Assembly (NCBI GenBank): GCA_963727775.1
Contig: CAVSHB010000001.1
Coordinates: forward strand, 288,001 to 352,000
Reading direction: 5' to 3'
Source: an uncultured Nitrospiraceae bacterium
Lineage (GTDB): Bacteria > Nitrospirota > Thermodesulfovibrionia > Thermodesulfovibrionales > SM23-35
DNA length: 64,000 nt
Made by a program: the position numbers and the translations under genes. Below, in pieces: positions 1-64,000 of the stretch. Under the pieces are notes generated by a model that saw only the letters and a list, made by a program, of their open reading frames with translations, did no database searches and had not been told where the DNA came from. Within the stretch, counting starts at the first letter, position 1. The number at the start of each line of letters is the position of its first letter.

Positions 1-1
1 G

Positions 2-148
2 ACGGTCGGGAGGATTAAGGTATTATCTTACATCGGAGAAACCTATCTGAAGGGTATTGTCATCGAAGGTGAGATTAGGCCCAAGGACATCGCAAAAAAG
101 GGAGATGTTTCTTGTCTCATAATTCTGGCAGGCGAGTGTCTTCCTTAG
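2..148 (+). CDS. 3' end of hypothetical protein (partial, runs off the window start)
   Basis: Open frame TVGRIKVLSYIGETYLKG...ECLP* ending about 80 bp before kdpD. Confidence 0.5.
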   Translation, partial: TVGRIKVLSYIGETYLKGIVIEGEIRPKDIAKKGDVSCLIILAGECLP

Positions 149-230
149 TCAACAATTCGTACCTCGCACATGTTTCTGATTTGTGCCAGTAGTCGAAAAG
201 TGCCAAAATAGGGTGAGGAGGAGCAAAGGT

Positions 231-2921
231 ATGGAAGATCACAGGTCTGATCCTGATTTGCTTATCGATAGGATGCGCAGGGAAACCGAGCGGAAACGCG
301 AGGGGCAGCTAAAGATTTTTTTCGGTGCGGCCCCTGGTGTAGGGAAGACCTATGCAATGCTTGGAGCCGCGCAGCAGAAGCGGACGGAAGGACTCAACGT
401 TGTCGTAGGGCTTGTGGAGACCCACGGGAGGAAGGAAACAGAGGCGCTCCTTGCCGGGCTTGAAGTAATGCCACGCCGTCCCGTTGAATACCACGGCGCG
501 ACGCTGTCTGAATTTGACATCGATGCTGCTCTAAAAAGGAAACCTGCGCTCATTCTGGTTGATGAACTGGCCCATACCAACGCTCCAGGATCACGCCATA
601 AAAAGCGATGGCAGGACATATACGAACTGCTTGGCACAGGTATCAATGTATATACCACAGTAAATGTGCAGCACCTCGAAAGTCTGAACGACGTGGTCAC
701 ACAGATTACCGGCATTAACGTGCGTGAAACCGTCCCCGATTTTCTTCTCGACCGGGCCGACGAAATTGAGCTTATCGACCTTCCTCCAGAAGACCTCTTG
801 CAGCGCCTCAGGGAAGGGAAGGTATACGTGCCGGAAGTGGTATCACATGCGAGAAAGAACTTCTTCCGCAGAGGTAACCTGCTTGCGCTCCGCGAACTAG
901 CTCTTCGCCGGACTGCCGAAAGGGTCGACGAGCAGATGCAGAGCTACCGGGAAGTGAAAGGGGTCACGGAGGTATGGCCTGCCGCAGAGCGGATATTGGT
1001 ATGTGTCGGTCCGAATCCCCGTTCGATACGGCTGATCCGGGCCGCAAAGAGAATGGCCGCAGGGCTCAGGGCTGAGTTGATAGCGGTTTACGTCGAGGCC
1101 CCTCACAAGGTGAAGCCGTCTGAAAGCGATCTTAGGCAGCTTGCCGAACATATGCGACTTGCCGAGAGTCTGGGGGCCGAGACCGTGACACTTTCAGCTC
1201 AAAAGGCAAGCGAGGAAATATTGAATTATGCCCGTGCCCGCAATGTCACAAAAATTCTTGTCGGCAAGCCGACCCATCCTCGATGGAAAGATAAGGTATT
1301 CGGTTCCATGCTCGATGAAGTTGTTCGCGGGAGCGGAGAGATCGATGTCTACGTGATAACCGGCGACACCGGCGAAGCGATGACCCGGCACGTTGCAAAA
1401 GCCGCCCTGCGGCGATCAAGCCCAAAAGAATGGGTTCTGTGCATCTCCAGTGTGGCAGTCTGCACGGGGCTTTCCGCTTTGGTGTTCCCCTATCTTACCC
1501 TTGTAGACATTGCTATGGTGTACCTTCTGGGTATTATGCTGGTTTCAAGCCGTGCAGGCAATAGGCCATCGTTGTTGGCGACCTTCCTAAGCGTAGCGGC
1601 CTTTGATTTCTTTTTTGTGCCACCGCGCTATACTTTTGCCGTAAGCGACGTGAAATATTTTTTCACCTTTGCCGTAATGTTCATTGTCGCCTTTGTCATC
1701 AGCAGGCTTACAATAAAGGTACGGGACCAGGCGACCGCGGCCAGACAGCGTGAGCGGAGAACTGCTGCCCTCTACAGCCTGAGCCGAAAACTGGTGCAAG
1801 AACGTGGGATAGAACAACTTAGCGTCATGGCGGTAAAGCATATCAGCGAGGTTTTCTCAAGCCATGTTGTCGTCCTTGTGCCGGATGAAAGAGAAACATT
1901 AACAATCCCGGTCACAGGCCCGGCCACTTTTGCCCTCGATCAAAAGGAACTGAGTGTAGCCCAATGGACCTTTACCCACAGACAAAGGGCTGGTCTCGGA
2001 ACCGATACCCTTTCCGGCGCCAAGGCGCTTTATCTGCCTTTGGTCGCCGCATCGAGAACGGTAGGAGTCATTGGGGTCATGCCCACCCATGCGGGCGGCT
2101 TCTTTGACCAGGAGCAGGTCCATGTTCTGGAGAGTTTCACAAACCAGATCGCTATGGCTATTGACCGCGCCATGCTCTCCCAAGAGGCCCAACAGGCCCT
2201 CCTGAAGGCTGAGACCGAGACTTTGCGAAACACACTCCTCAGTTCCGTCTCGCATGACCTGCGCACCCCTCTATCTGTGATCACAGGCGCAGCGACTGCT
2301 CTTCTTGATAAGGACATAAGCCTGACTCAATCGGGCAAAGAAGAGCTGATCCAGACTATTTATGAGGAGTCTGAACATTTGAACCAGATTATTCGCAATG
2401 TGCTCAATATGACACGCCTTGAGTCCGGGGCGATAACGGTGAAAAAGGAATGGCAGCCCGTTGAGGAGATTGTCGGCGCTGTGCTTGACCGGTTTGGGGA
2501 AAAGCTCAAAGATCGTCCTCTGACAATAGATCTGCCGGCCGATTTGCCGTTGGTCCCCTTTGATCCCTTACTCATAGAACAGGTGCTGATGAACCTCCTG
2601 GACAACACAGTTAAGTATACTCCACAAGGAACTCCTGTTGAACTTTCGGCAGCTGTTAAGGAAGGCAATATTATCGTTAATATAAGCGATCGAGGGCCCG
2701 GTATTCCACCGGGTGAAGAGGAGCGGATATTCGAGAAATTTGTTCGCGGTGCGGCAACAGGTGGCGGTATAGGACTGGGGCTCACCATTTGCTACGCGAT
2801 TGTCACTGCGCATGGCGGGAGGATATGGGCCGAGAACAGGACGGGAGGAGGCGCGGTTTTTAGTTTTGCTCTTCCTATTGGGGAATACCATCCCCAGCCT
2901 GAGATCGAGGAAAAAGTTTGA
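231..2921 (+). CDS. kdpD: Osmosensitive K+ sensor histidine kinase KdpD
   Basis: KIFFGAAPGVGKTYAML KdpD domain, USP domain, TM helices, GAF, SHDLRTPL H-box; ATG at 231 after GAGGAGGAG. Confidence 0.95.
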   Translation: MEDHRSDPDLLIDRMRRETERKREGQLKIFFGAAPGVGKTYAMLGAAQQKRTEGLNVVVGLVETHGRKETEALLAGLEVMPRRPVEYHGATLSEFDIDAALKRKPALILVDELAHTNAPGSRHKKRWQDIYELLGTGINVYTTVNVQHLESLNDVVTQITGINVRETVPDFLLDRADEIELIDLPPEDLLQRLREGKVYVPEVVSHARKNFFRRGNLLALRELALRRTAERVDEQMQSYREVKGVTEVWPAAERILVCVGPNPRSIRLIRAAKRMAAGLRAELIAVYVEAPHKVKPSESDLRQLAEHMRLAESLGAETVTLSAQKASEEILNYARARNVTKILVGKPTHPRWKDKVFGSMLDEVVRGSGEIDVYVITGDTGEAMTRHVAKAALRRSSPKEWVLCISSVAVCTGLSALVFPYLTLVDIAMVYLLGIMLVSSRAGNRPSLLATFLSVAAFDFFFVPPRYTFAVSDVKYFFTFAVMFIVAFVISRLTIKVRDQATAARQRERRTAALYSLSRKLVQERGIEQLSVMAVKHISEVFSSHVVVLVPDERETLTIPVTGPATFALDQKELSVAQWTFTHRQRAGLGTDTLSGAKALYLPLVAASRTVGVIGVMPTHAGGFFDQEQVHVLESFTNQIAMAIDRAMLSQEAQQALLKAETETLRNTLLSSVSHDLRTPLSVITGAATALLDKDISLTQSGKEELIQTIYEESEHLNQIIRNVLNMTRLESGAITVKKEWQPVEEIVGAVLDRFGEKLKDRPLTIDLPADLPLVPFDPLLIEQVLMNLLDNTVKYTPQGTPVELSAAVKEGNIIVNISDRGPGIPPGEEERIFEKFVRGAATGGGIGLGLTICYAIVTAHGGRIWAENRTGGGAVFSFALPIGEYHPQPEIEEKV

Positions 2922-2957
2922 AACGAGACTCTTTTGAACGTATGGAAACAGGATAGC

Positions 2958-3665
2958 ATGTCAGAGGATAACGGACTAATTTTGCTGATCGAAGATGAGC
3001 CCCAGATGCGGCGTTTCCTCCGCATTACTTTGCAAGGCCACGGCTATCGGCTCGTTGAAGCTGACACAGGAGAAGAGGGATTGCAGCAGGCCATAACCCG
3101 AAATCCCGATATCGTACTCCTCGACCTTGGTTTGCCCGATATAGACGGGATTGAGGTTGCGAAAAGGTTTCGTGAGTGGAGTGAAGTGCTGCCGATCATA
3201 GTCATTTCCGCTCGGGAGCAGGAAGAAGATAAGATCAAGGCACTCGATGCGGGTGCCGACGACTATCTTACCAAACCATTTGGAGCCGGCGAGCTGCTCG
3301 CCCGAATACGTGTAGCCCTCCGTCACAGGGTCATGCAGCAGTCGGTTCAAAAAGACCCGGAGTTCACTCTGGGGGACCTCAGGGTGGATCTCGCAAAAAG
3401 GCGGGTATTTGTGAAAGATAAAGAGATCCATTTGACACCCATAGAATATCGGCTCCTGACCGTGTTAATTAAGAATGCCGGCAATGTTGTCACCCATACT
3501 CACCTTCTGAAGGAAGTATGGGGGCCACCGTATATAGGCCAGACTGAGTACCTTCGAGTATATATGGCACAACTCCGGCGTAAGCTCGAAGAAGATCCTG
3601 CGCAACCCAAGTTTTTGATAAACGAACCGGGTGTTGGCTACAGGTTGAAAGTTGATGTCGGGTAG
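2958..3665 (+). CDS. kdpE: Response regulator KdpE
   Basis: LLDLGLPD receiver, OmpR wHTH with YLRVYMAQLRRKLE, adjacent to kdpD. Confidence 0.93.
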   Translation: MSEDNGLILLIEDEPQMRRFLRITLQGHGYRLVEADTGEEGLQQAITRNPDIVLLDLGLPDIDGIEVAKRFREWSEVLPIIVISAREQEEDKIKALDAGADDYLTKPFGAGELLARIRVALRHRVMQQSVQKDPEFTLGDLRVDLAKRRVFVKDKEIHLTPIEYRLLTVLIKNAGNVVTHTHLLKEVWGPPYIGQTEYLRVYMAQLRRKLEEDPAQPKFLINEPGVGYRLKVDVG

Positions 3666-3822
3666 GGTAACAACTTCGAATAAGCGTTATATATAGGAAT
3701 AGCATAAGATTAAACCTCACTATTTAATCATAGGGGAGACTAATTTTATAGCTATTAAAAAAAGAAACCTTCTGCAAGAATATGTTTATGGAGAAACAAA
3801 ATTCTTTTGACAGGAGGTTTCT

Positions 3823-5114
3823 ATGGAACAAGTAGATGGTATCAGACTTAGGGAGTTTCGACAAGTCAAGAAAGAGATACGTGGCTCCGACCAGTATTTG
3901 ATCGTCGGCATCGACGTGGCCAAAGAGAGGCACAATGCCTTTTTCGGCACGGCTAACGGTAAAACGCTGCACAAGGGAGTGATCTTTGACAACACGATTG
4001 AAGGATTTGAGAAACTGCTGACGCTGACAGAAGCACTTAAGGTTCAACATAACTTTACGAAGGCGGTCTTCGTCTTGAGCCCACAGCTAATTACCATAAG
4101 CCTTTGGGAGAGCATCTCATTAAGTGCGGGCATATGGTTGTTTTGTTATCGGGGGCGGCAGTAAAAAACAACCGACCGCTTCTGGATGGCAGATGGGACA
4201 AGCACGACACTAAGGATTCCGCAAACGTAGCCGACCTCATCTGTCAGGGGAAATTCCTCTACTATGAGTACCCGGACCCGAAGATGCAGGATCTGAGGAA
4301 TCTCCTTTCCTTAAAGAGACGACTCAAGAAAGAGGAGCACAGTATCCGGGTTCGCATCCGCAATCAGCTTCTGGCTCAGTATTTCCCTGAGATGGATCGG
4401 CATTTCGGCCCGGCAGTGAGCCTGGCCGTAGTCGGACGCTGTCTTAATCCCTCGGTAATCGCGGGGATGGAATTCGATGAATTCCGCAGGCATGTTGCCA
4501 TCAGCAGGATGAATATTGCCCAACAAAAGCTGTTGCATACAATTTGGCAGATAGCCCCTGAGTCCATTGGATGTTATGTAGGGGACGTAGTACCGTTCGA
4601 GGCGAAGGTGATGGTATCGAAGCTTAATCAGGTGCGAGAGACGATCAAAGAGGTGGAAGATAAAATAGAGGATATGTGCCTACAGTTTCCGGAATACCCA
4701 TGCCTTTTGAGTATCCCAGGCTTTGGGCCGGATGTTTCCTCAAAGGTCCTGGGAGCGATAGGTAATCCCTTTCGCTTTACGAGCTATAAGCAGATCCTGA
4801 AGATGGCTGGCTTCGATCTTTGCGCGGAACGCAGTGGAAAGGCTTCAAACGGCGCAACGCCGGTTATCTCCAAGCAAGGGAAAGCTGATCTTCGATATGC
4901 CTTGTATCAGGCTGCTTTCATCGCTTCCCATCATAACAAAGCCTTTATGACTTATTACACCAACAAGCTTAGAGGCAGACAGAGAGAAAAAGGAATCAGC
5001 ACGAAGATGCATGTTAAGCTGGCCGCAAAGCTCCTGGTTATTGCATGGACCCTGATGAAAAAGAAGGAGCTATTCGATCCAAAATATTTTAATAGGGAGG
5101 ATACTACAATATAG
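3823..5114 (+). pseudogene. IS110 DEDD recombinase, frameshifted
   Basis: GIDVAK, KHDTKD, ERSGK motifs; 1-bp deletion near 4072 relative to copy B (FGLEPT region). Confidence 0.9.
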
Positions 5115-5360
5115 GTCTGATCGAAATAATTCAACTGGGGGCTTCCTGTGAAGCTGTTTCTGTTCCAAGAGCCCTAAAAAATTACTTTGATGCGGAGAGC
5201 CCGAGAATAAGCGTTGAGGCTGAATGACCTCGTGAATGACAATACAGGGCCTCTCACTGAACTTGAGAATTTGGATAAAGGATGATGGGCGGTCCCGCAT
5301 TGCGGAACATGCCGGATAAACGTAACGATAAGAAATCAGGTTCGCTTTAAGTGAGAAAAA
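5115..5360 (+). ncRNA. Putative bridge RNA/seekRNA of IS110 copy A (boundaries approximate)
   Basis: Scaffold conserved with copy B; GAATAAGCGT (5205-5214) equals the left flank and GAATGAC (5234-5240) is the reverse complement of the right flank. Confidence 0.8.
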
Positions 5361-5489
5361 GCATCACAGAATTACTCCGTCGTTCGCAAAAACGAAATAG
5401 GAGGGCTTTGCCCTTTAAACGGGTCAACAAGCAACCTTATTAATTTTTATAGACTATTTTTTTTATTGACAGGAGGCACTATAGGATGT

Positions 5490-5525
5490 CATTCCGCTGC
5501 GAAGTTGCGGAATAACACTTATTCG
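5490..5525. repeat. Right part of palindromic target repeat (left part at 3672-3687)
   Basis: Reconstructed CGAATAAGCGTCATTCCGC-TGCGAAGTT-GCGGAATAACACTTATTCG hairpin; second copy at 50066-50108. Confidence 0.8.
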
Positions 5526-5551
5526 TTCTCGGCAATAGTGCCCTCTCTCTT

Positions 5552-6145
5552 TCAGGGCGTAACATTCACTCTGTAATACCCTTCGTCCGACCGTGGATCC
5601 CAGTTCTGTAAAAAATGGTCGAGGGCAGATGTTTTCCCTATAGGGATATGTCCATACAAAAAAGATAGCTGTTTTGCTGCCTCTGATTTTGGTGCTCCAT
5701 CCACGACGACCTTCCACATGGCGGCTGCAAGTCCGGATCTGTCCGCACCGGCCTGACAGTGTATCAAAATAGGACGAGGCGCGAATTTGAAAACCTTAAT
5801 AAGTTTATTGACTTCAGCATTATCAGGTTCTCGGTATGCCGATAGAGAGATGTCAAAGTGCGTCACATTATGCTTTGCACATGCCACTTTTTCCTCTTTA
5901 TACCATGAAGAACTGAGGTTTTCACCACGCAAATTCAGAACGCTCTTGATGTTATATTGTTTAATATAATACGCAAGCTCATCCCTGTTAAGTTGAGCCG
6001 ACCTGTAAGCTTCTCCCTGCGTGATCGGGTGAAAATTACCACGCTCCGTTACATACCAAAAATAAATTGCAGGTAAAAGAAGTAACAAAGTCAAAACTAT
6101 AATGAAATTCTTTGGTTTGCGTATCATCATCCCGCTATGTCCCAA
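5552..6145 (-). CDS. Membrane-anchored protein tyrosine/dual-specificity phosphatase family protein
   Basis: HCQAGADRSG catalytic loop, N-terminal TM segment; start uncertain. Confidence 0.85.
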   Translation of the reverse strand: MGHSGMMIRKPKNFIIVLTLLLLLPAIYFWYVTERGNFHPITQGEAYRSAQLNRDELAYYIKQYNIKSVLNLRGENLSSSWYKEEKVACAKHNVTHFDISLSAYREPDNAEVNKLIKVFKFAPRPILIHCQAGADRSGLAAAMWKVVVDGAPKSEAAKQLSFLYGHIPIGKTSALDHFLQNWDPRSDEGYYRVNVTP

Positions 6146-6174
6146 TCCCTCGTATCTATCATTCTCTTAATATA

Positions 6175-6317
6175 CTAAGGAGGTCATAAGTAAGGCCACA
6201 TAAGTTGTCATTCCCGCAAGCGAAGCGCGTCGAGAATCCTTCTGAAAACAAAGAAAGATTCCGGACAAGCCGGAATGACATGGATGCTGAACGTGGCTTT
6301 ACTAATGACCGCATTAG
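6175..6317. mobile_element. MITE with TA flanks and internal REP/RPE-like palindrome
   Basis: 23/27 terminal inverted repeat including TA flanks; internal GTCATTCC...GGAATGAC hairpin. Confidence 0.65.
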
Positions 6318-6419
6318 TAACTAAGCTCAAACATGGTCTGTCACCGATTCCCATTCCTTATCGCTTGAAATCTTTATTCCAGTTTGCCTATATTTTGTGA
6401 GGAACTGTAAAGCAATATC

Positions 6420-7448
6420 TTATTTCCCCACCACCAGGATCACAAAACTGTCTTTGATCATCGTCGGCCGCGGTCTCGATTCTCCTGGCGCTGACGCCGC
6501 TTGCGGAGCAAACTGTGCGGCAGGTAAATAGATATTGTGGGTCTTGGGATCGATCGCCATTGTGCGCGCTCCGCGTTGTGTTGCGACGGTATCGACAACC
6601 TCGAACTTGCCCGGAGACGACTCATGCATCACGGTGAGAGTGCCGTCCCCGTTAGAGCTGAAAGCCAACCCCGTCCCGGGATCGAAACCGTTTCCGTCCA
6701 CCCCTTCGCCGATCGGCACAGTGGCAATTACTTTGCCTGCCTCCGTGTCGAAAATGGCCATAATCTTATTGTGACATCCCACAAAGACCCGATGATACAC
6801 CGAATCAATTCCCATTCCTGTAGGCTCTTCGCAAGGCTTGAGTGAAGACCGCTTAGTTACCGTAAGCTTCCGGCTGTCGATTTCTACGACTTCGTTAGTG
6901 TCTTCGATATTCACGTATACCTTCCCCTTGTCATCCGCCGTCGCAAATTCCGGTTTGCCGCCGAGTGCAATCGTGGCTGCAACCTCTCCACTGAAGCCAT
7001 CGAATACCGTAGCATCCTTACTGCGGCCATTGAAATCGAATACCCGTTTTGAGGCAGGATCGTACAAAATGGCATCAGGATTTGTTCCAGTCTTCACCTG
7101 TCCAAGAACTTTCAGCGTTTTCAAATCGAAAATAGTCGCCGTATTTGCCCGCCCGTTGCTAATAAAGCCGCGATTCAACTCGGGTGCCACCGCGATTCCG
7201 TGTACGCCAGGAGTGTCGGGAATATCGCCTATCAATTTATCTGTGTCGATATCGACCACCATTACGTGGATGGACCGGGAAATGTACAGCCGCCGGGAAA
7301 CGCCATCTACAGCCAGATAGTCCCAGCCGCCTTCGCCGCCCAGTTGCAGTTTTTTGATCACATGATGCCCGGAATCCGCCGCATAGGCGACTGTGCCGAG
7401 AACCAGACCACAGAACAACAAAAGTGTTTTCAATGAAGATGTTTTCAA
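6420..7448 (-). CDS. Secreted YncE/YVTN-type beta-propeller protein
   Basis: Signal peptide; GGEGGWDYL, GVHGIA, GARTMAID motifs. Confidence 0.85.
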   Translation of the reverse strand: MKTSSLKTLLLFCGLVLGTVAYAADSGHHVIKKLQLGGEGGWDYLAVDGVSRRLYISRSIHVMVVDIDTDKLIGDIPDTPGVHGIAVAPELNRGFISNGRANTATIFDLKTLKVLGQVKTGTNPDAILYDPASKRVFDFNGRSKDATVFDGFSGEVAATIALGGKPEFATADDKGKVYVNIEDTNEVVEIDSRKLTVTKRSSLKPCEEPTGMGIDSVYHRVFVGCHNKIMAIFDTEAGKVIATVPIGEGVDGNGFDPGTGLAFSSNGDGTLTVMHESSPGKFEVVDTVATQRGARTMAIDPKTHNIYLPAAQFAPQAASAPGESRPRPTMIKDSFVILVVGK

Positions 7449-7583
7449 AAGTTACCACCTTTCGTCCGTTATTGTCCTTTTTCTTAACATAACAGTTTCC
7501 ACGGCTAATCTTCTACAATTACTCTTTTCTGAGGGAAATGTTGAGAGGAGAAAGCACCGACAAGACGGAAGGATTTTTGCTAT

Positions 7584-9620
7584 CTATAAAGATGTTTTCC
7601 CGTTAATTCCACTCCAGTGGATACTTTGATTCCTTCCCGTTCTTTTTGCCTGGTACAATGCCTTATCCGCCCTCTCGATAAGTTCTTCTTTTTTCTTAAT
7701 GTCCCCGGCACTTGTGGATATCCCGATGCTTATGGTCACGTTGAAATTATTTTCCCCGGATACAAATTTTGTGTCCATTACGGTTTTTCTCAATCTCTCG
7801 GCCATGTTCATCGCGCCTTTTTCATCGGTACCCGGCAACACTACCGCAAATTCCTCGCCCCCGTACCTTGCGGGGATGTCTATGTTTCTTATGGTCTTTT
7901 TGATCATGTCGGAGACTTTCTTCAGTACGGCGTCTCCGACCGGATGTCCATAGGTGTCATTTATCTTTTTGAAATAGTCTATGTCGATAAGGAGTAAAGA
8001 GATCGGCTCTGAAAACCTTTCAAGACGGCCGAATTCCTGCGTGAGTCTTTCCTGGAAATGTCTATGGTTGAACAGGCCTGTCAACCCGTCTGTTATCGCC
8101 AGCCGCTCAATTTCCGTGTAGAATTTGGCGTTTGCTATCGATGTCGACGCCTGATTCCCGAGGACCTCAAGGAGTTTGATCTGATGAGGGCTTATTGCGC
8201 TTGTCTTTTCCAAAAGGAGAGCAAGTATTCCCAGGAGGTCTTTTTCATATAGCATCGGGAGCACAAACACGGAGCCTGTGTTGTCCGTTTTGAAAGGCAT
8301 AATGGGAGAGCGATAGCTCCTGACATCCGAAATATAAACAGACTCTCTGTTCTTCACGGCCATATCGAGCAGTGTCCCTTTGATGTTGTATGTCTTTTTC
8401 CCGCGGGAATACAGGCCTGTCTGATATACGACCTCGAACCCTGTCCCCTGCGCCATAAAAAAGATTATCTCTGAAGGCGCTATCCTGTTTGCTCCGTCTA
8501 TCAAGCTTTGTACTATGACATCCATATTAAGTGAAGAGAGCAGTTTTGAGCTCTCCTCATTTAAAATCTTCAAAGCGGAATAGGAACGTTGTATCTGAGG
8601 GTAAACACGTTCCCTCTGCAATACCCTCATGACCTGGTTTGCGAATATCTGAAGAGTATCCATATCGACGCTGCTGAAGGCATGAAATCTTCCGCTGTCG
8701 GCAACCATAACGCCCAGGGGAAAATTCTCATCGATAACAGGCACTAATATCAGCGAAGAAATCTTGTCTTTTTTTAAATACCCCGGGTCAAGCTTTTGTC
8801 CATTCATATCTTCTGAAGAAATAAAAGATTTTCTGTCCTTAAAACAGAGATTTATCATGCCTCCTTCAGAGGGTATGATACCGCCTAATCCTTCTGTTGA
8901 GCATCTCAGCTTCAAACTGCCGCCTGATCCCGTAAAGAGGTTAACAGAATCTGCAAATACCATATTTTTCGCGACAGTAAGAAGTTCCTTGATTTCATCA
9001 TCGGGCTTGAACATCGACTCCAGGTAATCGGACACAATTTTTTCATTACTGAACAATTTTGTTTCTGCCTCCATGTCCTGATCTTTTTCCGCTTCTTCTG
9101 CGCCGGACAGCGGCGCTGCCAGGAGTTCTTTTTTGGTCCTGGTTTTGAGAAGTAAGGATAGGCCCGCGGTCACTGCCAATGACGCGACGAAGGCAGTCTC
9201 TTCAAAGCGCGTCATCTTGTTTAAAAAATTGTTTATCTCAAGGAAAGGAATGAAGATCAGAAGCGAGAGTACGGTCCTATGCCCGTAGAATGCAGCAAGA
9301 CATACCATAAACGGGAAATAGACTATCCTTAACCACGGCATGGCAAATGCCTGGATAATGCCGGCGAGCAACAGCGATAAGGAAAGGAGGAATTGCAGTG
9401 AATATTTTTTTTCTTTTTTTAAGAAGTAAAAGGCGGAACATACGGAGATCGTAGCGGAGCTGAAGACAAACCACGGGACTTGTCTTTTTAAAGGAAATTC
9501 GAATAATAATCCGAGATAGGTGAGAAAGAGAAGGAGAAACGGAAGCCAGCTTTTTATCCGGAAGCCCTGCCTCTTTTTATCTCCTCTTCCCTGAAGTATT
9601 TTCTGTACAATATTTCCCAC
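7584..9620 (-). CDS. Membrane-bound GAF-GAF diguanylate cyclase (start uncertain)
   Basis: N-terminal TMs, two GAF-like regions, TDGLTGL, DIDYFK and RYGGEEF motifs. Confidence 0.9.
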   Translation of the reverse strand: MGNIVQKILQGRGDKKRQGFRIKSWLPFLLLFLTYLGLLFEFPLKRQVPWFVFSSATISVCSAFYFLKKEKKYSLQFLLSLSLLLAGIIQAFAMPWLRIVYFPFMVCLAAFYGHRTVLSLLIFIPFLEINNFLNKMTRFEETAFVASLAVTAGLSLLLKTRTKKELLAAPLSGAEEAEKDQDMEAETKLFSNEKIVSDYLESMFKPDDEIKELLTVAKNMVFADSVNLFTGSGGSLKLRCSTEGLGGIIPSEGGMINLCFKDRKSFISSEDMNGQKLDPGYLKKDKISSLILVPVIDENFPLGVMVADSGRFHAFSSVDMDTLQIFANQVMRVLQRERVYPQIQRSYSALKILNEESSKLLSSLNMDVIVQSLIDGANRIAPSEIIFFMAQGTGFEVVYQTGLYSRGKKTYNIKGTLLDMAVKNRESVYISDVRSYRSPIMPFKTDNTGSVFVLPMLYEKDLLGILALLLEKTSAISPHQIKLLEVLGNQASTSIANAKFYTEIERLAITDGLTGLFNHRHFQERLTQEFGRLERFSEPISLLLIDIDYFKKINDTYGHPVGDAVLKKVSDMIKKTIRNIDIPARYGGEEFAVVLPGTDEKGAMNMAERLRKTVMDTKFVSGENNFNVTISIGISTSAGDIKKKEELIERADKALYQAKRTGRNQSIHWSGINGKTSL

Positions 9621-9838
9621 TCAGGACTTCCCTCAACTACCTTTTTTGAAAACGACTGCAATTTCTTTCTGACGACGGAATCTATCTCTTCTCCCACCTT
9701 GAGTTCCGAAACAATAGTCCTCTTGATCTCCGCCCGTATCTTGCCTTCTTCCCCCGTCGCTTCAACGAGTTTTTTGGCGAGGAGCTCTTTAAGCAGTACA
9801 TGAGCAAGGTGCGAAATCTTGTCCTCGGAGAGCATCAT
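9554..9838 (-). CDS. DUF507 family protein
   Basis: MMLSEDKISHLAH...EGSPEWEILY pattern; tandem paralog. Confidence 0.75.
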   Translation of the reverse strand: MMLSEDKISHLAHVLLKELLAKKLVEATGEEGKIRAEIKRTIVSELKVGEEIDSVVRKKLQSFSKKVVEGSPEWEILYRKYFREEEIKRGRASG

Positions 9839-10116
9839 AAGACGATGTTTCTCTCCTTCACGATTTTCCGTTTTGTGAGATCGAAGAGCGTTCTATAGTC
9901 CATGCGTTCCTTCTCAATTTCAGAGGCGTGGCTTTTTAATATTTCCCTTACTTCGTCGTTGAGCCTGTCCTCCACAGTGAGTTCAGTAAGGATAAGCGTT
10001 TCCGCCGCTAAAAGAAGTTTTTCCGCAGATATGCCTGGTCTGACAAGATTTTTTGAAATGAGATTATCTATTATTTTTTTTGTTAAGAGAGGAACCCAGG
10101 TCTTGGGGATCCTCAT
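9835..10116 (-). CDS. DUF507 family protein
   Basis: EDRLNDEVREIL...DYRTLF pattern; follows rpsR. Confidence 0.75.
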   Translation of the reverse strand: MRIPKTWVPLLTKKIIDNLISKNLVRPGISAEKLLLAAETLILTELTVEDRLNDEVREILKSHASEIEKERMDYRTLFDLTKRKIVKERNIVL

Positions 10117-10117
10117 C

Positions 10118-10378
10118 CTACTTTTCCGCGTAGGCAATCAATGCTATACTTCTTGCCCGTTTGATGCACTCAGACAGTTCTCTCTGATGTTTTGCACAGG
10201 TCCCGGTCATTCTCCTGGGGAGGATTTTTCCCCTTTCCGTCAGATAACTCTTGAGTATCTTGATATTCTTATAATCAATAAACTCCACTTTTTCCGAACA
10301 GAACCTGCAAAATTTCCTTCTCTGGAATGTTTTCCGCTGCAAACTGCCTCCTCTTTCTCTATTGCTTGAAGTAATCAT
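10118..10378 (-). CDS. rpsR: 30S ribosomal protein S18
   Basis: [23 protein letters not shown] motifs. Confidence 0.97.
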
Positions 10379-10401
10379 AATTTTCTTTTCCGTCCTTTAA
10401 T

Positions 10402-10800
10402 CTAAAATGGTTCTAAATCAGTGGTTTCTTCAGGCGGAATGATATCCCCTTCTCCGCCAAAGGCGGCATCCTGAGTACCCCCTCTCCTTGAGAGGAATCT
10501 TACGGATTGCGCGACCACCTCGAACTTGCTCTTCTGCTGGCCGTTCGATTCCCATCTCCTCTCCTGGAGCCTTCCCTCTACAAGCACTGAACTTCCTTTA
10601 TTGAGATATTTGCTGCACGACTCCGCCTGCTTACCGAAAACGACGTTGTCTATAAATAATGTTTCCTGCTTCATCTCATCGGACTGCTTATATTTGGAAT
10701 TGACCGCGATCCTGAAAGAGGCCACAGGCGTTCCCTGTGGAGTGTATCTGAGCTCGGGGTCCTTTGTAAGGTTGCCGATGAGTATTATTTTGTTGTACAC
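10402..10800 (-). CDS. ssb: Single-stranded DNA-binding protein
   Basis: NKIILIGNLTKDPELRYT; acidic C-terminus ending EPF; rpsF-ssb-rpsR order. Confidence 0.97.
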   Translation of the reverse strand: MYNKIILIGNLTKDPELRYTPQGTPVASFRIAVNSKYKQSDEMKQETLFIDNVVFGKQAESCSKYLNKGSSVLVEGRLQERRWESNGQQKSKFEVVAQSVRFLSRRGGTQDAAFGGEGDIIPPEETTDLEPF

Positions 10801-11157
10801 CTAAGCCTCGGCTTTTTGCTCCGGGGCCTGTTCAGTAGCGGCCTCGGCCTTTTCAAGGCTTTTCACCTGTTTGGCCTCAAGTTTTATGACCATATATTTT
10901 AATACAGAGTCAAAGACTTTATAGAACTCCTCCAGCTTTCTTATTGTAACGGCCGGCGTTTTATAGAACAGAAGCACATACAATCCCTTTTTCTGTTTCT
11001 TAATCTCGTATGCAAGCTTCCTCCTGCCCCAGACGTCCACTTTCAGGACCTCTCCGCCCTGACCCGTGATGACCTCTTTGATTTTCGCAACAGCAGCCTC
11101 GGCTTCTTCGTCGGATATGGCTGCGTTCAGAATGACCATATTTTCGTATATATTCAT
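10801..11157 (-). CDS. rpsF: 30S ribosomal protein S6
   Basis: YENMVIL and WGRRKLAYEIKK motifs. Confidence 0.97.
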   Translation of the reverse strand: MNIYENMVILNAAISDEEAEAAVAKIKEVITGQGGEVLKVDVWGRRKLAYEIKKQKKGLYVLLFYKTPAVTIRKLEEFYKVFDSVLKYMVIKLEAKQVKSLEKAEAATEQAPEQKAEA

Positions 11158-11289
11158 CGAACTTTCTCCTGGAAATTATTTTATTCTTTATAGAAATCTA
11201 AATTTTATACCATAATAAACAGAATAAAATCAACATATTTGCCATTTTCGCAGTATTTCGGAATAAAAAAACCGCAAAAGATCGCTTTA

Positions 11290-11340
11290 TGGAAATTCCG
11301 GAGTACTTCGGACTGGCGTTCCGATTTAGTTCGGACACTA
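11290..11340. repeat. IS21-like terminal repeat remnant
   Basis: Starts TG; TTCCG-N6-TTCGGAC repeated at a 23-bp period. Confidence 0.45.
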
Positions 11341-11787
11341 TCCAGACCGCCTTAGATATCGTAGCTATCTTATGGCTCGGAAGACAATCCAATTGGCCCC
11401 AAACACAGGAGTACAACTACGAACAAACGTTTTCAGAGGTTCTGAAATTTTCTTACCTTCTTCATCTACTACGCACCAGAGTGATTTTTTATTAGATGTT
11501 ATGTGCACCTAATAACCATCACCGCGGCAAGTTCTCCGATTGTGTTTGTTTCCGGTAAAATGTGTTAAAAATCGTTAGCGTGTTTCATCCCATACTCTTC
11601 ACGGACCAGTTGACTTAAGAAACTTTTTTACAGCAGTGTTGCACAGATAGCAGCCTATTGTTCTGCAAAAGATTACGCCCCGGAGAACGAAAAGCTTACG
11701 GATTTCATGATTTTGAATGCTTCTCATTAATCATTAAAAATGCTTGCACATATAGCAACTAACCTGTAAAGAACCTAAGCAATATGA

Positions 11788-13160
<1,373 letters not shown>

Positions 13161-13164
<4 letters not shown>

Positions 13165-13565
13165 GGGATTCATTATTCACTTTCAGGATGGTAACCCCTC
13201 CGAAAATAATCGAGAAACGGGTGAAGGCTATCAGGCTGAAAGACGAATCTGGATTTTTTGGGATAATGAAAGGGCATATTAATTTCGTAACTGCCATTGA
13301 GCCGTCCCTCTGCTATTATCTTGATGAGAACGACAGGGAGGTGTTTCTTGCAGTTGATGGAGGGATAGTTAGTATTAAAGGGGGTATGGTGACTATGACC
13401 TCCCGTGAAATATTTGAAAGCGATGATGCTGAAAAACTGGCTGAAATTATCGATAATACAATGGTAAAAAGGGATTCTTCCGAACGTTCTTTTCTCAATA
13501 TGATTAAAGGTATTGAACAATCTTTTATGGAAAAGACTCTTGAATTGATAAAGAGTGGGTCGTGA
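13161..13565 (+). CDS. atpC: ATP synthase epsilon subunit
   Basis: GFFGIMKGH and AVDGG motifs; operon position. Confidence 0.88.
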
Positions 13566-13846
13566 TGGAAGATAAAAAATTTTCTAAAGATATCGGGAAA
13601 TCTGCTAAGGAACTGATGGAAGCCAGAAAGGAGAGAGGCACATTCTGGCACTATGCCTATATTCTTGGTGTTGGCGGCTGGCTACTCGCGCTACCCATTG
13701 TTGGAGGGGCCTATCTCGGAAAATATCTGGACAAGAAAATGGGCGGAAGCGGCAGGATATCATGGACAATTACCCTTATCATAATCGGTATTGCAGTTGG
13801 CTTCTATAATCTCTGGTGCACCTTTATGAAGAGAGCTCAGAAATGA
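13562..13846 (+). CDS. atpQ: AtpZ/AtpQ (gene 1) family protein
   Basis: GW...PIVGGAYLGKYLD, two TMs, N-ATPase operon position. Confidence 0.8.
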   Translation: MMEDKKFSKDIGKSAKELMEARKERGTFWHYAYILGVGGWLLALPIVGGAYLGKYLDKKMGGSGRISWTITLIIIGIAVGFYNLWCTFMKRAQK

Positions 13847-14508
13847 AAGCCCTGAATGTTTTTCCGGAAAAGGTATTTTCCATGGGGCCTGTGCAGGTAA
13901 CTGATACTGTTATCACAACATGGTTTGTAATGGCTGTCATAATCGCAATCTGTTATCTGTTTACAAGGAGATTGTCCATACAACCGTCTATTGGTCAGGA
14001 GATCCTGGAGGGTATTTTTGAGGCCATAGAAAAGACAGTGAGAGAGATTCTTCCCATAGATCCATGGCTTGTTATCCCGGTTTTAGGAACCCTCTGGATC
14101 ATGATAGGCTTTTCAAATCTTATCGGCATTCTGCCCATGGTGAAAACACCGACTGCCGATCTGAATACGACATTTGCCTTTGCCGTAATATCCTACTCCA
14201 TGACGCATGTCTTTGGGATAGCAACACAAGGGCTGAAAGAATATATTTCTCATTACAAGGAGCCAACGTGGATATTGTTTCCTTTTCATCTGATAGCGGA
14301 GGTTACCAGGACAATAGCACTTGCAGTTAGGCTGTTTGGCAATATGCTAAGCGGGGATATGATCGCATTGATACTTCTCGGCATAGTCGGATTTCTTGTC
14401 CCGGTGCCTTTTAATCTGCTGCATATTGTTATTGGGATTATACAGGCTTACATATTTGGGGTTTTAACATTGGTGTTCATAGCTGGAGGAATACGGTCAC
14501 AACCATAA
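13843..14508 (+). CDS. atpB: Fo subunit a
   Basis: PTADLNTT, LAVRLFGNM and IQAYIF motifs. Confidence 0.95.
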   Translation: MKALNVFPEKVFSMGPVQVTDTVITTWFVMAVIIAICYLFTRRLSIQPSIGQEILEGIFEAIEKTVREILPIDPWLVIPVLGTLWIMIGFSNLIGILPMVKTPTADLNTTFAFAVISYSMTHVFGIATQGLKEYISHYKEPTWILFPFHLIAEVTRTIALAVRLFGNMLSGDMIALILLGIVGFLVPVPFNLLHIVIGIIQAYIFGVLTLVFIAGGIRSQP

Positions 14509-14521
14509 AAGGAGGCTTCAT

Positions 14522-14788
14522 ATGGATGGATTAACGGTCATTATAGTTGTCTCAATACTCTCTGCTGGTCTTGCCATAGCAATCGGCGGCTATGGTCCTG
14601 CAAGAGCACTTGGTGAGTCACTCTCGAAAGCCCTTGATTCGATAGCACGACAGCCTGAGGCATCTACATCGATTATGAAGACGCTTTTTGTCGGAATGGC
14701 TTTGATAGAATCAATTGCCATCTATGCTTTCGTCATAGCACTGATTATCCTTTTTGCAAACCCGCTAATCGGGTATGTCGTAAAATGA
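14522..14788 (+). CDS. atpE: Fo subunit c
   Basis: ARQPE loop, ESIAIY. Confidence 0.95.
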   Translation: MDGLTVIIVVSILSAGLAIAIGGYGPARALGESLSKALDSIARQPEASTSIMKTLFVGMALIESIAIYAFVIALIILFANPLIGYVVK

Positions 14789-15525
14789 AATTCGATATCT
14801 GGACATTTTTTTTTCAGGTAATAAACTTTCTTGTTCTGCTCTTCATCCTTAAGCGGGTTTTGTATAAACCGATACGGGAGATTATAGAGAGGCGGAGAAG
14901 TCTTATCCAGCAACGCATCGAAGACGCAGAGAAAACAAAAAAGGAAGCCTTGAACTTAAAGGAGAACTATCAGCATGAGATGGACAAACTGCGTGAACTC
15001 AAATCCCAGATGCTCGAAAAGATGAATGAGGAAGTCGAGCAGGAGAGAAAAAAACTGATAGGCAGGGCTAAAGAGGAAGCATCAAGGGTTATTGAGAAAG
15101 AAAAAGCTGTGTTCGATACAGAAAAAGCAAGGCACGACGCTGAGTTGAAGGATAAGGCGATTGAAGCTGTTACGATCTTTGCAATAAATCTCTTAAAGGG
15201 TGTTTCAGATGAGAATCTCCATAAGGCCATATATGAAAAGCTTTTCAGGGAGCTCCAGGGAATAGCTTCTCATATGGCGGAGATAAAGGGAAAGGACAGG
15301 CCACTGACCGTGGATTTGGTCACAGCATATCCACTCAGTGAGACTGAGACAAGAAAGTTCCGGAAATCAATTGAATCTATTCTTTCTCAGAGTGTTGTTC
15401 TCAATACAACAATTGATGCATCCCTCATAGCGGGTGCTAAAGTTAAGTTTTATGATATGGTGTATGACTTATCACTGTTAGGTCAGATAAAGAAACTTGC
15501 CTTGAAGCTGAAAGAGACTGTCTGA
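14785..15525 (+). CDS. atpF: Fo subunit b with delta-like C-terminal extension
   Basis: FQVINFLVL TM, coiled coil, DASLIAG C-terminal domain. Confidence 0.9.
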   Translation: MKFDIWTFFFQVINFLVLLFILKRVLYKPIREIIERRRSLIQQRIEDAEKTKKEALNLKENYQHEMDKLRELKSQMLEKMNEEVEQERKKLIGRAKEEASRVIEKEKAVFDTEKARHDAELKDKAIEAVTIFAINLLKGVSDENLHKAIYEKLFRELQGIASHMAEIKGKDRPLTVDLVTAYPLSETETRKFRKSIESILSQSVVLNTTIDASLIAGAKVKFYDMVYDLSLLGQIKKLALKLKETV

Positions 15526-17022
15526 ATGGAAAAAGAGATAATCAGTTTTTTTGAGAAGATAAAAGAGACGGTAATGAAAACAGACCTTTCCGTTGAGATA
15601 TCTCAAGAAGGCAAGGTGCTTTCTGTTGGAGACGGAATTGTGAAGGTCTCCGGTCTTCGGGATGCAAAGCTCTATGAACTGATAGAACTTGAAAGTGGTG
15701 ATAAAGGCATTGTCTTTGACCTGGATGCTGAAAGTATCGGCATTGTCCTGCTTACCGAGCAGAACGGAATAAAGGCTGGAGATGGGGCTTACAAGACGGA
15801 GCAGATTGTTTCTGTGCCTGCAGGAGAAGGCCTTCTGGGCAGGGTGCTCGATGCTATCGGCAATCCTCTTGATGGAGGTCCTAAATCAGAACATAGTGCA
15901 TACTATCCTGTGGAAAGAGAGGCTCCTTCACTCCTGCAGAGGGATTTCATAACCCAACCGCTCTATACCGGCATTAAGCTTATCGACGCCATGCTACCCA
16001 TAGGCAGGGGACAGAGAGAATTAATAATCGGCGATCCTTCAATAGGGAAAACCGCCGTAGCTGTAGACACTATTATCAATCAGAGGAGTTCTGATGTCAT
16101 CTCAATTTATGTTGCTATAGGACAGAATATATCACACATCCTTAAGATCATCGAAGAGATACAGAAATATGGAAATTTCTCAAAGACCATATTTGTAGTT
16201 GCCGATGCCTCAGATTCCTTAGGACTTCAATATATAGCTCCTTACAGCGCCACTGCCATCGCAGAGTATTTCCTTGATAAAGGTAGGGATGTCCTCATTG
16301 TTTATGATGATCTTACCAAACATGCAGAGGCATACCGTTCATTGAGCCTTCTCCTGAAAAGACCACCGGGCAGGGAGGCTTTCCCAGGAGACATATTCTT
16401 TATTCACTCCAGACTCCTCGAAAGGTCTGCTAAATTGAACCAGAAATCGGGTGGCGGTTCTCTAACCGCCCTTCCCATAGTCGAAACACAGCAGGGCAGA
16501 ATATCATCTTATATACCAACAAATATTATCTCAATAACCGATGGACAGATATATCTGGACACCCTATTATTCAACAAAGGTATCCGTCCTCCCATCGATG
16601 TAGGGAAATCAGTATCAAGAATAGGCGGCAAGGCTCAGGTTGAAGCCATGAAGAAGGTAGCAGAAAGACTCAAGATAGATTACTCGCGATTTGCAGAAGT
16701 GGAAGTATTTACTAAATTCGGGGCACATCTTGAGGACGAAACAGCAAAACTCATCAAGCGCGGAGAACGTATGAGGGAGGTACTCAAACAACCTCGGTTT
16801 CATACCTTTACACTTTCAGCCATGGTATTGAGTTTCATTATTTTGGAATCAGGCATACTCGATGCTGTTGCTACTGCTTCGGTGGGAAAAGCCTATATGG
16901 AAATTCTGAACAGGACATTGACTGCACATGCAGAACTGATAAATAAAATCGATCAGGAAGGAAGGCTTACAGATAAGGATATCGAAATGCTGAAAAAATC
17001 CATCACTGCTGTTGAGATTTAG
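15526..17022 (+). CDS. atpA: F1 alpha subunit
   Basis: GRGQRELIIGD, RPPGREAFPGD and SITDGQI motifs. Confidence 0.96.
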   Translation: MEKEIISFFEKIKETVMKTDLSVEISQEGKVLSVGDGIVKVSGLRDAKLYELIELESGDKGIVFDLDAESIGIVLLTEQNGIKAGDGAYKTEQIVSVPAGEGLLGRVLDAIGNPLDGGPKSEHSAYYPVEREAPSLLQRDFITQPLYTGIKLIDAMLPIGRGQRELIIGDPSIGKTAVAVDTIINQRSSDVISIYVAIGQNISHILKIIEEIQKYGNFSKTIFVVADASDSLGLQYIAPYSATAIAEYFLDKGRDVLIVYDDLTKHAEAYRSLSLLLKRPPGREAFPGDIFFIHSRLLERSAKLNQKSGGGSLTALPIVETQQGRISSYIPTNIISITDGQIYLDTLLFNKGIRPPIDVGKSVSRIGGKAQVEAMKKVAERLKIDYSRFAEVEVFTKFGAHLEDETAKLIKRGERMREVLKQPRFHTFTLSAMVLSFIILESGILDAVATASVGKAYMEILNRTLTAHAELINKIDQEGRLTDKDIEMLKKSITAVEI

Positions 17023-17024
17023 GT

Positions 17025-17867
17025 ATGCCATACTCTGAAGATGTCGAAAAAAAGATTAAATCCTTATATACCATAGAGGATATCATTGGTGCTATGAAGG
17101 CCTATGCGGGAGTAACCATAAGAAAGACAGAACAGATTGTTCCGAACGTCAGGGAGTATGAAAAAAATGTCCTTTCTGCTATGTCAGATCTGATCGTCAA
17201 TTATCCTGATCTGTTATTGTCAAAAAGGAACGGAGAGAAAAGGATTATAGTAGCCTTCGGCTCTTCCCAGGGGTTATGCGGAGCATATAATGAAAAAGTC
17301 GCTGATGCCGTTGTTGAAGTGATCAGAGACAAAGATGTCTTGTTTGTTATTGGAAGAAGACTCACATCATCTTTGCTATTAAGGCATATAGCCTTTGCGA
17401 ATTATAGTGATTCGGTATTGAGCATCAGCGGTATACAGGCTGCATTAGAAAGAACCATTGTTGAGTTAATGGATATCTACAGGAAGAAGGAGTTTTATAA
17501 TCTTACTTTTATTTTTACATCTGTTTTCGAAAACAAGGCACAGGTTGCCATAGAGCAGATACTGCCACCCGATATTGACAGAATGCTTGCTATGGGTCCG
17601 AATAATATAACACCCTTCACCTACCTTAATACAGAGGTTATTTTTGAAAGGGCTTTGGAAGAACTCCTTTATATCAGCTTTTATCGTTGCTATGCAGAAT
17701 CTTTGCGGAGCGAGAATTGGTATCGCCTTAGGAGCATGGAGGGCGCTTCGGATATATTAAGAAAGCATATTAGTGAACTCAGTTCTCTACAAAAATATAT
17801 CAGGCAGGAAGAGATAACAGAGGAGATGCTCGAGATATTGGGCAGTGGAATGTTCTACGGGCAATAA
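17025..17867 (+). CDS. atpG: F1 gamma subunit
   Basis: GLCGAYN and RQEEITEEMLEI motifs. Confidence 0.92.
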   Translation: MPYSEDVEKKIKSLYTIEDIIGAMKAYAGVTIRKTEQIVPNVREYEKNVLSAMSDLIVNYPDLLLSKRNGEKRIIVAFGSSQGLCGAYNEKVADAVVEVIRDKDVLFVIGRRLTSSLLLRHIAFANYSDSVLSISGIQAALERTIVELMDIYRKKEFYNLTFIFTSVFENKAQVAIEQILPPDIDRMLAMGPNNITPFTYLNTEVIFERALEELLYISFYRCYAESLRSENWYRLRSMEGASDILRKHISELSSLQKYIRQEEITEEMLEILGSGMFYGQ

Positions 17868-18146
17868 GCATAGGCATGTCGAAATACCCGGCGTATTGCC
17901 CACGGGACACCATGAGCATCACATGCAAATGTCAGTTTCGAAGCGGTTCATTTATCAAATTGATGTTCATCTTGTTTTCCCAGCCAAAAGACTCAGCTAT
18001 GCGGCCAGATAGGGTATCAGGGCAAGATCATTCTCACGAGCTTTATGGTCGAAGTGGAATGACAGAGAATCGCCGTCTCTTTCTCTAATCGCAGGAACGA
18101 CCTCTACCGTCATCCGAAAAACCGTTGACCTACTTACTTATTATAA

Positions 18147-19767
18147 CCCAAAAAATGCAGTTGACCTAAAATAATATCCCCAAAGAAATTCTCCTTTCGT
18201 ATTAGAATCAATAGGTTTGACCGACCATCAACTCTAAACGAAAGGAGAATAGAAATATGCAGTCAAAATGTAGCACAAACATTGAAATAAATAAAGTGAG
18301 GATTGGATTTACGGAGAAGAAGCTGACTGCATATGGGGGCTTCAGTTTATTGGCGGCATTCTTTGAAAAGGTCAAATTGAGAGGGATATTGCAAGAGGTG
18401 ATTCCGGTCCATGAGAGTTCGCCCAATGGAATGGGGATATACAGCAAGGTATTGGCGTACATACTTCTGATCTATGCGGGAGGCAGCAGGTTTTCTCATC
18501 TGCTTTATCTTGGCTGGCAGGAGATTTTCACTGATCTTTTTGCAGTGAAGAGGCTTCCTCTAGCCTCGACGACATTGGGCAGGCTTTTCAGGAAGATCAG
18601 GAAACTGAAGGATGTGGAAGAGATGTCGGAGGGGTTATGGGGATACTTGAAGAAATTGATTCCCTGGGAGGAGCTCAAAGAGGACTGGTTGACGTTTGAT
18701 TCTACAGTCCTTGAGAGATACGGCAAACAGGAGGGGGCAAAGAGGGGATATAACCCGAAGAAGAAGGGCCGTGGTAGCCACAGCCCGCTTCTGGCATTTC
18801 TGAACAAGAGCAAATATGTGGTGCATCTGTGGAATCGTCCGGGCAATGTGATGTCATGGAATAATATCATTGGATTTTTCGAGTCCACATGGCAGAGGAT
18901 CAGCGAGCATATTGATATTAAGGGTGTTATTGCGGACAGCGGATTTTATCTCAGGGAATTTATCGAGCTTTTGGAGCGGAGAAAATTAATCTATATCATA
19001 GCCGCTCGTCTGTACCATCCTTTGCAGAGAATGGTTTATGCACAACAAAATTGGCAGCAGATAGAGGATGGAATATGGATCACGGAGTTTCTTTTTCAGC
19101 ATGCGGATTGGATAACCGACAGGAGATTCATTGCAGTTCGGCAGGATATAAAGAAGAGACCGCACGCGATGGGAAAGGAGCTGTCTCTCTTTGGAGATGA
19201 GTTTGATACAGGTAACTATCGTTATAGCGTATGGATAACCAATTCGCATGATCCTGCATATGAGGTATGGAAGCAGTGCAGGCCGAGGGCAAACGATGAA
19301 AACACTATCAAGGAACTGAAAGAGGATTTTGCGCTTGGTGGGTTCTCGATGAAGTATTTCTATTCAACAGAGGCGGCGATGCTTATCCGGGTATTCATCT
19401 ACAATCTGTTTGTCCTGTTTCGACATCAGATACTGGGGCAGCAAGAAAAGATAGAACGCTTGAAGACCTTGCGGTATAAGTATTTTGTACTCCCCGCTCA
19501 TTTGGGATGGGATGGCAGGAAGCCTGTATTGCGAATATCCGTCTTTACGCAGAAAGTACGATCAAAACTGTTATACCTCTTTAACCGCATAGGACAATAC
19601 TTTCCGCCCGGTATCGGTATTTGCACTGCAGTTGGAAGATGACAATAAAATTCAAAAGGAGATGTGCCAAGAAACAGTGCAAAGATTAGCTTTGCTAACG
19701 CTAATTCCGATAATGCCTTGATGGGCTTGTATCTACAGGTATGTCTTTTCTATCTGCACTTTTCGGG
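18147..19767 (+). mobile_element. IS1380-family element
   Basis: Terminal inverted repeats CCCAAAAAATGCAG / CTGCACTTTTCGGG flanking a transposase. Confidence 0.85.
18257..19642 (+). CDS. IS1380-family DDE transposase
   Basis: LTAYGG, FDSTV, ADSGF and RANDENTIKELK motifs. Confidence 0.88.
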   Translation: MQSKCSTNIEINKVRIGFTEKKLTAYGGFSLLAAFFEKVKLRGILQEVIPVHESSPNGMGIYSKVLAYILLIYAGGSRFSHLLYLGWQEIFTDLFAVKRLPLASTTLGRLFRKIRKLKDVEEMSEGLWGYLKKLIPWEELKEDWLTFDSTVLERYGKQEGAKRGYNPKKKGRGSHSPLLAFLNKSKYVVHLWNRPGNVMSWNNIIGFFESTWQRISEHIDIKGVIADSGFYLREFIELLERRKLIYIIAARLYHPLQRMVYAQQNWQQIEDGIWITEFLFQHADWITDRRFIAVRQDIKKRPHAMGKELSLFGDEFDTGNYRYSVWITNSHDPAYEVWKQCRPRANDENTIKELKEDFALGGFSMKYFYSTEAAMLIRVFIYNLFVLFRHQILGQQEKIERLKTLRYKYFVLPAHLGWDGRKPVLRISVFTQKVRSKLLYLFNRIGQYFPPGIGICTAVGR

Positions 19768-19971
19768 TTAATAAATAAAGTGACACCTTCAAAAAAATCC
19801 CTCTTGGGTACAGCGAGCGTCAAGTTGATTCAAGGAAGCTCTCAAAGTCATCTGTTCCATAGGCTGTTTGCTAAAAAATTATCGGCCGTTGTTATGCAAG
19901 AAATAATTATGATAATCTTGAACAGCAAGATTCTTATGCGGCCCAAAGGTCAAAGAAAGGAATAGTCTATT

Positions 19972-20871
19972 ATGAAAATTGTGTCTCTCCTGAGATTTGT
20001 CTTTCTGTCGGTGTCGATGGTCCTTTCACCGTATGTTGCGCATGCCATTTCAGGCGTCTATGAATATCAGAGCAGCACTTCGGTGATAGGCTCTATCACG
20101 ACTTGTCGGACAAAGGAAAACGAATCGCTTATAGAACTGGCCAGAAAAGTCGACATCGGATATAAGGCGATAACGGACGCGAATCCCCTCTTGGACCCCT
20201 TCGTTCCGGGAACCGATGCCCTCGTTACCATACCATCTGCGTGGATACTGCCTGATGTCGAATCCTATGATGGCATCGTCATTAATATTTCAGAATTGCG
20301 CCTCTATTATTTCACAAAACGGGGAAGCTTACGGTTGGTGAGGATATTCCCTATCGGAACAGGTAGCGAAGGCCACGATAGCCCGCCAGGCAAATACCGT
20401 GTGGTTGAAAAAATTGTGAAGCCCGCCTGGCATGTGCCTGAATCCATAAGAGAGGAAAATCCTGACCTGCCTAAAGTAGTCCAGCCCGGGCCTGATAACC
20501 CTCTCGGTTCTCACGCACTGAGACTCTCCGCAGGCGATATTCTCATTCACGGCACAAACAAACCATGGGGTGTTGGCAGGAGGGTCAGCCACGGCTGCAT
20601 ACGAATGTATCCGGAAGATATTTCCAGATTTTTTCCCATGGTGCCCATGGGCACAAAAGTGACAATTGTCCGGCAGCCCGTCAAAGTCGGCCTGCGAGAC
20701 GCCAGGGCGTACCTGGAGGTACATAATGATGAATTCGACAAAGATTCGGACTACCTTGCAACGGCCCAGACATTGCTGGCTAAAAAAGGTCTCCTAAAAA
20801 ACGTTAACTCGGAAAAGCTCTATCGCGCGATCCAGGAAAAACTAGGTATGCCGATCGATATTTCCGAATGA
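19972..20871 (+). CDS. L,D-transpeptidase (ErfK/YcfS/YnhG family)
   Basis: Signal peptide, PGPDNPLG, IHGTN, SHGCIRM. Confidence 0.93.
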   Translation: MKIVSLLRFVFLSVSMVLSPYVAHAISGVYEYQSSTSVIGSITTCRTKENESLIELARKVDIGYKAITDANPLLDPFVPGTDALVTIPSAWILPDVESYDGIVINISELRLYYFTKRGSLRLVRIFPIGTGSEGHDSPPGKYRVVEKIVKPAWHVPESIREENPDLPKVVQPGPDNPLGSHALRLSAGDILIHGTNKPWGVGRRVSHGCIRMYPEDISRFFPMVPMGTKVTIVRQPVKVGLRDARAYLEVHNDEFDKDSDYLATAQTLLAKKGLLKNVNSEKLYRAIQEKLGMPIDISE

Positions 20872-20986
20872 TTATGAAAAAAGCCCTACTCTACGCATTA
20901 TCCTGTGCTTCCAAGTCTTATTATTTCTTGACATGTTAACCGCAATATTTAAGACTTCATCTTTACACATCTAGGCGAGGACTTCA

Positions 20987-21163
20987 ATGCACAGACAGCG
21001 CATCGGTCACATCCGAGTGAGCCCCTTTGAACAAAATATAGCTCGTCAGCTTGACAATATCGCCTTAGATAAAGTGTTCTCGGACAAAGCCTATGGGAAG
21101 GACACTCGACGACCAGAGCTTGAAGCTCTAATGCAATTTGTTAGGCAATGGGATACTAGTTGA
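20987..21163 (+). pseudogene. Tn3-family (Tn21/Tn501-like) resolvase N-terminal fragment
   Basis: MHRQRIGHIRVSPFEQNIARQL...DKAYGKDTRRPELEALMQFVR; truncated at 58 aa. Confidence 0.75.
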
Positions 21164-21240
21164 TATAATAAATCAAGCTTCGGATATTTTTGGAATGAAG
21201 TGTAGTCGTGAGAATGCTTGAGTGAGGATGGTATACCCTG

Positions 21241-21476
21241 ATGGAACTAATGATGCGTGAGCCGTATGGAGGAGGAATATGGCTGTTCCTATTTCTCCTT
21301 TTCTGTACACTTATTGTTATCGGCATTATTTTGGTAATCGTGTGGATTGTGAGAAAGCATGGAAAACATACAAACAGCCCGCAGAAGAGACCGCCCTCGA
21401 CATCTTGAAGAAGGGACATGTCAGGAGAGAGATCAACAAGGAAGAATATGAGAGGATGAGAAAGGATGTCTTTTAG
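21241..21476 (+). pseudogene. Small TM + SHOCT domain protein, frameshifted
   Basis: TM segment in one frame, ETALDILKK...EINKEEYERMRKD in another. Confidence 0.6.
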
Positions 21477-21480
21477 GCTA

Positions 21481-22617
21481 GTGTAGTGTCCCACTAACGG
21501 CTTTACAATGAACGACCTTTTCCAAGATGGCATCGACCTTTTTCGTCCAGACAAACGGCTTGGGACTCTCGTTGTTGATCTGGATGAAGTCTTCTATTGC
21601 CGCAACAAGTTCCGAAACACTGCGAAAAACTCCACAGCGAATGCGTTTCCGTGTGATCTCTCCGAACCATCTCTCCACCAGATTCAACCATGAGGAACTG
21701 GTCGGCGTGAAATGAAGGTGAAATCGGGGATGTTTTTTCAGCCATGCTTTAACCTTGGGATGGTTGTGCGTACCATAATTATCCAGAATCATATGGACGC
21801 CCAATTCCGAGGGTACGGTGGCGTCGATCTGTCGCAGGAATTTCCGAAATTCGATGTTGCGATGCCTCGGATAACAGGAGCCAATAACTTTTCCCTCCAG
21901 CACATTCAACGCCGCGAACAGACACGTAGTGCCATTGCGCTTATAGTCATGGGTCATGGTTCGGCAGCGCCCTTTCTTCATCGGCAAGCCGGGTTGTGTC
22001 CGATCCAACGCTTGAACTTGGCTCTTCTCGTCAACACACAGCACCACCGCCTTGTCCGGCGGATTCAAGTACACTCCCACCACGTCCGTCAGTTTTTCAA
22101 CAAACCGCTTGTCCTTGGATAACTTGAATGTCTCAACGCGATGAGGCTGAAGACCGTGCGCGTCCCATATACGTTGCACCGTGGACTTGCCGACTCCCTG
22201 AGCCCTTGCCATCGAACGCACCGACCACTGCGTGGCATCGCGAGGTGTCGTGTGGAGAGTCGCTTCGACAATGGCCTTCACCCGGTCCGGCGGAAGAGCC
22301 TGTGGACTCGGGCCATGGGGTGCGTCCTCGGCCAATCCCATCGGTCCATGCTCTTCGAAACGTTTGCGCCATTGGATTACTGTCGGGCGGGAGGTGGACA
22401 GTTGGGCCGCGATAGCGTTGTTCGACAAGCCATCCGCCGCCAAAAGACAAATACTCGCTCGCAGTACTGCTCGCTGAGGGCTGGTCTTAGCCCGTTTCCA
22501 AGCTTCCAATGTCCTGCGCTGCTCTTTTGTCATCTCCAGAACTTCTGCTTTTTCCCACATGCCATATAGCTTACCATGACAACTAATCATTGTCCAGCTT
22601 TTAGTGGGACAGTACAC
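21481..22617 (-). mobile_element. IS630-family element with intact transposase
   Basis: 19/20 inverted repeat including TA flanks; CVDEK, LDNYGTH and SWLNLVERWF motifs. Confidence 0.92.
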
Positions 22618-22704
22618 TAGGAGCCTGTCAGACTTTCAAGATTTTTGGAAAGTCGATCTCCTGAGAAGCCCTAGAATCGCTTAGTAAATAAAGTCATTGC
22701 GACA

Positions 22705-22736
22705 CCACAGGGCGTTGACCCTGTGGGTAGCTGACA
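22705..22736. repeat. IS200/IS605-like terminal hairpin remnant
   Basis: CCACAGGG-CGTTGA-CCCTGTGG followed by GTAGCTGAC. Confidence 0.45.
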
Positions 22737-22887
22737 AGGACCTGTGCCAAGAGCACAGGGTGTTATTTTTTTTATAAAAGAGGAATATTGAACTGAAAAG
22801 ATCTCTCTTCTTGTATGAATTCATATCATGCACTCTACCAATGACATTGACAAAAGAATTTATAACCTATGAAATATATCGTACTAA

Positions 22888-24165
22888 GTGCCCTGCTTCA
22901 TAAATTCGGTCACGTATTTCCCAGAGCTATGCGGCTAATGGAAAATGTACTATTGTAACCCTGCTTATCTTTTTGAGCAATTTGCCAAGATCCTGTCTTG
23001 TAAACTTCCACTCGAACGGCGTGGCGATTTTTTCATAATATTGTTCGAAGGAAATCAATCGGTTTTCAAGGGCCGAAAGCGAAGGGAAGGCATTAGGGGT
23101 CAGGGCTTTCCTTTGCAGGATCGAAAAATAGATTTCGATCTGATTCAGCCAGCTGGCATGAACTGGCCCATGAACAAGCTCCAGATTCGGATGCCTTTCC
23201 TTCAGTCGTGCGACCGACTTTACGCCGCGATGTGAGGAACCGTTGTCGACAATCCAGAAAACCCGTCTGGCTTCGTTATAGGGCGATTGTGCCATAACCT
23301 GCATCACTAATCGGTCGAATGGTGCAATCCCACTTTTTCTCTCGCAGCGTCCGAAAACTTTTGCCCGGTGAACATCGAGTGCAGCGATATATGCCCACGC
23401 ACCGCATCGTTTGTACTCATGTTCCACCCTCATGGATGCACCTTGCGCTGGTGGCAGTGTTGGATGACGCCGAGATCGGGCCTGAATGCTTGTCTTCTCA
23501 TCAGCCGATAGGACAAATTCGTCGTCTTTTAGGCATTTTTTATTCCAAACCCTCTCGTAAAGGTCGAGAATACGACCAGCTTTCGCAGTAAATTCAGGAT
23601 CACGAGGAAAAATCCAGCAACGATGCTGCCACGGACGGATAGCATCTTCATTGAGCCAACGCCATACTGTGCAATCACTGATAGTAGAGACTAGTCCAGT
23701 CCGACGAGCCTCGCGAGTAATATCCGCTACACTGAATCGTGAGAGTGGGAGATTGTGTGTAGCAGGCAATTCGCAGGCCAGTGCCTTAATGCTCATGACC
23801 AGCTCTGGGGGAAAAAGCCCGAGGCCGACCCGAGCGAGGGCGTTCTTCAATACCGTGCAACCGTTCTTCAAAAAAACGTTTTCTCCACATGCTGACAACC
23901 TCCCGCCGCGTATTCAAACGGTGGGCTATTTCGTCGTTCGTTAACCCATCCGCGGCCAATAGAATCATCTTGGCGCGAAGTACTTGATAATACGGTAACG
24001 TATATTTTGTGGCACATCTCATCAAGTGTTCCACTTCCTCTGGCGTCAGCCTTATGCTATATGGACTTTTCCTTGGCATTGATGACCTCCTTACGATCAA
24101 TCATGCCATATTCGATTCTATTTAGCAAGCTAATATTACGTTAGTGTAGTTATGATATTATGTAC
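22888..24165 (-). mobile_element. IS630-family element; transposase in two overlapping ORFs (24079 to 22927), likely programmed frameshift; ends approximate
   Basis: HTH ORF ending RPRAFSP, slippery TTTTTCCCCC, then ADEKT, DNGSSH and SWLNQIE motifs. Confidence 0.85.
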
Positions 24166-24221
24166 TAAGTCATCCACTCGAATTGCTTCATCAAGAATCT
24201 ATGCGAAATCGATTCGCCTCC

Positions 24222-25564
24222 TCATTTTCCTCTCATTCTATTTATCAGTTTGACTATTCCGCCGATAAGGCTTTTGGGCCTGAGTTTAACCTCTATCGCG
24301 TCGATATCTTCCATGACGCCGCCTTTGTCCACGATGAAAGAGGCTGCTTTTGCAATGGACAATACCTGGCTGGGATAGACACTTCTATGCCCCGTCATTA
24401 GAAAACTGATGACACACGCTATTGCGGCATAGGGAGCCACCTGCGCACCGAAAAGCTCTACAGCCATTAAACTTGCAGAAATCGGCGTATTCGCTACACC
24501 TGCAAGGAGACTGACCATTCCTATTGCAGAAAATATATTTGGATCAAGCCCGATGATCCTTCCAAACAAGTTACCGGAAGTAGATCCAATAAAGAAGATA
24601 GAGTAACTATGCCACCGCTTCCCCCGAAATTAAGGGTAATCGAAGTAAATACCATTTTATAGAAGAAAGCTAATGCCGGAACTTCTCTGCCTTCAAGTGC
24701 ACCTTTAATTGTATCCAGTCCAAGACCTAAGTATTGTGTAGACAACAGAAACGTCAGCAATACAAGGACAAAACCTCCCAATATTCCCTTAAATGGCAAC
24801 CACATTTTCATTCTCCTGCTCAGATTCATGGTGAACTTTAAAATTTCAATAAACAGAAAAGAACAGAGGCCAAAAAATATACCGCTCAAACATACCTTGA
24901 TAAAAAAGAGGCTGCTAAAGACAGGGACAAAGTTCAACTGATGGTAAAAATACGTTATTCCCAAACCGGAAGAAACATGATAGCCCACAATACCTGCAAC
25001 AAAGGCAGGAAGAAGCACGTCGTACATCAGGCCGCCGACAAAGAGTACTTCAACGCCGAAGATGGCACCTGCGATAGGTGTCCCGAATACAGTGGCAAAA
25101 CCCGCACTGATGCCGCATATAACCAGCTTCTTGCGGTCTCTGTTCCCAAACTTAAACAGGTCAGCAAATGCCGATGCAAGCCCTGCGCCTATTTGTGCAC
25201 AAGGGCCTTCCTTCCCTGCGGACCCACCAAGTGCAATTGTTATGATCGTCGCTATAAGCTTTACCGGTACAACCAATGGATTTATTTTCCCGAAACGTTT
25301 ATGTACCGCTTCTATTACTTTTTCTGTACCATGTCCTTCTGCTTCGGGAGCAAGATATTTTACAATTAGACTGCTAAGGAACAACGCTCCCGGTAGCAAA
25401 ATAAAGTAAAATTTATAGCCTCTCGTAAATGTTATACCAAGACCTAATAGTTTCAGGAATATTGCTGTTGATAAGCCAACAATGACCCCTATGCACGATG
25501 ATAGGATCACCCATTTGCTGACGCTGATAAATAGTATTGAACCTTCTATGACTCTTCTTTTCAT
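24222..25564 (-). pseudogene. CLC chloride channel/antiporter, 1-bp frameshift near 24601
   Basis: GKEGP, FGTPIAG and GGSGGIVT, continuing in another frame with ANTPIS. Confidence 0.85.
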
Positions 25565-25663
25565 TTAAAACAACCTTTGCCAGACAAGATATTTTTAAGA
25601 TATGGGAATCGAAAGATTTCACTTATAATAGCGCTAATCGCCATTACTCACAAAGGACGTATG

Positions 25664-25694
25664 GTAAAGGGCGAGATCACATCTCGCCCTTTAC
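25664..25694 (-). terminator. Stem-loop downstream of lipoprotein gene
   Basis: GTAAAGGGCGAGAT-CAC-ATCTCGCCCTTTAC perfect stem. Confidence 0.6.
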
Positions 25695-25764
25695 AGAGTA
25701 GCTTCAAAATATCCGTTTCACCTTCACTGAACTGCTTCGAAAAGCAAGTCATGAAAGTTCATTC

Positions 25765-25980
25765 CTATTTTTGCTCATGCAATTCGAACGCTTTCTCGCA
25801 CTTCTTTGCAGCATTCTCAGCTCTTTCAGCCGCAGCTTCAGCCTTACTGCAGCAATCCTTCGCTTCCAGCTTGCTGATTCTATCAGCCAGAGGGTCTACT
25901 TGCTGCTTTACGTAATCTCTTGTAGCACATCCCCAAAATAGCAGCGACAGTAATGGAATAACTAATAATGCTTTTTTCAT
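25765..25980 (-). CDS. Lpp/OprI-like alanine-zipper lipoprotein
   Basis: Lipobox FWGC, AEAAAERAENAA coiled coil, C-terminal Lys. Confidence 0.75.
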   Translation of the reverse strand: MKKALLVIPLLSLLFWGCATRDYVKQQVDPLADRISKLEAKDCCSKAEAAAERAENAAKKCEKAFELHEQK

Positions 25981-26079
25981 TGTATAACACCTCCTTCCCG
26001 GATAGAAAGTGCTTCTCTGATAATCTCAGAATAAGCATTCACCCGCTTCTCGAGGCAACGCCATTTCAGGCAATCCTCA

Positions 26080-26490
26080 TTATTCCTTATTACACACATA
26101 TTCAAATAAATCGAGTTCATGAGCGCCCTGTTTTATGTGATGCCATAGGGTATAATCATATTCTTCTGTTTTCTCCGTGCCATCAATAAATCGAAAAGTT
26201 ATTTTGAGATCGTTATATCTCTCTTTGTCGCAATCCCATTGGCGGCAAATGAGAACCTCACTAATAGGTTTTTTGAAAGCACCGGACAACTTTGGTTTGA
26301 CATATGAAGATTTCTGACAGGCACTTACGATGTCATCAGAGATCTGCCTAATGCTATCACTGTCAATGGATACGGACATATTGCCATCCTTGCTTCTACC
26401 GACAAGTTGCCAGTTAGCCCCCTCTGACAGGGTTACGAGACAGAGGAGGCCAATGGCTAAAAGAGTTATTATATATGACCCTTTTTTCAC
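26080..26490 (-). CDS. Secreted protein, surface-adhesin E-like
   Basis: Signal peptide, ANWQLVG, IDSDSI, WDC and terminal VC pattern. Confidence 0.6.
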   Translation of the reverse strand: MKKGSYIITLLAIGLLCLVTLSEGANWQLVGRSKDGNMSVSIDSDSIRQISDDIVSACQKSSYVKPKLSGAFKKPISEVLICRQWDCDKERYNDLKITFRFIDGTEKTEEYDYTLWHHIKQGAHELDLFEYVCNKE

Positions 26491-26515
26491 TGTTCTTTAG
26501 ATATCAAGGACTGGT

Positions 26516-27091
26516 TTATTTGAAAACAAAATGATCCCTTCTATTTTTCACCCAACATGTTTCATTTTTTTCTGTACATATCGGTTTTTCCTTGCCATAA
26601 CTTATCGTATCCATCCTATTGGATGGAATTCCGAGTGCCAAGAGATACTGCTTGGCAGCATTGGCCCTTCTATCCCCCAGCGCGATGTTGTATTCGGCGG
26701 TCCCCCTCTCATCGCAGTTTCCCTCGATAAGCACTTTTATTGTCTGATTCTTAAGGAGCGCCGAAGACAGTTGCTCGAGTAAGGCTTGCGCAGTATCACT
26801 TATAGAATAATTATCGTAATCAAAGTAGATGTCATGAAATTTTGTTTCCAAAACCCTAATCGTTTCTTGCATATCCGATATCTGCTTTTTAGAAAGCTCT
26901 CTTTCCGAAATGTCTTTTGATTTGTTCATGTCCTTAAGAGGCGCTTGTTCTATCCGTTTGCGCTCGGGTTGCTTGTTCTCGACAGCGGAAGCTTCTTTCT
27001 TAGGCAGATCGGCAGTTTTCACAACATCTCTTTGCGCACACCCTACTATCATTACTCCTACTATCATTAAGACTGAGAATATTTTCCTCAT
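26516..27091 (-). CDS. pal: Peptidoglycan-associated lipoprotein
   Basis: Lipobox, IYFDYD, GNCDERGTAEYNIALG, NRR. Confidence 0.9.
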   Translation of the reverse strand: MRKIFSVLMIVGVMIVGCAQRDVVKTADLPKKEASAVENKQPERKRIEQAPLKDMNKSKDISERELSKKQISDMQETIRVLETKFHDIYFDYDNYSISDTAQALLEQLSSALLKNQTIKVLIEGNCDERGTAEYNIALGDRRANAAKQYLLALGIPSNRMDTISYGKEKPICTEKNETCWVKNRRDHFVFK

Positions 27092-27225
27092 TAGTTCCCC
27101 TTCAGTGTTTAAGAAGATATAGCAGTCACAAGAGATCCTCTGGAGGTCTTGTGACGGATATCGTAATGGTTTTGTTTAAAGAGATTCTCTCAAAAAGAAA
27201 AGAGATGAAGCATACCCTATGAAGA

Positions 27226-27690
27226 TTAAACTGCTGGAGGGGACAGGCCTGAATGTAACAGACGATAGTCCTGTAACGGTCTTCGTCTATCGAGCGAAAT
27301 CGCTAATCTCGACAAAAGATGTTCAAAAAGAATGAAATTGCTTGTTGCTATAGATACACTTTCTAAATGTGCAATTTCAATATTGGTGTCCGGAGGTAAT
27401 ATCGCTCGCGCTTTTCTTAACAGTATTCTGTCATTCGAATTTGATGAAGAAGCAGTATTACCTGAGCTCAGCTTTGAACAGATAAGCTCCCACACAAATA
27501 TATCGAAACTTGTCGACATGCCGGCTGCTCTGTCCTGAGCAGTGAACTTTCCAATAATATTTTTAGTCGAAAGAGAATAAGAAAGAGGTGATATTGCATA
27601 AATAAAGAAATAGAAAATAAAACCGAAAGTGAGGATATATTTCTTTTTGTGTAAACTCATCGTACCATTAATGCTCAGCAAGAAATTCAC
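27226..27690 (-). CDS. Hypothetical membrane protein
   Basis: ORF with N-terminal TM and C-terminal HSGLSPP. Confidence 0.5.
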   Translation of the reverse strand: MNFLLSINGTMSLHKKKYILTFGFIFYFFIYAISPLSYSLSTKNIIGKFTAQDRAAGMSTSFDIFVWELICSKLSSGNTASSSNSNDRILLRKARAILPPDTNIEIAHLESVSIATSNFILFEHLLSRLAISLDRRRPLQDYRLLHSGLSPPAV

Positions 27691-27743
27691 TGAAATAATT
27701 ATGGCGCGTCAATATATATAATTGCAAGGGAGCAAGATATGAA

Positions 27744-29392
27744 CCTAAAAACGGCAGTTGACATCATAAATGGCACAAGTTAGGGAGTATCCAGGCAGGT
27801 TTTATCCTTAATGGGCCGATCAATTTTCTAAATGCGTACAATGCAATGAACCTTACGCGTTCAGAGAGATTCAACTGCTCCGCAGTAACTTTAACGCGCC
27901 CGAGAAAGCGCGACAGATTTCGCAATGCGCTTTCTACCTTCGCTGCCTTTGCATGCTGATTTGTAATAGTCAAGAAAGTCTGTCCGCCATGGCTTGTTTT
28001 TTTGGCCACTGCATGTAAAAGCAATGGGCGGCTTGTGATGGCCTCGTGATGTTTGTTAGGATTTGCAAGACGTACAAATAGAGACCACCAATTGTATATG
28101 AGGGCAACCATACGGCTGACAAAACGGCACCGCTTCAAATCTTTCGTCGTGTAACCACCCCAGCCCCACTGGTTTTTCAATTCATCGAAGCAGTTTTCAC
28201 TGTCTGCACGATCCCGGTAATGCTGGGCTATGGATAAAATATCATCAGGCAGTGATGTTACAAGCACTGCGTATTCATATTTCCCAATCCGCCCTTCCGT
28301 TTCTATAAATGCCATATCCAACTGATCCTTCGCCGTCTTCTGCTTAAGCAGTATATCTCCTGTAATAAGGCGACGCAGAACTATTACACGACGACTACGG
28401 CTCCATCCACTCAGTTTCAATGATGATTCTGTCCCCTTGTATCCTTGTCCGGCATCTGCCCAGTCATCAATTTCAAAAAGCCTCTCAATGAGACGTTTGA
28501 CGTTCTTTGTGAGCCTGAGCTTGGTAAGGTAATGAATTCTCCTTGCTTCTGCTCCTGACAGTACCCCCTCTACTCCAAAAGCAACATCTCCCCGTATAAA
28601 TGCCGGCCAATTCCCTTTGGGTATGCTTTCAAGCAGTTGCCACAGTCCAGCAGTATTGTGATTTGATGCCGTCTCATTCCCGGGCTTCACTTCAACTTTC
28701 AACGCCAATCTGGTATTTGCCATGAAATAACTATGGTAGCAGTGTGAGGGCCGACCCCGTTTTTTCGGATTGTATCCGACAACTGCTCCCTCCTGTTTTC
28801 CATACAAACACTTCACTGTCGTATCTGTATCAAGTATCCAAGAAGGACCTGCTACTACGGATAATACCGGCATTGTACAGCGGGCGAACTGAGTTTCAAG
28901 CCACTGTATTCCATCTTTTTCCTCTATATTCAATAAGGCCCGTCGCGCTGCATCTTCGCTGATGATTTTCTTCATCCCCAATAGCTCAGGATTGACGCCA
29001 TCACAACGAATTGCCGATATATGCGCATACCGCTTGTGCCCGGCAAGTATGGAAAGCATCAAGGTTCCCAATATATCCCGCTTAGCAGGCGCATTAGGAC
29101 TGCTGTACTCAAGCGGACAATCATCTACAAAGCTATCGAACAACCCGCTGACTTTCAGAAACTCTATGAAAAATGGAAGTTGCCCTAATGGTGTTACTGC
29201 TGCTTGTCTGTCCCATTCAACGTGAATCTTTCCCGCATATGTGTCGAGCCCTGCGCGGTTATTTTCCCTTGCCAATGCCCGTCGCTTTGCTTCACCCATC
29301 AGGTGATCCCTCCCTTGCTGTGTTTTTTACGCTTCCATGAATATTATCACAAGGTTACTGCGATAGGTGGGTTCTTAGCTGCTGTTTATAGG
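27744..29392 (-). mobile_element. IS1380-family element (transposase 27764..29299)
   Basis: Inverted repeats CCTAAAAACGGCAG / CTGCTGTTTATAGG; DTDTTV, RGDVAF and RADSENCFDELK motifs. Confidence 0.85.
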
Positions 29393-29486
29393 TTGAATCC
29401 GATATATGCACAGAGAGGACGGCTGGATATCGAAAAATATGTTAATTCAGGTTACTCAGTTACCTTTTTTCGAGATCCTCTTATGA

Positions 29487-29566
29487 TGGATATTCCTCTC
29501 AGTTCGGACACCTTATTTTTTGAGCTAAGCCATCACTCACCCTTGGCCCCGGACTTCTGGCCGTAC
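29487..29566. repeat. IS3-like end remnant; inverted copy of 32367-32442; 5' exon of the intron
   Basis: TGGATATTCC..CAGTTCGGACACCTTATTTTTTGAGCTAAGCCATCAC shared in inverted orientation. Confidence 0.75.
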
Positions 29567-31526
29567 GTGCGCCACGAGGCTGCACAGAAGATGAGGGAAG
29601 GCCCCTCGGAGTCGGCTTGCAGGAGCAGGCTCCAAACCACCTTAAGCTGCATCTGTTAAGAGCAGGTGTGGTGAGCGTTAAGGAAAAGGCACTGGGAAAA
29701 GTGTCAGGTATGAATCAGCAGAGATGAACGCAAGTGAACCACTGATGAGGTGTCGAAAGAAGTCAGGCGACGTCGAAACTGGTGACGTACGGCATGCCAG
29801 AATAAGCCCGAGAGAAACCTGTTTACTGACCGGGCGGCGTCCGGCATAAAGGTGGCATGACTCTGATTCAGGCTTTTGTGGGGAACGTGGGAAGCTGTGC
29901 ACTGATGTAAAGGGAGAAATCCAAATGGAGGTCCCATGAGGATGAGAGTACCGATGCGGGGCACAGCGACGGAGTAGCCCGTAGTAGTGATGAAGACTCG
30001 TAATGGAGTTGGAGCAAAGGGGCTACATTGTTCAGCTTTATTAAATGGTCAACCATTTGATGGGAGGAGCTATTGAGTAAAGCAAAGCCGTTTAGTATTT
30101 CCAAACAAGTAGTGCTGGATGCCTTTAAGCGTGTAAAGGCAAACAAAGGTGTTGCCGGAGTAGACGGGGAGTCGATTGCAGAGTTTGAGAAGGCCCTCAA
30201 AAGCAATCTCTATAAGCTCTGGAATCGGATGTCATCAGGGAGCTATTTCCCGCCACCGGTTCTTACTGTTGAGATACCGAAGGACAATGGAGGTATACGG
30301 TCTCTTGGGATACCAACGGTAGCAGACAGGATTGCGCAGATGGTGGTAAAGCTGTATCTGGAGCCTGAAGTGGAGCCGCACTTTCACCCAGACTCCTACG
30401 GGTACAGACCTGGGAAATCGGCAGTGGAGGCAGTAGGGGTAGCTCGACAGAGGTGCCGGAAGTACGGCTGGGTTGTGGATTTGGATATTAAAGGATTCTT
30501 TGATAATCTGAACCACGAGTTGGTGATGCGTGCAGTGCGCAAGCATACCAACTGCAAGTGGATACTGCTCTACATTGAGCGCTGGCTGAAAGCCCCCGCT
30601 CAACTACGGGACGGGACTCTTGCAAGTCGGGATAAAGGCACGCCCCAAGGGTCATTATCCAAAGCTTTTGATAAGGCGGAGTAATCTCGCCCCTACTGTC
30701 GAATATCTATCTTAACGAGGTGGATAAGATGCTGGAGAAGGCGAAAATCGTAACGAGCAAATCTGGTTTTACCCATGTCGAATATGCTCGTTTTGCGGAT
30801 GACCTTGTGGTACTCGTAGATGGGTATCGCCGCTGGGACTGGCTGGTAGAGAGGGTATATCGGCGACTTCTTGAGGAGTTCGCAAGAGTTGATGTAACAG
30901 TCAACGAAGAAAAGACACGACTGGTAGACCTGATGAAAGGAGAGAGCTTCAGCTTTCTGGGATTCGACATTCGGAGTGTCCGAACACTGAGTGACAAATC
31001 AGGAGTGCTTATCACGCCAAGGATGAAAGCGCGGACGACCCTTTTGCATAACCTCAAGGAAATCTTCCAGCGCTTCATATCGCAACCAGTGGGCCGGGTG
31101 ATAGAACTGATCAACCCGAAACTCCGGGGCTGGGTTAACTACTTTAGGGTGGGACATTCCAGCAGGTGTTTTCAGTACGTAAAAGATTGGGTGGAGAAGA
31201 AGATACGGCGGCATCTTATGAGGGCTCGAAAACGGGGAGGCTTTGGCTGGGACAGGTGGAGTAGAGACTGGTTTTACGGGCATCTTGGGCTTTATGCCGA
31301 TTATAAGGTGAGGTATTACCGTGGACTCGAAAGCGCTGCCAGCGGATAGGCATCATAACCCTTGAGGAGAAGCCAATAGGAAAGCGTAGTGCGGGAAATC
31401 CGCACGCTGCGTTTGACGTGGCAGGGAATGGAGAAGTGCCATGGCGAACCTAAACGGGCACGAAACTGGAAACGGTGGATACAGCCAAGGGGAGACCTAC
31501 GGTAACTCGCCATTCTTTGACCCTAC
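29567..31526 (+). mobile_element. Group II intron (chimeric)
   Basis: 5' GTGCG; EBS1/EBS2 pair with the 5' exon; domain V AAAGCGTAGTGCGGGAAATCCGCACGCTGCGTTT at 31381; 3' end GACCCTAC. Confidence 0.9.
30073..31349 (+). pseudogene. ltrA: Group II intron reverse transcriptase/maturase, broken at GTPQG
   Basis: GIPTVADR, DLDIKGFFD, GTPQG, RFADD, LRGWVNYF; 26 extra bp near 30650 shift the frame. Confidence 0.9.
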
Positions 31527-31584
31527 TGACGAGGGGGAGCTGGAGATAGAGCGTATTTGCCACTACGCCAGCTCTCTACTCTAT
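31527..31584 (+). mobile_element. 3' remnant (end of domain V plus domain VI) of a second, host group II intron
   Basis: TGACGAGGGGGAGCTGGAG...CCAGCTCTCTACTCTAT stem with bulged A and AY end. Confidence 0.7.
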
Positions 31585-31708
31585 AGACAGTGAGATATGT
31601 CTTAACCCGCTCAAAATCTCTATTTCTATGTGAACTGCGGTGCTTCACGGCGACTCGTTGGTGCGTTGAGTACAAGGAAGAATTGTATGTTCAGATCTGC
31701 AGAATTCT

Positions 31709-31942
31709 TCATGCACACTGGTGCCCAGTTTTTTTGACATACTCTCTCAAGGCATCGTTCATGAGTGTCTGATATCCGGATTTCTTTTCCGTAGCCAGTT
31801 TCTTGAAAAACAACAGAATGTCATTATCAAGTCTTATGGTCGTGGAAATCTTTTTGGGTCTATAAAACCTACCCCTTATTCCTTTTGAAAAGTCATACTC
31901 CTCTTTGAGTTCAAATGTTTCTTTCTTATCCAATTGTTTCAT
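31709..31942 (-). CDS. brnA: BrnA-family antitoxin
   Basis: EEYDFSKG, TIRLDNDI and GYQTLMNDAL motifs. Confidence 0.88.
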   Translation of the reverse strand: MKQLDKKETFELKEEYDFSKGIRGRFYRPKKISTTIRLDNDILLFFKKLATEKKSGYQTLMNDALREYVKKTGHQCA

Positions 31943-32216
31943 ATTGTTTCACCTCCTTTTTTGTTGCTTTCCTTGCATTTATTATTCTTATGATTTCATC
32001 AGCATTCTCTGTTAAGTAGTACAAATGTCCCACTACAATAATACTTCCTTTTCTTAGACTGCCAACAGTAATCCATCTCTCATCGAAATAATCGAATCTT
32101 TTGTCCAGAATGGATACATGGAGAGGATCATCAAATACCTCTGCTACATAATCGAATGATATGCCATGCTTTCTTATGTTCTCTTTATTCTTATTTGCAT
32201 CCCATTTAAATTCCAT
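31926..32216 (-). CDS. brnT: BrnT-family ribonuclease toxin
   Basis: MEFKWD..K...NIRKHGISF and IRIINARKAT motifs. Confidence 0.9.
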   Translation of the reverse strand: MEFKWDANKNKENIRKHGISFDYVAEVFDDPLHVSILDKRFDYFDERWITVGSLRKGSIIVVGHLYYLTENADEIIRIINARKATKKEVKQYETIG

Positions 32217-32366
32217 GCTTAGTTACATTTTAAGATAAAGTAACAACAGTGTCAATACAATCTGCTTCAGCGGTATACAGCCTTTAGTATTTATTCCCAT
32301 TAATAATCAGCAGATTTTCTGACCCATCCAAGCACGTTGACTTCAGGAAGCACATCTCCGTGTATA

Positions 32367-32442
32367 GTACGGCCAGAAGACCGGTGCTATGGGTGATGGC
32401 TTAGCTCAAAAAATAAGGTGTCCGAACTGCGCGGAATATCCA
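32367..32442. repeat. IS3-like end remnant; unoccupied intron target
   Basis: Inverted copy of 29487-29566, ending CA. Confidence 0.75.
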
Positions 32443-32497
32443 CTTTATCTCGTCACTCATCGCAATGACAATTAAGTATATTTTATAATATCTTCAA

Positions 32498-33469
32498 ATG
32501 TCACTGTTTGCATCTATCGACGTCGGTTCCAATACATTGAGGCTCCTGATTGCCGGGATTGAAGAGAACAGAATAATTAATGTATTCTCCGACAGGAAGA
32601 TAACGCGTCTCGGCAATAAGGTCTCAACGACCGGGCGGCTTCAGGATGAAAATATCGAAGTCTCGATTGCTGCACTGAAGGAATTCTCAGCCCGGATCTC
32701 CGAATACGGCGTTGCTCATATTAAAGCTGTTGCCACGAGCGCCTTGCGTGAAGCGGTAAACTCCGGGTCCTTCATTAAGAAGGCCTTTGAGGACACGGGC
32801 ATATCCGTTGAAGTAATTTCAGGAGACAGAGAAGCCGGGCTTACTCTAAAAGGTATCCTCTCTTCATTTTGTGGGTCCGATCTCCGGATACTACCTTCCG
32901 CCTTCATCATCGATATCGGGGGAGGGAGCACGGAATGGATCCTCTATCGGGACAAGCATCTTGTCGATATGGGAAGTATCCCGGTAGGTGTGATTAAGCT
33001 TACCCATGATTTTATCAAAACAGACCCTGTCGCTATACATGACCTTAATGGGCTGACTGCTGAAATTGTTTCGGTATTGGACAATCTAAAAATGAAAATC
33101 GCACGACATGTGCGCAGAGATATGCTTTTTATAGGTACCGCCGGGACCTTTACTACTATCGTCGCTATCGACCTCGGGCTCGAAACCTATTCAAGGGAAA
33201 AGATACATCTGCACAAACTGCCTTTAGCCGGATTGCGGGATATGGGGGAGCAACTTACGGCCCTCTCATTGGAAGAAAGGAAAAAAATCGTGGGGCTTGA
33301 ACCTGAGAGAGCAGACTTGATTATACCCGGCATACTATTTACAATTAAGATCATGGAATATTTCGGTTTTAATGAATTAACGGTAAGCGATTACGGGCTG
33401 CTTGAAGGAACTTTGTTGGACCTGAAGGAGGGAATTGGAAAAAGTATTTCAGAGGCCGAAAAGCCTTAA
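32498..33469 (+). CDS. ppx: Ppx/GppA exopolyphosphatase
   Basis: IDVGSNTLRL, ATSALRE and DIGGGSTE motifs. Confidence 0.92.
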   Translation: MSLFASIDVGSNTLRLLIAGIEENRIINVFSDRKITRLGNKVSTTGRLQDENIEVSIAALKEFSARISEYGVAHIKAVATSALREAVNSGSFIKKAFEDTGISVEVISGDREAGLTLKGILSSFCGSDLRILPSAFIIDIGGGSTEWILYRDKHLVDMGSIPVGVIKLTHDFIKTDPVAIHDLNGLTAEIVSVLDNLKMKIARHVRRDMLFIGTAGTFTTIVAIDLGLETYSREKIHLHKLPLAGLRDMGEQLTALSLEERKKIVGLEPERADLIIPGILFTIKIMEYFGFNELTVSDYGLLEGTLLDLKEGIGKSISEAEKP

Positions 33470-34184
33470 AAAGGAACCGTTCAGATATTGTCCGGGGTGC
33501 GGTCACAGTCTCATTCACAGGATGATCGCCGAATGTATAGACACTTTAAATATCAGGGAAAAAGTTGTGGGGATCGCTCCTATCGGGTGCGCCGTATTTG
33601 CCTACGATTATTTTAATTTTGATGTGCTCGAGGTCGCGCACGGCAGGCCGCCGGCCGCGGCAACCGGTCTTAAACGCGCCATGCCCGACAGGATAATCTT
33701 TTCATATCAGGGTGACGGTGACCTCGCTGCAATAGGAACAGCCGAGATAATCCACGCTGCCAACAGGGGTGAAAATATCTCTGTGTTTTTTGTGAATAAT
33801 GCGACATACGGCATGACCGGAGGCCAAATGGCGCCGACTACCCTCCCGGGCCAGAGGACAACAACAACACCCTCCGGCAGAGAAGTCGGGAAAGAGGGCT
33901 ATCCATTACATATCTCTGAACTCCTTGCGACAATTGAAGGGGCTTCTTATATTGCCAGGACTTCATTAGATTCATGCAAGAACGTAATAAATACAAAGAA
34001 AGCTATAGCGAAGTCATTAATGTACCAGATAGAAGGCAGAGGGTTCAGTCTTGTGGAGATACTTTCGCCATGCCCCGTGGACTGGAAGCTTACGCCAAAG
34101 GACGCGCTGGCATGGATCAAAAAAGAAATGACTTCCGTGTTTCCCCTCGGTATTTTTAAAGACAATTTCAAGGAGAGCGGATAA
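33435..34184 (+). CDS. 2-oxoacid:ferredoxin oxidoreductase beta subunit (TPP-binding)
   Basis: YCPGCGH, YQGDGD and YGMTGGQ motifs. Confidence 0.92.
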   Translation: MEKVFQRPKSLKKEPFRYCPGCGHSLIHRMIAECIDTLNIREKVVGIAPIGCAVFAYDYFNFDVLEVAHGRPPAAATGLKRAMPDRIIFSYQGDGDLAAIGTAEIIHAANRGENISVFFVNNATYGMTGGQMAPTTLPGQRTTTTPSGREVGKEGYPLHISELLATIEGASYIARTSLDSCKNVINTKKAIAKSLMYQIEGRGFSLVEILSPCPVDWKLTPKDALAWIKKEMTSVFPLGIFKDNFKESG

Positions 34185-34733
34185 CTGGAAACCAGGATAA
34201 TAATCGGCGGGTTCGGCGGTCAGGGCATACTCTTATTCGGGAAAATACTTGCTCATGCGGGGATGATCGAAGGCAAAGAGGTAACGTGGTTCCCTTCTTA
34301 CGGGGCGGAAGTGAGAGGAGGGACTGCAAACTGTACCGTGGTTGTCTCAGACGAACTGATAGGCTCCCCCGTCGCCGCAAGTCCCGACATATTAATAGTA
34401 ATGAGCGACGCGTCTCTGAATAAATTTTTGCCGAAACTCAGACAAAACGGCCTTCTGATGTTCGATTCCTCTTTGATCAAGGGGCCTGTTACGCGTACCG
34501 ATGTCGAAACCGTCGGAGTGCCCGCGACAGAAATATCGAGTCAGGCCGGCAATACTAAAGCAGCCAATATGGTCATGCTCGGCGCATTTATCAAGAAGAC
34601 GGGAATATTAAATGAAGCTTCCGTGTTTGAAGCAGTCGAAAGTTCGATGCCGGCCGGTAAAAATAAGAGCACTGAGAATAATAAAAAGGCCGTTAATGAA
34701 GGGATAAGGTTTATTGAAGACAAGAAAAGCTAA
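34185..34733 (+). CDS. 2-oxoacid:acceptor oxidoreductase gamma subunit (probable CTG start)
   Basis: In-frame upstream extension IIIGGFGGQG; PSYGAEVRGG; NMVMLGA. Confidence 0.88.
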   Translation: METRIIIGGFGGQGILLFGKILAHAGMIEGKEVTWFPSYGAEVRGGTANCTVVVSDELIGSPVAASPDILIVMSDASLNKFLPKLRQNGLLMFDSSLIKGPVTRTDVETVGVPATEISSQAGNTKAANMVMLGAFIKKTGILNEASVFEAVESSMPAGKNKSTENNKKAVNEGIRFIEDKKS

Positions 34734-35166
34734 GATATCCGACCTGAAGCAGGTCCAGAAGCTTATAAATGATTTTGCAAAACGCGAGCAGATGATCCCA
34801 AGATCCCTGAATGAGCTTTATGAAACCGTGAGGGATTTCTTTGTATGTGAGGCCGACGGGAAAATATGCGGGGTCTGCGCCCTGCACATCATGTGGGAAG
34901 ACCTCGCAGAGATCCGCTCACTCGCAGTTGACGGTAAATATCAGAAAAAGGGCTTGGGCAGAAATCTTGTCAGGCAATGTCTCAAAGAGGCAAGGGCTTT
35001 AGGTATGAATAAGGTCTTCGCACTTACATACCGGCCTGAATTCTTCAAAAAACTGGGTTTTGCCGGTGTCGATAAGGCAAGCCTTCCTCAGAAGATATGG
35101 GGAGACTGTCTGCGCTGCCACAAGTTCCCCGAATGCGATGAGCACGCTGTCATCATAAACCTGTAA
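34714..35166 (+). CDS. GNAT N-acetyltransferase (short ArgA-like N-acetylglutamate synthase)
   Basis: LAEIRSLAV, FALTY and KIWGDC..C.KFP.CDE motifs. Confidence 0.85.
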   Translation: MKTRKAKISDLKQVQKLINDFAKREQMIPRSLNELYETVRDFFVCEADGKICGVCALHIMWEDLAEIRSLAVDGKYQKKGLGRNLVRQCLKEARALGMNKVFALTYRPEFFKKLGFAGVDKASLPQKIWGDCLRCHKFPECDEHAVIINL

Positions 35167-35171
35167 ACCTG

Positions 35172-35333
35172 TTACCAGATCTTTTCGAAAGAGTCCTTCG
35201 GCGCACCGCAAACAGGACAGACCCAACCGTCAGGAAGCTTTTCAAAAGGAGTTTCAGGAAGCACGCCGTAATCCGGGTCTCCGGTTTCAGGGTCGTATAT
35301 ATATCCGCAGACCGTGCACCTGTATTTATCCAT
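35172..35333 (-). CDS. Rubredoxin (53 aa, absent from the ORF track)
   Basis: [15 protein letters not shown]...[17 protein letters not shown]. Confidence 0.95.
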
Positions 35334-35661
35334 TCTTATCTCCTTTCTCAATACTCCTGAAGAAACATGTCTTGTTCCCCGTATGACAGGCGCCGGAACC
35401 GTGTTGGATTACCTTAACAAGCAGTGTGTCCTCATCGCAGTCATAGAGGATCTCCTTTACCTCCTGGACGTGCCCGGATGTTTCCCCTTTCTTCCAGTAT
35501 TTCTGCCTCGACCGCGACCAGAAATGTGTGAACCCTGTATCAAGGGTCATCTCAAGCGATTTTCTGTTCATGTAGGCCATCATCAGTATATCCCCGGTTT
35601 TCACATCCTGGATGATAGCGGGTATTAAGCCTTTGTCGTCATATTTCAATTCAGGTATCAT
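35326..35661 (-). CDS. hisI: Phosphoribosyl-AMP cyclohydrolase
   Basis: WSRSR, KGETSG, DCDED and ACHTG motifs. Confidence 0.95.
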
Positions 35662-35682
35662 TAGCTCATCTCCATTTTTTAT

Positions 35683-36165
35683 TTACAGTTTATATCCTAT
35701 CTTTCTCAGGAATTCTTTTCTATGCGCCTTGTCCTCGGGCATTTCCACTCCTTTAGGGGGAAAACCGTCTATTACGCCGAGCACGCCTCTGCCTTGGGAT
35801 GTTGCTGCAACGATCACCTCAATCGGGTTTGCAGTCGCACAGAAAATCCCGCATACCTCCGGACAATTTTTTATCCGTGTAAGGACATTAATGGGAAAAG
35901 CATTCTTAAGGAGGATGCAAAAGACATGGCCGGCGCCTATTTCCTGCAGGTCCTTTACGCAGTAACTCACGAGGTCGGCATCATTCCCCTCTGTCCTTAT
36001 CAGGCAAGGTCCTGAAGCCTCTGTGAATGCAGCGCCGAATTTTGCCTGGGGGACGGTCGTCACTATGATTTCATAGAGATCTTCTATGGTTTTAATAAAA
36101 TGTGTCTGCCCCAGGATAATATTACACCCCTCGGGGATATCTATCTTGATTGTCTTCAGCTCCAT
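35683..36165 (-). CDS. Adenosine-specific kinase family (DUF355) protein
   Basis: GQTHFIKT, EASGPCL and CATANP motifs. Confidence 0.85.
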   Translation of the reverse strand: MELKTIKIDIPEGCNIILGQTHFIKTIEDLYEIIVTTVPQAKFGAAFTEASGPCLIRTEGNDADLVSYCVKDLQEIGAGHVFCILLKNAFPINVLTRIKNCPEVCGIFCATANPIEVIVAATSQGRGVLGVIDGFPPKGVEMPEDKAHRKEFLRKIGYKL

Positions 36166-36277
36166 ATCTGCCTCCTTATTCAATGTGACTGATGAATCCG
36201 GACTTATTTTGCTATGATATAATGAAAATAAATTTTTCTTTATGTCAAGCCTTAAAAATTAAGAGATAACTCATATA

Positions 36278-36883
36278 ATGAAAGCAAATAATTATAAATT
36301 AAAAGATATAAGGCAAAGATTGTTACCCCTTTCCGCCTTTCACTTTTTTCTTTTGATTTTCCTGCTGCTCTCATACACCCCCGCTGATTGTATGGAAATA
36401 ACAGGGCCGGAGGTAAAAGTGCAGGACAAAGACATCTACGTTACAACATCCCTTTCGCTGGAAGAGAATTATTTGCGGGAAATAAATAACGGGATAAAAA
36501 AAGAGTTCAGGTTTTATATAGACATCTTCAAGGTATGGAAAATTTGGCCTGATGAGTTCGTACTGAGTAAATCTTTTACAAGGACTATGAAGTCCGATCC
36601 CGTAACAATGGAATATATCGCGACATCGAGTGATGGGAGCACTTTAATACAGAAAAGGTTCAAATCGTTTGAATCGATGACAAGATGGGCTTTAAGCATC
36701 AATAACCTGAAGGTCGCAAATATGCGGGATCTCGATCCTGGAGTTTATTTTGTCAGGGTGACTGTTGAATCAAAAGTAAGGAAATTGCCCCCTGTTATAG
36801 GTTATTTTATGATTTTCTTGCCTGAAAATGAATTCAAGATCACGAAAGATTCTCAATATATCTCTGTCGGTACCGCTAAATGA
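36278..36883 (+). CDS. DUF4390 domain protein
   Basis: Signal/TM segment; position upstream of ntrY; KLPPVIGY C-terminus. Confidence 0.65.
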   Translation: MKANNYKLKDIRQRLLPLSAFHFFLLIFLLLSYTPADCMEITGPEVKVQDKDIYVTTSLSLEENYLREINNGIKKEFRFYIDIFKVWKIWPDEFVLSKSFTRTMKSDPVTMEYIATSSDGSTLIQKRFKSFESMTRWALSINNLKVANMRDLDPGVYFVRVTVESKVRKLPPVIGYFMIFLPENEFKITKDSQYISVGTAK

Positions 36884-38916
36884 AAGGTTCACGCTTTAAC
36901 ATCTTTCTAATCACCATATTCCTTCTAATCACTGTAGCTTTCGGGGTAGAGCTACATTACATGAGGCTTGAATCCTTGGCTTTTCCCATAAGGCTCGCTC
37001 TGCTTTTACTCCTTAACCTGACGATTATTGCTTTACTTGTCCTGATGTTTTTTGTGGCCAAAAGCATCGTGAAACTTTATTTCGAGAGAAAGTACAAGAT
37101 TCTCGGTTACAAGTTTAAGACAAAACTTGTCATTACACTTGTTGTCCTGACATTGATACCGGCTGCTTTTCTCTTTTTTGTAGCAAGCGGGCTCATCACC
37201 AGTTATATCGACAGGTGGTTTTCTCCGCAGATAAAACAGCCTTTGCTCAGTTCAATCGAAATCGCAAAAACATTGTATGAAATCGAGAGACAAAAAACCC
37301 TTGATTACGCAAGAACACCCCATGCAGGAAAGACAAGCACGGAAAAGTTTACTGTCAGGCATCTCTCCGAGATGCCGAAAGACGCTACGGAAACAGTAAA
37401 GGCCGCCTTTGACGGCAGGGAGGGCACTGAAGTCATATCCGATGACAAAGGAGACATTATAAGGGCGGTTGTCCCGGCATTTAAAAACAGCAGGATGTCA
37501 GGCGTACTGATAGTGGAATCTATGATCCCGGGAAAGATTACCAGGAACGTTGAAAATATTAAGGACGCATATGAAAACTACTTAACGCTTGAGACGTGGA
37601 AGATGCCGATAAAAGCGAATTACCTCTCGATTCTCGGTTTTCTTACTGTAATTGTAGTCTTTATGGCCCTCTGGATAGCCCTTCGAATTTCGAAGGGGAT
37701 AACCGATCCCATACAGATCCTTGCGCAGGCAACGGAGGCGGTTGCGGCCGGGAACCTCGATACTAAAGTTTCGATCGACAGAGAAGACGAGATAGGGCTC
37801 TTGGTAACTTCATTTAACCACATGGTAAAAGAATTGAAAGAAGCGGAAGAATCGCTTCAGTCCGCCTGTCTTGTGTCGGACAGGAGGAGACTTGTTATCG
37901 AGAATATCCTTGATAACATAAACTCGGGCGTTGTAATGCTCGATACAACCGGGGCTGTCCGGGTGATCAATAAACGCGCGTGTTCAATCCTGGATATAGA
38001 TCCTGAGCAGATGGTCAACAGGAATTACCGGGAGCTCATTTCCATAATAAAATCCGAAGAACTCCACAAGCTTGTCGGCAGTATTGAAGGCCGTGAATTC
38101 AAGCCCGTCAGAAAAGAGATCAAGGCGGTCATCGGAAATAAAAAAGTGATACTCCTGATCTTTATAACGAGTCTCAAAGATTCCCAGACATATATAGGCC
38201 TGCTCGTTGTCTTCGATGATCTCACGGAGGTCATAGAAGCTCAGAAGGCGCTGACATGGCAGGACATAGCCAGAAAGATAGCGCATGAGGTAAAAAATCC
38301 GTTGACCCCCATTAAGCTCTCGGCGGAGCGCATGATTAAAAAATGGGAACATAAAGACCCTGATTTCGGAGAGGTGTGCCAGAGGTCTGCAAGGACCATA
38401 GTAAAAGAAGTGGACAGCCTCAAAAGGCTGGTTGACGAGTTTTCAAAATTCGGGAAGATGCCCGAAATACACAAGACGCCGACCTCCATCCCTATGGTGA
38501 TAGACGAGGTCGTCAACCTGTACAAAGATTTCAATAACATCGAGATACGCGTTTCTGCGCCGGACAACCCGCCTCCGGCGGAGCTGGACGGGGAACAGTT
38601 CAGGCGGGTTTTGATCAATATCTTTGACAACGCCATACAGGCGATGTCGAACAGGGGCAGGATCGATGTGGAGCTGAGTTTTAATACGCCGTCGAATATG
38701 GCATATATAGAAATCGCGGACAATGGCCCCGGCATTAAAGATGAATACAAGGAAAAATTGTTCCTCCCGAATTTTTCAACCAAAAAGGACGGCACCGGCC
38801 TTGGACTCGCGATAGCAAACAGGATTGTAAAAGAGCACGGGGGAAATATAAGTATAAGGGACAACTCGCCTCACGGCACTGTATTCACATTAGAGGTCCC
38901 TGTAAAGGAGAGTTAA
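36880..38916 (+). CDS. ntrY: NtrY-like HAMP-PAS histidine kinase
   Basis: WQDIARKIAHEVKNPLTPIKLSAER. Confidence 0.8.
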   Translation: MKGSRFNIFLITIFLLITVAFGVELHYMRLESLAFPIRLALLLLLNLTIIALLVLMFFVAKSIVKLYFERKYKILGYKFKTKLVITLVVLTLIPAAFLFFVASGLITSYIDRWFSPQIKQPLLSSIEIAKTLYEIERQKTLDYARTPHAGKTSTEKFTVRHLSEMPKDATETVKAAFDGREGTEVISDDKGDIIRAVVPAFKNSRMSGVLIVESMIPGKITRNVENIKDAYENYLTLETWKMPIKANYLSILGFLTVIVVFMALWIALRISKGITDPIQILAQATEAVAAGNLDTKVSIDREDEIGLLVTSFNHMVKELKEAEESLQSACLVSDRRRLVIENILDNINSGVVMLDTTGAVRVINKRACSILDIDPEQMVNRNYRELISIIKSEELHKLVGSIEGREFKPVRKEIKAVIGNKKVILLIFITSLKDSQTYIGLLVVFDDLTEVIEAQKALTWQDIARKIAHEVKNPLTPIKLSAERMIKKWEHKDPDFGEVCQRSARTIVKEVDSLKRLVDEFSKFGKMPEIHKTPTSIPMVIDEVVNLYKDFNNIEIRVSAPDNPPPAELDGEQFRRVLINIFDNAIQAMSNRGRIDVELSFNTPSNMAYIEIADNGPGIKDEYKEKLFLPNFSTKKDGTGLGLAIANRIVKEHGGNISIRDNSPHGTVFTLEVPVKES

Positions 38917-40260
38917 ATGACAGAGTTCAGCGTACTGATAATAGATGATGAAGAGGGAATCTGTGAAAGCCTTTCGGGGATATTTGAGGATGAAGGTTAT
39001 TCCGTTCTTACGGCAAATTCGGGGGAAGAAGCGCTCAAGGGCTTAAGGGAACAGACCCCGGATTTGATACTGCTCGATGTTTGGCTCACGGGCCTTGACG
39101 GTATTCAAACCCTCAAGGAAATAAAAGACATGAAGCCGGACATTCCCGTCATCATGATTTCGGGCCACGGGAATATAGAACTCGCCATTACGGCCACGAG
39201 GATGGGGGCGTATGATTTTCTTGAAAAACCGCTCTCACTCGAAAGGGTCCTGCTGGTTGCGCAAAGGGCACTCGAAAAAAGGGTACTTGAAATAGAAAAT
39301 ATGTCCCTGAAAAAAGATCTGATAAGAAAATGGAAACTCGTCGGGAATTCCGCGAAAGTGGTCCGGCTCAGGGAGGAGATCGATAAAGCCGCGAAGAGCA
39401 ACGGCAGGGTGCTGATACTCGGTGAGAGCGGCTGCGGCAAAGAGCTTGTCGCGCATATTTTACATGAACACAGTAACAGAACGGATAAACCCTTTGTAGA
39501 GATGAATTGCGCGGCGATACCGCAGGAACTCATCGAGAGCGAACTGTTCGGCCATGAAAAGGGTTCTTTTACCGGCGCATTCGAAAGGAAGAAAGGTAAA
39601 TTTGAACTCGCGGATGAAGGCACTTTATTCCTCGATGAAGTAGGCGATATGTCTCTTACTACCCAATCAAAGGTGCTTCGCGTTTTGGAAACGCAGGAAT
39701 TCCAGCGTGTCGGCGGCAGCAAAAGCATAAAGGTGGATGTCAGGATTATTGCGGCTACGAACAAGGACCTTATTGAAGAAGTGAAAAAGGGAAACTTCCG
39801 GGAAGACCTCCTTTACAGGCTCAATGTCATTCCGCTTGAAGTGCCTCCTCTCAGAGAAAGGAAGGGCGATATACCGATTCTTGTTAAACACTTCCTCGAT
39901 CATTTTGCTGTGGAATACGGACAAAAACCGAAAACGATAACACCGGACGGATTGAATATGCTCGAAATCTATGACTGGCCCGGAAATATCAGGGAGCTTA
40001 GGAATGTGATAGAACGGCTTGTTATCATGACTCCATCGAATACTGTAACAGCCAGGAACATTACTATCGGCGAGTCGGCCCCCTCAGACTATTTCGCCTT
40101 CAACACATTAAAAGAGGCCAGGGAATTATTCGAAAAGGACTTTATTGCAAAAAAGCTTGAAGAAAATAACTGGAACATCTCCAGGACCGCTGAGATACTC
40201 GATATCGAGAGAAGCAACCTGCACAGGAAAATCAAAGCATACGATATTAAGACGCCATAG
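38917..40260 (+). CDS. ntrX: NtrX-like sigma54 response regulator
   Basis: ISGHGNIE receiver, GSFTGA, ERSNLHRK HTH. Confidence 0.8.
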   Translation: MTEFSVLIIDDEEGICESLSGIFEDEGYSVLTANSGEEALKGLREQTPDLILLDVWLTGLDGIQTLKEIKDMKPDIPVIMISGHGNIELAITATRMGAYDFLEKPLSLERVLLVAQRALEKRVLEIENMSLKKDLIRKWKLVGNSAKVVRLREEIDKAAKSNGRVLILGESGCGKELVAHILHEHSNRTDKPFVEMNCAAIPQELIESELFGHEKGSFTGAFERKKGKFELADEGTLFLDEVGDMSLTTQSKVLRVLETQEFQRVGGSKSIKVDVRIIAATNKDLIEEVKKGNFREDLLYRLNVIPLEVPPLRERKGDIPILVKHFLDHFAVEYGQKPKTITPDGLNMLEIYDWPGNIRELRNVIERLVIMTPSNTVTARNITIGESAPSDYFAFNTLKEARELFEKDFIAKKLEENNWNISRTAEILDIERSNLHRKIKAYDIKTP

Positions 40261-40262
40261 TC

Positions 40263-41828
40263 ATGTCACTTAAGAAAAAAATAACGCTCAGTTTTCTTAT
40301 TAGTATAAGCATTATAATTATTCTCGCGGCGTTCGAATACAGCAATTTCATAGAGATCAGGCGGGAAATCAGGCATCTGGAGATCACCGATAATATAAGG
40401 AGTAAATCTCTCCAGTTGAGACGACATGAGAAAAACTATTTTCTTAATTATTCAAAGGCCAAAGAAGAGTCTGAAGCAGTACGGAAATACATCTCTGAAC
40501 TGAACGGCATCATCAACGCAGGTTCCGCCGGCAGTCTGCCCATGTATGATCTGAAGGCGTCCATAAAGGAATATGAGCAAAGGTTCAACAGGATAGAATC
40601 ATCTTCGAAGGATCTGTCGAAAGAATTTGAGGCAATAAAAAATTCCCATTCGAAATTCCATGAATATTTTCCGCTCATCGAATCGATCCTGATAGAGCAT
40701 CCACTCCAGGGCGCCGAATTGCTCCAGAAAATGTTTTCACTCTCTTCAGATAATAAACTCATTCCAGGTCTTAAAGAACTCGATCTGCAAATAAGCGCGC
40801 TAAGAAAAAACGGGGAAAATATCCTGGTGGTATCGGAAGAACTGGACAAGCACGCCAGAGAATATGTGGATAAGACAATCCATGTATCACAGCTTGCGAT
40901 CTTTATATTTTTCCCTTTATTCTTTATCACGGGGATAGGGACAATATTCTTTTTTAACAGGGACGTTGTTAACCGTCTGAAAGCCCTTATCGAGGTTGTA
41001 GAAAAGACAGGTAAGGGCAGTTTCTCGAAAGTGTACCTTTCGCCGGCAAACTGGGGCAGCAATGATGAGGTATCGACACTGATCCGGAAGTTCAATGAAA
41101 TGGAAGAACAACTTGTCCAGAGGGCAAAGGAACTCGACAAAAAGAACAAAGAATTATTTCAGGCCAAAAAACTGGCTGCCATCGGAACATTGGCGTCCGG
41201 GGTGGCGCACGAGCTGAATAATCCACTCAACAACATCTATATTTCTACGCAGGTTTTGGTGAGGGAAGTGGGAGCCGCCTGCCCTCCGGATATAAAGGAG
41301 GTAGTGTCCGACATCCATAGCCAGACCCTCAGGGTCAAGAATATCGTGGGCGATCTTCTCGAATTTGCCCGGGGGAGGGAGCCTAAGGTGAAAGCAGTGG
41401 ATTTGAGAGATCTTATTGCGAATGCATATAAATTTGCCGGAAACTCCATCAATACGGAAAAGATAAGGTTCGTGCTCGATTCCGATATGGAAGGCTTAAT
41501 TATTCATGCGGACCCTGAACAGATGGAAAGGGTTTTCATCAACCTTTTTACGAATGCGGTTGAGGCGATGTCGGGCGAAGGCGAGTTGACGGTTAAAGTG
41601 TCGAACGAGAATAATCTTATAATAATTGAAATATGTGATTCGGGAAAGGGAATGTCCGTGGAGGCGCAGGAAAAGATCTTCGAGCCTTTTTATACAACAA
41701 AAGATAAAGGCACGGGGCTTGGACTTGCCATCGTTTTTAATATAATAAATAAGCATAACGGCAATATAAGCATTCAAAGCGAAGAAGGGAAGGGAACTAC
41801 CTTTATTATTGCCCTTCCGAAAGGTTGA
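40263..41828 (+). CDS. Sensor histidine kinase
   Basis: Two TMs, AHELNNPL, GTGLGL. Confidence 0.9.
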   Translation: MSLKKKITLSFLISISIIIILAAFEYSNFIEIRREIRHLEITDNIRSKSLQLRRHEKNYFLNYSKAKEESEAVRKYISELNGIINAGSAGSLPMYDLKASIKEYEQRFNRIESSSKDLSKEFEAIKNSHSKFHEYFPLIESILIEHPLQGAELLQKMFSLSSDNKLIPGLKELDLQISALRKNGENILVVSEELDKHAREYVDKTIHVSQLAIFIFFPLFFITGIGTIFFFNRDVVNRLKALIEVVEKTGKGSFSKVYLSPANWGSNDEVSTLIRKFNEMEEQLVQRAKELDKKNKELFQAKKLAAIGTLASGVAHELNNPLNNIYISTQVLVREVGAACPPDIKEVVSDIHSQTLRVKNIVGDLLEFARGREPKVKAVDLRDLIANAYKFAGNSINTEKIRFVLDSDMEGLIIHADPEQMERVFINLFTNAVEAMSGEGELTVKVSNENNLIIIEICDSGKGMSVEAQEKIFEPFYTTKDKGTGLGLAIVFNIINKHNGNISIQSEEGKGTTFIIALPKG

Positions 41829-41833
41829 TCAGG

Positions 41834-43165
41834 ATGGCTTTTAAAATACTGGTAGCTGAGGATGAAGAAATAACATTAAAACACCTGCTTTCAACCCTGC
41901 AAAAAGAGGGGTATGAAGTCTCAGGCGTAGGTAACGGTCGGAAGGCTTTTGAGAGTTTAGAGAAAGAGCATTTCGATCTGCTTATAGCCGACATAAAGAT
42001 GCCCGGGCTCACTGGGCTCGAAGTTCTGCAGAAAATAAAAGAGAAACATATAGAAACCGAGGTCATAATCATAACCGGCTATGGCAGCATAGATTCCGCC
42101 GTGGCGGCCATGAAGCAGGGCGCTTATGATTATATCGCGAAACCGTTTAATCTTGATGAACTGCTTTTAAAGGTCATGAAAATCTTCGAGGAGACCAACC
42201 TGAAGAAAGAAATCATTGCATTAAAAACGTCCTTAGGCGCGAACAGCAAGATCTCTGGAATCGCAAAGAGCGAAAGCATGAAGAAGATATTCGGTATCAT
42301 TGAAAGCATACAGGATTCCGATTGTGACGTTATGCTGACAGGAGAAAGCGGTGTCGGCAAAAGTCTTATTGCGAGACTGGTCCATTCAATCAGCCAAAGG
42401 AAAGAGAAACCTTTCCTGTCGATAAATTGCGCTACCTTCACCGAAAATCTCCTTACCAGTGAATTGTTCGGCCATGAAAGGGGGGCTTTTACCGGCGCGG
42501 TCACGACTAAGCAGGGACTGCTGGAGATCGCGGACACGGGGACCATCTTTCTTGATGAAATATCGGAAATATCGACAAGCTTACAGGCAAAATTGCTACA
42601 TGTAATAGAAGACGGAGAGTTCTTCAGGGTTGGCGGCACAAGACCTCTAAGGGTTGATGTAAGATTTATCGCGGCAACCAACAGAAATATAACTGCCCTC
42701 ATATCCGAGGGAAAATTCAGGGAAGACCTTTATTACAGGCTGAATGTAATGGAAATCCATGTCCCGCCTTTGAGGGAGCGCAGGGAAGATATCGAACCTC
42801 TCAGTAAATATTTCCTGGGAAAGTACCTCCCGAAATCGAGCAAAAAAATAACCGGCTTTACAAAAGAAGCTATGGGGATATTGATGAACTATAGTTTCCC
42901 GGGAAACGTCAGAGAGCTTGAAAACATTATCGAAAGGGCGATAATCCTTGAAAAAAGTTCCATGATTACCGCCGAAAGTCTGCCCCAGGGTCTACAGCTG
43001 TTCCAGATTGAAACACTATTGCCGGGTAATATCAAACCCATCGATGAATTGAATAAAGAGTATGCAGAAAAAGTAGTAGAGATGCTCGGCGGCAATAGAT
43101 CGAAGGCTGCAGAGCTTCTGGGGATATCACGAACAAGCCTGTGGAGAATATTAAAAGAAGAATAG
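41834..43165 (+). CDS. Sigma54-dependent response regulator
   Basis: Receiver, GESGVGKS, GAFTGA, HTH. Confidence 0.92.
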   Translation: MAFKILVAEDEEITLKHLLSTLQKEGYEVSGVGNGRKAFESLEKEHFDLLIADIKMPGLTGLEVLQKIKEKHIETEVIIITGYGSIDSAVAAMKQGAYDYIAKPFNLDELLLKVMKIFEETNLKKEIIALKTSLGANSKISGIAKSESMKKIFGIIESIQDSDCDVMLTGESGVGKSLIARLVHSISQRKEKPFLSINCATFTENLLTSELFGHERGAFTGAVTTKQGLLEIADTGTIFLDEISEISTSLQAKLLHVIEDGEFFRVGGTRPLRVDVRFIAATNRNITALISEGKFREDLYYRLNVMEIHVPPLRERREDIEPLSKYFLGKYLPKSSKKITGFTKEAMGILMNYSFPGNVRELENIIERAIILEKSSMITAESLPQGLQLFQIETLLPGNIKPIDELNKEYAEKVVEMLGGNRSKAAELLGISRTSLWRILKEE

Positions 43166-43227
43166 CGTTCACCGCTGTTCAAATCTGAAACATTCATTTG
43201 CCTCTCCTTTTTTTAACTTCCTTTGTA

Positions 43228-43261
43228 TTTCAATGAGTTACAAGCAGGCATCTTTATTGCT
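43228..43261 (+). promoter_or_regulatory. Sigma54 promoter with upstream IHF-like site
   Basis: AGGCATCTTTATTGCT (GG-N10-GC); TTTCAATGAGTTA. Confidence 0.65.
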
Positions 43262-43280
43262 TTCTATGTAGTTAATCAAT

Positions 43281-43795
43281 TACAGGAGGCAAACACAAAG
43301 ATGAAAAAAAAGCTGTTGTTCATTACTTATTCTGATGCACATTCGGATGAAGGGCTTTCATATGTCATCGAACTCGCGAAGGTCATGAACGAAGATTTAA
43401 TGATTTTCTTGCTCAGGAAAAAGCAACTTTCGAGAAAATTTGATGATTTGATGACCGCGGTAACTTTTGCAGAGGCGAATGAACATAAAACAGCAAGAGA
43501 GACCATAACGGAAGATTACGAGAACATCAATGAGAACCCCGAGAAGAAGCTTTCAGGTCTTTTTGAAAAATGCCGGGAATCAGGGATTGATGTTGACGTA
43601 TATTCATCAAAATCTGACGCCGCTTCAGCAATAGAAAAATATTTCAAACGCAGAAACGGGGTAGACATAGTTTTGTTAAGTCCGAATGTTACCGACAACA
43701 GTAATTTTACAAAGAGAAAACTTAAAAGACTTTCAGACATAGTCGCGAGGCCGATAGTAACTATAACAAGACAGCCGGCTGCTGTCCCGATCTAA
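43281..43795 (+). CDS. Hypothetical USP-like protein (AVTFAEA motif)
   Basis: ATG after CAGGAGG; first gene of the TauE/USP operon. Confidence 0.7.
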
Positions 43796-43813
43796 AAAAG
43801 GGGGGGAAATATT

Positions 43814-44731
43814 ATGTATCTCTACTTGCCTGTAGCTTTAACCAGCATTAACATTTTAATACCGGTCGGACTCGGTCTAATTGTGGGGCTGCTTTCAGGG
43901 TTGTTTGGAGTCGGCGGCGGATTTTTGATGACACCGCTCTTGATAATGTTCGGCATTCCGTCTACAGTTGCCGCGGCCACAGACTCTAATCAGATTGTCG
44001 CAGCTTCCGTTTCCGGTACTTACGCGCACTGGAGAGTCGGCAATGTCGATTTCAAGATGGGGTTATACCTCCTTGTAGGAGGTTTTCTGGGAGGACTTCT
44101 TGGAGTCGAGTTCATTAAGGTCCTACGGGCAATGGGGAACGCCGACTTTGTAATCAAGATCACTTATGTGCTGATGCTCGGCATAGTCGGGGCTTACATG
44201 TTCATTGAAAGCATCCAGAGCCTGAGGAGTAAAAAGTCAGCAAATGTGAAGGAAGAAAAAGACTCGGCAATTGCAAGATTTCTCAAGTCCCTGCCTTTGC
44301 AGACCCGGTTTGAAAAGTCCGGGGTAACGCATTCTACCATAGTACCGGTTTTCCTGGGAGGCCTTGTGGGGATACTCGCTGCGATAATGGGTGTCGGCGG
44401 CGGTTTTCTCATGGTGCCGGTGATGTTCTATATTTTGAAGATGCCCATGCATGTTATTGTCGGAACAAGTCTTTTCCAAATCCTATTTACCTGCGTTGAG
44501 GTCACATTTCTCCAATCCTATACGAATCATACAGTCGACTTCGTGCTCGCAGTTTTATTGTTACTCGGATCGACGGTCGGAGCCCAGGTTGGGGCTATCT
44601 TTGGGCGTAAATTAAAGGCGGACCAGCTCAAAGTATTTCTTGCCGTAATAGTCCTTATTGTAACTGTAAAGATAATTTCCGAGCTCACTTTGAGTCCGTC
44701 ATTGCTTTTATCACAAGGAGGGGGGCACTAA
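43814..44731 (+). CDS. TauE/SafE sulfite exporter family permease
   Basis: Two GVGGGF repeats; highly hydrophobic. Confidence 0.88.
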   Translation: MYLYLPVALTSINILIPVGLGLIVGLLSGLFGVGGGFLMTPLLIMFGIPSTVAAATDSNQIVAASVSGTYAHWRVGNVDFKMGLYLLVGGFLGGLLGVEFIKVLRAMGNADFVIKITYVLMLGIVGAYMFIESIQSLRSKKSANVKEEKDSAIARFLKSLPLQTRFEKSGVTHSTIVPVFLGGLVGILAAIMGVGGGFLMVPVMFYILKMPMHVIVGTSLFQILFTCVEVTFLQSYTNHTVDFVLAVLLLLGSTVGAQVGAIFGRKLKADQLKVFLAVIVLIVTVKIISELTLSPSLLLSQGGGH

Positions 44732-45522
44732 TGAAGACTCACGGTTTAATAAGCAAAACTCTAGTTATTTTTCAAATGCTGATGGTATCTTCACTTTTCC
44801 TGTTCGTGGGCATGGCATCCGCGCAGTTAACGGCAAAGGCAAACCACGACCATATAACAGTAGACTTTTTTTATCATGGAAGCACGGTCAGTGTAAGAGG
44901 CATCTCTGATCCCGGCGCCGATTTGATTATTAAGATTACATCCGAGGAGGGGCATAATACACTGCGCAAAAAAGGTAAGGTAGGAGGATTCTTATGGATG
45001 AATGTGGGAGAACTCCAAATCGAGCATGTCCCGACTTTATATGCCGTCCATAGCACGAAGAAAGTGGAAGATATATTAAGCAAGGATGAATTGAACAAAT
45101 ACGTCCTTGGATATCCGTCACTGGAAAACCATGTCAGTATGAATGTTTCGGATGACGCAGAGAAGAACAAGTGGTTTAATGAATTCTTGAAGTTTAAAGA
45201 ATCTTCGAACCTCTACACGTCAAGCACAGGAAAGATTTCCTTAACTGAAAACAAAGGTTTACAAAATTATTACATATTGACTCAATGGCCGTTCCAGGCC
45301 CCTCCTGGAAATTACACGGTCACCGTATACGCGGTCAAGGACAAAAAGGTAATTGAGACCGCCACCTCAAGTGTATTCGTGGAACAGGTGGGCCTGGTGA
45401 AATCATTTGCCGGTATGGCGAAGAATAATGCGGCGGTGTACGGGATCATATCCATTCTGGCGGCGCTGAGCGCCGGATTCGGCGTAGGATTGGTATTCGG
45501 AAAAAGCGGAGGCGCACATTAA
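44731..45522 (+). CDS. TIGR02186-like membrane protein
   Basis: KGKVGGFLWMN; follows TauE; C-terminal TM. Confidence 0.7.
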   Translation: MKTHGLISKTLVIFQMLMVSSLFLFVGMASAQLTAKANHDHITVDFFYHGSTVSVRGISDPGADLIIKITSEEGHNTLRKKGKVGGFLWMNVGELQIEHVPTLYAVHSTKKVEDILSKDELNKYVLGYPSLENHVSMNVSDDAEKNKWFNEFLKFKESSNLYTSSTGKISLTENKGLQNYYILTQWPFQAPPGNYTVTVYAVKDKKVIETATSSVFVEQVGLVKSFAGMAKNNAAVYGIISILAALSAGFGVGLVFGKSGGAH

Positions 45523-45523
45523 T

Positions 45524-46387
45524 ATGTATCAAAACATAGTAATTGCCTACGACGATTCGGAATGTAGCAGGGCCGCCCTTTTAGAGTCATCGCACTGGAT
45601 ACAAAGGCACGGCGGGAAAGCGGTGCTCGTCCATTCGGTGTTCTTTGATGAGGAAGAGTTTGTCATTGCCCCTGGCCAGAGAGAAAAGCGCTTTGAATTA
45701 GGGAAAAAGATATGCTATCAGACCAAAGAGAAAGTGTCGGCAGAATTCGGTTTAAACGGGAGCCTGGATGCCGTCATCTGTGAAGGCGAGCCGCATGATA
45801 CCATCGTGGAAGTTGCGCGGGCAAAGAATGCAGACCTTATCGCAATGGGTACTCATGGAAGAAAGGGGCTGAAGAAATTGTTCATGGGAAGCGTGACGGC
45901 GCGGGTTATTGCCAGTTCCCCGTGCGATGTCATGATAGTAAAAAAGCCCTGCGCAAATTGCACCGGAAAATATGCGTCCATACTCGTTTCTTTTGACGGA
46001 TCGGAATTCAGCAAAAAAGCTTTGGTGCGCGCATGCGAATTAGCGAAGATTGACAATTCCAACCTAAGGGCGTTCTATGTCGTCCCCCGGTATGAAGAAA
46101 TGATTGAGTTTTTCTCATCGAGCGTTATAAGGGAAAATCTTCGCCATGAGGCAGAGGACGTCATGGAAATAGCAAAAACGATCGCAACGACGCAAGGTGT
46201 GAAGATAGATACTGAAGTTGCGGAGGGCGACGAAGCAGAAAAAATCATAGAGAAAGCGAAAGGGCTGAAAAATGACCTGATTATTAGGGGAACTCACGGA
46301 TGGAGAGGTATTAATAGGGCGATCATAGGCAGCATTGCGGAGAGAGTAATAATCAATGCTCCCTGCCCTGTATTGGTAGTCAAATAA
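45524..46387 (+). CDS. Tandem universal stress protein
   Basis: Two GTHG...GS...CxV USP motifs. Confidence 0.9.
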   Translation: MYQNIVIAYDDSECSRAALLESSHWIQRHGGKAVLVHSVFFDEEEFVIAPGQREKRFELGKKICYQTKEKVSAEFGLNGSLDAVICEGEPHDTIVEVARAKNADLIAMGTHGRKGLKKLFMGSVTARVIASSPCDVMIVKKPCANCTGKYASILVSFDGSEFSKKALVRACELAKIDNSNLRAFYVVPRYEEMIEFFSSSVIRENLRHEAEDVMEIAKTIATTQGVKIDTEVAEGDEAEKIIEKAKGLKNDLIIRGTHGWRGINRAIIGSIAERVIINAPCPVLVVK

Positions 46388-46402
46388 AAAGGAGAGTGCA
46401 CA

Positions 46403-46822
46403 ATGAATAATTACAGAAAAGTTGTTATTGCAGTGAACGGGGACAAAGATGTCCTTATCCAGGGGTTGAGACTCGTTCATAACGAGAAATGTGATGTTAC
46501 CGTTGTAAAGGTAATTCCACACTATGAAGGTGACCTGAGCATGGTAGGTGTTGGAAATCTTGGTTCCGTGCTGAACAGCAGCTCGAAAGAAGAAATCTCT
46601 GAGATAACTGAGATCGCGAAAACGGAAGGCGCAAAAGTAAAAATAAGATTGGAAGAAGGCGATATCGATAAGAAAATTGTGGAGGCTGCCGAAGAGGAAA
46701 GGGCTGACCTTATAATTATGGGTGGTAAAAAACATAATTTTATCGAAAAACTCCTTGACCTGGATACTATTGATAAGGTTACCGGACATGCATCTTGTCC
46801 CGTGTTGTTAGTAAATAGATAA
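46403..46822 (+). CDS. Universal stress protein
   Basis: ADLIIMG and ASCPVLLV motifs. Confidence 0.85.
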   Translation: MNNYRKVVIAVNGDKDVLIQGLRLVHNEKCDVTVVKVIPHYEGDLSMVGVGNLGSVLNSSSKEEISEITEIAKTEGAKVKIRLEEGDIDKKIVEAAEEERADLIIMGGKKHNFIEKLLDLDTIDKVTGHASCPVLLVNR

Positions 46823-46863
46823 GAATAGTTTTTAGCATACTTATTGGACGTATTGCCACAATA

Positions 46864-47059
46864 GTTGCAATATGCAACCTTGCCCCTTTGTTTGCAACTG
46901 TTGTGCAAACGTCTGCCCGACCTTAAGGATCTCACTCCCTGAATATTTATAATTGCAATTTGCAACAATTGTATCAACCTCGCAACGCTTTTTAAAACCT
47001 CTACATTTCAATAATATCAACAACTTACGTGTGTGTTATGGCGTGGCATAAAATTTGTT
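46864..47059 (+). promoter_or_regulatory. Sigma54 promoter with IHF site and TTGCAA-type activator palindromes
   Basis: GTTGCAATATGCAAC (46864), ATTGCAATTTGCAAC (46952), TATCAACAACTTA (47015), TGGCATAAAATTTGTT (47044). Confidence 0.65.
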
Positions 47060-47100
47060 ATACAAAGTAATAACAAAATCAAAACTATAAGAGGGAAACA

Positions 47101-47378
47101 ATGGATGTAAAAGAGTTGGTAGCACAGTTTGAGGAAATAATGTCTGCCGCTGCATTTGCGGAAGCCGGGGCATTTGATGACGCAAGAAAATTCCTCAGGG
47201 AAAGAAAGGTGCTGCTTGTTCTGACCGGGATGGAGTCGGACATGAAAGCGGCGAACTCATCGTTATAGATTCCGAGGATATCGGGCCCCGCGCTGAAGAC
47301 GGTCAAAAGGCGGAACTTAATGAGTTGAATAACCTGCAGTGCCCTGTTGTTTTGGTTTCAGGGCAGGCGAGGCTGTGA
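47101..47378 (+). pseudogene. USP-like protein (AAAFAEAG motif) with apparent internal deletion
   Basis: N-terminal part stops at 47268; downstream LQCPVVLV C-terminal remnant. Confidence 0.55.
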
Positions 47379-47406
47379 AAAATATTTTTCGTATAAGGAG
47401 GGGTTG

Positions 47407-47730
47407 ATGGGAAACGATCATGGAGCAGCAAAGAAGAAGCCGGTTGGTAAGATGGTGTTGTACGGGATAATGTCGGTAGCCCTTTATGCCGCAATGTTTT
47501 CGTACCAGGGAGCTGTCACGGCATATTTCACGAGAGGGGCGTGGTATGCTGCATTGCCGATTGCAACAGCGTTTGCGATCTCTTTCATTCACGGCGGGTT
47601 TACTAATTATTTCTGGTCTGTGCTGGGCATTGAAGCGACTAAAAAGGCTCTGCGTCCGAGAGTTGAAGAGAAACGCACTTACGACGTAGAACGTCCAAAG
47701 ATTCAACCTCGCCTGAGAGCAGAGTTATAA
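47407..47730 (+). CDS. Small membrane protein associated with TauE
   Basis: RBS AAGGAGGG; SFIHGGFT.YFWSVLGIEA. Confidence 0.75.
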   Translation: MGNDHGAAKKKPVGKMVLYGIMSVALYAAMFSYQGAVTAYFTRGAWYAALPIATAFAISFIHGGFTNYFWSVLGIEATKKALRPRVEEKRTYDVERPKIQPRLRAEL

Positions 47731-47748
47731 GAAAAGGAGGGATGATAG

Positions 47749-48834
47749 ATGCATGATATGGTACATGAAGCAGTAAAGTTTATCGATTTAAATTCCATGA
47801 ATGTTGCATATCTTTTTATTGTCGGTTTCATCGGCGGGCTCGTAAGCGGATTTATCGGTTCAGGCGGCGCCTTTGTTCTTACGCCCGGGATGATGAGCAT
47901 AGGAGTGCCGGGACTTGTGGCAGTTGCAAGCAATATGTGCCATAAGTTTCCGAAGGCATTGGTCGGAGCTATTAAACGCGCCAGATATGGCCAGGTGGAT
48001 GTCAAGTTGGGCCTCGTCTTTGGTGTGTTTGCCGAGGCAGGTGTGTTCTATGGCGCCCATGTCCAGGAGAACATAAAGAAAGCCTTCGGTGACGCGGGTT
48101 CAAACCTTTATGTGAGTGTTGCTTTTGTTGTGGTGCTGGCTGTTGTCGGGGGGTTAGTCCTCCGTGACGCGGTGAAGACTTATAGATCAGGCAAGGCAGA
48201 TGAAGAAGAAAAGGTATCAGATATAGCCAAATGGGTCCAGTCCGTGAATATCCCCGGGACTATGGTCTACTTTAAATGCCTGAAGGCAAAGGTTTCTGTC
48301 CTTTTCATTATCCCGCTTGCTTTTGCAACCGGAATGTTGGCAGCTACTATAGCTGTCGGAGGTTTTATAGGTGTGCCTTCGATGATTTACGTTCTCGGTG
48401 CGCCAAGTCTAATGGGCTCTGCTACGGAACTGGTTGTAGCGTTTGTGATGGGGCTCGGAGGTTCATTTAAATACGCGCTCCACGGTCTTGTTGATATACG
48501 CTTAGCGGCCATTATCCTCGCAGGTTCCCTTTTCGGAATACAGCTTGGCGCTATAGGGACAACATATGTTAAGCCCTTTATGATAAAGTTCGTAATGGGC
48601 CTTATCATGGTTATTGTTCTCTTTAGCCGCGCCCTAATGGTCCCGGTCTATTTGTCGGAGTTAGGCCTGATACAGAAACTGAGCGATGGCGTTATTACGA
48701 TATTGAAAAACACCAGTTTCGCTATTATGGCATTTGCACTTCTCACCGGGGCATTTATCGTGCTTCGAGGTATGTGGCAGGGACGCCGGGCTGAACGCGC
48801 ATTGGCTGAACAAGAATCGCTGGAACACGTTTAG
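47749..48834 (+). CDS. TauE/SafE family permease
   Basis: SGFIGSGGAFVLTP and AVGGFIGVP motifs. Confidence 0.88.
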   Translation: MHDMVHEAVKFIDLNSMNVAYLFIVGFIGGLVSGFIGSGGAFVLTPGMMSIGVPGLVAVASNMCHKFPKALVGAIKRARYGQVDVKLGLVFGVFAEAGVFYGAHVQENIKKAFGDAGSNLYVSVAFVVVLAVVGGLVLRDAVKTYRSGKADEEEKVSDIAKWVQSVNIPGTMVYFKCLKAKVSVLFIIPLAFATGMLAATIAVGGFIGVPSMIYVLGAPSLMGSATELVVAFVMGLGGSFKYALHGLVDIRLAAIILAGSLFGIQLGAIGTTYVKPFMIKFVMGLIMVIVLFSRALMVPVYLSELGLIQKLSDGVITILKNTSFAIMAFALLTGAFIVLRGMWQGRRAERALAEQESLEHV

Positions 48835-48845
48835 TTAGGGGAAAA

Positions 48846-49706
48846 ATGGGACGCTATAGAAAAATTCTCGTTGCGATAGACGGTTCGGAATTAAGCCTGC
48901 ATGCGCTAAGAGAATCTCTCAAGCTCGCGGCAGACGAAAAAAGCTGGGTGACTGTTGTTTCAGTTGTCCCCTCTTATGAAGGTGATCTGGGATCATTGTG
49001 GATAAATAATATTAAGGATTCTATGAGAAAGCCCTGTGCACTGGCTATTTCAGAGGCCGAAAAAATAGCCAAAGAAGAGAGGGCTTTGGTTAAGACTGTC
49101 TGTGAAGAAGGTGAAATATACGAAAAGATTGTCGACCTTGCCGATGCGGAAAACTGTGATGTTATAGTGATGGGCAGAAAAGGTATGAGCCGCCTTGAAA
49201 GGACCCTCATCGGAAGCGTCACCGCAAGGGTCATCGGCAATACATGGAAGGATGTTCTCGTGGTCCCCGAAGGCGTTGCAACAGGCTGGAAAAACATCCT
49301 TCTTGCGACCGACGGTTCCCGTTACAGCGAGGCCGCAACAAACAGAGCTATAGAACTTGCCAAATCCTATGGCGGGTATTTGAAAATTGTATCTGTTGTG
49401 GACATACCGCCTGAGTTTTATTCACACATAAAAGCATTAAAGGCGGCGGATGAACTTATTCAGAAAGCAAAAGGAGTTGTCGCGGCTGTAAAGAATAAGG
49501 CCGAAGAGCAAGGAATAAAAACCGATACATTTGTAAAAGAGGGTGAGGCGTCGAAAGTAGTAACAGATCTTGCCGGGGAACAAAATGTCGATGTAATCGT
49601 TATAGGCTCGCACGGTCGGACCGGCCTCAGGAGGCTTCTTATGGGGAGCGTTGCTGAAAGTGTAATCGGGATTGCCTCATGCCCTGTGCTCGTGACACAT
49701 ATCTGA
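48846..49706 (+). CDS. Tandem universal stress protein
   Basis: Two USP domains; GSHGRTGLRRLLMGSVAE. Confidence 0.92.
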   Translation: MGRYRKILVAIDGSELSLHALRESLKLAADEKSWVTVVSVVPSYEGDLGSLWINNIKDSMRKPCALAISEAEKIAKEERALVKTVCEEGEIYEKIVDLADAENCDVIVMGRKGMSRLERTLIGSVTARVIGNTWKDVLVVPEGVATGWKNILLATDGSRYSEAATNRAIELAKSYGGYLKIVSVVDIPPEFYSHIKALKAADELIQKAKGVVAAVKNKAEEQGIKTDTFVKEGEASKVVTDLAGEQNVDVIVIGSHGRTGLRRLLMGSVAESVIGIASCPVLVTHI

Positions 49707-49714
49707 TTGTCCGC

Positions 49715-49752
49715 GGGTGTAATAAGGCGTGAATCCGCGACTTATTACACCC
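49715..49752 (+). terminator. Stem-loop after the USP operon
   Basis: GGGTGTAATAAG...CTTATTACACCC; no U-tract. Confidence 0.45.
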
Positions 49753-49974
49753 TGCATCCTTATCTCTTAACCTGCACTATTCATAAAATTGCCGACTGTC
49801 ACCAAGCTTTTGCATCCCCATGTCCTACGGTTAATGGCGGACACGGAATTTTCGCTTATTCTCGGTCGTCCCGACCTCCGAGGTAAATTCTTTCTTCGAA
49901 AGAATTTAAAACCGCTCAAATACTGCGTTCGCCATTATTGACCCACAAACTGCTATAGGAAATGTCACGACGAA

Positions 49975-50048
49975 TATCGGAGTCCGACCCAGCGTGCCAC
50001 TCGGTCCGATTTATTACTGCCACCTGTTCCGGACCAAATCTGCCACCT
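49975..50048. repeat. IS21-like terminal tandem repeats (remnant)
   Basis: TGCCAC at 49995, 50018 and 50041 (23-bp period). Confidence 0.55.
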
Positions 50049-50065
50049 TGGCATGGGGAAGTCTG

Positions 50066-50108
50066 AACTTCGAATAAGCGTTATTCCGCTGCGAAGTTGC
50101 GGAATAAC
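50066..50108. repeat. Palindromic repeat; empty near-match of the IS110 copy A target
   Basis: AACTTCGAATAAGCGTTATTCCGCTGCGAAGTTGCGGAATAAC. Confidence 0.85.
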
Positions 50109-50249
50109 GTGTGGAGAACATCCTATAGTGCCTCCTGTCAAGACAAAAAACATCTGGGAAATTTACTTAAATATCAATGATCGTTATCCGAGATCTTGCA
50201 AGAACAATAGTCTGCCGTACGTCCATCTGGACGATAGTATTTTTTCTCG

Positions 50250-50496
50250 ACGCACTCTCTCACTACAATCGAACTTGATCTCTGATAGTTACGTTTATCC
50301 GACGTGTTCCGCATTGAGCGTACCGCCCATCATCCCTTATCCAGACTCTCAAGTTCAGTGAGAGGCCCTATATTGTTCTCCACGAGGTCTTTCGCCTCAA
50401 CTAAGCCAAGCTCGGGCTCTCTGCGTCTTGTTTTTGGGGCCTCCAGAACAGAAACGGCTTCACAGGAAGCCCTCAGTTAAGTTCTTTTGATGTGGC
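50250..50496 (-). ncRNA. Putative bridge RNA/seekRNA of copy B (boundaries approximate)
   Basis: Guides GGCTTAGT (50400-50407) and GTGGAGAAC (50375-50383) match the element's own flanks. Confidence 0.8.
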
Positions 50497-51789
50497 CTAT
50501 ATTTGGATATCCCCCTTATTGAGATATTTTGGATCGAATAGCTCCTTCTTTTTCATCAAGGTCCATGCGATAACCAAAAGCTTTGCGGCTATCTTTACAC
50601 GCATCTTCGTACTAATTCCCTTTTCCCTCTGCCGACCTCTGAGCTTATTGGTGTAATAAATCGTAAAATCTTTGTTATGAAAGGAAGCGATTAGAGCAGC
50701 CTGATATAAGGCGTAGCGAAGATCGGCTTTCCCTTGTTTGGAGATTACCGGCGTTACGCTGTTTGAAGTCTTTCCGCTTCGCTCCGCGCAAAGGTCGAAA
50801 CCAGCCATCTTCAGGACCTGCTTGTCGCTCGTAAAGCGAAAGGGATTACCTATCGCCCCGAGAACCTTTGATGAGACATCCGGCCCAAAGCCAGGGATAC
50901 TCAAAAGGCATGGGTATTCCGGAAACTGTAGGCACATATCCTCTATTTTATCTTCCACCTCTTTGATCGTCTCTCGCACCTGATTAAGCATGGATACCAT
51001 CACCTTCGCCTCGAACGGCACTGCGTCTCCTACATAACATCCAATGGAATCAGGGGCTATCTGCCAGATCGCCTGCAGCAGCTTTTGTTGGGCAATATTC
51101 ATTCTGCTGAGGGCAACGTGCCTGCGGAATTCATCGAATTCCATCCCGGCGATCACCGAGGGATTAAGACAGCGGCCGACTACGGCCAGGCTCACCGCTG
51201 GGCCGAAGTGGCGGTCCATTTCAGGGAAATACTGGGCCAGAAGCTGATTGCGGATGCGAACCCGGAGGCCATGTTCCTCTTTCTTGAGTCGTCTCTTTAA
51301 GGAAAGGAGATTCCTCAGATCCCGCATCTTCGGATCCGGATATTCATAGAATAGGAATTTCCCTTGGGAAATGAGGTCGGCTACGTTAGAGGAATCCTTG
51401 GTGTCGTGCTTATCCCATCTGCCATCCAGAAGCGTGCGGTTGTTTTTTACTGCCGTCCCCGCTACCAAAACAACCATATGCCCACACTTAATAAGATGCT
51501 CTCCCAGAGGCTTATGGTAATTGGCTGTGGGCTCAAGACCAAAGACCACCTTTGTAAGGTCATGCTGGACCTTAAGCGCTTCTGTCAGCGTCAGCAGTTT
51601 CTCGAATCCTTCAATCGTGTTGTCAAAGATCACTCCCTTGTGCAGCGTTTTGCCGTTAGCCGTGCCGAAAAAGGCATTGTGCTTCTCTTTAGCCACGTCG
51701 ATGCCGATGATCAAATACTGATCGGAGCCACGTATCTCTTTCTTGACTTGTCGAAACTCCCTAAGTCTGATACCATCTACTTGTTCCAT
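50497..51789 (-). CDS. IS110 DEDD recombinase, intact
   Basis: GIDVAK, LEPT, KHDTKD and ERSGK motifs. Confidence 0.95.
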   Translation of the reverse strand: MEQVDGIRLREFRQVKKEIRGSDQYLIIGIDVAKEKHNAFFGTANGKTLHKGVIFDNTIEGFEKLLTLTEALKVQHDLTKVVFGLEPTANYHKPLGEHLIKCGHMVVLVAGTAVKNNRTLLDGRWDKHDTKDSSNVADLISQGKFLFYEYPDPKMRDLRNLLSLKRRLKKEEHGLRVRIRNQLLAQYFPEMDRHFGPAVSLAVVGRCLNPSVIAGMEFDEFRRHVALSRMNIAQQKLLQAIWQIAPDSIGCYVGDAVPFEAKVMVSMLNQVRETIKEVEDKIEDMCLQFPEYPCLLSIPGFGPDVSSKVLGAIGNPFRFTSDKQVLKMAGFDLCAERSGKTSNSVTPVISKQGKADLRYALYQAALIASFHNKDFTIYYTNKLRGRQREKGISTKMRVKIAAKLLVIAWTLMKKKELFDPKYLNKGDIQI

Positions 51790-52187
51790 AGAAACCTCCT
51801 GTCAAAAGAATTTTGTTTCTCCATAAACTTATTCTTACAGGAGGTTTCTATTTTTTAATAGCTATAAAATTAGTCTCCCTTATGATTGAATGGGGAAGTT
51901 TGATCTTATGCCATTTCTATATATAACTAAGCCGGTGCGCCGGATATGGGGATTCGATTAATTCTCCCGGAACTTTTTCTATCGAAGAGGATATGGTTTA
52001 TGGAGCATCTGTCTTATTTTGATCTGCATGAGATCATCCTGATACGAAAATTGAGGCTGAGATTGCGACCATTGCAGCTGGATAGTATCCCAAGGTCTGA
52101 TTTCAGACAATAGGGGAGCATAGCGAAACAGGATGCTGTTTTCGCAGGTTGATAGAGCTATGATTTTTGAGCTATCGCCGGTGTGCA

Positions 52188-52436
52188 TCAGTATCGATCC
52201 GGAGGGCTATTGCACCTGGAAGGGAGCAAATACTCAATCGTGACCATTGTGCCCTTCTTGCAAACCGGGCAGGTATTGATATCGATACCGTAGATTCTGA
52301 GCAACTGATCCTGCCAGGTCTCTGATTTTTCTTCTTCTTCTTCTTTTGTTTCGGTTTTACAACTGCCGATGAGCTTACGGCATAGCGCGATGTTGTCTTT
52401 ACGCTTTCTGTTTGCGAGGAGTCCGAAGTGCCTGAT
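52188..52436 (-). pseudogene. IS91-family transposase C-terminal fragment
   Basis: IRHFGLLANR...CPVCKKG continues FVRIR from the other side of the RIT. Confidence 0.88.
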
Positions 52437-52535
52437 TTATGTTATATATTCACTTATGTTGCGTCGTTTGTGAAAGGCCTTGTTATTGCACAATGTCATC
52501 GTTAACGACACAACATAAGTAAATCCCTCTTCGGG

Positions 52536-53531
52536 TTAAAGTGCTTTTAAGAATGCCATCAACCCCGGCTGATCTTTCCACCGTCTTGATTGCTCTGAAG
52601 TAAATATCTCACAGTGGGCAAGTGCCTTTGCCTTCATTTCGAGATCGACCTCAGCATAGACATTTGTGGTATCTAGCGACACATGCCCCAGCCATGCACG
52701 GATTGTATTAATATCCACACCTGCGCGAAGAAGGTGAACTGCGCAGGAATGACGAATTATATGTGCACTGACTCTTTTCGTTCTCATTGAGGGGACTTTG
52801 TTGCTTGCTTTGATAACATAACGCCTAACGAGGGCATGAATGCCGAAGCGAGTGATTGTCTGCCCCCGACAGTTGAGGAAAACCTGTTCGCTATCCTGGC
52901 GATCGGCAATGAGAGTGCGTAAAGTATTGGCTGTTAAAGACCATAAAGGACAGATTCGTGTCTTGCCTCCCTTGCCTTTAATCTTGACTGAAAGCGAATA
53001 ATCCAGGTCGAGATCGTCTACAGTCATATTCGCAGCTTCATGGGCGCGGGCGCCAGTATTGTAAAGAAAAAGAAGTACGGCATAATCTCTAAAGCCTTGT
53101 TTGGTGGAAGTAACGGGAGCATTAAGCAGGGCATCCATTTCTTGTTTGTCGAGATAAGACATCGCAGCCTTTGCAGTTTTTTTGAAAGGGATAGCTCTGA
53201 TCTGTCCACACCAGATGATGTGTTCCGGACATCGTTCGCCGATAAAACCGGCGAGGGCGTGAATTGCGGCAAGGCGCTGGTTGCGAGTGGCTATAGAACA
53301 GGATCGATGCTCCTCTATATAAAGCAGAAAAAGACGAATTACCTCAGGGGATATATGCTCTACAAGCAGCTTGTCTATAGGTTTTCTGACCTTCTCAGCG
53401 ATGAAAGGGAGCATCAAGGCCAGAGCATCGCGATAACTGGATTGTGTATTTAGCGACAGATTACGCTCTTCCACCAAGTATTCCATAAGGAAGCGTCGCA
53501 CCCAATATCCGATAGAAGTTACGTTAGACAT
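52536..53531 (-). CDS. RIT tyrosine recombinase C
   Basis: YNTGAR, HIIRHS and WLGHVSLDTTNVY motifs. Confidence 0.92.
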   Translation of the reverse strand: MSNVTSIGYWVRRFLMEYLVEERNLSLNTQSSYRDALALMLPFIAEKVRKPIDKLLVEHISPEVIRLFLLYIEEHRSCSIATRNQRLAAIHALAGFIGERCPEHIIWCGQIRAIPFKKTAKAAMSYLDKQEMDALLNAPVTSTKQGFRDYAVLLFLYNTGARAHEAANMTVDDLDLDYSLSVKIKGKGGKTRICPLWSLTANTLRTLIADRQDSEQVFLNCRGQTITRFGIHALVRRYVIKASNKVPSMRTKRVSAHIIRHSCAVHLLRAGVDINTIRAWLGHVSLDTTNVYAEVDLEMKAKALAHCEIFTSEQSRRWKDQPGLMAFLKAL

Positions 53532-54468
53532 GATTCACGTCCGATAGAACATAATGTTCAAAACGCAAATTTGCTTCCCGCAAAAGATCAGGAGTCATGC
53601 TCAAATAGCATTGGGTCTCCGCCACATCAGTATGGCCCAAATAGGTTGATAATTGAGGCAGCAAGCGCTGGACATCAGCGCCTTCCCGGTACCAGGCTTC
53701 AAGACGGTGAACTGAAAAAGTGTGACGAAGGTCGTGAATCCTGGGATAGTATCGAGTGCCGTCCCGGCGAGGCATCCCGGATAGGTTTCGCAAACGACTG
53801 AAAGTTTTTTGCATGCGGCCATAGGATAAAGCGTGGCCAGTGCGTGTGGCAAAAAAGGCGGAATCTTCCTTAAGTCGGCAGGGCAACAGTCGCCTTTTTC
53901 CCAGATAGGAGTCAAGGTGGTCAGTTAACCGAGGGCCGATGGGTACGAGACGTGTCTTATAGAATTTGGTATTGCGCACTGTGATAAGGCTATCCGAAAC
54001 GTTAACATCAGCAATCGTTAGAGAAAGCGCTTCGCTGATACGAAGGCCTGTTCCATAAAGGGTAAGCAAAATGGTTCGGAAGGTGGTTGCCTGAAGAGGA
54101 CTTATTGGGGATTTAAGCGAGTTGGTAGCGGAAAGGAGGCGGTGCAGTTCCTCGGTGGTGTAAATATATGGTTCCAGAGTCGCCGGACGTTTAGGTACCA
54201 TCTTTGGAAGCGGAGACTTGTCGATATGACCATGGGTCAGAGCAAAGCGATAGAAACCACAGAGGACTTCATACTTCCGGTGCCAGAAGGTAGTGATCGG
54301 ACCTTCACCTGCAAGGAATGCTGCTGCAGTATCGGGATTAACTTCTTCGATCTCTATATTGCCCATAGCTTTGCAAAAAGATCTGAGTACCACAGCATCA
54401 GACCGGTAACACATACCAATGGACTGTTTTAGCGACACATACTCGGTAACAAGTTCTGAGAGTTTCAT
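53524..54468 (-). CDS. RIT tyrosine recombinase B
   Basis: TGLRISE, TKFYKTRLVP, HDLRHTF and LSTYLGH motifs. Confidence 0.92.
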   Translation of the reverse strand: MKLSELVTEYVSLKQSIGMCYRSDAVVLRSFCKAMGNIEIEEVNPDTAAAFLAGEGPITTFWHRKYEVLCGFYRFALTHGHIDKSPLPKMVPKRPATLEPYIYTTEELHRLLSATNSLKSPISPLQATTFRTILLTLYGTGLRISEALSLTIADVNVSDSLITVRNTKFYKTRLVPIGPRLTDHLDSYLGKRRLLPCRLKEDSAFFATRTGHALSYGRMQKTFSRLRNLSGMPRRDGTRYYPRIHDLRHTFSVHRLEAWYREGADVQRLLPQLSTYLGHTDVAETQCYLSMTPDLLREANLRFEHYVLSDVNHV

Positions 54469-55706
54469 TCCAGCCCTCCCATATCAAACTTAGCTACCTC
54501 GCGAAGACCTGACAGATTCACCTTGGCATAGATCCTCGTGGAGAGAGAACTTCGATGCCCTAGGTGATCGCCGACCTCCTTGAGGGAGAAGCCCTCGGCA
54601 ACCAGGTGGGCGGCGCACGCATGCCGCAATGAGTGGGGCCCATGATGGTGAGTGCGTATCCCGAGCTTCACCATTCTGTTACTGACCACAGGATAAAGTG
54701 CTCCTAATGAAAAAGGACGATATGGGGGCAAGAGAGTGAGAAATATCTCTCGATATGAAGAGTGGGGACGCACTTCCTGTAAATAGCGGATTATCGCGTT
54801 GCCTACTATTGGGATCAATGGGTATGTTTGTCTTCCTCTCAGCTTAACTCGGGGTACCGACATAAGTCTCTGTTCCCAGTCGATATCGTCAAGCCTGAGA
54901 GTTGCTACCTCAGTTGATCTCAACCCATAGATCGCAAAAAGCATCACGATGGGTTTGTCTCGTATGTCACTGGCTTGATCTGTCTCCATGCTCTCTATCA
55001 AGAGTCTCACGTTTCCCCAAGATGGTCCCGACGGCAATTGTTCTTGGGCAAAGATACGAGGGCCACGTATATCGGGGGCGATTGAAGACGAACACCACCC
55101 CCGTGAAGCCGCGTACTTGAAAAAGGCCTTCAGCGCGGTCGCCATGTGTTTAACCGATATGCGACAATTGCCCTTGTCACCGTAATGGGTAAGAAACGCG
55201 TCAATATCTTTGAGGCAAACGGCTGAGATATCACAACTCCGAGTGCCATACCAGCGTAGAAACCGTTCAACGTAAGAGCAGTTCCCTCGGATAGTCTGAG
55301 AAGTGAACCCTCGTTCGTTCTTCATCCATGTCCTGAAATCTTCAAGCAAATGACCAAACGGAATGGAAGTATCTTCTCTCCAACAGCCCAAAAAACGTAG
55401 CCACGATCTTGCTGCATTGACAAAGCGACTGCGAGTACAGTGCGGATTAAGCGCTTTTCCCCAATATCGTTCCCGTTCTGTCCATCCTCGGGCGACAGCT
55501 TCGACCTGATTCAGGGTTACTCCGTTTTCAAAAGAAATACGTAGCTTCTTTGCGACCCATAAAAGTTCTCGCGCAATGTTCTGTAAAGTCGAGAGAGAAT
55601 ATCCTTCTTGCTCGCAGTGCTTAAGATAACGCTCCCTCTCCTCTTTGTACGGGGCCTTCTTGTGACGGGATAGAATTGAGAGTTTTGTGTAAAGCTTTTC
55701 AAACAT
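54465..55706 (-). CDS. RIT tyrosine recombinase A
   Basis: YGLRSTE, HSLRHA and LGHRS..STRIYAK motifs. Confidence 0.92.
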   Translation of the reverse strand: MFEKLYTKLSILSRHKKAPYKEERERYLKHCEQEGYSLSTLQNIARELLWVAKKLRISFENGVTLNQVEAVARGWTERERYWGKALNPHCTRSRFVNAARSWLRFLGCWREDTSIPFGHLLEDFRTWMKNERGFTSQTIRGNCSYVERFLRWYGTRSCDISAVCLKDIDAFLTHYGDKGNCRISVKHMATALKAFFKYAASRGWCSSSIAPDIRGPRIFAQEQLPSGPSWGNVRLLIESMETDQASDIRDKPIVMLFAIYGLRSTEVATLRLDDIDWEQRLMSVPRVKLRGRQTYPLIPIVGNAIIRYLQEVRPHSSYREIFLTLLPPYRPFSLGALYPVVSNRMVKLGIRTHHHGPHSLRHACAAHLVAEGFSLKEVGDHLGHRSSLSTRIYAKVNLSGLREVAKFDMGGLE

Positions 55707-55843
55707 GACCGGACCTCCTCTAATAGAGACTTTCCAGCCATATAACGGCAATTACTTATGTGTTGTCAAATCAAAAATAATCATTGCAAATTAAGAAAAT
55801 TGACTGACTTCACAACATAAGTGAATACATAACATAAATCAGG

Positions 55844-55863
55844 TTATGTGTTTAAGCACATAA
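55844..55863. repeat. 20-bp palindrome beside the RIT end
   Basis: TTATGTGTTTAAGCACATAA between ATCAGG and CCTGAT. Confidence 0.85.
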
Positions 55864-56454
55864 CCTGATGCGCACAAATCGATGCGGAAGCACATGAAGA
55901 AGGAACCTTCTTATGAACTCATCGGCCTTAAGAGTCATGATCTTTTGTTTATCACCATCGGCATAGTCCCGCCAGCGGAAGGAAACATTGCCGTCTTCAA
56001 CGTTTAGGACACGATTATTACTGATAGCAATCCTGTGGGTATATCTGCCCAGATACTTGAGGACACCCTCGGCGCCGTCAAAAGGCGGCTTGCAATATAC
56101 AACCCACTTCTTATGGTAGAACTGTCCTCTGAACACCTCAAAGGTTCCGGGGTCTTTAAGATGACGGATACCGCCAGGGAAGATAAGATCACCTGATTCA
56201 AACCTGTTTTTGAGATGGTCCAGGAACTTGCCCCTGAACAATGAGGACATAACCCTTACAGGCATGAAAAAACCTTTCCTGCACGATACCCAATGTTTTC
56301 CATCAGGTGACAATCCGCCGCCGGGTACGACACAGTGAATATGGGGATGATCCATAAGGTTTTGTCCCCAGGTGTGAAGGATGCCGATAAAGCCTGTATG
56401 TGCGCCGAGGTGTTTCGGATTATTGGAGAGCTCCATAAGTGTCTCGGAGACTGC
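55864..56454 (-). pseudogene. IS91-family (HUH/Y2) transposase, central fragment
   Basis: LHTWG, HPHIH, YLGRYTHR and RRFLLHVLP motifs; N-terminal part deleted. Confidence 0.9.
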
Positions 56455-57127
56455 CTGAGCGTATGTGGGCTTACTGGTTTTGTTATGCCGGCGCGCTCTT
56501 TGGCCTCAACGAATATCTGTCGTATTGTACTTAGACATACATGAGCTCCTTCCTTTTGTCAAACAACCAGTCTTTCGGACGATATTCTCTCCAGTATTGC
56601 CTCAGACACTCAAGAGCGGTCTGAGACAGGATGGTGTAACGGTCTTTGCCCCCCTTGCCTTGCTGAACTCTTACCATCATCCGCTTGCTGTCGATATCGC
56701 TTACCTTAAGGTGTGCTGTTTCGCTTATCCGGAGGCCTGCAGAATAGGTAATCGTCAGGATCGCCCGGTGCTTTAGATTCTCCATGACGGAAAGCAAAGT
56801 CTTGACTTCTGCCAAATCCAGAACCACAGGAAGTTTGTTTTTCCCTCTGGGACAATGAATCTTCTCCACGACCTCTTCCCGTTTTAACGTGTGCTTATAT
56901 AGAAACTTCAAACCCTGGTAATAAAACCGGTATGTCCCCTTGGCCAACTTCCGTTCGTTCAAAAGATACAGCAAATACTCTCTGAGTTCCTTCTCTCCAA
57001 GTTCCTCCGGCGACTTGCCGAAGTACTTTGCATAATTGCTTACTTCCCTCAGATAAACCTTTTGGGTCTTGGGGGTAAGTCCCTTCAACTGAAGCTCTGC
57101 CAACATCTGTTCTCTCAATGTGCTCAT
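56455..57127 (-). pseudogene. Tyrosine integrase (SAM-like N-terminus), frameshifted and truncated at HTLR
   Basis: KLPVVL, YSAGLRISE and GKGGKDR motifs; frameshift after WLF; fused to the transposase fragment. Confidence 0.85.
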
Positions 57128-57466
57128 ATCCAATCTCCTTTGAATCGATATGCGCCGACGAAGGCCGACGGGGAAACAAAGGAAATTGTAAAAAGACTTC
57201 GATTGTTCAACAAGGGGGGGAATAGCAGACTAACTTCTACAACTCAGAAAAAGGTCTATCTTATCCAGAAAAGGCTCACGCCTCGTTAACCACCGCGCAG
57301 CGGTTTAGTTCTTCGGTACAAACTCTTCATGAGTTGCCGCTTCGCATAAATGTGGAGCTTGCTATATTGTTGTAGAGTTAGGCCTTGTTAAAGAAGGCTA
57401 TACTCTTTCTTGATTCAGACCAATGTGCGAGTTGGTTAAATCCAAACCAAAGAAAGGAGTATAGCC

Positions 57467-58729
57467 ATGAAGAAGAGTAAAACAAAAAAGTTTAAAGTAG
57501 TCAATGGTAGAACGATGATTGTGACAGCTGATATGGGAAAGGATAGACATTTTGGATACTGGCGCTGTCCGGACGGAAGCGATGTGAAGCCCTTTGCCTT
57601 CTGGAACAACGGCAGGGGTTTCCAAGAGTTCTGGGATCGTGTATCTTATGCCAAAAAGCTCCATAACATCGAAGATATTGTTTTTGGATACGAGTCCACC
57701 GGGCCGTATGCCGAACCTCTTGTTCATTTCATGCGTGCGAGAGGCGTACACATGGTACAAGTAAGCCCTATGCACACTAAGAGGCTTAAGGAGCTTCAGG
57801 GTAATTCGCCGAACAAGACCGACCAGAAAGACCCAAAGGTTATCGCTGATATTATGGCACTTGGCCACGCCCTGACTGTAGTGATCCCGGAAGGTCCAGC
57901 GGCCGAACTCAGGAGGCTCACTCAGGCCAGGGAAAGGAGCAACGAGCGTTATGTATCCCTGGTGAACCAGCTCCAGAGCTTGCTTGCGATTATCTTTCCT
58001 GAGTTTTTGCAGGTAATGAAGGATGTAAAGACGTTGACTGCCCGATATCTCCTTGCGCAGTGCCCAGCACCCAAGGATATTGTCGCGTACAGTCTTGATA
58101 ATTTGAGTGCAACGATCAATAAGGTCAGCCGCGGAAAGCTGAAGGAAGATCGCGCCAAGGCCCTCTATGAGGCTGCAACAGCTTCTATAGGTGTAACCGA
58201 AGGCATGACGAGCATTATACGTGAGATAAGAGAACTTCTTATCGCCATGGACGCTGCTGAGTCCTTTACCGGGGATCTGGAAAAGGAAATGGGGTATTAT
58301 CTGAAGCAGATTCCCTACAGTGGCTCGATCCTCTCGATAAAGGGGATTAAAGAGGTTACCACTGCCGGTCTTATCGGTGAAGTGGGTGATTTTCGGAAGT
58401 TTCAAACCCTCTCCGAGATCCTAAAGCTCGCAGGGCTGGACCTTTATGAGATCAGTTCTGGCCAATACAAGGGGAAGCGACGCATATCTAAGCGAGGCCG
58501 TCACCTGCTGCGTAAACTTTTGTACTTTGCCTCGCTCAACACAGTCCGCAGAGGTGGAATAATGCACGATCAATATCAAAAGTACCTTGAGCGGGGCATG
58601 CCTAAGACCAAGGCGCTGATCGCCGTAGCAAGAAAACTTCTTGGAATCATATTTGCTGTTGTGCGTGACCAAAGTGTATACAAAAAAGATTTCTCTATAG
58701 TCTCACTTCAATACCAGGAGGCTGCATAA
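57467..58729 (+). CDS. IS110 DEDD recombinase
   Basis: ADMGK, YESTG, KTDQKD, ISSG and ISKRG motifs. Confidence 0.93.
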   Translation: MKKSKTKKFKVVNGRTMIVTADMGKDRHFGYWRCPDGSDVKPFAFWNNGRGFQEFWDRVSYAKKLHNIEDIVFGYESTGPYAEPLVHFMRARGVHMVQVSPMHTKRLKELQGNSPNKTDQKDPKVIADIMALGHALTVVIPEGPAAELRRLTQARERSNERYVSLVNQLQSLLAIIFPEFLQVMKDVKTLTARYLLAQCPAPKDIVAYSLDNLSATINKVSRGKLKEDRAKALYEAATASIGVTEGMTSIIREIRELLIAMDAAESFTGDLEKEMGYYLKQIPYSGSILSIKGIKEVTTAGLIGEVGDFRKFQTLSEILKLAGLDLYEISSGQYKGKRRISKRGRHLLRKLLYFASLNTVRRGGIMHDQYQKYLERGMPKTKALIAVARKLLGIIFAVVRDQSVYKKDFSIVSLQYQEAA

Positions 58730-58743
58730 CTTATAGTATTGGC

Positions 58744-58910
58744 GTGTAAGCGGGGAGATTACCGACCTGATACCTAAGGCGGCTGAGCCGACCTTCATGC
58801 GGAGCTTGTAACTCCCCGCTTGCACCTTAGTCTCGATTAAGCAAGGTCAGGGCTCTGTTGAGACCCTCGAATTACCAGTGTCAGGCAAGGTGCTACACCA
58901 AAGACTAAAG
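58744..58910 (+). ncRNA. Putative bridge RNA/seekRNA of element C
   Basis: Stem GTGTAAGCGGGGAG / CTCCCCGCTTGCAC enclosing ACCTGATAC and ATGCGGAGCTTG, which match the flanks; second stem TTAGTCT / AGACTAA. Confidence 0.65.
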
Positions 58911-59329
58911 TGACTTCCTCCTAATGGAGATGGAAGTGAGAAGGTTGATATAAGGTTAAGTGAAAGGAGCCAAGAGGAGGCATAAAAAAGAGAAACGCCG
59001 AATCCAGGGGATACCGTAATATGGGTCATGCTGAGATAATCGATCCTATAGCTTTCTACGAAGCCGCTTTTTCAGAATTGGCTCTCAAACATGCAGAATG
59101 GATTACGTAATGAGACAAGGGATCTGGGGGCAAAGAACGAAGCAGAAACCATTGAAGCCAGGAAACCTTAGTAGTGGCTTGTCTCTATCAGAGGGGAGTT
59201 ACTCCGTAAAAAGTTCTTGACAATAATAAACCAGTATCAGGTGGACCTCGCGGTGGCCGGGTTCTTCAGAACGTATCGAGTGGGTCAGATAACCTTTTCA
59301 TAAGGTCTCCACTTTGGTAAAATAATGTC

Positions 59330-59515
59330 ATGGATTTATTTAAATCATTCACTTTTAAATGGTGGCAGGGAAGCTTTTTCAAATTATCCATGATTTCGCT
59401 TGGAATCATCTTGGGTGTCTACTTCCAAACATTCTTCCTCAAGTGGATCGTTATTGTGACAATTATTTTTATTGTGCCTGCAATCTATCTTTTCCGCGTA
59501 TGGTGGAGGCAATGA
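59330..59515 (+). CDS. Small two-TM hypothetical protein
   Basis: 61-aa hydrophobic ORF. Confidence 0.55.
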   Translation: MDLFKSFTFKWWQGSFFKLSMISLGIILGVYFQTFFLKWIVIVTIIFIVPAIYLFRVWWRQ

Positions 59516-59598
59516 CTTAGCTAGCTGCTTCACGCTGAAAGTGGATGTTGAATAATTGATTGTAATGCGTTAATGAACGCAATACTTAATATTTTGAT

Positions 59599-60192
59599 CT
59601 ACTTACTTCTGCGAGAGGCTTTCATCTTTTCACTGCCCTTATCCGCGTTCGCCTTCGCCTTAGAAGAGTATAGGAGGGTACGCATTAGTCCTGTTCTGTT
59701 ATCAACACCTGTTTTTATATAAATGTTGCTCAGATGGTCCTTTACGGTTTGCTCAGATATCTCAAGATCCTCAGCAATTTCAATTTTATTACGGCCGTCA
59801 AGAACTCTTCTAAGAATATCGTTTTCTCGCCTCGACAGCCTGAACTGTTGTCGGACTTCGTCCATGTTCAGCTTATTGGAAATGGTTTCTTCAATAATGA
59901 CAAGATAGATAATTGGATCCGGTTTATCGTAAGTATAGATCCTGAATATCCAATGGCTCGGGGAACCTCTGAATTTCTTTGTGAAACATATTTCTCCGGG
60001 GAATAGTTCGTTTAATCTCCCGCTGTCGATGGCATCGAATATCCTGTTTTTGATAATTGTTATTTCAGCGGGAAGATCGAACCGGCCAAGAAAGCTGGTT
60101 GCCTTTTTGTTCGTGTAAAAAATGCTCTTTCGATTGAAGATTATCAGACCTATGGGGAGTTTTTTCAGAATAAACTCTATCTCTTCGTTCAT
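59599..60192 (-). CDS. LuxR-family HTH regulator with PAS-like N-terminus
   Basis: LSRRENDIL and ISEQTVKDHLSNIY motifs. Confidence 0.85.
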   Translation of the reverse strand: MNEEIEFILKKLPIGLIIFNRKSIFYTNKKATSFLGRFDLPAEITIIKNRIFDAIDSGRLNELFPGEICFTKKFRGSPSHWIFRIYTYDKPDPIIYLVIIEETISNKLNMDEVRQQFRLSRRENDILRRVLDGRNKIEIAEDLEISEQTVKDHLSNIYIKTGVDNRTGLMRTLLYSSKAKANADKGSEKMKASRRSK

Positions 60193-60340
60193 TCTCTTCC
60201 TCTCTTTTTTATGTTAACTATATCATTTTCAGGAATGAAAGAAAATGTCTTTTTACGTGAAACGACCCGACGGGAATAACCGGAATACGCAAGAGTGCCA
60301 AAAGATCACTGGCTATTCGGATCTAATGACCCGGAGAAAT

Positions 60341-60580
60341 TCAGTTCCTTGACCTCTTGAAATCCCTTAGATCGTCAGGATCAAGCACTATACTCCTGCC
60401 TATCCTCCGCGACTTAAGGGACCCTTTCTTTACCCATCGCCTGACTGTGATGTTCGCAACATCGAGATACTCAGCGGCCTCCTTTATCGTAAAGGGCTCA
60501 TTGAGGTCTTCAAACACTTCTGCGTGAGTGTAAGTATCCTTTTCAAAGCCCTGCCTTGCAATTACCGTAAAAAGCCTCTC
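60341..60580 (-). pseudogene. Excisionase/MerR-type (HTH_17) DNA-binding protein, 5'-truncated
   Basis: FTIKEAAEYLDVANITVRRWVKKGSLKSRRIG; no start codon found immediately upstream. Confidence 0.65.
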
Positions 60581-60651
60581 CGATAAACCGAACCGATATA
60601 TGTAAAAAATGTATAATATATGAAGCAGTTAAAAAGGGGGTGAGCTATAAA

Positions 60652-60852
60652 ATGTTCGGTACTCAGGATATAGTCCTTATCGGGATAATAGTTGTTGTGC
60701 TGTTTGGCGCAACCAAATTGCCCCAGTTGGGGAAGGGGTTAGGCCAGGCAATAGGAAATTTCAAAAAATCCATGAATGAACCTGAAAAGTTGGAAGAAAC
60801 AACAAAAGACAGCTCGGAAAATGAAGAGACACAGAAAAAGGAAAGTGAATAG
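60652..60852 (+). CDS. tatA: Twin-arginine translocase TatA/E
   Basis: LFGATKLPQLGKGLGQAIGNFKK. Confidence 0.9.
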   Translation: MFGTQDIVLIGIIVVVLFGATKLPQLGKGLGQAIGNFKKSMNEPEKLEETTKDSSENEETQKKESE

Positions 60853-61812
60853 ATGAACAAGAAATTCCTTAAATCAGTATCGCTCATAACAGCCCTGCTG
60901 TTTATAAGCATTGCCGTCTTTGAACTTGACGCTTTTGCGAGGGCAGGCGGCGGTAGGTCTTTCGGCAGCAGGGGCTCGATGAGTTATTCCTCTCCGAGCC
61001 GATCGTATTCCGGTCCTTCAAGACAACAGGCTGCACCATCTCCTGCGCAGCCTTCATCGCCTCAGTCGCCGGGCGGCGGTTTTATGAGGAGTTTCGGTGG
61101 AGGGTTGCTCGGCGGGATGGTAGGCGGGATGCTCTTCAGGAGTCTCGGTTTCGGTGGATATGGAGGCGGGTTCGGCGGCAGCGGCATAGGCATCTTTGAA
61201 ATCCTGCTGATTTTTGCAATCGGGTATTTCATAATCAGAACAATCAAAAGAAACAGAAGGGAAGCGAATCTTTCCTACCAGACTTCGTCTCAACAGGGAG
61301 GTTACCGGACGGAAGGCTTCCCCGTAAATGAGAACAGCGGACAAGCATATAAAGAAGATATTTCCGTCGGGATATCGCATGTCCGGCAGTTTGATCCATC
61401 TTTTGACGAAGACCGCTTTAAAGACACTGCAATGGATATTTTCTTCAAAATCCAGGGGGCCTGGATGAACAGGAATTTGTCCCCGGTAAACGGCTTATTG
61501 ACAGCTGATATGAGGTCTATTTTCCAGGAGGATATCAACTCTCTGTTAAGAGAAAAAAGGGTGAACAGACTCGAAAACATCGCGGTAAGGAGCGTTGAAA
61601 TTGCCGAGGCCTGGCAGGAAGCAGGACAGGATTTTATTACGGTCCTTTTTCGGGCAAACCTCCTGGATTATACTACGGATGATATAACGGGAGAAGTTGT
61701 CGCAGGGAGCAAAACAGACCCTGTAAAATTTGAGGAATACTGGACTTTGACGAGGACGGTAGGAAATAACCCCTGGAGGCTTTCAGCGATTCAGCAGACA
61801 CAAAATAGTTAA
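60853..61812 (+). CDS. Tim44-domain membrane protein
   Basis: ARAGGGRSFGSRG, Gly-rich region, FEEYWTL..WRLSAIQQ. Confidence 0.88.
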   Translation: MNKKFLKSVSLITALLFISIAVFELDAFARAGGGRSFGSRGSMSYSSPSRSYSGPSRQQAAPSPAQPSSPQSPGGGFMRSFGGGLLGGMVGGMLFRSLGFGGYGGGFGGSGIGIFEILLIFAIGYFIIRTIKRNRREANLSYQTSSQQGGYRTEGFPVNENSGQAYKEDISVGISHVRQFDPSFDEDRFKDTAMDIFFKIQGAWMNRNLSPVNGLLTADMRSIFQEDINSLLREKRVNRLENIAVRSVEIAEAWQEAGQDFITVLFRANLLDYTTDDITGEVVAGSKTDPVKFEEYWTLTRTVGNNPWRLSAIQQTQNS

Positions 61813-61825
61813 ATAAGTAATAAAA

Positions 61826-61881
61826 TGTCTCAAATAAAAAACCCATCGATTTAAATGTCGACGGGTTTTTTATTTGAGACA
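61826..61881. terminator. Bidirectional rho-independent terminator
   Basis: TGTCTCAAATAAAAAACCC...GGGTTTTTTATTTGAGACA. Confidence 0.75.
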
Positions 61882-61917
61882 ATTATGTTGGCTTGGTATA
61901 AAATCATTATAGGTTCT

Positions 61918-64000
61918 ATGGACAATAATCTTGACATCAAAACCATCCCGGGCCTATCTAATGCCGAAGCAGTCCGAAGGCTGAAAACAGAGGGCTACAA
62001 CGAACTCCCGTCTACTAAAAAGCGCAGTGTCTTTGCAATCGCATTTGAAGTGGTGCGCGAGCCGATGTTTTTGCTTTTGATTACCGGCGGGGCAATATAT
62101 CTCTTGCTGGGTGATATACGTGAAGCGGTAATGCTGCTCAGTTTTGTGTTCGTTGTCATGGGCATTACTCTCTATCAGGAACGCAAGACTGAGCGGGCTT
62201 TGGAGGCCTTGAGGGATTTATCAAGCCCGCGTGCCTTGGTAATAAGAGATGGCGAGCAACAGAGAATTCCGGGCCGTGAAGTAGTACGGGGAGATATTAT
62301 AGTGCTTTCCGAGGGCAACAGGGTGCCGGCGGACGCGGTAATAATCTCCTGTGTAAGCCTGTCCGTTGATGAATCTCTGTTAACCGGAGAATCGGCGCCT
62401 GTGAGAAAAACCTTGTGCGATGGGACCGCCGGGATGTCGCCTCCGGGAGGTGATGATTTGCCTTCTGTTTACTCAGGGACTTTGACGGTCAAAGGGTTCG
62501 GCATTGCCGAGGTCTGGGCAACCGGCATGAATACCGAAATCGGGAAGATAGGCAAGGCGTTGCAGACAATCGAACCCCAGGAGACCCCATTGCAAAAAGA
62601 GACCAGGCAACTCGTGCGGAATCTTGCCGTTGTGGGCTTGGTGCTTTGTATACTGGTGATTACGGTGTACGGACTCACCAAAGGTAACTGGCTTAACGGG
62701 CTTCTGGCGGGCATAACTTTGGCGATGGCAATGTTACCGGAAGAATTCCCTGTGGTGTTGACCGTTTTTCTGGCATTAGGAGCATGGAGGATTTCCCAAA
62801 GGCGGGTCCTTACCCGAAGGATACCTGTAGTAGAAACACTCGGGTCAGCCTCTGTCTTATGCGTGGACAAAACCGGGACCTTGACTTTAAACAGGATGTC
62901 GGCACGTAAAATATTTTCCCGCGACAAATTTCATGATTTGGACCAGCGGGACAATAGTCTTCCCGAAAATTTCCATGAAGTCATAGAATTCAGCATGCTG
63001 GCAAGCCAGGTATCCCCTTTCGACCCAATGGAAAAAGCCTTAAGGGAATTAGGCGGGAACGCCCTGTCCGGGACCGAGCATCTCCATACCAACTGGACGC
63101 TGGTGCAGGAATATCCCCTGTCGCAAAACCTGATGGCGATGTCGCGCGTCTGGAAATCACCCGACAGCAGAAATTATATTATCGCTTCAAAAGGCTCTCC
63201 GGAAGCCATTGCCGACATATGCCATTTGGATAAAAAACAACTTCAGGGGTTATTAGGCCATATCAATTCTATGGCTGAGGAAGGTCTCAGAATAATCGGG
63301 GTGGCCAAGGCCGAATTCAAACAGACAGACCTCCCCGGTGAGCAGCATGATTTTAAATTTGAATTCCTGGGGCTCATCGGATTGGCAGACCCGATTCGTC
63401 ACGGTGTTGCCGCAGCAATCAAGGAATGTTATACCGCAGGCATCAGGGTCGTCATGATTACCGGTGATTATCCTGTTACCGCTCAAAATATAGCGGGACA
63501 GATAGGGCTTAAACAATCGGACGGAATCATTACAGGCTTAGAACTGGAGGCAATGAACGATTTAGAACTCGGGGAACGCATCAGGACAGCCAATATCTTT
63601 GCTCGGGTTGTCCCGGAACAAAAGCTGCGCATTGTAAATGCCCTCAAAGCCCATGGAGAGGTCGTTGCCATGACGGGGGACGGTGTTAATGATGCAGCAG
63701 CCTTGAAATCCGCACACATAGGCATAGCAATGGGAGGGCGCGGTACCGACGTGGCCCGTGAGGCTTCTTCCATAGTGTTGCTGGATGATGACTTTTCTTC
63801 TATAGTGCAGGCTGTTAGAATGGGGCGCAGGATTTTCGATAATCTAAAAAAAGCGATGGCCTATATATTTGCAATCCACATCCCCATTGCCGGGATGTCG
63901 CTGCTCCCCGTCCTTTTCAATTGGCCTCTGGTGCTGCTGCCTTTCCATATAGTTTTCCTTGAACTGATCATCGACCCGGCATGTTCAATCGGTTTTGAAG
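61918..64000 (+). CDS. Cation-transporting P-type ATPase (partial; absent from the ORF track)
   Basis: LTGES, LPEEF, DKTGTLT, MITGD and GDGVND motifs. Confidence 0.92.
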   Translation, partial: MDNNLDIKTIPGLSNAEAVRRLKTEGYNELPSTKKRSVFAIAFEVVREPMFLLLITGGAIYLLLGDIREAVMLLSFVFVVMGITLYQERKTERALEALRDLSSPRALVIRDGEQQRIPGREVVRGDIIVLSEGNRVPADAVIISCVSLSVDESLLTGESAPVRKTLCDGTAGMSPPGGDDLPSVYSGTLTVKGFGIAEVWATGMNTEIGKIGKALQTIEPQETPLQKETRQLVRNLAVVGLVLCILVITVYGLTKGNWLNGLLAGITLAMAMLPEEFPVVLTVFLALGAWRISQRRVLTRRIPVVETLGSASVLCVDKTGTLTLNRMSARKIFSRDKFHDLDQRDNSLPENFHEVIEFSMLASQVSPFDPMEKALRELGGNALSGTEHLHTNWTLVQEYPLSQNLMAMSRVWKSPDSRNYIIASKGSPEAIADICHLDKKQLQGLLGHINSMAEEGLRIIGVAKAEFKQTDLPGEQHDFKFEFLGLIGLADPIRHGVAAAIKECYTAGIRVVMITGDYPVTAQNIAGQIGLKQSDGIITGLELEAMNDLELGERIRTANIFARVVPEQKLRIVNALKAHGEVVAMTGDGVNDAAALKSAHIGIAMGGRGTDVAREASSIVLLDDDFSSIVQAVRMGRRIFDNLKKAMAYIFAIHIPIAGMSLLPVLFNWPLVLLPFHIVFLELIIDPACSIGFE

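Follow-up and report, generated by a model that had tools for sequence, protein, structure and literature searches.

A stretch of 64,000 nucleotides from an uncultured Nitrospiraceae bacterium, termed the window here, very probably harbors an intact and recently mobile insertion sequence (IS) of the IS110 family, which appears to choose its sites through a bridge (seek) RNA encoded downstream of its recombinase gene. This reading is carried by the ends of the element, its AG core, the scaffold of the RNA and the co-variation of the RNA loops with the flanks, all of which are demonstrated below by comparison with further copies, an empty paralogue and related loci. An earlier reading of the sequence alone (the sequence-only reading) had already recognized an IS110-family element and pointed to two segments downstream of the recombinase, which correspond to the two halves of the predicted target-binding loop. 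The features are as follows, with positions in the window.

57312-57357, + strand: left flank, an intergenic hairpin repeat and presumptive target, shared with the flank of copy L002 and with the empty paralogue
57340-57347 and 57350-57357, + strand: hairpin arms CTTCGCAT and ATGTGGAG
57350-57355, + strand: left target half (LT)
57356-57357 and 59233-59234, + strand: left and right copies of the AG core
57358-59234, + strand: IS110-family insertion sequence, 1,877 bp with one AG core copy counted
57358-57466, + strand: left end (LE), 109 nt, beginning with CTTGCTATATT
57363-57368, + strand: -10-like hexamer TATATT in LE
57467-58729, + strand: gene of the IS110-family DEDD/Ser recombinase, 420 aa
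58749-58893 (approximate), + strand: core of the predicted bridge (seek) RNA, two stem-loops, both carrying an internal loop and topped by an apical hairpin
58765-58773, + strand: candidate 5' guide of the target loop, ACCUGAUAC, 9/9 complementary to 59234-59242
58797-58804, + strand: candidate 3' guide of the target loop, AUGCGGAG, reading as left flank plus core
58805-58808, + strand: CUUG, putative handshake guide, equal to the first 4 nt of LE
58840-58845, + strand: candidate 5' guide of the donor loop, AGCAAG, complementary to the LE start CTTGCT
58874-58878, + strand: candidate 3' guide of the donor loop, ACCAG, equal to the end of the right end (RE) plus core
58879-58885, + strand: UGUCAGG after ACCAG, its first base a putative handshake guide
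58895-59200, + strand: lineage-specific spacer of ~300 nt between bridge RNA and right end
59217-59234, + strand: right end TTGACAATAATAAACCAG, terminating in ACCAG
59217-59222, + strand: -35-like hexamer in the right end
59235-59242, + strand: right target half (RT), TATCAGGT

Extent, core and coding capacity of the element

As the sequence-only reading had suggested, other copies and empty sites were sought to fix the ends, and four genomic copies together with an empty paralogue placed them at 57358 and 59234. Across precisely this interval only 0-2 bases separate the four copies, all of the differences lying inside the gene, and their RNA is identical, while outside it their flanks diverge; in none of the four is the recombinase frame interrupted. 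In the empty paralogue the sequence runs ...ATGTAGAG^TATCAGATGG with a single AG, which is present at both junctions of the element. The flanks and the empty paralogue thus fix the ends as well as a perfect AG core (CT on the minus strand). An imperfect or bulged core, deduced previously from a left CTTGCTA and a right CAGTA, is dispensed with because the unoccupied paralogue shows a perfect AG, and the four copies likewise yield a clean AG.

Relatives retain the start of LE and a right end of the form ...TTGACA...ACCAG. By pattern, AG followed by CTTGCTAT was found as the left junction in 67 of 69 elements examined, with AG preceding all 67, and TTGACAnnAAnAAACCAG as the right end in 40 of 69; the right junctions were located with a pattern demanding ...CAG, so that the right-hand AG in the relatives is partly given by construction. 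The longer non-coding side lies downstream of the gene (RE of 505 nt against 109 nt for LE). LE and the reverse complement of RE share a best local alignment of 11/14, an imperfect subterminal inverted repeat, and RE joined to LE in silico produces a promoter-like junction, TTGACA-17 nt-TATATT. The spacer at 58895-59200 gave no nhmmer match in any relative and occurs in its own genome only within the four IS copies. Contigs of four DNA runs over 56900-59700 contained no joints, neither a circle junction nor an empty allele, and break at the repeat. Contigs of a 90-95% relative begin to match at 57356, preceded by unlike sequence, which was the sole, weak point among the contigs.

The recombinase was assigned to the family by Pfam (PF01548, 82.5 bits; PF02371, 72.5 bits) and by the NCBIfam model NF033542 'IS110 family RNA-guided transposase' (188.7 bits, the cut-off being 140). 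In an alignment of 13 sequences including IS4321, from which L017 and L073 with in-frame stops were left out, no variation is seen at D22, E76, D119, D122 or, within the S/T-G motif, G332; S331 is nearly invariant (T in IS4321), and ISKRG is also kept. The alignment to IS621 spans the E, D..D and SG regions.

The proposal that three mobile elements of the window, the two other IS110s and an integrase/IS91 element, have one target motif in common, TGTGGAG^CTT, is very unlikely. TGYGGAG is indeed enriched in the window (25 occurrences against 13.25 +/- 3.6 in shuffles), ATGCGGAG recurs at 5190-5197 in non-coding sequence of the first IS110, and TGTGGAG, read on the opposite strand, straddles the second one's right junction (50110-50116). 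However, in the present element CTT is the LE start of the IS rather than target, and the window contains the 10-mer, with at most one mismatch, 7 times where 3.6 +/- 1.9 would be expected, a count reached by 6 of 100 shuffles, and at none of the other IS110s there. Nor is it a genome repeat, since TG[CT]GGAGCTT appears 15 times genome-wide, 8 of them in the four IS copies or their junctions and only 7 elsewhere. Convergence of three elements lacks support because the other two IS110s belong to a different family with different targets: between them they have another right end in common, TTGACAGGAGGCACTATAGGATGT, the junctions that fit segments of their RNAs are those of each element itself (AATAAGCGTT; GUGGAGAACA), and these junctions are situated at different sites, in or beside a different palindromic repeat.

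Still less probable is a longer element of ~57312 to 59246, in which the matches to the RNA would be internal and the loops would serve only intramolecular pairing or donor recognition. What speaks for it is that the alignment of L002 to the window begins at 57312 (query position 113) and that all four copies have TG(C/T)GGAG to their left and AGGTG to their right; yet the L002 alignment starts there because the hairpin repeat unit is common to both flanks, the similarity of L003 and L004 ends at 57349-57351, and the 57312-57357 unit exists IS-free at C1:489943-490002. Moreover, the window copy deviates from the other three in just these flanking bases while its interior is identical or 1-2 bases off, and all relatives break between AG and CTTGCT on the left and directly after ACCAG on the right. 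The true left end is accordingly not near 57316, a possibility that the sequence-only reading had itself raised, and the additional homology is the hairpin repeat serving as target.

The guide RNA and its co-variation with the flanks

The RNA segment downstream of the gene is kept in 66 of the 68 relatives examined, and the RNAalifold consensus of 39 homologues comprises 38 pairs, 29 of which show compensatory changes, in two stem-loops with internal loops; many of its G-U pairs are compatible with the + strand only. The hairpin folds as a single sequence at -81.9 kcal/mol (z -3.41), and this fold agrees with the consensus in placing both target-matching segments in the internal loop of a long hairpin, the hairpin itself having been noted from the sequence. 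Rfam returned no family at threshold, snoR21, CRISPR-DR10 and MEG3_2 all scoring far under their gathering scores, and a U-tract terminator was looked for at the hairpins and none was found. The scaffold segment ACCUUC was considered as an alternative guide for GAAGGT, which is unlikely, as it is invariant in the family and forms an apical stem.

Both matches reported for these segments are real. ACCTGATAC at 58765-58773 is the exact reverse complement of GTATCAGGT at 59234-59242, and ATGCGGAGCTTG at 58797-58808 is identical to ATGTGGAGCTTG at 57350-57361 in 11 of 12 positions; the former segment is complementary to the top strand, while 58797-58804 is the same as the top strand. The worry that ACCUGAUAC has GUGUCAGG of the RNA itself as its sole partner did not materialize. 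At the left junction L002 and L003 match in 12/12 positions, the window copy and L004 in 11/12, and the 3' guide agrees with left flank plus core in 8/8 positions in L002 and L003 against 7/8 in the window copy. The cognate guide reads TGCGGAG, not TGTGGAG as previously given, and the mismatched copy is that of the window.

Taken alone, the target matches of the window copy are only moderately unlikely: in 1000 mononucleotide shuffles of the non-coding region, the 9-nt right match was attained 32 times, the 11/12 left match 18 times, and both once. The decisive support for the putative guides is the comparison across relatives, for which a family data set of 75 related loci was used. The longest cognate run of the 5' guide averaged 6.0 against 3.6 after permutation (0 of 5000 permutations, 15 distinct guides), and the cognate match of the 3' guide to the left flank was 4.4 of 6 against 1.96 (0 of 5000, 27 distinct guides). 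Measured against the scaffold, the 5' guide is shifted by one base between the element and several relatives.

In the donor loop, AGCAAG and ACCAG match the element ends; AAGCAAG shows little or no variation among the 39 aligned sequences and the start of LE shows none, RNA and ends both being constant and leaving no co-variation to compare. The base after ACCAG equals the first base of the right flank in all 21 distinct RNA/flank pairs (10 distinct strings; 13 of 10000 permutations), whereas the second equals the second flank base in only 6 of 21. In the window copy, UGUCAGG and the right flank TATCAGG are equal in 6 of 7 bases, and the remainder of the segment also pairs inside the donor stem with compensatory changes. 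One base of the donor loop therefore behaves as a handshake guide would.

Across the family, then, loop segments of the predicted RNA co-vary with the flanks inside a conserved scaffold. That the hairpins are merely a terminator or a transposase-regulatory structure whose flank matches arose by chance is the least probable alternative of all: each match is attained by 2-3% of shuffles in the window copy and the Rfam families all fall under threshold at the hairpins, but the co-variation of the variable loops and the missing U-tract terminator stand against it.

Target site and proposed mechanism

The hairpin unit of ~45 nt in the left flank also borders copy L002, and it occurs IS-free at G000:C1:489943-490002 with compensatory changes in its arms, where it runs straight into TATCAG.... 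The window copy is distinguished by its RT, TATCAGGT, which is unlike the TAGAAGGT of the other three copies and matches TATCAGAT of the empty paralogue. The right flank TAGAAGGT of three of the four copies has two mismatches to the 5' guide, and unoccupied paralogues carry TATC or TTTC; TAGA sites are occupied in 3 of 3 cases against 1 of 4 for TATC/TTTC sites. The notion that TAGA was carried along by the IS via a second AG was rejected, occupied and unoccupied paralogous sites aligning without a change of length.

A genome search for ideal empty targets, allowing up to 3 mismatches, returned 45 matches for ATGCGGAG+TATCAGGT and 14 for ATGCGGAG+TAGAAGGTG, all of them with at least 2 mismatches. 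The useful ones are the paralogue at C1:489987 and the TTTC-type sites C3:558808 and C2:240548.

By analogy with IS621 and the IS1111-type elements, the element would be excised as a circle, the RE-LE junction of which would form the TTGACA-17-TATATT promoter. The target in this case would be the 3' foot of the intergenic hairpin repeat, and the second loop would recognize the circle junction by AGCAAG and ACCAG. The DEDD/Ser recombinase would then exchange strands at the AG (CT) core without target duplication, after which CUUG of the target loop and U(GUCAGG) of the donor loop would pair with the non-cognate partner and favor insertion.

Relation to known systems and significance

Bridge RNA geometry, which the sequence-only reading expected if the target is read on the minus strand, holds and equals that of IS621, in which the 5' guide pairs with the bottom strand on the left and the 3' guide with the top strand on the right of a CT core (PMC11208160). 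The element shares with IS621 (IS110 group; PDB 8wt6) the DEDD and Ser catalytic set, an RNA with two internal loops for target and donor, loops predicted to pair with the bottom strand to the left of the CT core and with the top strand to its right, and putative handshake guides adjoining the core, whose logic has been described (PMC11208158, PMC13626964). In contrast, the RNA of IS621 lies in the left end upstream of the gene, while here it lies in the right end, the arrangement termed 'bridge RNA in the RE' by Durrant et al. 2024 (PMC11208160), and it is this position that accounts for the AG core and the reversed guide order relative to the gene. The protein similarity to IS621 is weak (phmmer E 1.1e-7, 34 bits), and the extensions identical to the non-cognate partner measure 4 nt and up to 6/7 nt against handshake guides of 2 nt.

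The reverse orientation emphasized earlier stands as far as the guide order is reversed, but it is nothing special, since the same order has been published for IS1111-type elements with the RNA downstream of the transposase, as set out by Siddiquee et al. 2024 (PMC11187229), where the seekRNA examples are ISEc11, ISKpn4, ISPa11 and IS4321. With these the element has in common a guide RNA and a long non-coding region on the downstream side of the recombinase gene, a segment complementary to the top strand placed 5' of one complementary to the bottom strand (the order given in PMC11187229), a repeated hairpin-like target, the absence of target duplication, and a junction promoter formed by the joined ends, here predicted from sequence. 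It differs in its recombinase, which at 420 aa exceeds the 330-350 aa given for proteins of the IS1111 family, in the replaced P of the GL-P----S(T)G motif (GLDLYEISSG), and in the imperfect 11/14 subterminal inverted repeat, the subgroup criterion being 7-17 bp. The recombinase falls outside the size and relationship that delimit the IS1111 subgroup (~330-350 aa, full-length relation to IS1111). Its similarity to the IS4321 transposase is weak and by BLASTP confined to the C-terminal part (36 bits, 25% over 142 aa; 21% in the alignment), and in pairwise comparison it is about equally distant from IS4321 (36 bits) and IS621 (34 bits). Other IS110s of the genome (e.g., window 50497-51789, minus strand, 430 aa) resemble it in their Pfam domains and the length of their recombinases, and they too have non-coding sequence downstream in which segments match the junctions of the respective element, but they differ in ends and targets at 24% protein identity.

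A joint reading combining the occupancy pattern with a separate lineage, marked by long recombinases, a bridge RNA in RE, an AG-oriented core and longer handshakes, is put forward tentatively and is rather improbable as a whole. Under it, the element and ~70 relatives may form a lineage that is neither classical IS1111 nor classical IS110, with recombinases of ~405-420 aa and hosts among uncultured Nitrospirota, Desulfobacterota, Planctomycetota and other lineages. Handshake extensions in this lineage could be much longer than the 2 nt of IS621, here reaching 4 nt in the target loop and as many as 7 nt in that of the donor, so that both RNA strands would be contiguous with the integrated junctions, and a tandem G.A/A.G mismatch at flank positions +3/+4 may be preferred over perfect pairing.

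As an intact RNA-guided IS, the element is a clean further example of the known IS110/IS1111 kind, its mechanism not being new, and biologically it appears to be an ordinary active IS aimed at intergenic hairpin repeats. It nevertheless provides a well-delimited natural bridge-recombinase system with ends, core, two loops, handshake positions, an empty site and four near-identical copies, drawn from a clade of long recombinases of uncultured bacteria whose kinship with the studied IS621 and IS4321 proteins is remote. Meanwhile, the 75-locus data set independently reproduces, for a right-end-encoded RNA, the co-variation of guides with flanks and that of the handshake, and orthologues like these are raw material for the engineering of programmable recombinases.

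Boundaries, core and target hairpin of the element

A genome search with the IS110-family insertion sequence returned eight matches, comprising four full-length copies (that of the window and three others, L002, L003 and L004) and four short fragments of flanking repeats. Within 57358-59234, the three other copies show 2, 2 and 1 base differences from that of the window, every one of them in the gene, and the sequence of the non-coding RNA region is the same in all four. Alignment of the flanks placed the left junctions (marked ^) as follows: window, ATGTGGAG^CTTGCT; L002 and L003, ATGCGGAG^CTTGCT; L004, cTGCGGAG^CTTGCT. The right junction is ...AAACCAG^TATCAGGTGG for the window copy, and all three others have ...AAACCAG^TAGAAGGTG. 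The homology of L002 with the window runs about 45 nt further left, from 57312, and this stretch is also present without the insertion sequence at an unoccupied, intergenic paralogue in the same genome (G000:C1:489943-490002), reading ...CATAAATGTAGAG^TATCAGATGG.

On the basis of the flank alignment and this IS-free occurrence, the element spans 57358-59234 (1,877 bp). The search for other copies or an empty site, as advised by an earlier sequence-only reading, thus fixed the ends, and a left end near 57316, which that reading had entertained, is not borne out, as the 45-nt extension also occurs without the element. The target reads ...ATG(C/T)GG-AG-TA..AGGT..., in which AG (57356-57357 and 59233-59234) constitutes the sole bases common to both junctions; the imperfect core or bulged base formerly proposed is superfluous, given the clean AG of the four copies and the empty paralogue.

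The shared 45 nt form a hairpin repeat with arms CTTCGCAT and ATGTGGAG in the window and CTCCGCAT and ATGCGGAG at L002, which differ in a compensatory manner between repeat copies; the insertion point of the element is the hairpin's 3' foot. Immediately upstream of it on the minus strand (55852-57133), a Y2 (IS91-type) transposase-domain fragment of 194 aa adjoins a truncated tyrosine recombinase of 200 aa, and both look like remnants. A small hairpin motif, CCACCGCGCAGCGGTTTAGTT, was found at four places (window 57290-57312; G000:C3:213039, C3:204679 and C1:1248428), directly past which the flanking sequences part, as though it were the end of another repeated element; it is similar to the left junction of a second IS110 family, CCGGCGCACCGG^CTTAGTT.

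The right end (RE) terminates in TTGACAATAATAAACCAG and the left end (LE) starts with CTTGCTATATT, and an imperfect inverted repeat (11/14) is common to the two ends. Joined at the core, they yield TTGACA, a 17-nt spacer and TATATT, by inference a junction promoter of the kind known from the family.

Recombinase and predicted bridge RNA

The gene and the RNA segments of the element are as follows.

57467-58729, plus strand: recombinase ORF, 420 aa, with domains PF01548 and PF02371, the two of the IS110 family
58765-58773, plus strand: target-loop 5' guide ACCTGATAC, exact reverse complement of GTATCAGGT (59234-59242)
58797-58808, plus strand: target-loop 3' segment ATGCGGAGCTTG, 11/12 identical to ATGTGGAGCTTG (57350-57361)
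58840-58845, plus strand: donor-loop AGCAAG, complementary to the LE start CTTGCT
58874-58878, plus strand: donor-loop ACCAG, identical to the last RE bases

The recombinase, whose frame is open in all four genomic copies, scores 188.7 bits with the NCBIfam model "IS110 family RNA-guided transposase", above its cut-off of 140. The 13 proteins aligned, among them IS4321 of plasmid R751 and a further IS110 of the window, all have D22, E76, D119, D122 and, in the S/T-G motif, G332; S331 is nearly invariant, being T in IS4321.

Immediately 3' of the ORF lies a long hairpin, whose internal loop holds both guide segments. Related loci were collected from other genomes, nearly all metagenome-assembled (75 loci; protein identity 44-73%, one 32%), and the downstream region was studied in 68 of them, the seven omitted having a partial gene only or being the most distant. 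A homologue of 58740-58900 was detected by nhmmer downstream of the gene in 66 of these 68. The alignment of 39 non-identical RNA sequences displayed a conserved scaffold broken by short variable segments, for which RNAalifold gave a pair of stem-loops, both comprising an internal loop and an apical hairpin, and 38 consensus pairs with compensatory changes in 29. In the window copy, the two target-loop segments fall in the first of these loops, and AGCAAG and ACCAG in the second. Since many consensus G-U pairs would become C-A on the opposite strand, the RNA is predicted to be read from the strand of the gene. The approximately 300 nt between the RNA and RE (58895-59200) have no homologue in the relatives or elsewhere in the genome; by eye, they include a candidate short open frame of about 29 codons from an ATG near 59022.

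Proposed guide pairing and handshake, and site occupancy

Direct reading of the sequence confirmed both target-loop matches formerly claimed. Among 1000 shuffles of the window non-coding region, 32 reached the right match, 18 the left match and one both, and it is the comparative evidence, not the window copy by itself, that makes the case for guiding. Among the 68 relatives and the window, a pattern search placed the left junction AG^CTTGCTAT in 67 of 69 elements, AG preceding all 67, and the right junction TTGACA...CAG^ in 40 of 69, where ...CAG is demanded by the pattern itself. The six bases of the 3' guide before AG agree with the cognate left flank at a mean of 4.4 positions, against 1.96 after permutation (0/5000 permutations; 27 distinct guides, 55 distinct guide/flank rows), and the mean longest exact run between the 5' guide and the cognate right flank is 6.0, against 3.6 (0/5000; 15 distinct guides). 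The complementarity of ACCUGAUAC and GUGUCAGG, raised earlier as a sign of purely intramolecular pairing, is present and is explained by the relation of both to the same flank.

To the right of AG, the top strand is the pairing partner of the 5' segment, and to the left of it the bottom strand is that of the 3' segment. Viewed from the minus strand, the layout is identical to that of IS621, in which the 5' guide is paired at the bottom left and the 3' guide at the top right, both overlapping a CT core (PMC11208160). The "reverse orientation" noted previously thus fits bridge geometry on the minus strand and is nothing special: Siddiquee et al. (PMC11187229) report a reversed order of the matches for elements with the RNA downstream of the gene, and in elements built this way it represents the published norm.

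CUUG (58805-58808), after the 3' guide, equals the first four LE bases, and UGUCAGG, after donor-loop ACCAG, is similar to the right flank TATCAGG. Both match by position the handshake guides of IS621; as described in PMC11208158 and PMC13626964, once strands have been exchanged those guides base-pair with the non-cognate substrate and tip the reaction toward insertion. The donor-loop base after ACCAG equals the first right-flank base in 21/21 distinct RNA/flank pairs (10 distinct strings; 13/10000 permutations), and the second does so in only 6/21. Since co-variation supports the first position only, and the rest of UGUCAGG also pairs inside the donor stem, where compensatory changes are seen against the relatives, an extended handshake is no more than a possibility.

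Three of the four copies lie at right flanks TAGAAGGT, with two adjacent mismatches to the 5' guide (G opposite A, A opposite G), and unoccupied related sites carry TATC (C1:489987) or TTTC (C3:558806 and C2:240546). Alignment of occupied with empty sites shows no difference in length, which rules out that the four flank bases were brought in by the element. Part of the occupancy pattern can be explained by homology among the sites, L002 and L004 being similar in their right flanks to the empty paralogue and L003 to the TTTC sites; a real tolerance of the tandem G.A mismatch, or a preference for it, is possible.

A relative with ten copies in one MAG (L029-L036, L054 and L077) inserts into short-repeat arrays, ...CACCGCAAAG^ACGCAAAGGACGCAGA..., where its left and right flanks are similar to each other.

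Other recombinases and family placement

Two elements of a second IS110 family are present in the window.

~3681-5489, plus strand: first element, gene with its N-terminal domain split between two frames
~50117-51900, minus strand: second element, four genomic copies, three in the same larger repeated context

The convergence of three elements on one motif, as earlier proposed, is not supported. These two share a right end, TTGACAGGAGGCACTATAGGATGT, unlike that of the 57358-59234 element; each has RNA segments in its downstream non-coding region that match its own junctions (AATAAGCGTT; GUGGAGAACA), and these junctions are located within or beside a different palindromic repeat, the first element interrupting ...GAATAAGCG^CATTCCGCTGCGAAGTTGCGGAATAAC... 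The 10-mer TG[CT]GGAGCTT, at up to one mismatch, occurs seven times in the window (3.6 +/- 1.9 expected), with none at either element. The genome-wide count, another suggested check, speaks against a shared target as well: 15 occurrences in 3.43 Mb, against about 13 for random sequence by our own arithmetic, eight of them accounted for by the four copies, each with one at its left junction and one in its internal guide, and seven scattered. The 7-mer TGYGGAG is about twofold enriched in the window (25 vs 13.25 +/- 3.6; 0/100 dinucleotide-preserving shuffles reach 25), an excess that falls short of showing a common target.

On the minus strand, 52536-55751 is taken up by three tyrosine-recombinase genes in succession, which overlap and each bear PF00589 (331, 314 and 428 aa), an arrangement reminiscent of a recombinase-in-trio element. 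The whole genome holds 25 matches to PF01548 and 24 to PF02371; these IS110-type recombinases belong to eight or more sequence families, an unusual richness for a genome of 3.4 Mb.

In the defining features tested, the element agrees with RNA-guided elements of the IS110 family. Its architecture is IS1111-like within the family, although IS1111 proteins are put at 330-350 aa in PMC11187229, against 420 aa here. The recombinase is about equally far from IS4321 (BLASTP, 36 bits) and IS621 (phmmer, 34 bits), and its best plasmid-borne relatives, about 33% identical, bear the sole name "IS110 family transposase". Judged from sequence, the type of mechanism would be one already known, and the element is rated as an additional member.
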